A stretch of DNA of 64,000 nucleotides, taken from NCBI GenBank assembly GCA_964252035.1, contig OZ176213.1; one strand, given 5' to 3'. Positions 1-64,000 of the stretch are shown here, piece by piece. Below the pieces are notes generated by a model, which saw only the letters and a list, made by a program, of their open reading frames with translations, did no database searches and had not been told where the DNA came from. The position numbers were made by a program, and so were the translations under genes. Each line of letters starts with the position of its first letter. The first letter of the stretch is position 1. Source of the DNA: Podarcis erhardii (taxonomy: Eukaryota).

Positions 1-866
1 TGTTGGGGTTTGGCAGAGAAATAGCACCCAAGCTGGCAAGTGGGGAGAACCTTTCTCCTCCTCTGGGAAATGTGGGAAAATGCCTTTGCACCACCAGCTC
101 TTTCCTGCTGGGATGAGCCAGCAGCTGGTGAAACAGGGAAGGGCACTTTGCCTCAAGCACCACGTGCAAGATGCACAGTCTCCCTCTCAGGCCTTGAAAA
201 GTTACCACCCTCTTGCAAATGCACACAAGATGTGTCATTTAAACCTTCCCTATTATTCTTAAGCTTTGCCAGCAGGGCTTGGATGTGCCTTGGGAGTTCC
301 TTGCTCCAATGCACATTATTTTGCCACCTCCGTGCTGTGACTTTTCTGCAAGAAGCATTGCAAGGGAGGAGGCAAAATCTTCCCATTCTCTCCCCTCCAC
401 AAAGCTCATCTTGCTTTTTTGTGCCAAAGAAAACCACACCACAATTTTGGACGGGAAACCGAGAGACATTTGTATTGTCCCTGTCAGTGCTCAGGTGCCC
501 AAAACAGTGCTCAGGTGCCCAAAGTCACTAAACAGCAGATAGGAACACCCCACCTATGCCCATCCAGGAGAGATTCGGTCAGTCTGTGCCCCCCCCCCCC
601 ATTCAGCCCATCTCTCCAGCACAGACTGAATTAAACTCAAGGTTTTCTCCAGATTATCAGTACGGCATGGTTGCATCTCACACATTTAACTTGAGTGATT
701 TCAAATATATATGGTTGAAGGAAGGCTGGATGAAATTCCATAAGTTAAATGGAAGCAAGGCAGATAACTTAAAAGCTCTTTTTGCACCGGGGTTTCCCAG
801 CACGAAAAGAGTTGTGAAACTCTCTGCCTTTCTTTTCGGGTGCTGGTTTTGGGATGCTCTCACAAG

Positions 867-1048
867 CAGTGCTTTTTTCCTGTGGGGGGTACGCAGGGGT
901 ACGCATACCCCTAAACATTTTGTGAATCTTTGTACTTTTGTCCATTTACTGTATTTATTTCCCCCAATTTGAACTATAAAATGGTGATTTTTCTTGAGTC
1001 AAAATGAGAGTACCCCTAAACGTTGTTTTTTAAAGAAAAAACACACTG
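867..1048. mobile_element. hAT-type MITE, 182 bp
   Basis: Termini CAGTGCTTTTTTC...GAAAAAACACACTG. Perfect 8-bp TSD CTCACAAG at 859-866 and 1049-1056. Confidence 0.85.
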
Positions 1049-2168
1049 CTCACAAGATTTTGCAAGTCTTCTCTGAATTCCCACGAGATCTCATGCCAGC
1101 ATTCCTAGCCTTCCGGAGACAGCACACTGAGCAGGTTTTGCCCTGCAAGCAAGGCAGAAGGCAGAGTGCAAAAAGAGCTTTTAGGCTAGGGATGCCTGGG
1201 CGCGGCAGTTTGAGTATATGCCTTTTGCCATATATGCAGAACCCTTGGAACTGAACCTCCATATAAGATACTGTACTTTGTGGGATTCACCTTTCCTCCA
1301 TATGACCTGCCTACTGACCATTCATCCTAATTTGCCGGGCACAAAGCTTACCTGGGGGTTAGACGAAGCCTAGTCTTTACTGAGCTTTCTTCTGATTTGC
1401 TTGTGGGGGAACTTATGCCTCTGCTCCCTCATCTTTTGTTCATCCCACGCTTTTCAGTGCTTGCCCTCTCCTAACCACAAAAGTCTACTTATTTATTTTT
1501 TAATGGATAAGTTATGTGAAGGTGACAGAGTGCTCTAATTGCACAGGCCTACATTTCTTTTCCTGTGCCTAAAGCTGTCCCACAAAGTAGTGACATGGCC
1601 TGGAGCAGCAGTTTGAAATTTGCCAGTCATCAGGAACATTTTGCACCTGGCTAATTGGCCACTGGCAACCAAGTCAAGATGCCCGGGTGTCAGGATGGCG
1701 CCAGACAACTCCACCGTCTAGAGGTGCATGCCTGGAGATTCTTGGATCTGGACTGTTTTCACACATTAGCAACACATCCTGTAGAATTCCACCCATTATA
1801 TTTTATCTGCACAACCAAAACAAATTTCAGAAACCAAAAAGTCGTGCTGAAAAATACAACTTTTGAGCTGTCTGGCCCCAAAAGGCAACTAGGCATTCCG
1901 TTTTGGTGCTTGTAACCCTGGTTTAAGTTGCCATTTGAGAAACTATCTGAATTTCTAACACTGGGCCCTGGAGGCACCATCCATCACAGGCTGGGAATTT
2001 AGTTGTACACAATTGGTTGCATCTCTGGTGCGACAAATCTATTTAAAAACAACAGCATACTTTTTGCAATTTGAAAAATGGTGGAGAAATGCATTAAAAG
2101 GTGCGCTGACAGGTCAATGGGAAGGTGCTAGCAAATGAGCACAAATGCTCAGGAAAGGCCACACATCA

Positions 2169-2405
<237 letters not shown>

Positions 2406-3728
2406 TCACAACTACAGCACTCTTGAGTGCAAATAGATGGCTGCCTCCTCTGACCTTCTGACTCCTGCTAAAGAGGTTGCAAAAGCTAGAAGCAGCAAGG
2501 AGGTTCTTCAGGCATCATCCAGAAAAGCCCAAGGTTGGAAATTAACGGAGCTGGGGGCTGGAGCACTTGTAAGGCAGAGCCACCTCTCCACAAAGCCAGG
2601 ACTCCTGGGACTTTGCTGCGGCTGCTGCATAGAATTGTAGAATTGCAGAGCTGGAAGGGTTCCCAATGATCCTCTAGTCCACCCCTGAAACCCAGGAATC
2701 ACAACTGCTCCCTTCAGAAGAATTTTAATTTGCAGGGGGCATAGCCCAGTGATTAAGCACCTGCTTTGCATAAAAAGGTCTTGGGTTTGATCCCTGGCAG
2801 CATTTTTCAGCCCAACTGACCACACAGATTGTCATGAGGATAAAATCAGAAAGAACTAGGAGTGCTGCCTAGAGCTCATTGCAAAAAAGATTGGATACAA
2901 ATGTAATGATAGTAATACTAATATTAATGTTGATGTCACCAGTATTTTTTTTTTAAGAGTACCAGAATTGATGTGTGAACATTGATTGTATAACTAAATA
3001 AAAGCCAATGCAATATTTTCCCCCTCCCCAGCTATTTTTAGGTTTTCCTGATCCACAGGATATTTGGAAGAGTTTGATTTTAGGAAACGAAGAGTGGCCA
3101 AGTGCTGTCCCTGAACTCAGGGCTCCATTCCCTGCTGATGGCCAGGCTTGATATCCATCTGTTGAACGCCAAATTGGATTGGCATTTGCGTCAAAGGCAA
3201 ATTAGCATTAACTTCGGAGAGAGGAGTTTAGCTTGCGGAGATTAAGATAAACATGTTCCGAACAAGAGGGAACGGGAGTTAGGAACAGGGGACTGGGCCA
3301 CTGGGGTGGCGGGTGAGACTTTTGTTTCCAAAAGCTACAATGAACCTCCCAGGCGGCCGTGAAATCACGCAAAATCAAAGGTGGGAGAAAGGCTTTCTAC
3401 AGGCTCCCAAACCCTGCTGAACTGAGTTATGACACAGAATTTGTCTGGGTGTGCTGGGGGTGAGAGAGAGTCACTCTACTTTCTGGCTTTTGTGGGGGGG
3501 GGAGGGGGGATGTCCTTTCCTTAGCCTTGTCACTCTTTGTTCCTGGCAGCTGAGCACTGAAGTCTCTTCTCTTGTTATTGAAAGTAATGCTTTATTCACA
3601 TCCGAGATCATTGGGGGTGAAACATAAAGAAGACTGTGGAGGTTTTATTTTGGATTGAAGTCACACCCCTCATCCCCCCCCGCCCCCAGCCAACAAGAGT
3701 GCTGGGAGGGGCTCAGACATAACACTGG

Positions 3729-4392
3729 TCTTGAAAGACCTACACTGGCTTCCAGTATGTTTCCAAGCACAATTCAAAGTGTTGGTGCTGACCTTTAAAG
3801 CCCTAAATGGCCCCGGCCCAGTATACCTGAAGGAGCGTCTCCACCTCCATCATTCTGCCCGGACACTGAGGTACAGCACCGAGGGCCTTCTGGCCGTTCC
3901 CTCGCTGCAAGAAGCCTAGTTACAGGGAACCAGGCAGAGAAAAACAACTACCAGAGAAAAACAACTACCAAACTGGCGAGAGCCAGTGTGGTGTAGTGGT
4001 TAAGAGTAGTAGTCTCGTAATCTGGGGAACCGGGTTCATGTCTCCGCTCCTCCACATGCAGCTGCTGGGTGACCTTGGGCTAGTCACACTTCTCTGAAGT
4101 CTCTCAGCCCCACTCACCTCACAGAGTGTTTGTTGTGGGGGAGGAAGGGAAAGGAGATTGTTAGCCGCTTTGAGACTCCTTAAAGGGAGTGAAAGGCGGG
4201 ATATCAAATCCAAACTCTTCTTCTTCTTCTCTTCAAACAACTACAAGACATCTGAACACAGCCCTGTTTAGGGTAGCTTTTAATGTTTAATAGATTATTG
4301 TATTTTAATATTCTGTTGGAAGCTGCCCAGAGTGGCTGGGGAAACCCAGCCAGATGGGTGGGGTATAAATAATAAATTATTATTATTATTAT
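3729..4392 (+). mobile_element. L2-clade LINE 3' fragment, interrupted by a SINE
   Basis: The translation LHWLPVCFQAQFKVLVLTFKALNGPGPVYLKERL is typical of the L2 ORF2 C-terminus. The sequence resumes after the SINE and ends in an (ATT)n tail at ~4378-4392. Confidence 0.8.
3975..4234 (+). mobile_element. tRNA/MIR-related SINE (Squam3-type)
   Basis: A-box head AGCCAGTGTGGTGTAGTGG, CORE-like GGTGACCTTGGGCTAGTCAC, and a (CTT)n tail. AAACAACTAC occurs on both sides as a probable TSD. Confidence 0.8.
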
Positions 4393-4669
4393 CAGACCCT
4401 TTGCAGTCTTTTAAAAACACATCTCTCGTTTTCCACAGCTGGTTTCTTAGCCAGAGAAGTTCTGGGTGGCCAGCCCCAAAGGCTACTCCACCAACATGCT
4501 GGGTTCTTGGTCTAGTCTGCACAATTCTTCTTTTTACTAGAATGAGGTTACCAGATTTTTAAAAATGAATCTGGGGACACTTTCCAACTTCCTACTAAAT
4601 AGATGGATTTTGTCAGGGGACGGGTTTGTAAATCTGGGAAACGGGAATGTCTGTTAACCTTATGCTAGA

Positions 4670-4902
4670 AGAAGCAGTGGTGCCATATTGGTTGGAGTGT
4701 TGGCCTGAGACCTTGAGAGTCTGGGGGTGTAATCCCCACTCAGCCACAAAGCCCATTGGGTGACCTGGCACTCACCTCAGCCTTGCCTACCTCACAGGGT
4801 TGTTGTGAGGATAAAATGGGGAGGAAGAGAGCCATGAATGCCACCTTAAGCTCCATGGAGGATGATATGAACGTAACAAAATAAATAAATAAATAAATAA
4901 AA
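4670..4902 (+). mobile_element. Degraded MIR/Squam3-like SINE
   Basis: GGGTGACCTGGC...CAGCCTTGCCTACCTCACAGGGTTGTTGTGAGGATAAAATGG core and an (AAAT)n tail. Confidence 0.6.
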
Positions 4903-5291
4903 AATACTACCCTGAGGGCTAGTAACTTGGTGTGTGTGTGTTGAGCAACAAGACTAATTTAGAGAATAACAAAAATCCACATCACAACAAGGCATAATAC
5001 CCATAAAAGGTGTTCACATAACATCTTCGATCCAGCCAGCTCAAATTTCATTGCAGTTCTTTGTCTTATTTCTTCTCTTTTAAGCTACCCGTTCATTTAT
5101 TGTTTTGTTTGTTTTTGGTCTGGTTCCAGCCCTCAGTTGGCTCCTGAAGCAGCAGCCACGGTTTTCAGTTACAAATGTTACAAAGAGAAGGGAGTGGGGA
5201 GCTCCTGGGCAAAGATGAGAACCATTCAGACTTACACTGGGGACTCACAAATCAAACAAGAAAAACAATACAGCTCCACCCTTGGAGATCA

Positions 5292-6035
<744 letters not shown>

Positions 6036-6063
6036 TTAAACCAGATAGGCGCTCTCACTCTTT

Positions 6064-6066
<3 letters not shown>

Positions 6067-6142
<76 letters not shown>
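6067..6142. repeat. Compound (CA)n(GA)n microsatellite
   Basis: Direct reading. Confidence 0.95.
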
Positions 6143-6145
<3 letters not shown>

Positions 6146-6813
6146 TTTGTAAATCTGTCTGTGCTTTCCTACCCAGAGTTGAAATACATAACCTTTCAGC
6201 AGTGGCATACCGTGGGTTGCCAGCTCCTGGGGCAGAGGTGGATGGGTGGGAGGGAAATGGATGCAGTACACCTGCACATTCAACTGCCTAATGGCATTCG
6301 CGTCACCCAGGAGATAAGAAAAAAAGAGTTGTTCCATTGTCTGGAGAAGTCACTTCCTGGTTTGCATGGAGCAGTCGTTTTCAGCAACAGAAGTGCGCAG
6401 CTGTATTGAGTCAGCACCAGGTGTTGAAATTTCACGCCTTCTAGGGAGCTACTTTCCCCCCACCCTCCTCTCTTAAATACCATGTAGGTAAGTATGTTCA
6501 GAACTGGGCCTTCTGGACTACACTGGCACAAACCACTTGTCTGTAGAGCCCTGGAACCTGTTGCTCTCTGAAGAACGGGGCCTGGCGCTCCCAGGCTGCA
6601 GCTCTGTGGATGACCACCTTAACCCAGCTGAAGCTGCAGGGAACTGGAAACAACAACATGAAAGCTGTGCCTTGGTTTGCTCCTCCCTGGGGCTGGGGCG
6701 AGGAGTGGTAGCAATGAGAAAAAAGGAAAAGAATGGAACAGGAGGTGGCTTTTTCAGCCAACACAGCAATGCCTTTCCTATAGGAGCGGAATGGGTATTT
6801 GAAGAGGCTCCTT

Positions 6814-6878
<65 letters not shown>

Positions 6879-8010
6879 AGCAGAGTGGAAATAGGGGAAA
6901 TAAGGGGCAAACTGCAACCCTATCGACCCCTGATCTAGATGCTCATTTGACAATGCCCAACAAACCAAGGTTAAGTAATGGAATTCTGATGGCTAACAAT
7001 CAGAATTGCAAAGCACAGGGATGGCAAAAGGCAACTTGGAGTAACAGAGCAAGTGTTAGACCCGTGAGAGTCAAATTCAAATTCCTGCTTAGCTGTGAAG
7101 CTTCAGGCCAGTCACTCTGACTCTCTGCCTAGCTGACCTCACAGGGCCATTGTGAGGATGAAAGGGGGATCACAGGGACAACCACACATGATGCCTTCTG
7201 TTTCCTGGGGCGGGGAAGGTGAAATAAATCAGCCAATGAGCAAACTGGTGGAGGGAGGCAAAGGATTCATGAGTTGGTTTCTTAAAAGCATTTGGGACAC
7301 AGCAATGCCCCGTACACAGTGCATTTGACGGAAGAAAAAGCCTCAGGCCAGCAAGGGGAGGAAGTCATCCACATTCCTCAGGGGAGATTGTGAGGTACTG
7401 TGGTTTTGTCTTCTTTCCTCTGAGTTATATCTGGAGAAGCTCAAACCAAAGTTTAAGTTTCCTGAGAGCTATGCAAGGGTGCTGATCCTATGTGTTGCAA
7501 CAGGGGCAGCAGCAGCAGCCGCCCTTGGAGCACACACAAACAGCTGAAATGGAGGGGGCAGACCTTGTGATTGTGGCTGTGCAATGAGATATGTGGGGCA
7601 TCCCTTCACATCTCTGGGTTGAAAGATTTCTTTCTTGCAAATGGAACGGATATTTTGCTTTTGTGCATTGAAAAAGCCATCAGTTGCCTTGGGCGGATGG
7701 CACTAGTTCAGGAGCAGCTCACCTGCGCTGCAAAAAATATTTAGTATGCAAATACCACAATGCTTTCAAAGTCTTTACAAAGAGCTTTACACTTTCCCCA
7801 GGCATACCTAAAAGGACGGCATTAAGAACTTGCATTTTGATGCTGGAATAAAACCAACTTGGTGTGTCAAAATAATTTTTTGAAAATGGATCTGCAGCTC
7901 CTACTCTTCATGGGAGCTCAGCAACTCATTTGCAGCAGCAGTCGCCGCCCTCCCAATCTGCCCCGGCTGCCAGCAGCTCTGCTCCCAGTTCAACATGCTG
8001 TGCTACTTAC

Positions 8011-8174
8011 GTCATCGCTTGGTAGATGTATTCGATGCCATAACGCATTGCAAACTCGTCAACGATCTCTTGGGCGGCTTCATCAAAGTAGACCTTCCAG
8101 GCCTCGTCTCCTTTGACTGCAGGGATCTGCACAGCCCCGCTTGACTTCACCTCAGTCAAGTAATGGAAGAGGTT
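8011..8174 (-). CDS. UNC13C: UNC13C exon, 164 nt
   Basis: [54 protein letters not shown](T). Boundaries are cag| and |gtaagt. Confidence 0.98.
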
Positions 8175-8627
8175 CTGAAGGGAACACATTTTTCACCTTA
8201 ATTGGAAATTTCAACCTCCAAGTGCACTGGAGAAGACAGGGCTGTATTATGCTCACATTTCCTCCAAACTTTCATTAATTTCACATCCTATTTGCTTGTT
8301 ACAGGGATCTTTGGACGAATGAGGTCTGAGAAAAGCTTAGAGCCCCAAAACATCCTCCTGGAATGCCAGGAGCGATTTGGCCCCCTCATTTCCTGGCCTT
8401 GGCACAAGCCCCCTCGCCCCCTCCTCAGCTTCTTACCCCCTACCAGTCCTGATCAGTTTGCCATCTTGTAGACTCTGCACCCACCCACCCAGCCACCCAC
8501 CTATGGGCCCTGCCTGGTCTTCCTCTCTCAGCCACAAAGCCTTGTCCCCCTGAGAGTCACCGCCAGGCTCCTCGCAAGCTACCACTGGGCCATGCGCATG
8601 AAGGAAAAGTCCCATTCCACCACATAC

Positions 8628-8743
8628 CTCATGTAAGCAGGTGTATTGCACATGATAAGGGGCTACCTTCTCCTCTCCTTTTATCTCAACGTTGAGCTTC
8701 AACCGAATGGCTCCGGAGACAGCAGATTTATCGGTTCGTTTGT
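8628..8743 (-). CDS. UNC13C: UNC13C exon, 116 nt
   Basis: (D)[38 protein letters not shown]. Boundaries are tag| and |gtatgt. Confidence 0.98.
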
Positions 8744-9975
8744 CTAGTAAAAGCAGGCGGGGGAGGAGAGAAGGAAAGAAAGATGTTGGCTGTGGCCAAA
8801 GAAGCTATTGTTGGCAGCTGAGAGGACCAAATGCTGCCACAAGCAGATGTCACTGCTTTTGTGCAAGTAATTTTGGCCACGTGCAAAGCATTCCTGCAAG
8901 ATGAGCAAGAGTTCTGCCCTCCTCCCGATCCAAAGCTGTGTGCACATGGTGAGTGGTGGAGAAGCTCAAAGGCCTGGGAACATTTTCTGTGAACGCCCCC
9001 TTGAAACCAATGAGACAAAGCAAGAGGTCTGACACACCCAGGAATGATCTGTGTGAATCAGAAGAGGAGTGTGTGTCGCTCCATACAATGCTTTAAAATC
9101 ACTTTAAAATCACCTTCTCTGAACAAGAAGGAGGTGAAAGAAGGGAAAGAAAAAAAGGTTGCGTGTCTGTGCCTTGGCCAGGATCTTCAAGACCACCAAA
9201 GATGGAGGTGATGGACTTGGGTTAGGGGTAGACAAGGCTAGGAAAGAAATGCCTGCTTTGTGGAATGTGGTCCACAGGTAGCAGTCAAGTACAACATTCC
9301 TTGTAACGCAAGAGTGGACATGCAAGGGAATGTTTGGTCCAGCCAGTCGAGACTTATTGTTCCTCCTGGTCTGGATCATCCTTCCTCTTGCATGTGACCA
9401 GAGGTGGGCGTGACCTTACCTGTCCAGGTAACAAAAGGACGAGTCAAGCAGCACCCCTCCCTTCTTTTTCTCTTTCTCCTTTCGTCTGCTTCCAGCTAGG
9501 ACTGCTCTGTTGGTTGCAGCCAGCAGCAGCACTGGGACTGTTCCCCATATGGGGTAAATCCACATGTGGCTATTTGTAACTTTAAGTTTTTAAGCCTGCC
9601 TTCAGGATTGATACTGTGTACTGCCTGAATGTGAGTAAACTTACTTTTTGTTGACTATGAATAGGATTGTGGTGTCTTTATTCTTTTAAGAGGGATTCAA
9701 GGGAACTTACCGGGAATGCACAATTCAATCTGAGGCAGAGGCTCACACGAGCCTGCAACCAGCTATCTGCTGTGCATGTAAGGAAGGGGAATGTAACTCT
9801 TCTACATAAGGAACTTGCTAGTGCAACTTAGGAAGGATATTAATAAACAATATATCCTCTCCTGCCACCCTGAACATTCCCACATGCTTCGACATTCTGT
9901 GTCTGACTCTGGCCACAGGCAAAGGAAGCCCTTTTCCCCTGGGGAGACTTTGCTTGTAACAAGAGTATTGCCTAC

Positions 9976-10145
9976 CAAGGTTGTACCAAACATCCATTTC
10001 TCCGCTGAGGGTTCTCACTTCGATAATGGTTTGCCCCAAGAAGTCATCTGATTCTTTTTTGAAGTGCTGCTTCACCCGAGATTTGATGTCGTCATCCTCA
10101 TCCCAGACTCTGACTTTTATTCTGTCTGTCGAGTTGTGGCATTCG
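9976..10145 (-). CDS. UNC13C: UNC13C exon, 170 nt, second half of the C2B domain
   Basis: [56 protein letters not shown]. The WDED and SDDF acidic ligands are present, and KQHFKK is UNC13C-type. Boundaries are cag| and |gtagg. Confidence 0.98.
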
Positions 10146-10554
10146 CTGAAAAGGAAAAGTCATAGAACAGGTGGTGGCATGTCAGGCCAAGGGGCACTGT
10201 CCCACTGAGCCCAGGGAGCTTCTGGAGGCCTTTGCTTTTTGGGTCTGGCTATGGTTTGAGGTCACACTTGGGCTGCATTTGATAAGCAGCTATCACTCTA
10301 CAAGAGTGACCTCAAACCGTAGCCAGACTCCCACACATAGAAAGAGCTTCTCAGGCCCAGTAAACAGGCAGGTGCCCTTGTTCCTCTCCAGAGGGACCTC
10401 CAGGGTGGGGGAGGGGAGGCTCTCTTGTCCTTCAGAGGAGGAACAAGGATATTAGTCAAGATCATGACCTGGTTTGTCTCAGGCCAGCACAGACTTCAGA
10501 AGTGTGGGCACCACAGAGTTACTAGATAAAAATGCTCAGGTAAGAAGAGGGGAA

Positions 10555-10598
<44 letters not shown>

Positions 10599-10811
10599 GA
10601 GAGAGGGAGAAGGCTCAGCTGGTCCTGGCAGAAGGAGGAAGGCCAAAAATATGGAGAAAGCAGGGTGGGCTGCAGAGTCAAGCCTGAATGCAGCAGCAGC
10701 CACCATCAAGGTCAGAGCCACACCCTAAGCACCAACGGGCTTTTCTTCTGCAGCCTGGACATACGGATTACTGTATCCTTGGGCTCAGAAGTTAATCTGA
10801 GAAAAAACATA

Positions 10812-11480
10812 CCATATTTTTCCATGTATAAGTCGAAAAAAAATTAGGCAAAAATTGGGTGTTGTCTTATACAGTCATACCTCGGGTTAAATATGCTTCA
10901 GGCTGAGCATTTTCAGGTTACTTCTGGGTTTCGCCGCTCACGCATGGGCAGATGCTCAAAATGACATCACATGCATGCACAGAAGCGGCGAATCGTGACC
11001 TGTGCATGCGCAGACACAGGTTGCATTCTGCTCAGGATGTGAACGGGGCTCCGGAACGGATCCCATTTGCATCCAGAGGTACCACTGTACACGGATAGTG
11101 AATGCAGAGGGGGAACGTGCGATTAATGGCAGCAGGAAGCAGGAGATTGGCAGTGGCGATTGGGCAGGTGATTGGTCGCTGTGGCAAGGACTGCTGGCGA
11201 TTGGCTGTGGCAATTGGGCAGGTGATTGACAGCTGCGGCAAGTGGGCGGCTAGGCTGTTGGTGGCGGCAAGTGGGCAGACAATTGGCGGCTGTGGCGAGG
11301 TGTGCGATCGGCAGTGGCTGTGGCAAGCGATTGGCAGTGGAGGGCAGGTGGGTGATTGGCGGAAGTGACCTCCCCCACCCCCCCAAAAAAGCTAAACAAC
11401 TTAATTTCTTAATTTTGGGTAAAAAAAATTAATAGGGGTTGTCTTATACATGGGGTCATTTTATACACGGAAAAATATGG
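10812..11480. mobile_element. Tc1/mariner (pogo/Tc2-like) non-autonomous element with an internal GC-rich degenerate array
   Basis: TA-flanked terminal inverted repeats (TIRs): TACCATATTTTTCCATGTATAA at 10810 versus TTATACACGGAAAAATATGGTA at 11461-11482, a 21/22 inverted match. Confidence 0.8.
10872..11087. mobile_element. Tc1/mariner-type MITE nested in the element above
   Basis: TA|CAGTCATACCTC ... GAGGTACCACTG|TA. Removing it restores GTCTTATACACGGA of the host. Confidence 0.85.
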
Positions 11481-11924
11481 TAGGTGTAAAATGTTGGGGT
11501 TGTTTGTTATTATGATTCTTGATGAATCATGTCTGTGATTATTCATAGGAAATAAAACATTTCCTGTCTTGTCAAAGAGATGAAAAGCAAATCTAGGTCA
11601 CGACATAAACAGAACCTGGTTACTGTGGTTTCTCCAGCCTGTTGTTAATTATCTGCTTTACCTCCCCATCCCCCCACCCCAGTTCAAGCCTGGCTCTCCA
11701 GCTGATGAGGTGACATGATTCAGAAGCTCTGGCCCTGAGCAGGTGCAAGGTAAACAGTGGAAACCTCCCCCCCCCCATATTTATGCAACCAGTTTGGAGC
11801 CTGGGCTGCTGAATGCAGGAGCTGAAGGGGCCGCTTCTCAGTAGCCTCTGGGTGAGAAACGCTCTTCCACTTTGGGGCTCCTCAGTGGATTCAGATCAGC
11901 TCTGTGTGTTGCCTTTTGCCAAGT

Positions 11925-11957
<33 letters not shown>

Positions 11958-12447
11958 TCACATGCACAAAACTTTCTGCCTTCCTCTGAAAAGCAGCAGC
12001 TCCCCAAGACTTGCAACCCTGTGTAGCAACGTAGGAGCAAGGATTGCCTCGAAGCTGGGCAGGTGGCATTGGGAGGACGAGTTTCAGGAGCATGGATGAA
12101 GGGGCGGTAGCTCCACCCTGCCTGCCAGGGCAGCACTTTCCCCTATTTTACTTATTAATTGGGGGGGGGCAGCTTAGTAAATGATGGGAAAGAACAACAA
12201 GTGAAATAAGAAGTAAAACATAAGACCATTTTAAAAGAGGGAGACGACATGGAAATGTCAGAAAAGAATTCACTGCACCCCCCTCCCAATTAAAAACAGA
12301 AGGCCAGATGAGAGGAGTTATTTCAAAAGGCCTGGGTGAGGAGAAACTTCTTCATCATGCACAGAAAAGACCTCAGAAATGGTACCAGGCAACCCGCTCT
12401 GGCATGTATGTCTGCTGCCTAAGTGGGGGGCTACCATTGAAGTACAT

Positions 12448-12740
12448 NNNNNNNNNNNNNNNNNNNNNNNNNNNNNNNNNNNNNNNNNNNNNNNNNNNNN
12501 NNNNNNNNNNNNNNNNNNNNNNNNNNNNNNNNNNNNNNNNNNNNNNNNNNNNNNNNNNNNNNNNNNNNNNNNNNNNNNNNNNNNNNNNNNNNNNNNNNNN
12601 NNNNNNNNNNNNNNNNNNNNNNNNNNNNNNNNNNNNNNNNNNNNNNNNNNNNNNNNNNNNNNNNNNNNNNNNNNNNNNNNNNNNNNNNNNNNNNNNNNNN
12701 NNNNNNNNNNNNNNNNNNNNNNNNNNNNNNNNNNNNNNNN
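12448..12740. other. Assembly gap (293 N)
   Basis: Run of N. Confidence 1.
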
Positions 12741-12985
12741 TTACGTCTGCTTCATGTTATGCTCTTTCAGGTTGCGTCCTGCAGCGACCTGGAAGTACTG
12801 GAAAGGGTTACTTCCGGGTTTCGCCACTCATGCATGCGCAGAAGCGCAAAATGATATCACGCGCATGCGCAGAAGTGGCAAATCGCAACCTGTGCGTGCG
12901 CAGACACGCCGCTGTGGGTTGCGCTCTTTTCATGTTGTGAACGGGCCTCCAGAACAGATCCCGTTCGCAACCAGAGGTACCACTG
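12741..12985. mobile_element. Second copy of the 10872-type MITE, left end lost in the gap
   Basis: Shares GGGTTTCGCC, ATGCGCAGA repeats and the GAGGTACCACTG|TA end with 10872-11087. Confidence 0.85.
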
Positions 12986-13015
12986 TATCTATCTTCTGAA
13001 TGGATTTCCTATGAG

Positions 13016-13049
<34 letters not shown>

Positions 13050-14059
13050 GTGCTCTGTGCAAATGCTTGCCTAGTTTGCTCCCTGGAAGGCTCAGCATCC
13101 TTCTCCTGGATCTGCCATCCTCTCCTCCTGCATGGCATATTTATAACTATGCAGATTTTCCCAAGAGAGCAAGGCTTAACACTATGAGGGTAGTGCCAGG
13201 ATCGAACCCACAACCCAAGGGCCTTGTAAGGTCTAAATGAAGTTATTCGTGGGAGTTCCAGTTCTCCTCCTTTCCCCCAGGAGACTGGCAGCATTTTCAC
13301 AAAATCAATTCTTCCCTGCTATAAATAATTGAAGGAGGAAGAAAACGCTGCATTTTTATAGTGGCTCCAAATAGCATCAAAGCCGTGCAGCACCAGTAGC
13401 GGGAGGCAGAGCCAAATTTACTTGCTGGGGGCGGCGGGGGAGGGAGGAGAGGGACTTTCACTGCACCGGGCATGCTAGACAAAATCCTGACTGCTGTGCT
13501 TGATTGTCTTAATTAACTTACAGAGTGGCAACACAATCCATTTGATCAGATTTTAAAGTGACAGCAGAGAGAGTAATCTGTAGTCATTTTGAAAGAAACA
13601 AGAAGAGATATCAAGTTACTTTGGAGCGGCTCAGAACACAGGTGTAAGATTTCTGGGAAACTTTTGGAAAATTTGAGCCTGGGGGAGGGACTTGAAATCT
13701 GAAGAATATACACTGTTTATTATCAGATGTAAACTAATTTTACTGCTTTAACAACACAAAACACATCACACGTAACTTAGCCAGGATATACAATTGTACT
13801 GGCATATTTATGACAACTACAGAGCAGCCATTTGCATCCTAAGACCCAACTCTGTTCAGTGGAGCTTCCTCGTAGAAAAAGGCACAGAGGAATGCAACCT
13901 CAAAATGCCTACATCCACTGAACTCAATGGGCTTTACTTCCAAGTAGACATGTACAGGATTGGCCAGGTCTGCAGGTCAGCATCTAGTATCTGCAAACTG
14001 AATCGGAAGTCACTGGAAGAAGGCAAAGAACAATTTGCGAGCAACAAAGTTGGTGGTGA

Positions 14060-14440
14060 TGGTAAAAAGGTAAAGAACCCCTGGACAGTTAAGTCCTGTC
14101 AAAGGCGACTATGGGGTAGTGGTGCTCGTCTCGCTTTCAGGTCAAGGCAGCCGGCTTTTGTCTGCAGACAGCTTTCCAGGCCATGTGGCCAGCATGACTA
14201 AACTGCTTCTGGCACAAAGGAACACCGTGACGGAAACCAGAGCTCATGGAAATGCTGTTTACATTCCCGCCTCAGCAGTACCTATTTATCTACTTGCACT
14301 GGCATGCTTTCGAACTGCTAGGTTGGCAAGAGCTGGGACAGAGCAATGGGAACTCACTCCATTGCGGGGATTCGAACCGCCGACCTTCTGATCGGCAAGC
14401 CCAAGAGGCTCAGTGGTTTAGACCACAGTGCCACCTGCGT
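14060..14440 (-). mobile_element. Sauria SINE (Squam1)
   Basis: Reverse complement has a GTGGCACTGTGGTCTAAACCAC head, a GGTTCGAATCCC B-box, the GCTGGCCACATG body and a (TTTACC) tail. Confidence 0.93.
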
Positions 14441-17400
14441 GGTGGTGGTATGCTCCTGTTGTGCACATGGGAGGACCCTCTGGGTACAGAAATGCATCTT
14501 TGATTTGGGTATTGCATGTGCCTATAGTAAACACAGAAAATATCATCCTCCCTTCCCCACATTGTTCCCCAGGCCTTCTCACTCCTCTAGTTCAGACTCT
14601 CATAAGAAGGTCATTCTCATCTGTCAGGATTAGGGCACATGGCCACAGTGGGTCTTGGTGACCTGGGACTGTCAAGTGAAGATGGAGACTAGCCTGGTAC
14701 ACACACAATGCTGAGCTCACAATGAAAGAAGCCATGATTTGCTTAGATTGCTTCCCAGCCACTTTTGGCTCCTGCCCCTGCAGCCTGGCAAGGGGATGGC
14801 CAAACAAGGCACACTTAAGGAAGCATGTTGGGTTTGTACCTAACATTAAGCTATCATGACAACAACCCAAGGCTTGTAAGCCATCATTATGTGTGAGCCA
14901 GGCCTTACACGTCATCATGTGTCTGTGGCCAGTGGAAGGATCTGCAGCCTATGGCCAGTCATGAAACTCCCCTTGTACCTCCAGCAGGCCAGAGCAGGCC
15001 GGGTGCTAATCCCCAACCTCTATCAAGGGTCTCTGCCTGTTGGTCCTGCAGGTCCAGCTTTTCAGCTTCAAGGTCCAAGTCAGAGGCAGCAGGAGGCGGA
15101 TCTCATTTCCCTGTCTTGCAACTTAAAATATTCTTCAAATGGCACCTTTTGCATGCAAAGCAAGGGCTCCCTGCCTCGGGACTGTGGACCTTCCTGCTCT
15201 CCCCTCCTCTTGCCCCTGCCTCCCCTCCTTGTCCCTTGCTCAGCCCCCTACCCTATTCCGTGCTGCCCCTCCCTCCAGGTTTCCTCGCCTCCTGACTGCT
15301 GAGGACACACAGTCCTTCGAAAAGGAGGCCACTTCTACAACAGCCCCTCACCGATTCATACAGTATTAATGCAACATCGATTCACAGGCTTTGCATCTGT
15401 TTACATCTAGTGATCTATTTCATTTCACATGCTTTGTGGTTATGATTCTGCCTGCAGGGCTGGGGCATCTCCCATCTGTCACTAAAACTGTTACAACGGA
15501 GGTAAGCCGTGGTCCAAAGCAACATGCGAGGCGCTGTGAGCCCACAACAAGGTGTCTGCAGCTTATGCCACATGCAAGCATTAGATGCATTGAATAGCTG
15601 TGAGAGCTTCTTCCTGGGAGGGGATTTGCCTCCCAGCCCCCACTGTGTGCCTGGCCTCTTTAGATTAAGAGGGTTTTGTAGCAAGGCAAGGAGGGAGGGT
15701 ACACAAAGGAGGTAGCGATGCTTTACACAAAACAAGCTGCATTCAGTGGATTCTTGATTTGATGTAATCAGACCTCGCATTCCTCAGAAAGCCGAGGATT
15801 ATGACAAGAGCAAAGTGACTGGAGGTCTCTCAGCACCACCCAGGAGTGCCTGGGCACCTCTCCCTTCAGCTGAACTGCAGCCAGCCTAGTCCCTGCCGTC
15901 TTCTCTACCTTGCAGTCCGGGGCCACAGGGAAGCCTGGCATGGGGAATGCTGCAACAGGGCACTCACCAAGGAAGGCTGTTCCTGGCATAGAAGCATGAA
16001 CCCAGATGGCTATGCAGGGGCCACAGGGAGGTGCCAGGTGCACATGGAGTGTTGTGGTGCTGGCACAGCTGGCCTTGCACATTCAGAAAGAGCACGGAGG
16101 CACCAAACGCTGACCAAGTGCCCTCCTGGAAGGAGCCAATCGCCTCATCAAAGGGCACTAGTCCTTCAGCAGCCAGAGGGTGGAGAGCCTTGCAGGAGGC
16201 CAGCATGAAAGTAACTGTCCCGCTGCTTTGAGCTGCAAGACTGCTGTCCATGGTCCTGAACCATTTGCTTTTGTATTTGACAGAGAGCATCCAGAGTTCC
16301 GACCTCACCCCTGCATAAAGCTGGCTTGGGCAGTCCTGGCTTGTCACCACCCTCTCACCTGGGCTGCCACCTCTTTCTTGGTGTGGGAGGAGTTGACTTC
16401 TGATCAGGATGGGGCTGGTTTGCCCAGCAGCAGACACTGCGGGAAGGCGCCTCCTGAAGAAAGCCCTTTGCTGCAGATGCCACATAGCTCTGCACACCTC
16501 TAGTAAGCCACAGAAATGCAGGAATGAGCTTCCTGCCTTTGATAGAGGCAGCATGACTGAACTCCCAGGGACTTGGGGACTGGGCTACCTCTGTGCCTCA
16601 CCACTGGAACGTCAACGTTCTCCATCATTTCTAGGGCTGTGGTCGAGATGATGGAGACCATTCCATGCACTTAGATACAGACTTGCCCCAGCCACTTTTG
16701 CTAGAGGGGCAGAGGGCTCTGACCTTATCAGCCATTGGGTGTGGGTGTTCAGATAAGTACCAAGCCCTCCCATCCACTTGCCCTTCCCCCTGCAATTAAA
16801 ATTGCACCCTTTCCCCTTTCTACATGACTGAGGCAGCTCCACGTTTCAACCTATGGAGCTATCAGCATAGTTTTCTTTGGCCCTGAATTCTATACTGGGC
16901 GATCATGGAGGGAGGAAGAGGGATCAGGCAGATAAACAGAACATCCTCCCTTAACCCAACAACAGAACCGCTTCTCCTTGTAATCAGTCTTCAAAAGCAA
17001 ACACAGGATTATTTAAAGACCAAGCAGGGTCAAAGAAACAATTTGCATAATGTAAAGTAAATCCATACTTGTAACCAGAAAGCTGCACGCTTTAAATCCT
17101 TGGCCATTTCTATTAATCCCAGAGGCCATGTGGAGACTGATACATGCAGGAGTAAAACTAACTCACTCTTGGGATATTCAAATCCCATGACATTGCTGGG
17201 AAGGCAGGTTCCTTGGTAGCCAGCACTATCTCCAGCCACAGCCAGCACTGGCCGAAGGAGTCCCTACCTGGCCATACCAGGGCCCTATTCTCGGCTGTTC
17301 CCTAAGAGGCTGGATTCTGACTCAGTGCTGGACGGCTCATAAGCAAAGCCACAACAACCTCCCTCTGCTCCTAGAGGCTGACAGGTCCAGATCTCCATCT

Positions 17401-20400
17401 CCTCAAAGGGGGAAAGAGCCCAGGGGGGCTCCTAGACTGAAGCAGGGGTCTGATCCGAGGAAGAGAAGACACTACCATTCTTCTTCTTGTTGACAATATA
17501 AAGTCTAAGCTGCTAGTAGTACTGGAAGTGGGAGAGGAAATGGTGCAGGGAGAAGCATATTCATTCATTAATTCATCACCCTGTATGTTCTAAGCACAGC
17601 CCTGAACTCTGGGCAGAGCTCCAAAGAGGAGTAGTCTCAATGGGGGGAGCTGTGGAGAACAGAAGCAGGTTACAGGACACCTGCAAATGCCTTTCAAGGG
17701 GAGCAGTTGGCTGGCTGGCTAGGGCTGGCCTTGGTGCCCTTTGGCGGACCTCTTTCCAATTTCATAGTTCTGTGGACAGCTACAATTCTCAAAAAGCTTC
17801 CTCAAATGGCAGCAACAGTGCATTCCACCCGGTTCTCTTAATCAGAGAGCTGCATTTGAAACAGCACCGCTTTGCATGGAAATGATGACATACCATCCAA
17901 GCCTTCCACAAGAACTTGCAAAATTTTCTTTCTTGCCTGGGGCATCAGCAGAGTGTCAGCCATACACCCTGTGAACACCTGTGGTGCTTTGAAGTTTTGC
18001 CATCAGATCTTAGGCCAGGGGGTTCTAAGTCTTGACCTGACTGGGACCCCCTTTCCATCCCATCCCCATTATCCTCTGAGGCTGCCTCACTCTTTGGCAA
18101 ACATGGCCATCTTGCTTTGTCTATGAATATCTTCATCCACCACCATGCCTTATTTCTCATGGCCCCAGCAGCCTTCAGCCTCCTGGTAGCAGAGTACGAC
18201 AGGGTAGGCACTCCAGTGGCCATCCCAGAATCCAGGCAGGAACTGATGTTTAGTGGATGTGCCCCTGCAAAAGGACCCTCTTGGGGATTCAAATCCTTGT
18301 CATGGCTCAGGGCACAGAACCAGATTTGGGGGCCCAGGGAGGCTCTGCCCCAGTTCTGCCCTGTTCCAATCTGCTTTACTCTAATTGATCCAGTAGCTCA
18401 AATCTAAACTTTGCTTGGGGTCATTGTAGACATGCTAAGTGAGAGAGAGAGAGAGGGGGGGGAGAACCCTTTCTTCCTGTCCAATCTGTTGTCATGCAAA
18501 TCAGTGGCTGATCTCCTGGGCTTCCCCCCCTCTATTTCTCTCAGGAGAAAACTTCATTGCAGGCTGACTCACTTGTTCAGTGGCAGAGGGGCTTCCTTGA
18601 CTGCACACAGGGTGACTCTGCCAGAGAAAACCCCCACCAGGCCCTTCAAAGGCTGCCTATGCTCGTTTCAGCACTTCCAGCTTCAGGGTGGGAGAGTGGA
18701 GATGAGAAGCAGCCTGGAAGTTGCCTTCAATTGACCCAGCCAATGGATTGGCCCATCCTGCATTTGATGGACAGGGTCCCTCCAGGGTTTCAGGCATCAC
18801 TGGAGCCTTTCGATTTCACTGTGAACTGATCCCAAAGCCTTCTGCATCAGCCCAGGGTCCTGATCCCATGGTGGCCAACCAATTGCCCCAGCTGGCTGCC
18901 TACAAGAGCAACAGCGGCAACTCCCCCCTCTTGTGGTTCCCAGCTACTGGCATCATTCAGAGGGATGCTGTCTTCCATAGGCACCAACTCTGAGGGGCCC
19001 AGGTCCCTTTATCCCCCCTGGAAAATTTGGGGAGCTGCCCCCTTAAGTTGAGGACAATCAGGGGTTTTGTGAAGGAGGTGTGAGGGCTCTGGCAGGGTCT
19101 TAAGACTCCTTCCTTCTCCTTCCCAAAGGGGGCGTATTTGTGTGTGCGCAAGCACATCTGTGTGGTGGGAGAGCAAAAGGGGTTTTCCTCCACAAAGTGG
19201 AGGACGTGGTCTGTTCCTGAGTCAGGGGAGAGAGGCGGCTGGTGGAAAAGGGTGCTCAGTAGCTGAAGCATCATGTGTTGGGGTGGGTGAGTACTGGGAA
19301 GGGCTTGAGAATATCCTTTATCTTCTCTTCCCCCAAACCCTTTTCCTCCCCTGCATATCTGGGAAAACAACTGAAAGTGGAGGAGAGATCAGGCCTCCCC
19401 CTCCTGTCCTTTTTTTTTTTGAAACTGGAGCCTTTGCCATGATTGAACAATTTAAAAGGAAAGTTCGCAAGATAAGCACTGGAGTACTGCTTGCTTATAT
19501 GTGTGTTCTGTGTGGGCGGGTGTTTCTTTGGATCTAGAGAACTACGAGTCCTGCGCGTGAGTGAAGGGTGTCTCTCTCCCTCTCCTTTGCTGGTGGGTAG
19601 GGCAAGAGGGGCCGTGCTGCCCTCCCAGCTGCTGCTGCTGCTGCTGCCACACTTGGATCTACCACCTGGCTTCTCCAGGTCCCTGCACATCATGACACAC
19701 GTCGTTGCCTTCCACACAAGAAGCATTTCAGAACCATCATGGTTTGTGGTCAGGCAAGGAACTCTTTCCTCCTTTGGACATCAGCTGGATGTACATGCAC
19801 AGTAACTGCTCAGTTCTTAAGCCGATTACCGAAACTGCGCTGGACTTTTACTTTATGTAAAGCTGCAGAGCAAAAGGACTTTTACTCAAAACAAGGAAGT
19901 TATGCTGTGCTCAGCATGGGGCTATGTAGGGTTGCAGCCACAGCCCCATTACATGGCTCTTATGCCTTTCATGAAGTTCTCCTTGAGGATGATGAAAGTC
20001 TCTCTCTTCATTCACTCAGCAGCAAATATGGGGGCTTCCCGTTCCCTTTCAGTTCCATGCCCCTAAGCAGCTCTGCATTCAGAGGTGCACCTTGGCAATC
20101 ACTGGCTCTCTGTCTTTGCTGCAACGGCCCACGCCAGCAACTGAATTTCTCCGCTGTGCCTGTGTGCCTCGCCCAGTCTCCCAGAGCAGCAGAGGAGTGG
20201 CCTGGGGAGAACAAGGACTAGTGGGTGGGCCATAGCTGTCAACTTTTCCCTTTTCTTGCGAGGAATCCTATTCCGAATAAGGGAATTTCCCTTAAAAAAA
20301 GGAAAAAGTTGACAGCTATGGGGTGGGCTTCTAGCCACTATGAGCCAAAGGGAATTCTCAGTGGACCCAATGCTGATTTGATGGTCTCTTTGGCACACCC

Positions 20401-21758
20401 CCCTCCAAAGCTTCATGTGAACATTTGGACTTCTTTTTAAAAATTATTACTGCTTTCTGAAGTGGGGCTTGATTGTTGGTGCAACTGAATGTTTGTGACC
20501 TTATTTCAAACATGCACATGCACCTTTTGAGAAGCTGAAAAGCTGCTCAGAGGAGGGTTGTTCTGTTGCATCTCAGGGAGAAGCCAATCATCAGCGCTGT
20601 TGTGCACAGCCGCCTTGTGCTTCCACGGAGGACTCCCAACCCCACTGCTGAATTTGTAGGTGAGGGGTGGTGGTTGTGCACCTCCCCAAGTTTGCTGCCA
20701 ATGCTAAGTCAAGTGATCGCAACTTGCCCAGAATGAATGTGTTGGCGAAGAGAGCAAATCGTGGATTTCCAAAGCTCCACTGTTTGTGTTATTTGAGTTA
20801 ATTAACATTTATTTGCTTATTTTGGATCAAACAGCCGTCACAGGCGGAAGCTGTTTACTGATGCCAGATGGCAAGCAAGAGACAGCCAGCCAAAAGAGGC
20901 ATCCGGAGTCAGCCACCCAGATAGGAAGCAAAGGCAAAATTTCAGGTTAGAAAAGTGTTGCTCTGAAGCTCAGAAAATGTGTGGGGTTGTTGGTCCATGC
21001 AGCTGGAGCCCCAAGCACACAGGCCTGCCTGGGTGCCACCGAGCCAGAGAAAGACCAAGAGCCTGGCAAAAGAGAAGCAGAATTACAGCGAACCCTTCAG
21101 AAAAGGAAGGCAACCTCTGGGGAATCCAGTTGGCTACTCAGGAGGAAGGGGACACCGCTCAGTGGGGTCAAGGTGGCCCTGGGCTTGGGGAACTGTCACC
21201 ATGGACACGAGTGGCTGTAGCCTGTGGGCAGGCAAGTCATCTGTGAGAAAAGTAGGAAAGCTGAGGGGACCAGGAGGCCAGTGCATGGCCCAGAGAGGGC
21301 TCTGCACCAGGGCAAATTGAAGCTCTTACTGTAAAATATGGCCCAAAGGAGGATAGGTGTGTGCATGTGAGCTAGCAGGCCCAAATGCTGAGCATCACTC
21401 CCTCTAACAGTGAATGCAGCTGGTGTGTGCAGAGAGAGAGAAGCAAAAGGCAGAGCCCCTAGTTTGAAGAAGCACAAAAAACACCTTTCTTTAAAATCCT
21501 AAGTGGGAAACCTCCCAATACACAAACACACCAGACTGAGGATGCTAAGTGGGCATTGGGATGGTGACTGCTTGAGGAAGGAATAGAATAGAATATTCTA
21601 GAGGTTGGGTGCAGCTGGCTGGAACCCAAATGAGGAGATGCTCCTCCTCCTCCCTGCAACGTATTTTGTGGAGGATCCCACTTTGGTCCTGCCCCCAAAA
21701 CTAACAGCCATCTTCTATCTCGTCCTCAACCTGCACTCAGTTTCATTGGACTCCCCCA

Positions 21759-22139
21759 AGGTAAAGGGAAGGTAAAGAACCCCTGGATGGTTAAGTCCAC
21801 TCAAAGGTGACTATGGGGTGTGACGCTCATCTCGCTTCAGGCTGAGGGAGCCAGCATTTGTCCACAGACAGCTTTCCAGGTCATGTGGCCAGCATGACTA
21901 AACCGCTTCCGGCACAACAAGACACCGTGGCAGAAACCAGAGCACACGGAAACACCATTTACCTTCCTGCTGTTTACCTATTTATCTACTTGCACCGGCA
22001 TGCTTTCAAACTGCTTGGTTGTCAGGAGCTGGGACAGAGCAACGGGAGCTCACTCTATCGCGGGGATTCAAACCACCAACGTTCTGATCGGCAAGCCCAA
22101 GAGGCTCAGTGGTTTAGACTAAAGCACCACCCGTGTCCC
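21759..22139 (-). mobile_element. Sauria SINE (Squam1)
   Basis: Same head, body and tail as the 14060 copy. Confidence 0.93.
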
Positions 22140-23829
22140 CTATCCTATCCTATGCCATGCCACGGGCACCCAGCCAAAGACAACACCCAGACCCCTTGGC
22201 CTTTTGTTTGAGTGGGCAAACCTCACAAGGCTGTCCAGCCCTCTGCCCAATCTCTGCCCAGATTCCATTTGCTCAATGAACACCCAGTGAACCTCTTTTC
22301 CATCATCACCCGCAAGTGCCTTTGCTATTCTGCTCACTGAAACTGTTGCTCAGACACCTGCTTCCTGCTTTCACAGTTCAATGCAAGAGGCCCCATTCCC
22401 TTCTCAGAATCCTCATCGTGCTTCAGAAAGGAAGAGGCCCTTTCAGCAAACCTGCTCAGAGATGCAAACATGGTCAGGGGTTTTTAGAGTCTATGGCCAC
22501 ATGTTCCAATTACCATTAGAGGCCTCCAGCAGATGTGATTCCCAGCAATGGGCCTAGCCAGAAATAAGCATTTCCAGGAAGGAATAGGCCACAGTCTCCA
22601 TAATCTCTCCAGAAAAGCCCCTTCCTGGGATCACCTGAAGAGAGGAGGCAGACTTTATCCCGCTCTATGCTGTCTACGCTGATTGGCAGCAGCTCACTGG
22701 AGGAATAAATATCCATGCCTCCTTGCCAAGCCAGCAATATGGCATCCTGCCAAAGAAAGGGTCCCCTCTCACCTACCCCATCTTGCATTTCATCTACTGC
22801 CTGGCTGGGTGCTCACAAGCTACCAATTAAAGTCAAGGTTGGCCACATAAAAGTCCTGGATCAGCTATGATTAAGCTATAAACAGACACCAGCATGTCCC
22901 AGGCCTTCATCCATAAGGTGCACAACTCATAAAGAAAGATGTTTTTCCCGCCTCTGAAGGAAAGCAAAATCTTCTTCCTGCCATTGCCTGATCTGCCTGA
23001 GAAGACATCTTTTATTAAAAACATTTTTAAAATTCTAACTTCCTAGAGCAACGCCAGACACACCAACGGAAGGCATTCGTCTCGTGAATATACTTCCACT
23101 TTCATTACGGCATATTTATAAATTATGCAGCTGAACATAACAATAATCTAATAAGAAATTGCATGCCACTAAATTGAGTTGAACATCCCGGAGGCAGATC
23201 CCAGCATCCTCTCCAATCTAGAAATCAATGTCCCCCAGAAAAATGCTCCAGAGAGAGCCCATTTCCACAGTTTCAGGCCTGCAGTTATTGTATGCTAAAT
23301 GCAAAACCACTGGGATGTTTCAAATGGCCCCATTTCCAGCACAATGACATATTCCTGGCTGCTGTATTTGGTGTTAAGTTCTAATAGCTGGTACTCCATC
23401 TTTGGAGCAGCCAAATAGTCAACCTTGCTCTTTCTCTCTGGCTTCTACAGTCACCAGAGGTGGCCTCACATATGCTCCAAGCTCCATGCCACCCCGGCCC
23501 CCTGGCCAAATGAAGGAAGGGCTGAGGGCACCCCCTCCCCAAAGAGACCACTGAATCTACCTTCAATCCCTAGGGTGGCCATGCTTCCCTGGGTCCATTG
23601 CACTCCAGCATCATTGTCACATGAACTTGAAGTCCACACCAACCCACATTTTGGGTGTGAGTTAGAAGCCACAATGAGAGTCTGTGGCTTCGGGCTTTTA
23701 ATAAGGCCCAAGATGCAAACACCCGGGTAAACATGATGAATCACAGGAGTAAGGAATGGCATGTGTTGCAGGCAACATTTACTCCTGAGTAATGCACCCC
23801 AGAAAGCCAAAAGAGGAAGGAATACTCAC

Positions 23830-23971
23830 AAATAGAACTTCTCGTCCCATGTTGGATTCAGGTTCCCAAATATGGTTTTTGTCCTCCTTTTGGTCTTGCC
23901 CACTTGCACTGTGACGTACGGGTCACTGGAACCAGTTTTATCCTTGGCCTGCAAGCCCTGAGCACAGACCA
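23830..23971 (-). CDS. UNC13C: UNC13C exon, 142 nt, first half of the C2B domain
   Basis: (V)[46 protein letters not shown](F). The loop-1 Ca2+-binding Asp residues are retained. Boundaries are cag| and |gtgagt. Confidence 0.98.
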
Positions 23972-23984
23972 CTGCAAGAGAGGA

Positions 23985-23988
<4 letters not shown>

Positions 23989-24032
<44 letters not shown>
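23989..24032. repeat. (GA)22 microsatellite, read as (UC)22 in the UNC13C polypyrimidine tract
   Basis: Direct reading. It ends 17 nt from the acceptor at 23972-23973. Confidence 0.95.
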
Positions 24033-24035
<3 letters not shown>

Positions 24036-26815
24036 GGAGGACACAAGTTGATAAAACTAGGCCTGGCCAACGGCGTTGTGACCAGTGTCCCCACCCACCC
24101 CCCTGCAAAAAAGGGGTTAAAGGGCTGGTGCTGGGCAGAAGAACACATGGAAGGTCCCAGGTCCAGTCCTCAGAATCTCCAGCTCAAAGGTGATGGAACT
24201 AGGTGGACTAAGTCAGAATGAGGCCACTTCCAGTGTTCTTAGATGAAGGAGGAGCCCCCCGGTACTCTGAGCCAGAGTAGAGCAGCGTGTCTTTTGTGTC
24301 CCCTGGGCTTGCGCCCTTGGCAAGGGCCGACCTAACCAGACCCTAGCTATTCCCCTGCCCCAGCTGGAGACCCTGGAGACCGCTGGCTGCCAGTCAGTGT
24401 AGACAAGACTGAGCAGTATGGCTCCATGGCCTGACTCTGTAGAGGACACCTTCCTGTGTTCCTAATAGTTCCAGATTCTCTGGAATGTAGAAAGAGTTGC
24501 TTTCCAACAGCTGGGTCAGGGCGAAGGCTGGCTACCCTTCCACAGTCAGCAAAGAGCTCAGGTGGCCTGGCTCTATTCCCAGTTATCAGTAAGCATTGCA
24601 GGAAATGCCAGCATGAGGTTATAGGGGGTGTCTCTCTCCTGGCACCTCCCTTTGGCTGACATCCTGGCTGGCTCTGGGGAGGAGCTGGCTGCCTCTTCCA
24701 AAGGCTTAGTTTTCGGACACGGTGACCGAAGGACAAGCAGTTTTTTTGTCCTACACGGGGATTATCCATGCAGGAGAAAAAACACCACTCAAGCAGGTGT
24801 TAAAAACAAACAACACCATTACAAAAACAACAACAAAACAGGACAAATAATGCAGTGAGACAATGTGAGAACCAGGCTGCGAGGCCTTTGAGGATTTCCA
24901 CCCCCCAAGGGGTGGGGGGAATGGAGAAAACAAACTTGGCCTCCTCTCGGTCATGCAAGGAGGACTCTGCTCTGGTCTCGCCCAAAAAGAGTTGTGCCTT
25001 CTCAGCTCTGAGAGCACACAGAGTTCTGTGCAACTCAAAGATTACCAATAGCAGGTGGTCCTCCAGGTGTTTCCTTGCACCTTCCAAGCCATGACATTGA
25101 CCCACTGTGCTCCGCTCCTTCTCCCATAAGGTAAGCTGTCCTCTCCCCCAGAGCAAGAAACATCTCCCAGGAGAAATGTCCAGGTATTACTTTGGAACAA
25201 GATGCTTGTTCCAATGCCCCCCCCTCCACCCCGAGAGCTGCCTTCAGACCCCAGGAGCCTATTTCCTGAGCCATTCCCTCTTGCAGAGCATGGTGTCCCG
25301 GCTACAACCTCCAGTTACAGAGACAGCCAGCTTCCCTGTAGCTGCCTTTCGCCAAGAAAACAGATGTCAGGATTTATCATCGCTAATGTGTGTTTATGCT
25401 GCTATAAATACAAACACTTGTCAGTTGACTCCTCCATCGCAATTCATAACTGTGCGAGTCTCTCCGTCGGCTTGAAAGCCAACTGGGACGTGCCACGCTC
25501 CCTCCCCTCGGCCCCCCTCTGACCATCAGCAAATATTTGCTTTGTAAGTTGGATCCACGTGATTTAAAGCATCGAGACAGGAGCATTTAGTTAACGTTTT
25601 TGAACTGCCACTAGTAGGGACAGCCCAGCTCATTAACTGCCTCATCAGAGAAATGATGGGATCAGAATGCTGTGTCCCTGTCCTGTCCTGTCCCATTCCC
25701 CGCCCCCGCAATCTGACTCAGCAGCAGACCTGTCTCTCTCCCCCCCCCCCCAGGGTGGGTCCATTCAGAAGAAAGTCTGCAGATCTTGGGGAAGGGAGGT
25801 TGTGTGGCTTCTCAAACCAGGATGGTGCCTGTGATGTCTCCTCTGGGCAACTCCTACAGCCAATCTGGTGCCAAACGTCTTGCTCTGTTTTCCTTTGGAC
25901 CACATCAGCAAGGCTAAGAGAGAGGTCTTGTTGTCTGGGCTGCCCAGGACCTCCATATACACTGCCCAAGTTTGAGCCCGGGGGAGGTCACTTCGTTGCT
26001 GCTAACACAGCAGTTTGACTTCACCCATGGAGGCGCATTCCACAGTCTCCCGAGACAGATGGGTGCCAGCACCAACACAGTATCATGAACCAAGGCTTTT
26101 ATAAGCCCTGTGGACCACCCAGTTGTTATGGCTACTGGACAAACTGTTCTCCTAGGCTGCATTGAGGACATCTTAAGTCACCTGCAGCAACTGCTGCCTT
26201 GACCAGATCTAAATTTTATAGGAAGGATTATTGTAGGTGATGCTGCTCTGTACATCAAATAGGGCATTGAGTCTAGCAACCTAGAAATCCCCAAAGAGAC
26301 AGACTTCCCTGGCAAAATCATTGTGGGTGGTGATACCAAGCCTCAAGTACAGTTTAGTACTGGGGATGATAATGTTATGCTTATATTCTGTTTCTTGGGG
26401 GGAAAAAATTAAGTACTGGGGATGTGCTATCATCCCCCTGAAGATGAATGAAATCAAGGAAGCACCCAACAGAGGAGATGTAGTTATGGGCTACTTTGAC
26501 TACCTCCCACAAACTGTTTATGCAAAAAGTTTGGCATTCAAAGTGTAAATGGGAATTGCTTGCAGTCCTCACCCCACTGGGGGGTTTCAAGGTGGCAAAC
26601 TGTTCTGCACCAGCTTGGAGGCGGCATGGACCACCTTGTGAGATCAGGGTGTACACTATCTTTCTACTTCGCACACCCAGAGAAACAACCACACACCAGA
26701 GACCCTCTTTCTGTTTGTATTCTGCAAATGCCATTTTGTAACCACCTGGGCTGGAAGGGAAAAGGGAGCTTTGGCCAGAGAGAGTTCTCCAGCTGAAAAG
26801 GGGGAATCCTCTCAC

Positions 26816-27043
26816 CCGTGATGGTGATCTTTGCTGACCACTTGGATGTCCCATCCAGGACACTCTGTTTGGCTGCCTTGGTGTGCTGTACAAAGTCCTC
26901 CTTGGGGATCTGGAACATTTCCTGGATCAGTTCAAAAACTTCTGGCCTGTTTCGCTCCCTGATCTTCATTTGCTCCTTCATTGCTGTAATAATATTCTGG
27001 GTCTTATCCTCAGCACCGTGCTTTGAACTCTTCTCCGCTGCCC
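26816..27043 (-). CDS. UNC13C: UNC13C exon, 228 nt, C1-C2B linker
   Basis: (R)[75 protein letters not shown]. The QEMFQI.KEDFVQ.TKAAK stretch is UNC13C-type. Boundaries are tag| and |gtgag. Confidence 0.98.
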
Positions 27044-28605
27044 CTAAGGTGACATAACAACAGCATTAGCAACATTTAACAATGCACTACTCTAGCAGTA
27101 GTTGTCATTGCAGCAGCTGGAGTAATATTGGGTCACCTTCTATGAGGAGAAGGTGACGCTGCTGAAATCTGGAAAACAGCTGCCCTCAATGACACAGAAG
27201 GTGCCTGGCCAGGCGGGTCTTTCATTGACGCCTTTGCCAACCTGATACCCTCCAGCTGTTTTGGACAACCTGAACTAGCCAGGGATGATGGGAATTGTAG
27301 TCCACAACAGCTGGAGGGCATAAGGTTGGCGAAAGCGGACCCTCCGCTTGCTTTCTGTGTGTCCTGCACAGCATGGATGAAGCCCCTTCCTTCCACCAGG
27401 GACATCTGGTTCCATGTGTGGTGCACGTAGACCACAGCACACACGAGAGGCCCCTTGATGTTGTGACGTCAGTTCATGCCTGGAGGGGCTTCCAGGAAGA
27501 CATCGAAATGGAAGCCCGAAGTCTGGCACAGATGCTGATCCCCCAAAATGATGGTTTTTCCTGCCCTGAAGCAAAGCCAGGGATGCCAATATTCTGACTT
27601 TTCTGGATCTTTGCAAAATAATGGGATTCCTAGTGGATCACAGAGGTCAACTGCCAAGGGGGTAGGGGTGTCACAGTACAATAGAGCACCCAACCAGGAA
27701 TCTTTGGTGGTGGGCTTTAGAGAGGCTCGTTTGCAGCCCATCCCTGCCTGGATCAGCCTAGCATAGGCTGCAAGAGACCAACTGCACTGACTGGGGACGG
27801 AGGGCAATGGTGGCCGCAGATGAAAAGGCAAGGTGGCATTTCTGGCCACCCCATCTTTTTCTGCTTGGCTGCAGGTCACAGGGGGCGAAGTAGAATGCTG
27901 ACAAATGACACCAGAGCAGCCAGCAAGCCTCCCTTGTTTCTGTGCCATGAGGCAGCCAAGCCACACTCCTGGGGGCCTGCGCATCAGGTGGCAGCAGCGC
28001 GGCAACAGAGGAGAGACTGAGGAAGAGAGAGGTCTCTGGGCCACTGGATGGCTTTTGGCGAGAGGTGACAAAGGGCCTCATGCAATCTCTTTAGCCAGCT
28101 GGAAACCTGGTGGGTTTAAAAGCAAAGGAGGAGGAAGAGTTTTATCCAGTGAAACTGGAGCTAAATGCAGACAGTGCCCAACTGAGTGAAACCCAAATGA
28201 GGTGGAAGATCCTTGAGACCAGAACGCAGGGTGGGTTGGGGGAAGCACAAGACCCATTCAGCGTTAGGGGTGCCTGCATGCCCAGAGATACTATGTCACC
28301 TCCACTCAGCCACTTCACTGTCCATCCTGCCACCTGGAGCCCCTGTGAGATTGTTGGTGTCATTGCCATCCGAGTAGCCCAAGCGTTTGCTTGGGCTTTG
28401 CGATGTGCCAAGCAGACTCTCCCTTGCCACTGCCAGGGCTGCTCCAACAGGCTTCTGTTGCCACCCCAAACCACAGGAGGATCCCATGCCCCAGAGCTGG
28501 GACACCCATGAGGCAGGGTGAGGCAAACACTGTGGGTGGCAGGATCCACAGAGACAGCAGATCCTGATGTAGTTTTTGGTGTCTTCCCTTGTTTTTGGTG
28601 TGGAT

Positions 28606-28741
28606 CAGGCATCCCCAAACTCAGCCCTCCAGCTGTTCTGGGACTACAACACCCATCATCCCTGACCACTGGTCTTGTTAGCTAATGCTGATGGGAATTG
28701 TAGTCCCAAAACATCTGGAGGGCTGAGTTTGCCTATGCCTG
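28606..28741. mobile_element. Palindromic hAT-type MITE, 136 bp
   Basis: CAGGCATCCCCAAACT...AGTTTGCCTATGCCTG fold-back. 8-bp TSD GTGTGGAT/GTGTAGAT (7/8). A related degraded copy lies at ~27232-27335. Confidence 0.85.
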
Positions 28742-28801
28742 GTGTAGATCTTCTTACCAGGCGGGGTGAGGGGTGAGGGCACCATTTTGCAGTTTGCCTC
28801 A

Positions 28802-29149
<348 letters not shown>

Positions 29150-29605
29150 TCAACAAAGCGGCTCACAGTTCCCAATTGGCTAAGTACTGCAGGCCTCCTG
29201 TTTTACAAAAGCCAAGCCACGGACTCCCTACTTTTGAAAATTTCGATCCCTGGGGAAGCTTTGGTTATGTGAATGGTGCCACGGAGCTCCTGGGTGGGGT
29301 CTGCAGACCACCAACTGAGAACCACTGGTCTAATCATTCTTTCATGCATCTTCAAGCTCCTGTTACAAAGCTTTTGCTGAAGCGTTGCAGAGCACGTGCC
29401 TCAGTGCGAGAGGCTCTTGTCAGCCGAGCTCTTGCTGACTTGCTCTGAGGCCCTTGGAAGAGGAAGGTGCTCAAAAGCACCACAAGGGCTGGTCAAGCAT
29501 TGGTGTGTCTTTGCAGAGAGAGCTGGGGGCTGCCCAGTGTCCACACCAGATTTAGGGCAGCACAGGGGTTTTCCCCACACAGGACACTGTGCCAAGAGGG
29601 CACAA

Positions 29606-29606
<1 letters not shown>

Positions 29607-29650
<44 letters not shown>
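29607..29650. repeat. (TAA)n microsatellite
   Basis: Direct reading. Confidence 0.95.
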
Positions 29651-29652
<2 letters not shown>

Positions 29653-31174
29653 CTATATCTATACAGGTACATTCTGAGAAGATCTATAAAAAGACAATAG
29701 TACCAGGAAACTGTTCTCTCACAGCACAGGAGACCCTTTCCCCCTGAGCCTAGAAGTTAGCCCCTGGCTCCTTGCAATCTCTGAGACGGTTGCAGAAAAA
29801 TATGTCGCCAGAAGGAGAAAGGAATGGTGATCAGGCAGCCATTACAAAGACTGCAGCCTCACATCACTTATGCCATGCTGGCATGTCTGGTGCTCAGGAG
29901 ACACCTGTGTGGGCTCCTGGGGGCAGGGAATCAGTTCCCCAGAATGGCTTCCTTAGCTGGACAAAGGCAGGGGGCTGGCAGACGTCCCCTCCTTCTTCCA
30001 CAGCTCCCTGACTCATTTGCCACACACAGGCTCTTGCCTCTGGGGTGGCACATGGTGACACTTGCTCAGCCCACGCCATGGCTCTTTGCCATGAGAGCAG
30101 GGGAGCAAAGCCAGCTGCTCGCAGGATACCAGAAGTCCTTTCTTGCGAGCTTCACTCCCAGTGAAACCCAGTGGCCTGGACCAGTGACTCCACCATGTCT
30201 CAAGGACTGTGGCACTTGCTGGCCAAGGAAAGCGTTCTCTTCTGATGTGAGGGCAAAGAGGAACTCTCTGATCTGAACGCTGTGCCTTGAGTGGCTACAT
30301 GCTAAGTCACAGGCAAAATCTCTTGCTTCAGATGTGAAGGGGTTCAGATGTGATGCTTCTGCCCATCTATCTCCAGGGTGCTGATTCACACAATCCACTA
30401 ATTAGCACCAGAGATGGTCCCATTAGCATTGAAAGCGAGTCCAGTGCTAACAAACAAGGCCCCTGCAGAGCAGCAGATCATCTGCCTTGCCTTCTCCAGC
30501 TCTCCTAATGGCACCCTTCGGTCTGCTTAGGATGGTTTCCTGAGAAGGGGGTTTGAGTCAGCACTGGCTTCCCATTGACGTCAGCTAGAAAAGGCTCTAC
30601 TATAGGGATACTCAGCACTTGAGCAGTTTGGGGGCTGATCCGGCCCACCTCTGATGGTGCTTCGGAGCATCACAGGAAAACACCTCCATAGAAATATATA
30701 TATACATGGGGAAAGCACTCCAGAGAGCTGTTGCTGCCAAATGCAAACTGGGGCAAAGAGATTGGTAGAGAAAACAAAAGCATCAGCTGGGAGCATTGCA
30801 AGAGAGCAGCAATTGCTTTTTATCACACACAGCACACTGAGAAAGGGCTAGGCAACACCTGGGCTTCTGCAAAAGAGAAAGGGTGAAATGTGCTTAACAC
30901 ATTGCAAAGCTATCACATAAATGGCCCTCATAAATTGTTTCCAAGCTAATGCTTAATTTTGCATTCCAGGAGGTTTGGGAAGGGAATAACTAAATATGTT
31001 GATAGCCTAAAATGTGAAGGCACACTGGCAGATGACAAAGGGGAGAACGCTGGGGAAATGAGCAAGTAAACGCTCTGGGGGAAACTCCAGCAACCTGGAA
31101 TCAATGGCTGCCGACTGCACTCGTCTTCCTAGGATCAAGCAAGCGGGCAGCTGCCGCTTATGCATCTCCCTACT

Positions 31175-31220
<46 letters not shown>

Positions 31221-31475
31221 CCGCCCTTCATCAAGAGATCCTGGGGCCGCAGTTCACAGTACAAAAGACAACATAAATAATTAAACCAACAAAACAAAGC
31301 ATTAACACCTCCACCATTTATCTCCTCCATTCCCAGTTGCGGGATTCCTGTAATATTTTCTTTCGGGGGTGGAGAGGAAGCTGTTTGATATGCTGCTGCT
31401 GCTGGGGGTGGGAGGGGGCTTCTGCCTGCCCCCTTCCTGACTTCAGTGGGAAGGGAGGGAGTGAAAGGTCCTCTG

Positions 31476-31477
<2 letters not shown>

Positions 31478-31522
<45 letters not shown>

Positions 31523-31895
31523 CTTTTATTTATACCCTGCCCTCCCCAGCCAAGACCGGGTTCAGGGCGGCTAACACCAGTATAAAAAAAATTGATTGAA
31601 ATACAACTTAAAAACAAGATTAAAATACAACATTAAAATGCACCCTCATTTCAGTAGGAACTCAAATAAAAACTTTTTGGGGGATGAAAACGTCAAGTCT
31701 TCACCAAGGCCAGCTATCCAGACTGATCCTATGTGGGCCAGAAAAAAGCCAGGGAAGTCCCCAAATAGGAGTTTCATCACAGAAGGAGAAAGGAAAAAGG
31801 AAGAGGGGGAGGGGATCAATTTGATTCCAAGCCAAAGGCCAGGGGGAACAACTCTGTCTTACAGGCCCTGCGGAAAGAAATCAGAAAGAAATGAC
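31478..31895 (-). mobile_element. L2-like LINE 3' end with (TTA)n tail
   Basis: (ATT)n followed by TTTATACCCTGCCCTCCCCAGCC...GGGCGGCTAACA, the reverse of the L2-type 3' end seen at 4310-4392. A similar smaller fragment lies at ~31176-31300. Confidence 0.6.
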
Positions 31896-32205
31896 ATTTG
31901 CCTTGGAGATGGATTCCCAAGGGCAGAGAAAACATTCAGAGTGAACCGTGTTCCAGACACAGCTATTGTCCCCAAAGAGTTTCTGTGCCTTTAGATTCAG
32001 GAACAGGATAATATTTGATGTGTGAAGAAACCTTGGCACCTGATTAGTGCGACTGACAGAGGGGGTTCTCGGTTCTTTTACTGACTATCCAGACCAGGCT
32101 ACAAGTCTTTATGGGGATTTGCTGAAGAAATTTCTGGTTAACTATATAATCCAAGGGCTATGGCTGCCCTGTAATGTCACACTCCCATCCATGGGCAGAA
32201 GCTAT

Positions 32206-32241
<36 letters not shown>

Positions 32242-32874
32242 TACAATTTATAGGCAGCTGAATTGCAAAAAGAAAAAGAAAATAAGCACACCTTGAAGCA
32301 GTTTACAGAAAGATTTTTTGAAAATATGATCGAGAGAAAAAAAATCACAATTCTACTTCAAAATGTGCAAAAGTTAAAATATGAAAGCAGACAAAAATTA
32401 CCTCAACTTTCTAAGTATCTGGATAGGTTTGTCTAAACAGGACTAAAGACCTCCAAAGTGCATTGATCTCATACAATGACTTAACAGAGCTTGGGATGGA
32501 GCATTTCTTAGTGAACATTCATATTATACAAAAAAAAATAAGGATCCAAATAAGTTTAGCCGACATTGGGCTTTATTTTCAATCACTGGAACCCAAGAAT
32601 TCAAGGTCATGTCCCACTTTATTCTTCATTCTCATATATATGAAGTTCTTCCTTAACGAAACATTTTGTTCTCTGCTGTATTGTTTTACTGTTCTTATAT
32701 TGTAATTTCTTTCTCTTTTCTGTTAGGAAACATGTGTGAATAAATCGATTTAGTTCTCTCTGAAGGCAAAGGAGACCCTGAGAGGGTTTTGAAGGCCATG
32801 GCAAAGGGGTGTGTGGAAGCTCTCCTGGGGGGTTGTTGTGAAAGGCACCTTCAACCTAATGTAGTCTTCTAGGG

Positions 32875-33126
32875 CATGGGTAGGCAAACTAAGGCCCGGG
32901 GGCCGGATCTGGCCCAATCACCTTCTGAATCCAGCCCACGGACGGTCTGGGAATCAGCGTGTTTTTACATGAGTAGAATGTGCCCTTTTATTTAAAATGC
33001 ATCTCTGGGTTGTTTGTGGGGCATAGGAATTCGTTCTCTTTTTTCCCTTCAAAATATAGTCCGGCCCTCCACAAGGTCTGAGAGACAGTGGACCGGCCCC
33101 CTACTGAAAAAGTTTGCTGACCCCTG
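32875..33126. mobile_element. hAT-type MITE, 252 bp
   Basis: CATGGGTAGGCAAACT...AGTTTGCTGACCCCTG. Perfect 8-bp TSD TTCTAGGG at 32867-32874 and 33127-33134. Confidence 0.9.
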
Positions 33127-33718
33127 TTCTAGGGGCTCAGCCTTCAAGGTAAAGGCAAAAGGGAGAAAGCAGCCAAGTCTTCTTGAGTTAAAAAAAGAGA
33201 TGAATATTCTATTTACGAAAGTATAGAGCAAATAAAATTAGAGAGGGACAATCAATAGAAGTTCTTGCCAAGGAATTTCAGGCCTGGCTGCAATCAATAA
33301 GCCAGACGCCCAAGCGGTCGGGGGGTGGGGGGGTTGCTCCTGATCACACTTATGCAAGTCAGTTTGGAGAGAGAATGGGGGAGGCAGCAAATAAATGGGC
33401 GAGGGGGGAGAAACCACCAGCAAACATGGATCAGAATGATGCTCTGCATTGCACGGTGTGGACTGGAAGACCCCCTCCAATCTACAGCTCTATGATTCCA
33501 TTCTACAGGTGGCTGGGGAGGGGTAGATCTTGGGCGGGTATGTCTTCTACTTTTTCTTTCTGGTCTCAGAAACTCTCAGCTGTTGAAATCGTACAGCTGG
33601 AAACTTACACCGGATGAATTGGGGATTTCAGTTTCCCTTGCACAAATATTGAGCAGGGAAGTTAGAAGCGCAGTTTGACGTGGCCCAAATCTTTGCAAGC
33701 ACAATCATTTTTATTTTA

Positions 33719-34052
33719 CAGTGGTGCCCCGCAAGACGAATGCCTCGCAAGACGGAAAACTCGCTAGACGAAAGAGTTTTCCGTTTTGGAGGTGCTTCGC
33801 AAAACGAATTTCCTATGGGCTTGCTTCGCAAGACGAAAATGTCTTGCGAGTTCCTGTGGGTTTTTTTTCCTCCCCACCCTTTTCTAATCTGCTAAGCCAC
33901 TTATCCGCTTAGCCGATAAGCCGCTAAAAGCCGCTAAACCGCTAATAGCGCTAATCCGCTAAGCCGTCAATGGGCTTGCATCGCAAGACGAAAAAACCGC
34001 TAGACGAAGAGACTTGCGGAACGGATTCTTTTCGTCTTGCAAGGCACCACTG
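33719..34052. mobile_element. Tc1/mariner-type MITE, 334 bp
   Basis: TA|CAGTGGTGCCCCGCAAGACGAA ... TTCGTCTTGCAAGGCACCACTG|TA, a 20/22 inverted match. Internal AAGCCGCT-like repeats at ~33890-33965. Confidence 0.9.
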
Positions 34053-35624
34053 TATTTTTAAATTTCTCTAGGGGCTGCATATACATATACATATGTAACA
34101 GGCTATATGATATTGTGAGTGGAATACCTTCCCTACTGAAGTGACTCTTTCGCCCTCATCAGTAACTTTAAGGGAAACTCTAAAAACATGAACTCCTCTG
34201 GCTGTCTGATCTGTTCTTGGCAACCCTGAAATTATTAGCTGTCCATGCAGGAGACTATGTTTTTTAGTAGTTTTTAACCAGCTTTTTAGAAGACTTTAAA
34301 CTGTTTTTATAAATTTTAATTGCATTTGCTGCTCTGGGCTCCTTCGGGAAGGAAGGGTGAGATGTAAAATAAATAACTCAATTAAATAAATGTGCATATG
34401 TAAAACAGGCTCAGGTAAGGGTGGTTGAAGCCTTGGTGCTACACTAATTCGCAGGGTGGTGTATCATATCCAGAAAAACACGTGGCTTTATAGGACAAGG
34501 ATAAACTACTCTGGTTAAAGGAAGCAGAATTTGATGTCTATTCTATGATAGAAGTCTCTTTTTGGAGCTATTTTATGCCTTCTTCTACATCTTCACAACA
34601 GCCATGTGAGGTACGTTAGGCTGAGTGTTGACGACTGACCCAAGTTAAGATGTGAGAGGGAAAAAAGGGTTTAAGATAAGAAATTGCACGTGCTCAGAGC
34701 ATTTTCTGGTTATTAAAGTTACTAAAATGTTGTTAGTTTGTGTTTTGAAACTGCACATGCTCAGAGAATATTTCTTGTAGTCCATAAAACTTATTTAATA
34801 ATACATTTGTTAAGTTTTTCAGATAAATGCATTCCTTTTGGAAGGGAGGGGGTGTGTCTTATTTTGGGAATGGCACTAGCCCCCTCCCATCTTAATCCAG
34901 CCTTGAACCGTCTCCAAAGGCAGCCATAGTTCAACCTTCTTGTGAGGACAAACCAACAAATATTTAGAACATAGCAAAAAGCTATCCAAAAAGATAGAAA
35001 GCAATCAAACTGCAAGTTGGGGCAGGCTCTCCTATCCCTTTGCACCAGAATTTCTTGGGCAATTTCATTTTGCGGGCATTATTTCCCCCAATTGCCTGCT
35101 TCTGGATTTCCTTACACACACTGTCGAGAGACAGGCAGCTCCAGACCTCAGAAGGGCCTCGTTTCACGTTGTGCTTCGCCTTCCTCGTGGAGCCACTGTG
35201 TGGCTTCCAGCACACGGCCAGCAGATGCTTCCCTTCAGCTGCTTGCACAGCCCCCCCCCCTCAGGTGCCTCTCCTGAGCAGTTAATTTAGAAGCCAGCCA
35301 TGTGCGTGAGCCACATGTGCCATTGGTTGCAAGGAATCTGCTATGGAATCCATGATTTCCCAGAGCCAAATGCTGCTTTCATTTTCAGTCTGCCACGGCC
35401 CAACTTCTAAGGCAGAGCTTTCCAAACGGCGTGTTGCGTTAGTGTGTCGGCTGTAGTGGGCAGGTGAGTTGTGCGAACGCTACCTGCACTCCTCCCGGGG
35501 TTGGAAAGGGGTTAGCTTAACCTCTGGTTTGCTAGAAAAACTGAATTACTGTATTGCAAAATGTCTAAAAAGTGTGTCACCGACATGGAAAGCTTGGAAA
35601 GCTCTGTTCTTAGGGGAAGTATTG

Positions 35625-35664
<40 letters not shown>

Positions 35665-36106
35665 ATGGATGTGCTAGGAGTAGCCACCTCCTTATCTGAC
35701 TGAGTGCTTGCTATACAAATGTGGTCAGCCCTAGACCACTGGCACTGGGGGCAGAGAGAGAAGATGCTGAATGGACCTCTTAGAGCTGGGTGGACCTCAC
35801 ATGCACCCAGGGGAGGTTCTTCAGCTGCTGGCCACCTGCAATCTCTTGCTTGACATTCCTCCCAGAACAGACATGGAGACAATGGAGAGAAGAGAAGGAG
35901 CACACTTCGTTCTCGATTCAGCAAGATGACCACACAGGAGACAACTTCAGGAAGCCTCCGACTTTCATAACGGGTAGCCAGCAGAAACAGCACAGCATCC
36001 AACAGAAGGCGTTAAATACTTTGGTGAATACTCTCCCCTCCCCCCCCCATTTAAAGGAAGCCAACCCGCCCCTTGAAGAAACATGCTAAGCAGCCCCCTC
36101 TCCTAC

Positions 36107-36178
36107 CATCTCCTCATTGTCGATTGATGTCCGGATGACCATGGCTAGAGAGATCCCAGACTTCCGGGTTGCAAGGGT
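36107..36178 (-). CDS. UNC13C: UNC13C coding exon, 72 nt, [24 protein letters not shown]
   Basis: cttctgccttccacag|ACC CTT GCA...GAG GAG ATG|gtagga. Resembles human [24 protein letters not shown]. Phase 0/0. Confidence 0.95.
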
Positions 36179-36202
36179 CTGTGGAAGGCAGAAGTACACA
36201 GA

Positions 36203-36888
36203 AGATATAAAATTTACAGAAAATGATATAAAAATGATATTATCGATGTTATCTACTGTATTACCAAGTAAATTGGCAAAAATATATAAAGCTAAATCAG
36301 GTAAGTGTGGGAAATGTAAAGAAGGTTCTTTTTATCATATGTGGTGGTCTTGTAGTAAGGATAAAACTTACTGGGAAGTGAAATACAATGTATTGAAAAA
36401 GATGTTTAAAATAACGTTTGCAAAACAGAAGCTTTTCTTTGGGAATTATAGGGACAGAACTACCCAAACTGCATAGAAATTTATTCATGTATGTGACTCC
36501 AGCGGCAAAAGTGGGAAGATGAAGAAGTCCCAGCAAAAGAAGAATGGAGACAAAAACTTGCGGAATATGCAGAAATGGCAAAACTTACTGGAAAAATAAG
36601 AAATCAAGGTAACAAACTTTTTATAAAGGAATGGAAATGATTTATGGAATATTTATGAACAAACTGTAAACAGATAAGAACATTGGCAGGATTATTGTAA
36701 TAACCTGCAGTTTTATAAGAGTAAATATTTAAGGTAGATGAATAAATGAGCAAATTAAGTTAATTTGGATATGCAGAAAATATTAAAAATAATTTTAAGG
36801 AACCGCAGAAAGAAGGGGAAGGAAGTCAAGTTTTGAAATGTTAAAATGATTATAAAATTATTGAAATCTATAAAACTGAAAATCATAA

Positions 36889-36890
<2 letters not shown>
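36203..36890 (+). mobile_element. 5'-truncated L1 (ORF2 C-terminal Cys-rich end plus 3' UTR)
   Basis: The translation KLAKIYK..SGKCGKCKEGSFYHMWWSC matches the L1 ORF2 C-terminal CxxC...HxWWxC motif. It has a G-rich GGGGAAGGAAGTC 3' UTR. Probable TSD TACACAGA at 36195-36202, with the right copy expanded to (CA)n at 36891-36928. Confidence 0.85.
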
Positions 36891-36930
<40 letters not shown>

Positions 36931-37283
36931 CACTGACATGGGCAACCATGGCTGATGAAGGGCTGGATGAAGCAGGAAGGTGTGTATTTGGGGAGTCTTA
37001 TTCAGGCGGGTGGGGAGCAGGGTAAGCCTGAGGTAACAGACCTGCGCCCATTTTAACTGCTCAGAGAATATTTCAGCTCACCCCCTCTGCCTTGCACTTC
37101 TCCTGCCCAACAATATCTCTTCCAACACTGTATAATCTCTAGGACCAAGATGAAAAAAACCAAAACCCTTTACTGAAGTATTAAGCCTTGTCAGTTGAAT
37201 TTCAAGGCAAAACTGCGATGGTGCCAACTGAATTTAAATAATATACAACTTGCTTCTGGCTCCATTAAAACATCTAAATCCAA

Positions 37284-38910
37284 GGACTTCCGGGTTGGCG
37301 CCATCGCCGAATGGCGGACTCCCTCCGAGCTCCGGAGGGAGCCTGCTCGGCAGGGGCTGGGTTCTACCGCGCCGGCGACGCGGGGACCCTCAAAAACCAT
37401 GGGCGCTGAAACCCATGGGCATGGTGACTCGGCGGGCACCGTTTGCGCCCCCCCGACCACGCGAAGGAGCCTTTTTAAAGGCTACGGAGCGGGTGACAGG
37501 GGGGTGGTGGTGCTGTGAGTCCTCCGCTTCCCCTGCCGAGTGAAGCCGCATGCCATTTGGCGGAGAGCGCTGACTTCTTCCATTGAAAATCTGGACTTAA
37601 AAGAATAACCCGTGAGTAATTGGAACTTGGATTAAAAAGGGGAACAAATTTTTTCTTAAATTCGGAGCGAGCGAGGGAGGTGCAAAAAGGAAGTCAGCCT
37701 CCCCCCTGTTGTAGAGGAGCTAAAGCAAAGGACCTGACAACTAAGATCGAGTGCAACCTTTTTTTTTTGATAAAAGTTATTAATTTCGCGATGGAAAATT
37801 ATAAGCTGGGCTGGAGGAGAAAAGTGGAATATGAATTAAAATACAACCCCCCCCCCCGAAAAACCCCGGGAGCGATCCGTGAGAGCGCCGGGAGAGGAGA
37901 AATAGAGGTTTTGACAGCTGTCAAAGGAGCTGCCAAAACTGAAGAACAAAAAGAGAACTTTGTTACGAGGACTTTGCTGGTTACATTTGTTATAAATTGG
38001 ATATAAACTGTTTAAAACAAGGAATAATAAGTTACTTTGACTGGTGGGTGTGATCGGGAAGGAAACTGAGTTATTATAATCCCTCTAGAGGAGCTGTGGG
38101 TCATTACAAGTATTGCTGGCATGGAATTTGAATCGGACTTTTTATCTCCTGGGAAACTGCAGAAATGGAACACTATTTTGTCTACAGAGGTCTACACACT
38201 AAAGGAGACAATAGATTTATCTATTGAAGAATGGAAGGGACTTGACGTAATGTTTTGTTCCTGAATAACAAAGCCTCTGTAGAGGAATTACAAGCTTTTT
38301 GGAATTAGAACATTTGTGCAGGAGAGCAGGGAAAAAGAAAAAAAAAGAGGAGAAGAGAGAACAACAAGAACAACAAGAATAACAAGAACTGGACAAAGTT
38401 GGAAGATAGACCCCTTCCAAGATTGGACATTCGAAATCAAAGATGACCAAAAGACGGCAAAGACTATTAAAAAGACGGCAAAGCGGACTGGTGAAGGACT
38501 ATGGCTTAGATGTGGGAGCTCCAGGATGACAGTAGACATTGACGGACATTGGGAACGCAACCGGGAAAGGGGGGAGGGAAATTTGGAATCCAAAGGGTGT
38601 TAAATTACATTTTATTCTTTTTTCTATTTTTTTATGTTAATCTGTATTGTATACTAAAGAGGGGAACTCGTGGAAGGGAACAGGTCGATTTTAGGGGATG
38701 GGAAAATATTTTTTAAATTGGGTTAATTATAATAACTTTAAAACTTGGGGTAAGAATTTGCTGAATCTATTTGAAAGAACTGGAATACAAGAGGGGGAGG
38801 GGAGGGGAAGTCCTGGAAAGATGACATTGAAAACAAGGCCTTAAATTTGGATGTTTTTCTTTTCTGTTATATTTGAAAATTTTTAATAAATATTATTTAA
38901 AAAAACACAA
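37284..38910 (+). mobile_element. Full-length retroposon without a long ORF, L1-like termini (copy A, 1627 bp)
   Basis: Starts GGACTTCCGG with a CpG-rich head. AATAAA at 38885-38890 and an A-rich tail. Perfect 17-bp TSD AAAACATCTAAATCCAA at 37267-37283 and 38911-38927, with TT|AAAA at the left site. Confidence 0.9.
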
Positions 38911-40834
38911 AAAACATCTAAATCCAATTGTGAGTGTTGAAAACAGCAGGATTCAAATGAAAGGTGCACCAAGAAGAAACTTTACCCTGCCAAGCACAGA
39001 GTTAGGCGGATTAATCCCACCACCCACAGGGTCTACAGGTTGTCCTGGGAGAGACGCAATCTGTCTGCCAGTTCCCTTGCAGAAACTCTCTTACAAAAAG
39101 GAGTGGATTTCGGCCAGAGGAAGGGTCTCTAACAGAACCACTGGCATGCCTTGAAGGATATTAAAACAAAACAAAACAAAAAAACCCAAAACATACCCTG
39201 CTCTTGCTAGTCTGCCCTGCTGCCTTGATCCCAAGGTGAACAACAGGCAGACAGATCCAGTTGCATAGCCCCTCTCAGTCCTGGGAATTTGCCTGCTCCA
39301 AGTTCAGCTCAACAGCATTGTGGGATTTACAGATCTGGTTGTGAGCTGACTCAAGGCTACCTTAACACTAGAAACTCCTCACAATCTTTTCTTTGTGGGG
39401 ACAGTTCACAGAGCTGTGCTACATGTCCTCAACCATGTTTGGCTCTTGGAAACCCACCCTCTTCACACCTGGCAACGCAGAAAAGGCGGAGAACCTGGGC
39501 TGACCTACTGCAAGAACGATGGGAAACAAGTCAACCGAATTCAACGGCCGTATTTCAGAGGATTGTGAATGTTCTTCATAATCACAAATCACAATTGAAA
39601 AGGGCCGTTTCACAGCATGAAGCATTTTGTATCAACCATTTTCATGTGCACTAAAGATAAAAATGGTCCAAGGCAGAAAGCTGCTATTAGCCCCAGATTC
39701 ACGTGATTGTTTACTCCAATCCTGTATTATTAATGCTGCATTGAGAGCGGTATCATCCTGCTCAGAGTTGCTCTCCCCATAAGCAGGACCATTGGGGGAC
39801 TTGGATGCCAACAGCTTGGCTCTGGCTTAAGTGAGTCGTGGGCAGCAGAAGCCCCTACACTGGAGGCCGAGAGTTCGGATGACGGTGAACTAATGGCCTT
39901 GCTTTAATATTGCTCGCCATTTAAATTGCCTATATTTTAATAAAGCCTCTCAGTGTCTCTCTCTTCTTCCGTCTGCCCAATTTTCAATGTCTCCCTTGAC
40001 AATAGCTAAACTTGCAGAGGTGTATAATATGATTAACGCCATGAAACTAATTATGATGTAAGAAAGAACCTTTGGCACGGTCGTATTTGGTTTGGTTCAT
40101 TATCAGTGTGTGACGGTTAATAAATGAATCTCACAAGTTACTGTTTGCAAACTCTCAGCAATTTGGTGGGATCATGACGCTAATTCACAATTAATTTCCT
40201 CGGCTAACCATTAATAATGAAATAACTCTGTTTGCTTGTCAGCTTCCATCTCTCTCTTTTATTCCAATCAACGCAGCACATTCATGTACAGAAATTACAC
40301 AGATTAGCTTTTCCGCAACAAAGGGAGAGATAGTGAGCAGGCCGGATGATGATTCAGGCCCCCAAACAAAGGCTTAACTGCCCAATTTCAGCCCTCAAAG
40401 CACCACTCCTGGAATGCTGGGTGTGTGTGACTTTTGAGAGATGCCACAAGGATGGATGCTGCCTAGGGACCCTGTGGGGAAGGGAATGGGATGGACCCAG
40501 AGAACTGTGTCTGAGAATCCAAGGGAGTTTTAGACTTGTGTTTGTTGCCCCCCCCCCACCTGCATGGTAACTCCATTTTGAAGCTGAGGGGAGTTGCAAA
40601 AGTTGTTTGTGATGAGGCATGGAGTTGGGGAGAGGTCTGCCAAAGTTCATAATCTCTTGGCTTGAAATATGCATCTTGATGATTCATAATGCTCACCTTC
40701 AAACTGAGGGGACTCACTGAGGTCCCAGAGTGTTTCCCTCGCTTAGATTTCAAGCTGAGTTAGAAAACCCCTAACCCGATACAGGATTGCCTTCAGATGC
40801 CTTCTAAAAGTCAGATAATTGTTTATTTCCTTGA

Positions 40835-41125
40835 CATCTGATGGGAGGGCGTTCCACAGGGCGGGTGCCACTACTGAGAAGGCCCTCTGCCTGGTTCGCT
40901 GTAACCTCACTTTTCACAGTGAGGGAACTACCAGAAGGCCCTTGGAGCTGGACCTCAGTGTCCAGGCTGGATGATGGGGGTGGAGACGCTCCTTCAGGTA
41001 TACTGGGCCAAGGCCATTTAGGGCTTTAAAGGTCATCACCAATACTTTGAATTGTGCTCAGAAATGTACTGGGAACCAATGTAGGTCTTTCAGGATTGGT
41101 GTCATATGGTCTCAGCGACCATATG
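40835..41125 (-). mobile_element. L2-clade LINE fragment
   Basis: Reverse complement encodes LHWFPVHF*AQFKVLVMTFKALNGLGPVYLKERL, homologous to 3731-3919. Confidence 0.8.
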
Positions 41126-41675
41126 GGACAAATGCATAGGTGCAGAAGAGGAGGGGGTTTTTCGGGGACGACGACAAAAATCCCATTGAACCCTACTATG
41201 TCCATCTCTCTCTGTGAGTGGGGGTGCTGCTTGGGGGTGCTGTGGGTGTTGCAGTTAGGCTGCAACTCAAGGAAGTTTATTTAGATGCCATCCAGGCTCA
41301 CAGCACCTCCTCTGGTGCTTTGGAAAGTACGACAGAACCACCAATAAATTCAAAAGGTAAAAGGTTAGTCAGAGAAATCTTTTCACCCTCCAGGGCTTGC
41401 ATGGACTGTTAACGATTATATAAAACCAGCAACCACGAAACAGCGGCACATTTCCCTTCAGAGAGATGTGGAGCCTTTCGTGACGCTCTTGCTGCGCAGA
41501 TGGCAGGCCCCTCAAAGGATTCCACCTGAACCAAGTGGACAGTGTGGGAGGATGGGGAGAGAGCTGGGAGAGGGCTCCATGTTGCCAGAAAGGGTCTCTA
41601 AAAAGGGGGGGCACTAGAACCCGCAGGAGACAGAAGCTGGTTTGGGGGGTTGCTATGTCTCGCGCCCTCAGATCG

Positions 41676-42044
41676 TGTTATGTACTGAGTTGAATAGGAT
41701 CCAAAATGCAGCAGTCTGATTGGTCCTAGAACAATAGGATTCAGAATGCAGGAGTTTGATTGGTCCTAGAACAATAGGATCCAGAATGCAGCAGTCTGAT
41801 TGGTCCTAGAACAATAGGATCCAGAATGCAGCAGTCTGATTGGTCCGCAGAAGTCACCAATCCAACTCCAGGTAGAAGTGAATCCGCAACCTGATTGGCC
41901 TACAGGAGAATCCCAGAATTAACCAATCACGTGGGGCCCATTGTGTAAATAATGTATATAAAGCAGACATTTCGGGGGAACTTCCATTCCTCACTACTAT
42001 GAGCTGAATAAAGAGCATGAAATCCACACTCGACTCCGACAACA
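41676..42044 (+). mobile_element. Solo-LTR-like element with a 40-bp tandem array
   Basis: TGTT...AACA ends and ~3.9 copies of a 40-bp unit (41693-41847). TATATAAA at 41955-41962 and AATAAA at 42007-42012, in LTR U3-R order. No TSD is evident, so the right end is uncertain. Confidence 0.65.
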
Positions 42045-42495
42045 CAGGCCAGGCTCCTCAGGTACCAGCCCTCAAGCGCTCCCCAACCCTGCTGCCACAC
42101 AAGGGCAGATCCTCTCCCCTCCCTCAGCTGCCTGCCTCCCCCCTTACGGCTTCATGGAGTGTTTCCACAGGAGCCCCACTCCAACCTGCTTAGCCAGAAA
42201 AATGCTTTATGGGCCTTGAGCAGGAGAGGCGGCAGGGACTCCCCTCCCCCAGCTGCTCAGGGACCAGCAGAGAGAACAGGCTGGTTCTCTTGGGGAAGGA
42301 AGAGAAGGAGGGGGTGTGAAGCCCTATCTATTTTGAGACGGATGACCCAGCAAGGCACCTTCGCCCCACTCAAGCCTCCTTGCTAATCTCCTCCAGATTG
42401 CCTTTTACGAGGAGGAGGAGGAGGAGGAGGAGGAATGTACATAATTATGTTTTTATAAAATATTCATCAAGCTCATATGGAAGAAATTGGGTAGC

Positions 42496-44133
42496 GGACT
42501 TCCGGGTCGGCGCCATCGCCGAATGGCGGACTCCCTCCGAGCTCCGGAGGGAGCCTGCACGGCAGGGGCTGGGTCCTACCGCACCGGCGATGCGGGGACC
42601 CTTAAAAACCACGGCCACGGGGGCCGTGGACATGGAGACTCGGCTGACACCGTTAGCGCCCTCCCGACCCGTGAAGGAGCCTTTTTAAAGGCTACGGATC
42701 GGGTGCCGGGGAGAAGCGTGGTGTTTTGAGTCCTCTGCTATCCCTGCCGTGCGAAGCCGCATGCCATTCGGCGGAGAGCGCTGGCTTCTTCCTTTGAAAA
42801 TTCGGACCTAAAAGAACAACCTGTAAGTAATTGGAACTTGGACTAAAAAGAGGGACAAAAATTTTAAAAATTTCGGAGCGAGCGGGGGAGGCGCAAAAAA
42901 GGAAGTCAGCCACCCCCTCCATTGTAGAAGGGTCAAAGCAAAGGATCTGATAACTAAGATCGGAGTAACATCATTTTGGCAAGTTTTTAACCTCACGAGT
43001 GAAGAATATGAGATTGAGCTGGAGGAGGAAAGTAGAATTCGGACTTAAAAACAACCCCCCCTGGAACCCCGGGAGCGATCGATGACGGAGTTTGGAGAGG
43101 AGAAAGGCAAGTTTTGACAGCTGTCAAAGAGCTGTCAAAGCGGAAAATAAGATAGAGACTATGTTACAAGGACTTTGCTGGTTATATTTGTTATAAATTG
43201 GATACAAATTGTTTTAAATAAGGATTACAAAGTTACTAGGGCTAATGGACGCGATCTGGAAGAGAACTCAGTTTTTGCAATCCACCTAGAGGAGCCGATG
43301 GACATTACAAGTTTTAGCTGGAAATTGGAACTGAACTGTTTATCTCCTGGGAAACTGCAGAAATGGAACATTATTATGACTACAGAGGCCACTACACCGA
43401 AGAAGACAATGGAATCATCTGTTGTGGAATGAAAGGAACTTGACGTAATGTTTTGTTTCTGAATAACAAGCCTCTGTAAAGGAACTAACTTTTGGAATTA
43501 GGACATTTGTGCAGGAAAGCAGGGACAATAAGAACAATAAAATAACAAGAATTGGACCAAGTTAAAAGTGGGGACATTTGGGACATCCAGATTTGACAAG
43601 TTTAAGGATTATAATTTGGAGTTTTTCACTCCTGGATATAAAAATCTGGATGGAAAAAATGGGCCTCTCTTTGAGACAGAATCCTTCCATGATTGGACAT
43701 TCGAAACTAAAGAGGACTGGCAAAGGACTATGATCTAGAGAGACGTGGAAATATCGGACATTGAGGAACATTGGGAACGCAACCGGGAAAAGGGGGGGTG
43801 GGAAATGTGGAATCCTTAAAGGCGTAAACTATGTTTTATTTAGGCTATATACATCTACATGGTATTCTAAAGTGGGGAACTCGTGGTGGGAATAAGCCGA
43901 TTTTAGGGGAATGGAAAATAATGTTTTTTTTTAAAAAAAAAAATTGGGTTAAGGATAACAAGTTTGAATTGAGGAGAAGAACTTGTTGAGATCATTTGAG
44001 AGATTTGGAATACAAGGGGGGGAGGGAAGGGGAAGTCCTGAAAGGATGTAATTGGAAAAAGATTTGGAATTGGATGTTTTATTAATTTGTAATTAATTGG
44101 AAAACTTTAATAAATATTATTAAAAAAAAAAAA
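42496..44133 (+). mobile_element. Full-length retroposon without a long ORF, L1-like termini (copy B, 1638 bp)
   Basis: Same GGACTTCCGG start and collinear with copy A throughout. AATAAA at 44109-44114 plus a poly(A) tail. Perfect 15-bp TSD AAGAAATTGGGTAGC at 42481-42495 and 44134-44148. Confidence 0.9.
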
Positions 44134-45035
44134 AAGAAATTGGGTAGCACGCCTTTATCAATAATTGAGACTTGAGAGAATCATAATCTTGTTGGGGGTG
44201 AGCAGAGAGCGAACGAAGCTCACCGTGCCCCCCCACCAGAGCTTATCCTGAGTGAGTTTTCTTATGTGTAAGGAGGCATGAAGGCATCTCAGCAAGGGCA
44301 TTTCAGGCCAGTGCCATCAGGGCAACTGGCGTTGGGTGGGGCTGGGGGAGCAACCTGAGAAAGGGTGGAAAGAGAATCTGTAGGAAGAGCCCGTGACGAT
44401 CCCAGACCTTTCACAGATGCTTGCCATTCTACAACAGAGGCCATGGAAAGGGGCCTTTCCTAATTCCATTTAATTAGAAGCAGCGTTCTGTGCCAAGGTG
44501 GGCACACAGCAGGAAGGCACGGATCCAGGATACCTGCTCCCTTGGGAACCAATTGCCCCTCCTTGCCTCTCCCCAAAATGCAGGAAGGAGGGCAGAGGCA
44601 GAGTCCAAATGCTCAGTGACAGCATGGCTTGCAGCTCCTTTATTTGTGTGTGTGTTGGGGGGGGAGGGTATTTCTCTGCATCTGGTGAAGTACTACTGTG
44701 GGGTTATCCACAGTTTTTGTCCCACTCCATCCAGGCACAGGTCTGTGCTTAAAAGCTCCATGTCGGAGCATTGCCTGGGAGGGGTGAGGGGCGTTGCCCC
44801 AGAGCTTTCCCTATGAAAACCTGCTCTTTAGCATTCCATCGGAGTGAATGCCAATTTCGCTTTTCTGCAGATTGTAATTTACCCTGATTGAGCTTTAAAG
44901 AGTGGGTTTTTGTGTGTGTGTGGGGGGGGGAGCTCCAGAGCAAAAGCAAGGGTGCTCAGGCATGGATCTGTAAAGTGTAAAGTGTAATGTGTGCCTGGAA
45001 AGAGCAGAGGAAAAGTAAGCCCTGTGTTAGCAGCG

Positions 45036-45120
45036 TTTGAGCCCCACGTTGGGCAAAGATTCATGTGTGTTGCTGGGTCTAGAGACCCTGCTTTCAATTC
45101 TACGATTCTACGATTCTTAT
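45036..45120 (+). mobile_element. Squam2-type SINE fragment (tRNA-Lys 3' half plus CR1-like tail)
   Basis: TTTGAGCCCCACGTTGGGC matches the tRNA-Lys(CUU) 3' end, followed by a CR1-like ATTCTACGATTCT tail. Confidence 0.65.
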
Positions 45121-45494
45121 GACTCATGCACAGATACAGCCTTGTGGCTCAGAACACCTGAAGAAACATGTCTAAGAAGCCCCGCTGAAATCAGCAGTGC
45201 TTACTCCCAAGTAAGAGGGCAGAGGATTGCAGCCTCAGGCCCACCTCTGAACAGTACAGACATGGCAGCAGACTGCACTGCCAGTCCCAGGATGTACCAC
45301 CCAGTCAAGTCATTTCAGGGCTCCAACATTCATCCTCTCCTTCTGAAATAGGTCTCAAAACTCTTTTGCAAACCCATTTAGCACTAAAGTGCCGCTTATG
45401 ATGAGGCAATTCTCTTCCTCAGCAAATAGCTGCCCTGGAACACAAAAGATTAATTATGACATTTCAAAACATTCATCAACAGAGAAGCACTTAC

Positions 45495-45500
45495 CATGGC
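45495..45500 (-). CDS. UNC13C: UNC13C 6-nt microexon encoding Ala-Met
   Basis: ttttctctaatttcttcctcatcaacactggatttcccag|GCCATG|gtaagtgc. It has a consensus donor, a pyrimidine tract and a CTAAT branch candidate. It supplies the AM of RDV-AM-TLA between two phase-0 exons. Confidence 0.85.
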
Positions 45501-45786
45501 CTGGGAAATCCAGTGTTGATGAGGAAGAAATTAGAGAAAACATTAATAGTCAGGTGTTATTGGGACAAGGCAAAGCAACACTTAATAAGCTGATTGGTAT
45601 CTAAGCAGCAGAGAAACCACATTAACTGCTGGCATTTATTTCTCCATTTCAAAAACATCCATACAGGCAATTGGACGAATCCATATAAGAAGAGACTCGG
45701 GAGAGAGAAAAACACAGAGGCCCCATGGTTCACTTCTCCCTCTCATGAGCACAACTGCAACTCAGTTAATGCAAAGTACAGCTTTA

Positions 45787-46032
45787 CGGTGGTACCTTGG
45801 TTCCTGAATGGCTTAGTTGTCAATCAAATTGGCTTCTAAATGCCGCAAACCCGGAAGTGTTCCAGTTTGTGAACGTTTTCGGAAGCCGGACGTCTGACGC
45901 AGCTTCTGTCGCTTTTGCTTGCGTGCAGGAAGCTCCTGTAGCCAATTGGAAGCCACACCTTGGTTTTTGAATGGTTTCAGGAGTCAAACGGACTCCCGGA
46001 ACAGATTAAGTTCGAGAACCAAGGTACCACTG
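45787..46032. mobile_element. Tc1/mariner-type MITE, 246 bp
   Basis: TA|CGGTGGTACCTTGGTTC ... GAACCAAGGTACCACTG|TA, a 16/17 inverted match. Confidence 0.88.
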
Positions 46033-46542
46033 TATTGAGAAAGTGGCAAATGGTAGCAAACATCTGATTGCAAAGGAACGATAATATTGTTTTATTTGGA
46101 ATATCTTTGGGGGACTCTCAACTACTCTGTAACCTCATTCACTGGAAATCTGGACTCCAGATTTCTCCCAGAACTGAATATAGATTCCACAGCTAATACA
46201 GAGAAGTGCAAAACACACACATCCATGTGAAAAAGTCTGCATGCATGTAGCACGCTTATTAGGAATGGGAAGGAGACTAAGGTGACTCTCTTGCGGTCTC
46301 ACATGTTGCCACAGATCACTCCCACTAGATCACTAATTGTTGGTCATGATGACTCCACAGGTTATGTTGTTCTAAGCTTTGCTGGACCCTACGCCAGGGT
46401 GAAGTCAGCCCCCTCCTTCGGGGCTTGCTCACAGCTTAATTCCAAAGTGAAGGAGGGAACAGCACAGCCCTTGTGACCAGGAAAAGCAGGTGCCGGTCAT
46501 TGCATGCAGGGGCGCATGTTCAGCACAACGCCAGGAACTTAC

Positions 46543-46621
46543 CACATCTCTGACGATGGGGAACGTCTTCTTTCGGCGCAGGTCTGGCATGCTGTCAATT
46601 CCATACAGTGCACTGTTGGGG
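46543..46621 (-). CDS. UNC13C: UNC13C coding exon, 79 nt, [26 protein letters not shown]
   Basis: tctctcttcttcag|C CCC AAC...AGA GAT GTG|gtaagt. Contains the Munc13 [13 protein letters not shown] motif with the UNC13C-type ending PIVRDV. Confidence 0.96.
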
Positions 46622-46846
46622 CTGAAGAAGAGAGAAAATATGGGCTAATACAGAGAGAAACATCACAAGTGTTCTTCATCGGTTTTTAAGAAACATTCTT
46701 TCACAGAATCACACAGTCTATAAGACCAATTAAAAACAGCGCTGGAATGTCTGAGGTCTGTGAAAAAGGGATGTGAATGACAACAAAGATCACATTGGCC
46801 CTCTGACCTGCAGCATCACATTGGAAGCTCCTGCACAGCTCTAAGC

Positions 46847-47301
46847 CAGGGGTCAGCAAACTTTTTCAGCAGGGGGCTGATCCACTGTCCCTCAGACCTT
46901 GTGGGGGGCTGGACTATATTTTTGGGGGGGAAATCCCCCCAACTCTCCCCTCCCTTCTCCACAGCACTGGATGAGCCCCAGTGGCTGCTTACCTGTGCCT
47001 TACAAGCGGCAGGGGCTGGCAGCGGCGGAGGGACGATGAGCGATGCAAAAGGGCTGGCTCCAGAGAGGGGCTGCTTAAAATGGTGCTCAGCCAACCACTG
47101 CTCAACAAAGCCCAGCCCCCTTCCTCCTCTAGGCAGGGTGGGGAGAAGCCAGGAGGAGGGAGGGAGGAGGTGTGTGTGTGTGAGGGGGGGGGGGAAATGG
47201 CGCAGCCCAAATGATCAGAATCCCCTCGCTGATCCACACGGCGATTCCTGGACTGACTGCGGGCCGGATCTGGTCCCTGGGCCTTAGTTTGCCGACCCAT
47301 G
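46847..47301. mobile_element. hAT-type MITE, 455 bp, same termini as 32875-33126 in opposite orientation
   Basis: CAGGGGTCAGCAAACTTTTTCAGCAGGGGGC...GGGCCTTAGTTTGCCGACCCATG. The TSD is degenerate (CTCTAAGC/CTCCTATC). Confidence 0.85.
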
Positions 47302-47304
47302 CTC

Positions 47305-47357
<53 letters not shown>

Positions 47358-47390
47358 ATCTATCTATCTATCTATCATCTATCTATCATC
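47305..47390. repeat. (TCTA)n microsatellite
   Basis: Direct reading. It abuts the MITE end. Confidence 0.95.
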
Positions 47391-47669
47391 TCTGAAGTCC
47401 TGCTGCTGAGCCAATGACACACTTTCCATAATACGACACTTTGTACTTCACTGAACCAAATTCGAGCTTGGAGGCAGGATGGATGTGCACTTGGCATCCA
47501 GTGGGGGAACAGCACTGGGGACATTTGATGTAAAATAAAAGAATATAGAGTGCCAAAGTCTTTCTCAGTAAACTGACCTAAATCCATTTAAAACCAGTTT
47601 TAAAGGCAAGGGAGGAAGGAAACATCCAACTTTATTTGGACTAACTCATGACAGGAGTGTAAGGGCACA

Positions 47670-47940
47670 CTTCCCCTTCTGCTGTGCTTTCCAGGCACAG
47701 TCCTCACTTTAAAGCTCCAGGGCCAAGCGCCCTTTTTGTTACTCCAAAGCTTTCCCTGTGAAAACCTGCTCTTTAAATCTGTATTGGAGTGCAACTCGCT
47801 GAAAACCCAAATTGCTGCTGTGCTTTAGCTTTCAAGAATGAGTTTTTGCGGGGGAAACTCCAGCGCAAAAAGAAGAGAGCTTGGAGACAGAGTTTTAAAG
47901 CACAGACCTGTGCCTGGAAAAAGGCGGGGCAAAAGGTAAG
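47670..47940. mobile_element. Old fold-back (MITE-like) repeat, several copies in the window
   Basis: TTTCCAGGCACA...TGTGCCTGGAAA inverted ends and an internal GAAAACCTGCTCTTTA. Related copies lie at ~44740-45030, ~56335-56400 and ~59540-59735. Confidence 0.6.
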
Positions 47941-47974
47941 TGCGAATAAGCCCTAAGATTGTGCATGGTGCCAC

Positions 47975-48098
47975 ACAGAATTATGGAGTTGGAGGGGACC
48001 ACAAGGATCATCTAGTCCAACCCCCGGCAATGCAGGTATCTTTTGCCCAACCACAATGCTGAGATGAAGAGTCTTATGCTCTACTGACTGAGCTGCAT
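47975..48098 (-). mobile_element. Squam2-type SINE (tRNA-Lys head plus CR1-like tail), degraded
   Basis: Reverse complement AGCTCAGTCAGTAGAGCATAAGACTCTTCATCTCAG resembles tRNA-Lys(CUU), followed by GGGGTTGGACTAGATGATCC...CCAACTCCATAATTCT. Confidence 0.7.
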
Positions 48099-51000
48099 GG
48101 AGAACGGGGTGAGGGAGGTGTTGTTCCCCCTCTCTCATGATAACTCAGACCCAACCGGGTTTTCCAATGACTGAAAGATTCAGGACAAAAGGAAGGATTC
48201 CTCCACAGAGCTAAACTATGAAACTTGCTCCCCCCAAGTTGTCATGATGGCCACCAACTGCTTGTGGGCTTCCCATAATGGGCATCTGGTTGGCCACAGG
48301 ATGCTAGACTAGATGGGTCTCCTCTGGCCTGATCCAGATTCAGGGCTCTTTGGATGTTGCACCAGTTTGATCTGTGCATTTTTTGGTCAGGCATTTTTTG
48401 GTTAGGTGTTGAATGCAACAGTAAAGCAATAGCTGGCTGGTGGGGGTGGCAATAACTGTCCTGTGGCTGGCCAAATCTTGCCAGAGATTTGCCAGAGGTC
48501 TTCCTGGCTCTTCTGCTTCAGCTGAGAATCTGCTGCCAACTGAACTACCTACATTAATTTCATTTATTTCAAACTTACCCTTGCAAAAGCAAACAAGGGC
48601 TTGCTCCCTTCTATCCAACTCAAGCACAGGGAAAGCAGTGTAAAGAAATGCAAATAGGAACATGAAGGAAGTGCAAATCTCCCACTGCAAAAGGGCAAGA
48701 TCCAAGCTCCAAAGCTGCTGCAGTCTTCTGAGCACCAACTGGTCAAATCAAAGGCATCCTCCCCCCCCCCCGCCCTCTGTTTCCCTCACTGGCTGTGCAG
48801 TCTTCATTTCCCTGACAAATATGCAACTTTATCAGCAACACAGAACCAGCTGGTGGGCTCCTCTTTTGCAGCACCCAGAACAGAGACTCTGCTGTGCTCC
48901 CTCCCCAGAGAATGACTGTCCATTCTGCATTTTCCTAAGGGAGGGACACAGTAAGCAGAAAAGATGGTGCAAAGATGCCTTGATGCCTTGCCAAAACTGA
49001 GCTATGTTAAAAGTCCACTAACATGTGATAAAGTATTATTATTCCCTTACTGCTGTAAGCAAGCTGTTTTTTAAACAGGTCTTGCACAAGTATAATAGCA
49101 ACAGCATGCATTTGTCCCTAGACCAGACATCATTAGTGAGAAGGGGCGACCTCCTGGACAAACATTGCCCCACAAAGGTGGTCAGCTATTGACCCTGGAG
49201 GAATTTGTCTCTCCTTTCCCATTGCTATTTCAGTCTGGGCTGGCTTCCAGATTTCGGAGGCTACCAGGCAAGAGAGACCATCACTAGGCGCATGAGCAGA
49301 ACATTTCAAGGGTCTCTCTCTCACACAAGCCACACCTCATGTCAAAGTCTGCTTCAAAAAACTTTGTTAAAAGAATTCTATGGCATCATGAATAAAATGC
49401 ATGTTCATAAGGGCACAAAGTAAACACACACACACACACACACGTGTAAGTGCAGAAACCACGTCTGAAATAGTACAGAGAGCAATGCAGCAGCCATGTT
49501 TTGCCTCTAGTCAATCTCAGGGATCCCCTCAAGTCACATAGCAGGAAATTCCTGATAGGTTGCTCCTCTGTGACAAGTATCTGTTGAATAGCAAAGCTGA
49601 TCTGTCAAAAGAGCAGATATCTATGTGTGAATGTAACAGGTCCTTGACAATGGATTCTGGAGCCAAGGTATTCACCATTTCAAAAGGATGTCTCTAATGG
49701 GCCAGGAAGGGCAATTATCAGGCATCTTGATTGACAGATTTGTAAATAAGTTGGAGAGCCATGAACTCTGAGCATGATCTGATTTACATGTACAACTCAT
49801 TTTGTAATGTATCTATGACATTTCTGGGGTGGTCTATCCCAAGGATTTAAAAATTGTAACACGCTTTTGTTCTGGGCCCCTCACCTCCTTGCGGGGAGAC
49901 GGTTGCAACAGACCAATGAAGATCAACAGTTTGCCTTGCCTCCTTGGTAGCCTCCAATTGAGTCTCTGACCAATAGCAGACCTCAAGGGACCCATAGTCC
50001 CTTGATGGGGAGTTGGGCTGTAAAAGCCAACCTCAACCTTCTTACAACAACTTCAGCTTTGTCTCCTGAAATGCCAGGGATGCCATTCAAGAATTGGGGT
50101 TAACCCTTCTCCGGCACAAGGATGCTGCTGGCATATCTGAACCACCCTGTAATGATGGCCGATGACATCACCTATAAGAGAACTAGCACCAAGGGAGGGA
50201 GGAAGGGTAGGGAGGATCCTGTGAAGAAGGCCAGATCTTGGAATGGCCACCACTTCTTATAGTGCCACTACTCCCAGAAAGTCTCATGAAACTGCCAGCG
50301 CTCTGCTGGGGTCTCCATGAGACCTGACATCAGCCAGACAATACATAAAGCCATGTAGCCAATCAGATCTGGTTATGAGATGATGCCGGCACGTCACATT
50401 GAAGAGAAAAATGCCTCCTCAGTGCAAAAGGGCAAACATCACCACCTTGTTTGGCAGCCCCTCCATCCCAAAACCGTTTGACGCTGGCCCTGAATTTTTC
50501 ATGAAACTCCCTCCCCCTCCCCTCAGTTTTGGCTCAATCCTGCAAACAACAACAAGCAAAACAAACAAAAGGCCACCCATCAAGATTTCCACCTAAATCA
50601 TAATTCAGATTATATCAGGCGGAGTAATTTTAATGTTAGTGCAGAAGTGGAAGAAACACTAAGCCCTGCAAAAGACGGCAGGATGGAATTATACAGAAGA
50701 GCCTATATTAAAATGCCATGACAGAGACTGCTTAACTGTCTTTCCAAAGGGGATTAAAGAAGCTTTAATAGCAAGCAAAAATATCAGTCCAATTCCTCTG
50801 CAGCGGAGCAGTCATTATCGCCTCCCATCATGCAGGCTCCACCGAGGGGATGGGCCGGATGGGTCCGGGAGTGAGAAGCCAGCGGGCGCTCAGAGCCAGT
50901 GGGCTGCTCATGCCACAGGAAAATGCGGGGCAGGGGAGGGAGGAACCGGGTTTGCTTAAATCCACTCATCTCTTCTGCTCCCCATTTGCATCTTTATTGG

Positions 51001-52274
51001 CACAGCTAATGCTGGGATTATCCTGCGTAACTTTATGATGCTGTCACATGGGATGCTGAGTGGCTGCCAACCACCTGCTGCTCAGAGGACCTTCTGGGAC
51101 CATCCAGGCTGGGGCTGGGCCAGCAGGACACTCTCCTTGGCCAGCCGTCCTTTGCCCTGGGCTGCCTTGCAGAGGACCAAAGTGAGCCGGCTAATTGCAC
51201 CTGTCTGCACTGCCGTCTCTCGGGGTGAAAAAGGAGAGGCCCCAGGCACCTCGGACTCCCCAGCTTTCCTGGATCACTCTTCTGCCACACAAGGCAAGAG
51301 ACTGCAGGCTCCATCCTTCCCCAAGTCATAAAGCTTTGGCTTCAAAGAAATCATGCTTCTAATGTCCAGTTATTGTTCTATAAAGAGCTGGTTCTGCCGC
51401 AGACACCTGCCCCGGGGGACTGATCCCCATGTCACTTGGACAAGACTGAGCAGACCCTTTGGGCCTCCAGATTTACAGCCAAGTGGTAAAGAGGGTTTTT
51501 ACATGCAGCTTGGCATATTTATTTCTTCCATTTCCAAAGTGTCCTTCATCCAGGCCACTTTGTAAAACTCAGTTCAAACAGTACTTCCAATAAAAAGCCA
51601 TTTTAAATCTTAACGATTACTGGAAAGCCACATTCCAAACCCGACGTCACTTCAGCAGAAAGGAAACATCAATACGTGGGCCTAAAACTACCCAACCAAC
51701 ATGAAAGGCAACAAGGCAGCAATCTACCCTCCCTTTGCTCCTGTGAATTGCAACATGGGGGTGGGATCCTGTCACCTTGCTGCTGTTGAAGCAGCTGTAC
51801 TCTGCTTTCTACATCCCTCTACTGGGAGAACTGTCCATTTATTCCTGCTACTGAACCAGCTCCTGATCCCCAAGAGGACCTTCCAATTTCCTTTTTACCA
51901 ATCCCCTTATTTTTTTTGGGAAAAGATCCTCTTTTGAATACAATCCATAAATGCACTTCAGATGAGCTGGCGGGTGCCATCCCACTCGCCTCTGTGCAGT
52001 TGGAGTGATGTGGCATCTGCCCAGTCCTCCAAAGAAAGGCCCTGCAGGGTCACACCAAGGGTCCTTTGAGCTCAGCACTGTTTCCCACCCATGATCTGCC
52101 AGGTTCCTTCACCAAGCCAAGCCCACAAGCTAAGCACAAAGGCCTCCTCCACTGTTCTCTGCACCTAGCAACTGGGACTCAGGGGCACAGAGTACTGCTG
52201 ATCACAGAGAAAACTTGCAGCCATCACAGCAATAGCTGTGGAGAGATCGCCTTCTCCTCCTCCCTCATGCTCAT

Positions 52275-52619
52275 GGGGCTGCGCTGTGGTCTAAACCACA
52301 GAGCCTAGGGCTTGCCGATCAGAAGGTTGGTGGTTCGAATCCCTGCGACAGGGTGAACTCCCGTTGCTCGGTCCCTGCTCCTGCCAACCTAGCAGTTTGA
52401 AAGCACACCAGTGCAAGTAGATAAATAGGTACCGCTCCGGCGGGAAGGTAAATGGCATTTCCGTGCACTGCTCTGGTTTGCCAGAAGTGGCTTAGTCAGG
52501 CTGGCCACATGACCCGGAAGCTGTACGCCGGCTCCCTCAGCCAATAAAGCGAGATGATCGTCGCAACCCCAGAGTCGTCCGCGACTGGACCTAGTGGTCA
52601 GGGGGTCCCTTTACCTTTA
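52275..52619 (+). mobile_element. Sauria SINE (Squam1)
   Basis: GCGCTGTGGTCTAAACCACAGAGCCTAGGG head, GGTTCGAATCCC B-box, and CCCTTTACCTTTA tail. Confidence 0.95.
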
Positions 52620-52689
52620 AGCCAGTGCTCTCCATCACCATACTTTGTGGTGGAGAGAGTCCCTGCATCTCCCATCACTCAGGTTTGTC

Positions 52690-52960
52690 CTTGGCTTCTT
52701 CCTCTATCTATTTTCTCCACAACACATATAATTTTAGGCACCTCTATCCCATCCGCCCCCTCACCTATTTTCTGCACTATAAAGGCCCAAATGTTGTAAT
52801 GTTTCCTCCTAGAAGAGTTCTTCCAGCCCCTTGATCGATTTGTTTACCCCTTTCCAGCTCTCCAGGTGTGAGTGGCTGGAAGTGATCACAAGAGCAGCCC
52901 ACACCTTAGATATGTATTAGGCCATCATGATACCAGCAACACAGATTTGTCTAAAGGAGG
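52690..52960 (-). mobile_element. Degraded CR1 LINE ORF2 fragment
   Basis: Resembles the reverse of CR1 3' ORF2 (TTCCAGCCCCTTGATC...ACAGATTTGT). Recognised from memory only. Confidence 0.55.
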
Positions 52961-53264
52961 TGCGAGGGGCTGTGTCACTTCCAACTCTGCCCTTGGTGCA
53001 GAGTCCGCTTGTTTTGCTCACCCCCACATACTAAGCGGAGTTGACCACCATGGCCCCAGAGAATCACAGCCAATTTGACCCCCATCGGTGTGCACACACA
53101 GTTGCAAAGCCTTGAGGCTCTTGCAGGAAGATCCTGGTAATGTCTAAAGATTAGGTCATTCTCCCACTCTAGTAGGCAACTATCCATGGGTTTATTTATT
53201 TCATTCCACCCTTCGTTGCACAGAAATCCCAAGTTGTCTTAGAGTAAAACAAAAACATACAATA

Positions 53265-53606
53265 AAAAGGTAAAGGGACCCCTGACCATTAGGTCCAGTT
53301 GCAGACGACTCTAGGGTTGTGGCGCTCATCTCGCTTTACTGGCCGAGGGAGTCAGTGTACAGCTTCCGGGTCATGTGGCCAGCATGACTAAGCCACTTCT
53401 GGTGAACCAGAGCAGCGCATGGAAATGCCGTTTACCTTCCTGACCTATTTATCTACTTGCACTTTGACGTGCTTTTGAACTGCTAGGTTGGCAGGAGCAG
53501 GGACCGAGCAACGGGAGCTCACCCTGTCACAGGGATTTGAACCGTTGACCTTCTGATCAGCAAGCCCTAGGCTCTGTGGTTTAACCCACAGCGCCACCTG
53601 TGTCCC
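53265..53606 (-). mobile_element. Sauria SINE (Squam1) with a 13-bp TSD
   Basis: Full head and tail. AAAACATACAATA at 53252-53264 and 53609-53621. Confidence 0.95.
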
Positions 53607-53994
53607 TTAAAACATACAATAGCAACCATTTAATAACAAAGTTCAATGCAAAATTCTTGGCGTATGATACCCGATCTGTTGCCGTGATAATCGTGGCCAA
53701 CAAGCTCACTTCTTCACGAGGCCACCCTGGATGAAGAAGAGGTGGGTTTCAAATTGATACCTAAAACGAAATAGTTTCTGTAACAGGCCTAGTCTGGGAA
53801 GTTCAGGTGCCACCACACAGAAGGCCCCTCTCCTGACTAGCTAAAGGGCAGACTTCACCTGGGGATGGAATAACAAAAACAGCCTCCGTGGTAGAGTTAG
53901 AAAGCCTAGGCAGGCTAGTGGAGGAAGATTCCCAGGTTGTATGTTGTTTGGGGCCTTGTATGCCACTCTCTCAGCAGCAGCATAGGAAGGCACA

Positions 53995-54196
53995 AAACAC
54001 AATGGGAAAATGGTTAATAATATTTCTAACAAATTAGAGAAAAAAGGATAAGATGAAGGAAAAAGGGATTGATAACGAAAACCAGGGAAGGGTGGTAGGA
54101 AGTCAAGGGATTCTGCCGTTTAAATGTGAAGTGAAGGATATGTTTAAATAGAAATTTGTTATGTAAAATCTAATAAAAATATTTATTTTTAAAAAG
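53995..54196 (+). mobile_element. L1-type 3' end fragment
   Basis: G-rich GGGAAGGGTGGTAGGAAGTC, AT-rich tail and AATAAA, like the other L1-type 3' ends in the window. Confidence 0.55.
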
Positions 54197-55770
54197 GAAG
54201 GTCTCAGAGCAAGACATAGGGCTTGTTCATACTTACGTTTTGCCCCTTTCTTTCCAGGCAGAGGCTTGCACTTTAGCCCTTCATGTCCAAGCTCCCCCCT
54301 CCCCGAACTTCCCCCCCCCCAAAAAAAATCTACACTTTAAAACTAATTCGGAGCAAATGTAAATTCAGAGAAAGTTCTGGAGCACAAAAAGGGCACTCAG
54401 ACAATCGCATACAGTATTGGCTTATTTGGAGATCACAGATATCCTGGACACACCATTCTGTGTCTTTGAGTATTAATGGGCTCATAACCTAGCTTGATTT
54501 CCCACTTAGTCAAGCAGAATTTCTGTTTCAATTGGAAGGCTGAAAGAGCCATGCATAACACTTTGCAACGAAAAAGACTGACTTCCTGTGCTGGTTGATT
54601 TGAGTCCAAGCAAGCAAGCATTGTGGGATGTTCCCAAGGTGGTAGAGAAACACAACCGCTGGGACTGTCTAGGATTGGGATATGGCAACCTTTCAAGATG
54701 TAAAATAAGCCTAGAGCTGGAGTGCCTCTTCTACCTTGCCTGAGAACCCCCCCCCCCCCGCTGTACAGGTATGGGGTCGCAGAATGTTCACAAATACTCC
54801 AACTGTCCAGGGTGAACATGCTCCAAATTGCTACCTTGTTTAAAAGTGCAGGGTTCAAAAAAGAAGTGGAAACTCAGTCTGTTAAAAAGTGCAGGGTTCA
54901 AAAAAGAAGTGGAAACTCAGTCTGCTGTGGGGTATGGGGTCACTTGCAAAAAGCCTGAGGGCCAGAAGAGGCCCTGAAGCCAAATGGCTCAGAATCAGAA
55001 GGGCTGCAGGACGTTGAGCAGAACGGGCAGTATGCTCAGCTCAAGTGCTGTATGCAAGCGATGGAAAGCAGAGTGGCACAGGCTTAGCAAAACTAGCCCT
55101 CGCCAGGTCGCTGGTGCTTAGAGGGTCACGATTTGCCTGCCTCCCTCATGACCATCGCCTTGGACTCAGGGGATGGGTACAACGAAGCAAGGAAGAAGCC
55201 TTTATCCTCACCCGCCCCCCAGCAGTCCGTTTGCCCTTCCCTCGCATCGCAGATGAGCTGTAGCTTGAAACAAATGGACCGCTGTAGAGAAATTATTTCT
55301 GCAGAAGATCCAGCCTGTCCCTCTTTCAGCTGTGTTTACATTTGCTCACGATATTTATCCCTTCAAAGAGTTCATAGGAGCGCACAAACAAGCATTGCAA
55401 AACACAAGGAAGCAAAGGAAAGAACTGATAAACAAACAGATCAGCAGAGAAACAGATTTTTAAAAGCCAGTAGTGTGAAAATACCATGGCATTAAATACC
55501 CTCCGCCTCCCCTCCACTGGCCACCGCAGAGAGCGATAGAAGTCAGGCCTACAAAGGGAAAGGCCTCTCCCAAAAGGAACTTTTTCATCTCTTGCCAGAA
55601 GGCGGGTGAGGAGGGGTCTGTGGGGGACTGGAGTCCCAGGGTCTTGGCACAGCAACTCCCCCCGCCATTTCTATCAAACAAAGCAATGCCTCTTAATTCT
55701 ACAGCGCAATCCTATCTATATGTCTACTCAAAAGTAAGCCCTGGTGAGTTTAATGGGAATCATTCTTGAT

Positions 55771-56121
55771 TAAAGGTAAAGCTACCCCTGATCGTTAGGT
55801 CCAGTCACGGACGACTCTGGGGTTGCGCACTCATCTCGCTCTATAGGCCGAGGGAGCTGCCGTTTGTCCGCAGACAGCTTCTGGGTCATGTGGCCAGCAT
55901 GACTAAGCCGCTTCTGGCGAACCAGAGCAGCGCATGGAAACACTGTTTACCTTCCCGCCTATTTATCTACTTGCACTTGACGTACTTTTGAACTGCTAGG
56001 TGGGCAGGAGCTGGGACCCAACAATGGGAGCTCACCCCGCCGCGGGGATTCGAACCACCGACCTTCCAATCGGCAAGCCCTAGGCTCTGTGGCTCTGTGA
56101 CCACAGCGCCATCCACATCCC
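55771..56121 (-). mobile_element. Sauria SINE (Squam1)
   Basis: Same consensus blocks as the other copies. Confidence 0.93.
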
Positions 56122-57756
56122 TTACTCTCGGTTAGGTGTGTCCTTTAACTGACACTGTTGACAGAGAAGCTAAAAAGACCACGAGTGAAATGGTCACGCC
56201 TATGCTTTTCTCGGTCAAATTTGCTTTTGTTTAAATCGATGGGGTCTAGAGGGAGGAGTGCAGTTTGTTTGAGGAGAAAAGTGTGGCACTGCTACCCTGT
56301 GCCCAAGTGTCCCCACTGAAATGGGGCAAACACCAAGCCGCCAAAACCCAAATTGCTGTTTGTTCCGATTCAGTGTTAAAGAGCAGGTTTTCCTGGGAAA
56401 AGCAGCTTGCGGGCAGCGGGAGTGCTCAGGTGCAAACTGGGAAAATGTGGAGCTGTGCCTGGAAAGCGTGGGGCAAAAAGCAAGTGTGGATCAGCCCACA
56501 GGCTCACAGCTTAAAGCAGTTTTTCAACCAACTTGAAAGAAACACTCCTTGCTTTATAATCTCCTCCTGTTTTCATGCTGTCAAATCAGCTGCATCAGAC
56601 TTCGAACCCTGCAGGACGGAGCATCTGAATGGTGAGTGATCTGACTGCAACATTAAAAGTTTCTGAGAAGGTGGAGCGGGAGAAGGAGAGATGGAGACAG
56701 CAATCTAATGCAATCCAATCTCCCCTTCCCACCCACAGGAAACAAGATCTATAACACAAAAGAGTGTACAAAACTCATTCAATATTCCATCACATACGAA
56801 AAAGGAGGCAGCGCAGAAATACCCCCAGTGACCCCCCCAGCAGCTGATGCAAACTCAAAGACGTCTATCATCCCCCTAAGCCTGCAAAACGTCGCCACAG
56901 CCATATTTCCACATATCCTGGGCAGACCACATTGTACGTGTGTGTGAACCAGGAGCCACTAGACCTCAACCATGCTCTGAAGTCATAAAACGACCACCTG
57001 TCGTTTGAGCAGCTGGAAGGAAAGAGGCATGGCTCAAGGTGCTTTCTGAATCCACATTAGTTCCAGTGTGTCAGCAAGATCTTGTTTGGAAAGTGCTGCT
57101 TGACAGAGCATTTTGGGGCATTGAGCTGCTCCCTTCCTCTTAACTGGCAGCATGCCGTGAAGCAAACGTCAACAGAACCGTCCTCTGAAGGGGCTGCCAT
57201 GCACTTGTATGTGCCAGTGATGGTGCCTCTCGCACTGAAAGGGATCTGGCTCCTTCACAGCCGGATGGAGCCAGACATCCAAAGCAGAACCAAGGGGACA
57301 CAGCAAAGGTGCAAGGAGGAAGCCTTGTCAGCCCAGCAAAGAGGGGAGCCCTCCAAGCAACTGCTCTGGAGGAAAGGCAACCAAGGGCTCACATACCCCT
57401 TCCAGGCAGGATACAGAAGCAAACCTAACCAACCAAACCCATGACGACATGCTTTTGCTGCCTTCAGCATCAAGGCTTTGCCAGGGGACACACATCAATG
57501 GCTGAGCACCCTCCAATTCCCATCACCATCCCTGACCACTGGCTATTTTGTGGCTGCTGGGAGCTGGAGGCAAACCGCTTCTGGAGCCCCAGCATTTTCC
57601 TAAGCCACCTGAGTCTTAGCCATGGCCTCCCAAGGAATTTCTGATTTCTCTTCCTACCTTATGCAGAGCTGTGTATGTTTTTCTTGGGAACACAAATGCA
57701 AAGGACACAACACACTTGACACTCGCACTCACGGTGCAGCTGCGCCCAATACTTAC

Positions 57757-57818
57757 CCAGCAAAGGCTTGGATTGCAAGCTTGGAAGCGTCCAAAGACCC
57801 ACCGCTGACTATGCGAGC
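57757..57818 (-). CDS. UNC13C: UNC13C coding exon, 62 nt, ARIVSGGSLDASKLAIQAFA(G)
   Basis: ttccccattcaag|GCTCGCATAGTC...GCCTTTGCTGG|gtaagt. Resembles human ARIVSGNDLDASKF. The phase 0 start and phase 2 end fit both neighbours. Confidence 0.9.
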
Positions 57819-58396
57819 CTTGAATGGGGAAGAAGGAAAATCTTGGTTACTTCTGGGGGTGGGGCGAGCAGAGCGTGCCAGACACAGAAGACACCTAGGA
57901 TGGAGTTGCTAAGCAGGGCCAGCTCCACGCCAAAGCTGAAGTCCTTCCCGTTTGAAAAGACAACAGAGCCACGTTCAGCATTTAGAGAGAAACCTCCGGC
58001 AGGGCGGCTGCTGGGGGTGCCCAGGAACCCCCCGCAGGCAGTTTCCCTGCAAATCCTGGAGTGCAAGCAGGGGTGGGGGTTGGCAGCGGCCTAGGCGACA
58101 GGTTGCCACAGCAGGGCAGCAAAACTGGGAACCAGGTTTGACCGTAGCGGACCCCCCGGAGCTGGCACAACTTATGAGGTCAGAGAATCACAACAGTGAG
58201 GGTTCACTCTGCATATCAATGAAAGGCATTTGGAAGACATCAACTGAGGAGGACAGACGAAGCATGGAAAGCTGGGGGAGGGGAAACATGCGCCATCTCA
58301 CAACTCAAATGAAGGGACCAAACAGGTCAACTGAGTCACAAAACAAACAGTCCAACAAAAGACATGACCCTTTAAGGAAATAGGTGATTTTGGAAC

Positions 58397-58419
58397 CTTT
58401 TCATCCACAGAACTGCTAT
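58397..58419 (-). CDS. UNC13C: UNC13C coding microexon, 23 nt, (D)SSSVDEK
   Basis: Minus strand reads ttctctttcag|AT AGC AGT TCT GTG GAT GAA AAG|gttcca. The peptide matches the DSSSVDEK segment I recall from human UNC13C. It ends in phase 0 and joins the next exon in frame. Confidence 0.9.
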
Positions 58420-61400
58420 CTGAAAGAGAATCGGGAAGAGGAGGAATAAAGGTTAGATCAAAGAGTCTCCAAGAAACTGTGCATAGCTCAGAGTGAACAG
58501 TTACAATCCTACCTAGAGCCTGGCCAGGCAGCCCTCACAGTCCTGGCTTTGCACTCTAGGGATGAAGCAAAGAGGAACAGATCAAGAAGAGAGGCTGGAT
58601 GCCCCCACCCCAAGCCCAGGTGTGCGTTTTAGGCCTGGTAAGATCTGGACTGTCACTGAGTGGTGGTGCTGGGAAGCCAGCCCCACAGACTCAGGCCAGA
58701 GGAGGCTGCGACATCATTTGGGCCACTGCTCTCAGCAGGCAGCCTCACTGCTAGGCATGTCTCTGGGAGGGGGGGTGTTTGTGTGCCTCCCTTCCGGCAC
58801 ACAGTAGAAACAAGGCCCTTGCATCATTCTAACAAATCTGCTCAGAAATCTCACCAAGGAAAGCAGTGAGCATATGGCACTTCCAATTGTCTCTCACATT
58901 TCATGCTGCAAAATGAGCTCTGCATTAGCACATTGTTCACCAATGCTATAAAAATATAAGGCTGTCAGAGAGAGAAACTAATCTTGCTGATGATTATCAC
59001 ATATTTCATCCTTCTCCTTCTCCGAAGAAGAAAAGCCACATTTGCTGAACTAGGTGCTTCTCCTTTGATCTGATCCACCTGCAGGACTCCTCTTGAGTTC
59101 TTAGGAGTGTTGAAGTGACACCTGTGCCTTTCAGACATGCAGATTCCCTAGTCCTCCAACATGTCCAAGTGGAGAGGCCACATTATTACTGTTATTATTT
59201 AGATTTCTTACTCGCCCTTCACCGTCCAAAGGTCCAAAGGTGGGTTACACCAATTTAAACATACAAAATTAAAATCAGTTAAAGCAAATTACACCCAAGA
59301 GAACAGGGCGTGCTTGACAGTATTTCTCTCAGGTGTCAATGACACATGTTGCCGAGAGCTTAGGAGGGAAGCTGGACCACTCCAGCAGTAACAAGCACAG
59401 GGGCTGCCCCATGCTCCAACACCCCCAAAGGGGGCCACAGGTCGCCTCTCTAGCTGGCTGCTGAGAGGAGTCACCTGTTGCTCAGAGACCACCTGAGCCA
59501 AGAGACTCAACCTTCTTTTGCTCCTAATCCTGCAACCAAGGGCTTAGCCACACTGACCTTTAGTGCTCAACTGGAGTAAACGTCAAACCGTGTTTCCTGT
59601 GTACTGCCGTTTGCTCTGATTGAACTTTAAAGAGCAAGTTTTCATGGGGAAAGTTCCATAGCAAAAAAAGGGGGCGCTCAAACATGGAGCTTTAAAGCAT
59701 GGACAGTGCCTGGAAAGAGCAGAGGAAAGGTAACTGTGGATATGCCCTCAATGTTTTATTTTCCTTTTGCACCCTCACTGCTGTTTCCCCCTTCACCTTT
59801 TTACAGCCCCCTTAAATAAAATGCTTGACCAGACTTCTTGGCTGCAATGCTTTCTCTTTTCTGTGTTTCTCAGAACACTTGGACAATACCTGCTGCTTTT
59901 GGAGAGGAGGGGGGCTGAAGCTGTCAGGCAGGAATTTGGCAGGCAAATTCTCTACTCTAAGTAGATCAGTGCAAGGCAGCAACAAATTAGGGATAACCAG
60001 TGGGGCGGAGTCCAACAACATCTGAAAGGCAGCTCCCGTCATTCTTGGTTGGCCATTGGCTATGCTGGATGCTGAACGTCCAACATCAGTTGAAGGACCC
60101 CAGGCTCCCCATCTCTGCCATCAAGACTAGAGCAAGCATTGAAGAACTGGAACCCAGTTGGACCCATTGGCCTCTGAATGGCCCTGATGCATTGGTCAGC
60201 ACCTGGAGTAGCCAGCAGTGTAGCCTCCAGATGTTCTCCTTGGACCACAGTTCCCATCATCCCTGACAATTGGCCACCCCGTCTGTACGGTCTTGTGGCC
60301 CTGTAGCAAAGGAGGTGACCAAAAGTTTCATGTCTTCTTGCCATTTTGCTACCAGAGAAGCCCTGGCATGCAAGAGAACTGAGGAAGAGGGTGTGAGCCT
60401 GCTCTTGTTGCATCGGGTCACCTGCATGCCAGGACACTGGATTCAGCATCCCTCACTTGCTCAGGCAGTGAAATGCCAATCACACTCTTTTACAGTCTTT
60501 GCGGACATGCTGTGTGAATCACACAGTCAAAAGGTAAGCAGCGATGAGGCCCCAACCACCTCTGGAGAGCACAGTCTGAGCCGGGCTGTGAAGAGAGGCA
60601 GTCTCTAGCCACGTCCGTAGTGGCGGCGGCTCTGCTTTGTCCATCCGCTGCGATCGAGGAAATTGCTGCAGCTGAATTCGTGTTCACATTAGTTACATTT
60701 GCACCCAATGCCAAAGCTGCTTGCCCTAGGCACCTAAGTCTTTAGCTCGGACCCTCAACCCTCCTGGTCTCCCCAGAGCCCTATCCCAAGGAGGTCAAGT
60801 GGTCATCGCCTTTGGGGTGGGGAGCCCCTGCTGCCCTGGTGTACGAAGCTGCCTACAGATCTGTCGGCTCTTACACCATGTTTAGTTTTAACTCTACAAT
60901 GATAGCAGAAGATGACTTGTTTGGCTTCTGCTCTTGCCAGCAAATGAATCCTTACATTACAAGCAAAAGACATGATGGAGAATGATAAAACATGAGCCTT
61001 TGTATAGGAGGTAGGAAAGCTGTAAGGCTGGGCTTTGTTACATGACTCCTGGTGGGGATCTCAGCACTGGGCAGCTGGTGAGGGGACATTCCACTACCTG
61101 CAAAACACACACTTCAATAGTGCAGGAAAAAGAGACTCCACTACATGGCGATTTATATGCTAGAGGAAGGAAAGCTTTGTATTAAAGACCCTTCTGAGTC
61201 AACAAAGTTCTGTCAGTTTCATGCTATTTTCCTCCCGTATTTGGAAAATATTTTGCAAATCACTCGCATCATGCTACAACTCTGTTTTTGCCCACATTCC
61301 AAAATGTTGTCTTCAAAATAGAGTGTCAGGCTGTGTGAATAAAAGGAAACCACCCCAGGCTTGAGATGGACCTGCCCAGGGTAGGGGGCCCTTTTTGGTG

Positions 61401-62191
61401 GCAAAATCCTGCCGCCCCCCTCCCATCCTGTCCCTTTCAGATGACCCGGCTTCTCTAGTCCTCCATCACACACGTGCTGCCAAGGATGCCATGCCTTCCC
61501 AGTAAAACACAACTGCCTGTCGCTGGGCTTGAAAGCTGGGCAAGTCCAGCAGCAGTTAACCACCCCATCCCATCTTTCCCAGGTGACAGCACCTTAGCTC
61601 TGCAAATATGCAGATGAGTTGGAGCCCACCAGCCTCAATGGTCTTAAAACTGGGCTACTGCCAACATAGCATTGCCTCTCACCCCCTCTTTGACCATCTG
61701 AGATGCTGAGTTACTTAATGCAAGGACGACTATCATTTTGGTGAAGGAGTGCCCAGAAGCTTCTAGGTCTACCTTCTAAACATTTTCTTTATTTTCTTAA
61801 AACACTCTTTGGCTTTCCCCCTTGCTGCCTCTTAAAACCTCATTTTTACAAACTTCTTAATGCTGACTGTTGGGTTTCTTGGCTGTGTTTGTGCAGGCTC
61901 CAAGGGATGTTGCTGCATCCTGGGCTGAGACTGTTTGGCTTTACGATGCGTAAGGGAGGCGGGAGAGAAAAGCCAAGCACTTTGGGGCCTGGTGAGAAGA
62001 GTGGAAGCTGGGTGCTCTCTGTCTCCTCTCACCAATACTGGCCTTGCACCACTGGGTTTCACATCCCCCCAAAGTGGGGTGGGGCGCAGCTGGGCTGCTA
62101 CCTGCCAGCGGTTTTACTCCTCCCGTACACCTGCCTCAATGGGGGAATGCTTTCCCAAGAACAGGGAATGAAGCTGTGTGCATGAGATAAG

Positions 62192-62241
62192 AGGAAGGAA
62201 GGAAGGAAGGAAGGAAGGAAGGAAGGAAGGAAGGAAGGAAG
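62192..62241. repeat. (GGAA)n microsatellite
   Basis: Direct reading. Confidence 0.95.
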
Positions 62242-63204
62242 GGGACAAGTGGGAGCCAGAAGCTGAGCAAGCAGGCTGGCTATAGCACTGCCAAGCTATT
62301 TATTGGCATGTTGATTTTACACATACGCTTTCACAGAACGAGCAACAGTAACATTGCGTACAAGCACACCCACGAGTCTTCATTTTGTCTTTTATAGTTC
62401 TTGCACGTCTTTTTCAGTTGTCCCTATTTTTATGCCTCCTCCTGCTGTTCTCTCTCCCTCTGCTAGGGTTGTCATATCTTGAAGAGCAAAAGAGAGGTCA
62501 GCCCAAGTCGCTGCCAGCCCGAGCCAAAGAAAGTGGCGTGCGGGTATGGGCGTGTGAGGCCAACATGCCCGGTTGCCTCTTTTCTTGGCTAGGGCTGGCA
62601 GCAGCCACAGCCCAAAAATAACCACCTAAACCCAGACATTTCCTTTAAAATGTAAAAATCCACTTGGATGGGCATGCTGGCACCGAAAAAGAGGAAATGT
62701 TAAGTGGATGGACCGTGGCTTTCTCGCTTTCCCCCTTGCTTCAGGCCGCAAGGCTAGCAACCACACAGCTCAAGCGCAGCTAGCTGGACTACCAAGCTGG
62801 AACTGACCGAGGCCGGCTGCTTGGTGTGCTTCAGGCTGGTGCCTTTAAAGCTGACAAGGAGGTGGCTTGTCAGTCCAGAATTATGCAAGCCAGAGAAGCC
62901 CCTTGTCATTTCACAGTGGTCTACAGCTAATTTGCTTTTGCAACTGTGCCAGATGCTTCCTTAAGCTAAGTGTCAGCATGGAAGCTCTCTCCAAGATGGC
63001 ATCTCTGGGCCTGGTAGTCACCCACAGAGTGGCCACTGGGCAGAACGACTGGGAGGAAAAGAGTCCCCAGATCCTCTTGTTAGGGTGCCCCCAAATGCTT
63101 CTCCCTTTCAAGGCCACTGCTGCCTAGTTAAAGCCACTGGATACTTTTCCCTCCCCAACCTTAATCACGGAACCCTGGGAGCTTGGCATCTGCCTAGGGT
63201 GGCA

Positions 63205-63512
63205 TAAAGGTAAAGGGACCCCTGACTGTTAGGTCCAGTCACGGATGACTCTGGGGTTGCGGCGCTCATCTCACTTTATTGGCCGAGGGAGCTGGCGTAC
63301 AGCTTCCGGGTCATGTGGCCAGCATGACTAAGCCACTTCTGGCAAACCAGAGCAGCGCACGGAAATGCTGTTTACCTTCCCACTGGAGTGGTACCTATTT
63401 ATCTACTTGCACTTCGTGCTTTCAAACTGCTATGTTGGCAGGGGCAGGGCCCGAGCAACAGTAGCTCATGCCGTTGCGGGGATTTGAACTGCCGACCTTC
63501 TGATCGGCAAGC
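63205..63512 (-). mobile_element. Sauria SINE (Squam1), head truncated
   Basis: Tail and body are intact. The first ~35 nt of the tRNA head are missing. Confidence 0.92.
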
Positions 63513-64000
63513 AAATCCCTTTGCTACTAGACCACGAGCAAACAGCCCTTTTCCAGGGACCCCCACCATGACCGAAGGAGAAGTTGCACATGTGGAAGAT
63601 GCTCTCACTCTTTCCCCTTTATGTGTTTTCCTATGAGGAAAATAAGCTGGTGCAAAATAAAATAAAGAGCTGACTTCCCTGGGTTGCAAGGAAGTCAGGA
63701 TGGTTTAAAAACAGTGTTGTTGCTATGAAGGCAACTGAGGCCTAATGGCATGGATTGATAGCATTGCCCATTCCTTGGAGAAGGGGGGGGTCTCCCCCAT
63801 CTCCTGTTGGCAGCCCAGATGCTTCCTCCCCAGCCCTCTGCACTCTTCTTCCAAGCTGCCCAGGACCATCAACTAACCTGCAATACTTAATATGGGGGCA
63901 AAACCATGGGCATAAATCACACAGATGTATGGCAATAATTAAAACTCTTTCTCTTGGCCATGGAAATAAAGCCAATTCAATTACAATACCTTAATTACAG

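Follow-up and report, generated by a model that had tools for sequence, protein, structure and literature searches.

Two copies of a poly(A) element in one window

The window analysed here is a 64,000-nt stretch of lizard DNA that contains two copies of the same element, hereafter copy A and copy B, and a BLASTN search with a word size of 9 found no further family members within it. Both copies lie antisense within an unc-13 homologue. Elsewhere, the window is interrupted by an N run at 12449-12741. The features of both copies are collected in Table 1; the length of copy B is given as a range because its A tail overlaps the target site duplication (TSD). Both copies begin with GGACTTCCGG and are collinear, and the sense strand of the element body is A-rich and C-poor (A 36%, C 13%). 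In BLASTN and MAFFT alignments, A and B were 80% identical across element nt 1-1063 and 74% identical over the last ~380 nt. The ~30-bp duplication in the variable zone of copy A is absent from most family members, as judged from the loose ends of contigs, while the copy B counterpart of the 9-mer repeat is degenerate (3.1 units). We did not find a central VNTR of the SVA type flanked by pieces of other repeats.

Table 1. Coordinates of copies A and B and of their parts, numbered along the window
Feature	Position	Strand	Remarks
Copy A 5' TSD, 17 bp	37267-37283	.	Identical to 38911-38927; cleavage context TT/AAAA
Copy A, complete element	37284-38910	+	1627 bp; repeat depth starts and stops at these borders
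Copy A 5' head, nt 1-335	37284-37618	+	GC 52-68%, CpG observed/expected about 0.9; predicted closed RNA domain
Copy A variable zone, rearranged (A nt ~1064-1251)	38347-38534	+	Holds 9-mer repeat (3.6 units, 38358-38389) and a private ~30-bp duplication
Copy A G-rich polypurine tract, 3' part	38793-38807	+	Conserved in copy B at element nt 1521-1537
Copy A AATAAA and A tail	38885-38910	+	AATAAA 38885-38890; short impure tail 38899-38910 (12 nt, A-rich)
Copy A 3' TSD	38911-38927	.	Identical to 37267-37283
Copy B 5' TSD, 15 bp	42481-42495	.	Identical to 44134-44148
Copy B, complete element, second subfamily	42496-44135	+	~80% identical to A; end 44133/5, 1638-1640 bp
Copy B 5' head	42496-42830	+	Same predicted fold as A, with compensatory changes
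Copy B AATAAA and A tail	44109-44135	+	AATAAA 44109-44114; pure 14-A tail 44122-44135
Copy B 3' TSD	44134-44148	.	Identical to 42481-42495

In both copies, AATAAA is located 7-8 nt upstream of the A tail, and the tails directly abut the 3' TSDs. The TSDs are perfect in both cases and their lengths fall inside the variable range of ~7-20 bp that is typical of L1. Copy A is inserted at CATT/AAAACATC, which fits the TT/AAAA consensus of the L1 endonuclease, while the target of copy B, TGG/AAGAAA, is a loose fit to the same consensus (n = 2 sites in all). A first-pass annotation of this DNA had described the common start base, the collinearity, the AATAAA with A tail, the perfect TSDs of 17 and 15 bp and the TT/AAAA site of copy A; alignment and sequence agreed with it throughout, with exact TSD matches at both copies. 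LINEs of the CR1, L2, RTE/Bov-B and R4-type clades generally act on a particular 3' stem-loop or on a microsatellite tail and leave short TSDs or none. Several LINE clades are active in squamate genomes (PMC6050309), but mobilisation of this element by CR1, L2, RTE/Bov-B, R4 or another non-L1 squamate clade is extremely improbable given its 3' end of AATAAA plus an A tail (pure in copy B), its TSDs of 15-17 bp and the TT/AAAA site of copy A.

Neither copy has coding capacity or a remnant of a reverse transcriptase (RT) or endonuclease (EN). The longest open stretch within A or B is 128 aa, the two copies do not share reading frames overall, and motif regexes identified no RT motifs, and no EN or RT sequence, intact or decayed, was found in either copy. 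The open pieces had no Pfam match even at E = 10 (Transposase_22 included) and no match to L1 ORF1p in the PDB at E <= 10, a comparison that the first-pass annotation had suggested, while the 128-aa ORF and a head ORF, used as queries against protein databases, returned no relatives and no L1. Using phmmer, a 93-aa open piece of copy B gave three matches among 1.84 billion proteins, all short, of the type 'GTLQKWN' and repeated 6-11 times in giant repetitive proteins; these were rejected as chance, their E-values being inflated because the match is repeated within the protein. In the window as a whole, no L1 was detected, either by RT motif regexes or by a Pfam search of the 139 open stretches that reach 75 aa or more; the sole Pfam find was a host C1-domain exon. 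Since the element encodes no protein, an enzyme-bearing element must copy it, most likely LINE-1. The earlier claims that the copies contain no long ORF, RT motif or endonuclease motif, and that they are neither a truncated autonomous L1 nor akin to HAL1, held for both A and B, in which we found neither an ORF1-like piece nor any sign of constraint at the codon level.

One frame does stay in register between the two copies for about 300 nt, including a 3-nt indel. This would be compatible with the family being an ORF-less offshoot of ORF1-bearing half-L1 elements, such that A and B are HAL1-like in origin and the middle part of the element is a decayed ORF1. The higher depth of the head relative to the body (see below), as if the head were common to other families, points in the same direction. 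Even so, we consider this origin unlikely, as the A/B substitutions lack codon periodicity in the best candidate frame (chi-square P = 0.24), the other frames shift between the copies, and neither Transposase_22 nor ORF1p was matched in the searches described above. Furthermore, A and B are 20% diverged and yet are both ORF-less with one and the same architecture, which argues that the ORF-less form itself has been propagating. An ORF missing from A and B might nevertheless be present in other members of the family.

The element is also not a SINE, in agreement with the first-pass annotation. Neither copy contains a tRNA or a Pol III A or B box. Rfam, with its ribozyme, 7SL, 7SK and RNase P/MRP families, gave no match to either copy at gathering scores or with a cut-off of E <= 5, and the element length of 1.63 kb compares with a SINE limit of under ~600 bp. 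Runs of T5-T10 occur internally and the run at nt ~188 is conserved in A and B; because of these conserved internal T runs, Pol III can be excluded.

Abundance in two species and an empty orthologous site

Repeat depth in contigs steps exactly at 37284 and at about 38910 in two species, with a rise of 10^3-10^4-fold. The X1 contigs have a depth of 91 in the flanks vs 224,000-1,366,000 summed within the element, and the corresponding values for X5, from a related species, are 7 vs 25,000-207,000, these being summed contig depths that, by a caveat of the depth tool, do not equal copy number and have no list of individual copies behind them. No excess of depth was found toward the 3' end in either X1 or X5, where the 5' end equals or exceeds the 3' end in abundance and the summed depth of the 5' head is 2-4 times that of the body. 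When the 11,239 X1 contigs were compared with copy A, 2,567 were at least 99% alike and a further 3,463 were 95-99% alike, while 4,923 X5 contigs matched the element. B-type diagnostic strings recur as the loose-end consensus of several X1 and X5 contigs, and the family includes at least two abundant subfamilies. Family contigs are also contained in X15 and X16, which are shallow, possibly RNA runs kept as contigs.

Copy A is missing from the orthologous site of the related species. A single X5 contig (record 24) links 37282 to 38925 without copy A and with 4 extra letters, and its flanks are 95-99% alike to those of copy A. Although X5 lacks this insertion, 60% of the copy A 31-mers are present in it. 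Repeat borders in the reads of two species that coincide with the element ends, together with the empty site, place the observation beyond chance. From the depth steps at both ends, the lack of a 3' bias and the many contigs at least 95% like copy A, we can conclude that the family is abundant, young and mostly full-length, with a size of about 10^3-10^4 copy-equivalents. The expectations of a high genomic copy number and of a family free of 5'-truncation bias were thus both upheld, and the TSDs, A tail and empty orthologous site similarly bear out a discrete retroposed unit.

The abundance data also bear upon whether the copies could have arisen as processed pseudogenes from a Pol II gene of the host (a lncRNA or short mRNA) rather than as members of a self-propagating family. 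Processed pseudogenes would account for the poly(A) tail, TSDs, AATAAA and lack of an ORF, and the element has a 5' end that resembles a CpG island, along with a splice-donor-like GTRAGT at nt 328. However, retrocopies of host genes normally come without a promoter and do not give rise to diverging active subfamilies, whereas this element exceeds its single-copy flanks in multiplicity by a factor of thousands in both species, is represented by many contigs at least 99% alike and by at least two abundant subfamilies, and is best conserved at its extreme 5' end. A pseudogene origin is therefore very unlikely.

The 5' head as a candidate promoter and RNA domain

The head (nt 1-335) is the best-conserved segment of the element and is CpG-rich, with a CpG observed/expected ratio of 0.9-1.1 across the heads of A and B, a value that speaks for young copies. 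In copy A, an ETS-like ACTTCCGG occupies nt 3-10, inverted YY1-core motifs lie at nt 16-21 and nt 28-33, and nt 3-12 are predicted to pair with nt 326-335. The predicted head fold has a minimum free energy of -172 kcal/mol (z = -6.4). RNAalifold run on the two heads yielded 110 pairs, 6 of which have changes on both sides and none of which is broken. When the structure of one copy was tested on the other, there were 4-6 double changes vs about 1 expected and 6-9 broken pairs vs about 15 expected (P = 0.0005-0.007), a signal that comes from two sequences and appears with equal strength on the minus strand, so that it cannot by itself prove a plus-strand RNA fold. It should also be noted that, of the six pairs changed on both sides, two are CpG-to-TpG/CpA changes located in palindromic stems, which CpG hypermutability could yield without selection. 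The same test of pair conservation was null at nt 339-690, at nt 691-1040 (in three of four measures) and from nt 1291 to the end. Overall, nt 1-335 have the appearance of a conserved folded RNA combined with a promoter module.

We also considered whether the head, beyond serving as a promoter, might act as a portable RNA structure through which non-coding RNAs reach the L1 machinery, in a role like that of the SRP9/14-binding fold of Alu, and might be common to several RT-less families of this genome. A head common to several families would explain why it is 2-4 times as abundant as the body, but on present evidence we regard the idea as distinctly doubtful. In metagenome collections without lizard DNA, a scan with a 31-mer from the head found no match. 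A 21-mer from the head hit eight metagenome contigs, which had only 21-29 nt in common with the head and were rejected as chance.

A proposed route of propagation and its relation to known systems

Taken together, A and B probably inserted recently and represent two subfamilies of a non-coding, non-autonomous poly(A) retroposon that is abundant in this lizard, one that would be transcribed by Pol II, mobilised in trans through L1 target-primed reverse transcription (TPRT) and shaped by selection on the fold of its head. According to this scheme, RNA polymerase II would transcribe the element from a putative internal promoter in the CpG-rich 335-nt head, which means that each full-length copy would bring its own promoter. 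The transcript would then be cleaved and polyadenylated at the element's own AATAAA, and the endonuclease and RT of an autonomous LINE-1 would copy the RNA in trans by TPRT at sites resembling TT/AAAA. We infer the L1 partnership from insertion hallmarks at two sites, the copy B site (GG/AAGAAA) being imperfect. The head may additionally act as a conserved RNA fold, with a possible role in promoter activity, in the stability of the RNA or in its access to the L1 machinery; that its stems are kept between subfamilies by compensatory changes suggests that the head is under selection in active source copies.

L1 proteins prefer the RNA that encodes them, a property referred to as cis-preference, and how non-coding RNAs escape it is understood mainly for Alu. 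The family would offer a model outside mammals in which to study the requirements for the copying of an RNA by L1, as it is young, abundant, 1.6 kb long and ORF-less, with diverged active subfamilies and a 5' domain that appears to be under structural constraint. Lineage-specific insertions, such as the one matched by the empty site in the sister species, are possible phylogenetic or population markers, and the family can seed CpG-rich, promoter-like sequence inside genes, as exemplified by A and B in the unc-13 homologue. Our literature searches turned up no description of such a lizard family; if it already sits in repeat libraries, the finding becomes one of ordinary annotation.

The element resembles LINE-1 in its 5' end, which is rich in CpG and has a YY1-core motif among its first ~35 nt, its A-rich, C-poor sense strand, its G-rich 3' polypurine tract and its AATAAA with poly(A) tail, all of which are likenesses in general features rather than alignments to an L1; it differs from LINE-1 in having neither ORF1 nor ORF2. 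In human L1, YY1 fixes the start site (PMC11602158). The HAL1 of mammals is a non-autonomous L1 derivative that encodes only ORF1p and arose several times (PMC5753468). Like HAL1, the lizard element is RT-less, has a fixed length in the 1.5-2.5 kb range, a poly(A) tail and L1-type TSDs, and presumably depends upon L1 ORF2p, but HAL1 is defined by its retention of ORF1, for which A and B have no counterpart at the level of an ORF, an ORF1-like piece or codon constraint. The SVA and LAVA elements of hominoids are Pol II-transcribed, polyadenylated, non-coding, 1-3 kb long and L1-mobilised, with full-length copies and active subfamilies (PMC7353768), traits that the lizard element has or would have. 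They are, however, composites of Alu-like, VNTR, SINE-R or L1 pieces without a fixed internal promoter, whereas the lizard element has only a 9-mer repeat of 3-4 units, no recognisable composite modules and a conserved 5' head that starts from a fixed base.

Among trypanosomes, RIME/ingi and NARTc/L1Tc pair non-coding, high-copy, non-autonomous elements with LINE partners, and two reports (PMC1874656, PMC4035085) describe RIME and NARTc as keeping the LINE 3' end together with a 5' end that works as an internal Pol II promoter and also as a structured RNA, Pr77, which is in addition an HDV-like ribozyme. RIME and NARTc belong to another host and LINE clade and are plain deletion derivatives of 0.26-0.5 kb with demonstrated LINE homology, whereas the lizard element matched no ribozyme family and has a body of about 1.3 kb. 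These pairs are nonetheless its closest functional parallel, with a conserved structured 5' head and a tail joined in an element without ORFs.

The two copies and their surroundings

The two retroposon copies, A and B, both begin with GGACTTCCGG, are collinear in pairwise alignment, and carry an A tail that starts 7-8 nt after AATAAA. They are 80% identical across element nt 1-1063 and 74% identical in the last ~380 nt, with the first 100 nt reaching 95%. Between the two aligned parts lies a rearranged variable zone (copy A nt ~1064-1251), where the copies have in common only a 33-nt block, which is displaced, and a short repeat of a 9-mer. Copy A is inserted at CATT/AAAACATC, i.e. a TT/AAAA site, while the copy B target, TGG/AAGAAA, fits TT/AAAA more loosely. 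The first-pass annotation had described the common first base, the collinearity, the AATAAA with its A tail, the perfect 17- and 15-bp target-site duplications (TSDs), and the TT/AAAA site of copy A, all of which held when both copies were read and aligned, as did every other descriptive statement that it made. Besides A and B, no third copy was found within the window, nor was any L1.

A C1-domain exon places the window inside an unc-13 (Munc13) homologue, and copies A and B are thus probably intronic in this gene and, given the opposite strand of the exon, antisense to it. Between the two copies, 41693-41846 is a 40-bp tandem repeat (3.8 copies, 93% identity), and a perfect (GAG)n microsatellite (8.7 units, 42409-42434) is found 60 bp before copy B.

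Features of the element, its two copies, and the surrounding DNA (window coordinates, or element nt counted from the first base)
Feature	Position	Strand	Description
Copy A	37284-38910	+	1627 bp; sequence read and aligned
Copy B	42496-44133/5	+	1638-1640 bp; sequence read and aligned
TSD of copy A	37267-37283 = 38911-38927		17 bp; exact match
TSD of copy B	42481-42495 = 44134-44148		15 bp; exact match
C1-domain exon, unc-13 (Munc13) homologue	28907-29056	-	Pfam C1_1 2.8e-14; PDB 5UE8/7T7C 'Protein unc-13 homolog A' (Munc13-1 structures), E about 3e-44
Head	nt 1-335		GC 52-68%, CpG not depleted
ETS-like motif	nt 3-10		ACTTCCGG, in head
YY1-core hexamers	nt 16-21; nt 28-33		CGCCAT; ATGGCG; inverted pair
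Body	nt ~336-1250		A-rich, C-poor (A 36%, C 13%); contains variable zone
Tail	last ~380 nt		polypurine tract, G-rich and conserved (A nt 1510-1524), ~90 nt upstream of AATAAA
Empty-site contig (run X5, record 24)	36863-37282, then 38925-39153		679 nt; four extra letters at joint

Coding capacity and polymerase class

Copies A and B are discrete retroposed units without enzymes of their own. Open stretches in the two copies reach at most 128 aa, and the copies have no common frames, as the 128-aa stretch of copy A is interrupted in copy B by frameshifts and stops. One frame does keep register for ~300 nt (A nt ~690-1000), being open for 93 aa in copy B and broken by five stops in copy A. This frame has no third-position excess of substitutions (21/26/16 by phase, P = 0.24), nor does any 150-nt window of the element. 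None of eight open pieces had a relevant Pfam match, even with E relaxed to 10, four open pieces searched against PDB gave no L1 ORF1p match, a word-indexed protein database search returned no match to the open stretches, and none of the RT motifs searched for is present. Neither copy thus has a long ORF or an RT motif, in agreement with the first-pass annotation, and the stated difference from HAL1 (half-L1, an RT-less mammalian element keeping ORF1) applies to both copies. Exhaustive phmmer protein matches were rejected as chance similarities inflated by repeats, and matches to metagenome/microbial DNA, which spanned only 21-29 nt, were also judged to be chance.

A SINE identity was rejected as well, since no tRNA was found in the element, no Rfam family matched at gathering scores or at E <= 5, and neither an A box nor a B box was found in the first 400 nt, in line with the earlier reading that a tRNA head and Pol III boxes are missing. 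Runs of T5-T10, which terminate Pol III, occur all along the element, including a T5 conserved at nt ~188. Together with the lack of Pol III features and the presence of AATAAA and a poly(A) tail, these internal T runs point to transcription by Pol II, rather than Pol III.

Abundance and a lineage-specific insertion

Multiplicity and the empty site were both examined in a single read-laying analysis of 36800-39400, using Logan contigs of four sequencing runs at a likeness of at least 80%. Two of these runs, X15 and X16, are shallow, are only guessed to be RNA, and consist of contigs, so a high-copy repeat would show in them even if they were DNA. In X1, which is probably of the same species as the assembly, depth is flat at 91 in the flanks of copy A versus a summed 224,000-1,366,000 inside the element, with the steps located in the bins containing 37284 and 38910; in X5, a different species, the flanks are at about 7 versus 25,000-207,000 within the element. 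Summed contig depth cannot be read as a copy number; as an order of magnitude, it indicates a family of about 10^3-10^4 copy-equivalents, which bears out the high genomic copy number that had been suggested. Autonomous L1s are subject to 5' truncation, which yields a 3' excess. No 3' excess of depth was found across the element, and most copies of the family therefore appear to be full-length. Over head nt ~40-300, the depth is 2-4 times that of the body; this part may be common to other families, or its better conservation may let it pass the 80% filter more often.

The family also includes many young copies, as 2,567 of the 11,239 X1 contigs aligned in this region are at least 99% alike to copy A and another 3,463 are 95-99% alike. 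The insertion of copy A is lineage-specific: X5 has an empty orthologous site, so copy A either inserted after the lineage split or is still polymorphic. The extra letters at this joint (37282/38925) are GGAG where a clean single TSD copy had been expected, and they may be a small interspecies indel or an alignment artefact. Even so, 60% of copy A's 31-mers are present in X5. The loose-end consensus of several contigs (X1 at 37495, X5 at 38405) repeats strings that are diagnostic of copy B, which indicates that the B type is an abundant subfamily, rather than a single decayed copy. Given the perfect TSDs, a CpG o/e of 0.9-1.1 in both heads, and the many contigs near-identical to copy A, the 20% divergence of A from B predates insertion, having arisen among active source elements.

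Single contigs in X1 and X5 fuse the head directly to the tail, e.g. 37445 to 38840 (X1) and 37307 to 38680 (X5), which may represent either assembly chimeras or shorter derivative families reduced to head plus tail. Separately, another very high-copy repeat (36800-36886; summed X1 depth 438,796 vs 91 in adjacent unique DNA) has its end ~400 bp before copy A.

The probable fold of the head and comparison with known systems

For the head of copy A, the predicted folding energy is -172 kcal/mol, compared with -140 +/- 5 after dinucleotide shuffling (z = -6.4), and nt 3-12 are predicted to pair with nt 326-335, so that the domain is closed precisely by the bases that open the element. With both copies as input, RNAalifold predicted 110 pairs, with 6 changed on both sides, 10 showing wobble-compatible one-sided changes, and 0 broken. 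Because RNAalifold favours compatible pairs, each copy was also folded alone and the other copy's 43 substitutions were mapped onto the fold, with the same substitutions randomly placed on the same bases as the expectation. Double compensatory changes numbered 4-6 (about 1 expected) and broken pairs 6-9 (about 15 expected; P = 0.0005-0.007), whereas the same test was null for nt 339-690 and 1291-end and null in three of four measures for nt 691-1040. One hairpin, for example, reads CCATGGG/CCCATGG in copy A and CCACGGCC/GGCCGTGG in copy B. CpG hypermutability could imitate two of the six double changes, namely CpG/TpG-CpA pairs within palindromic stems; the remaining four are of a different kind. 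The signal is equally strong on the minus strand. Across the two sequences compared, the modelled head behaves as a conserved fold.

In human L1, YY1 bound at the extreme 5' end of the 5' UTR sets the transcription start (PMC11602158), and the YY1 motifs of the head are similarly positioned, which is a resemblance and not a test. The 3' margin of the head carries a conserved splice-donor-like GTGAGTAA/GTAAGTAA at nt 328-334 (37611-37617; 42823-42829); these bases also belong to the closing stem with the first 12 nt, and no contig joints were seen at this site. Elsewhere in the window, a repeat-like stretch beside an N run (12742-12940; N run 12449-12741) contains ACTTCCGGGTTTCGCC followed by three GCGCATGCGCAGAAG-like palindromic motifs (NRF1-site-like), and its ETS-like beginning is similar to the start of the head.

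In the mechanism that we propose, Pol II would start transcription from an internal promoter within the head, polyadenylation would use the element's own signal, and an autonomous L1 would carry out target-primed reverse transcription in trans, while selection on source copies may keep the head as a promoter, an RNA fold, or both. The points worth following are the structured head and the youth and abundance of the family, a consensus of which may already be in a repeat library. Among known systems, HAL1 would share this working mode, but its defining ORF1 is missing here. SVA is likewise Pol II-transcribed, non-coding, and L1-dependent, as we infer for this element, except that SVA is composite and the present element is not. 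RIME/ingi and NARTc/L1Tc offer a parallel in layout, since the non-coding partner in those pairs retains the structured, promoter-bearing 5' end of the LINE (PMC1874656, PMC4035085).
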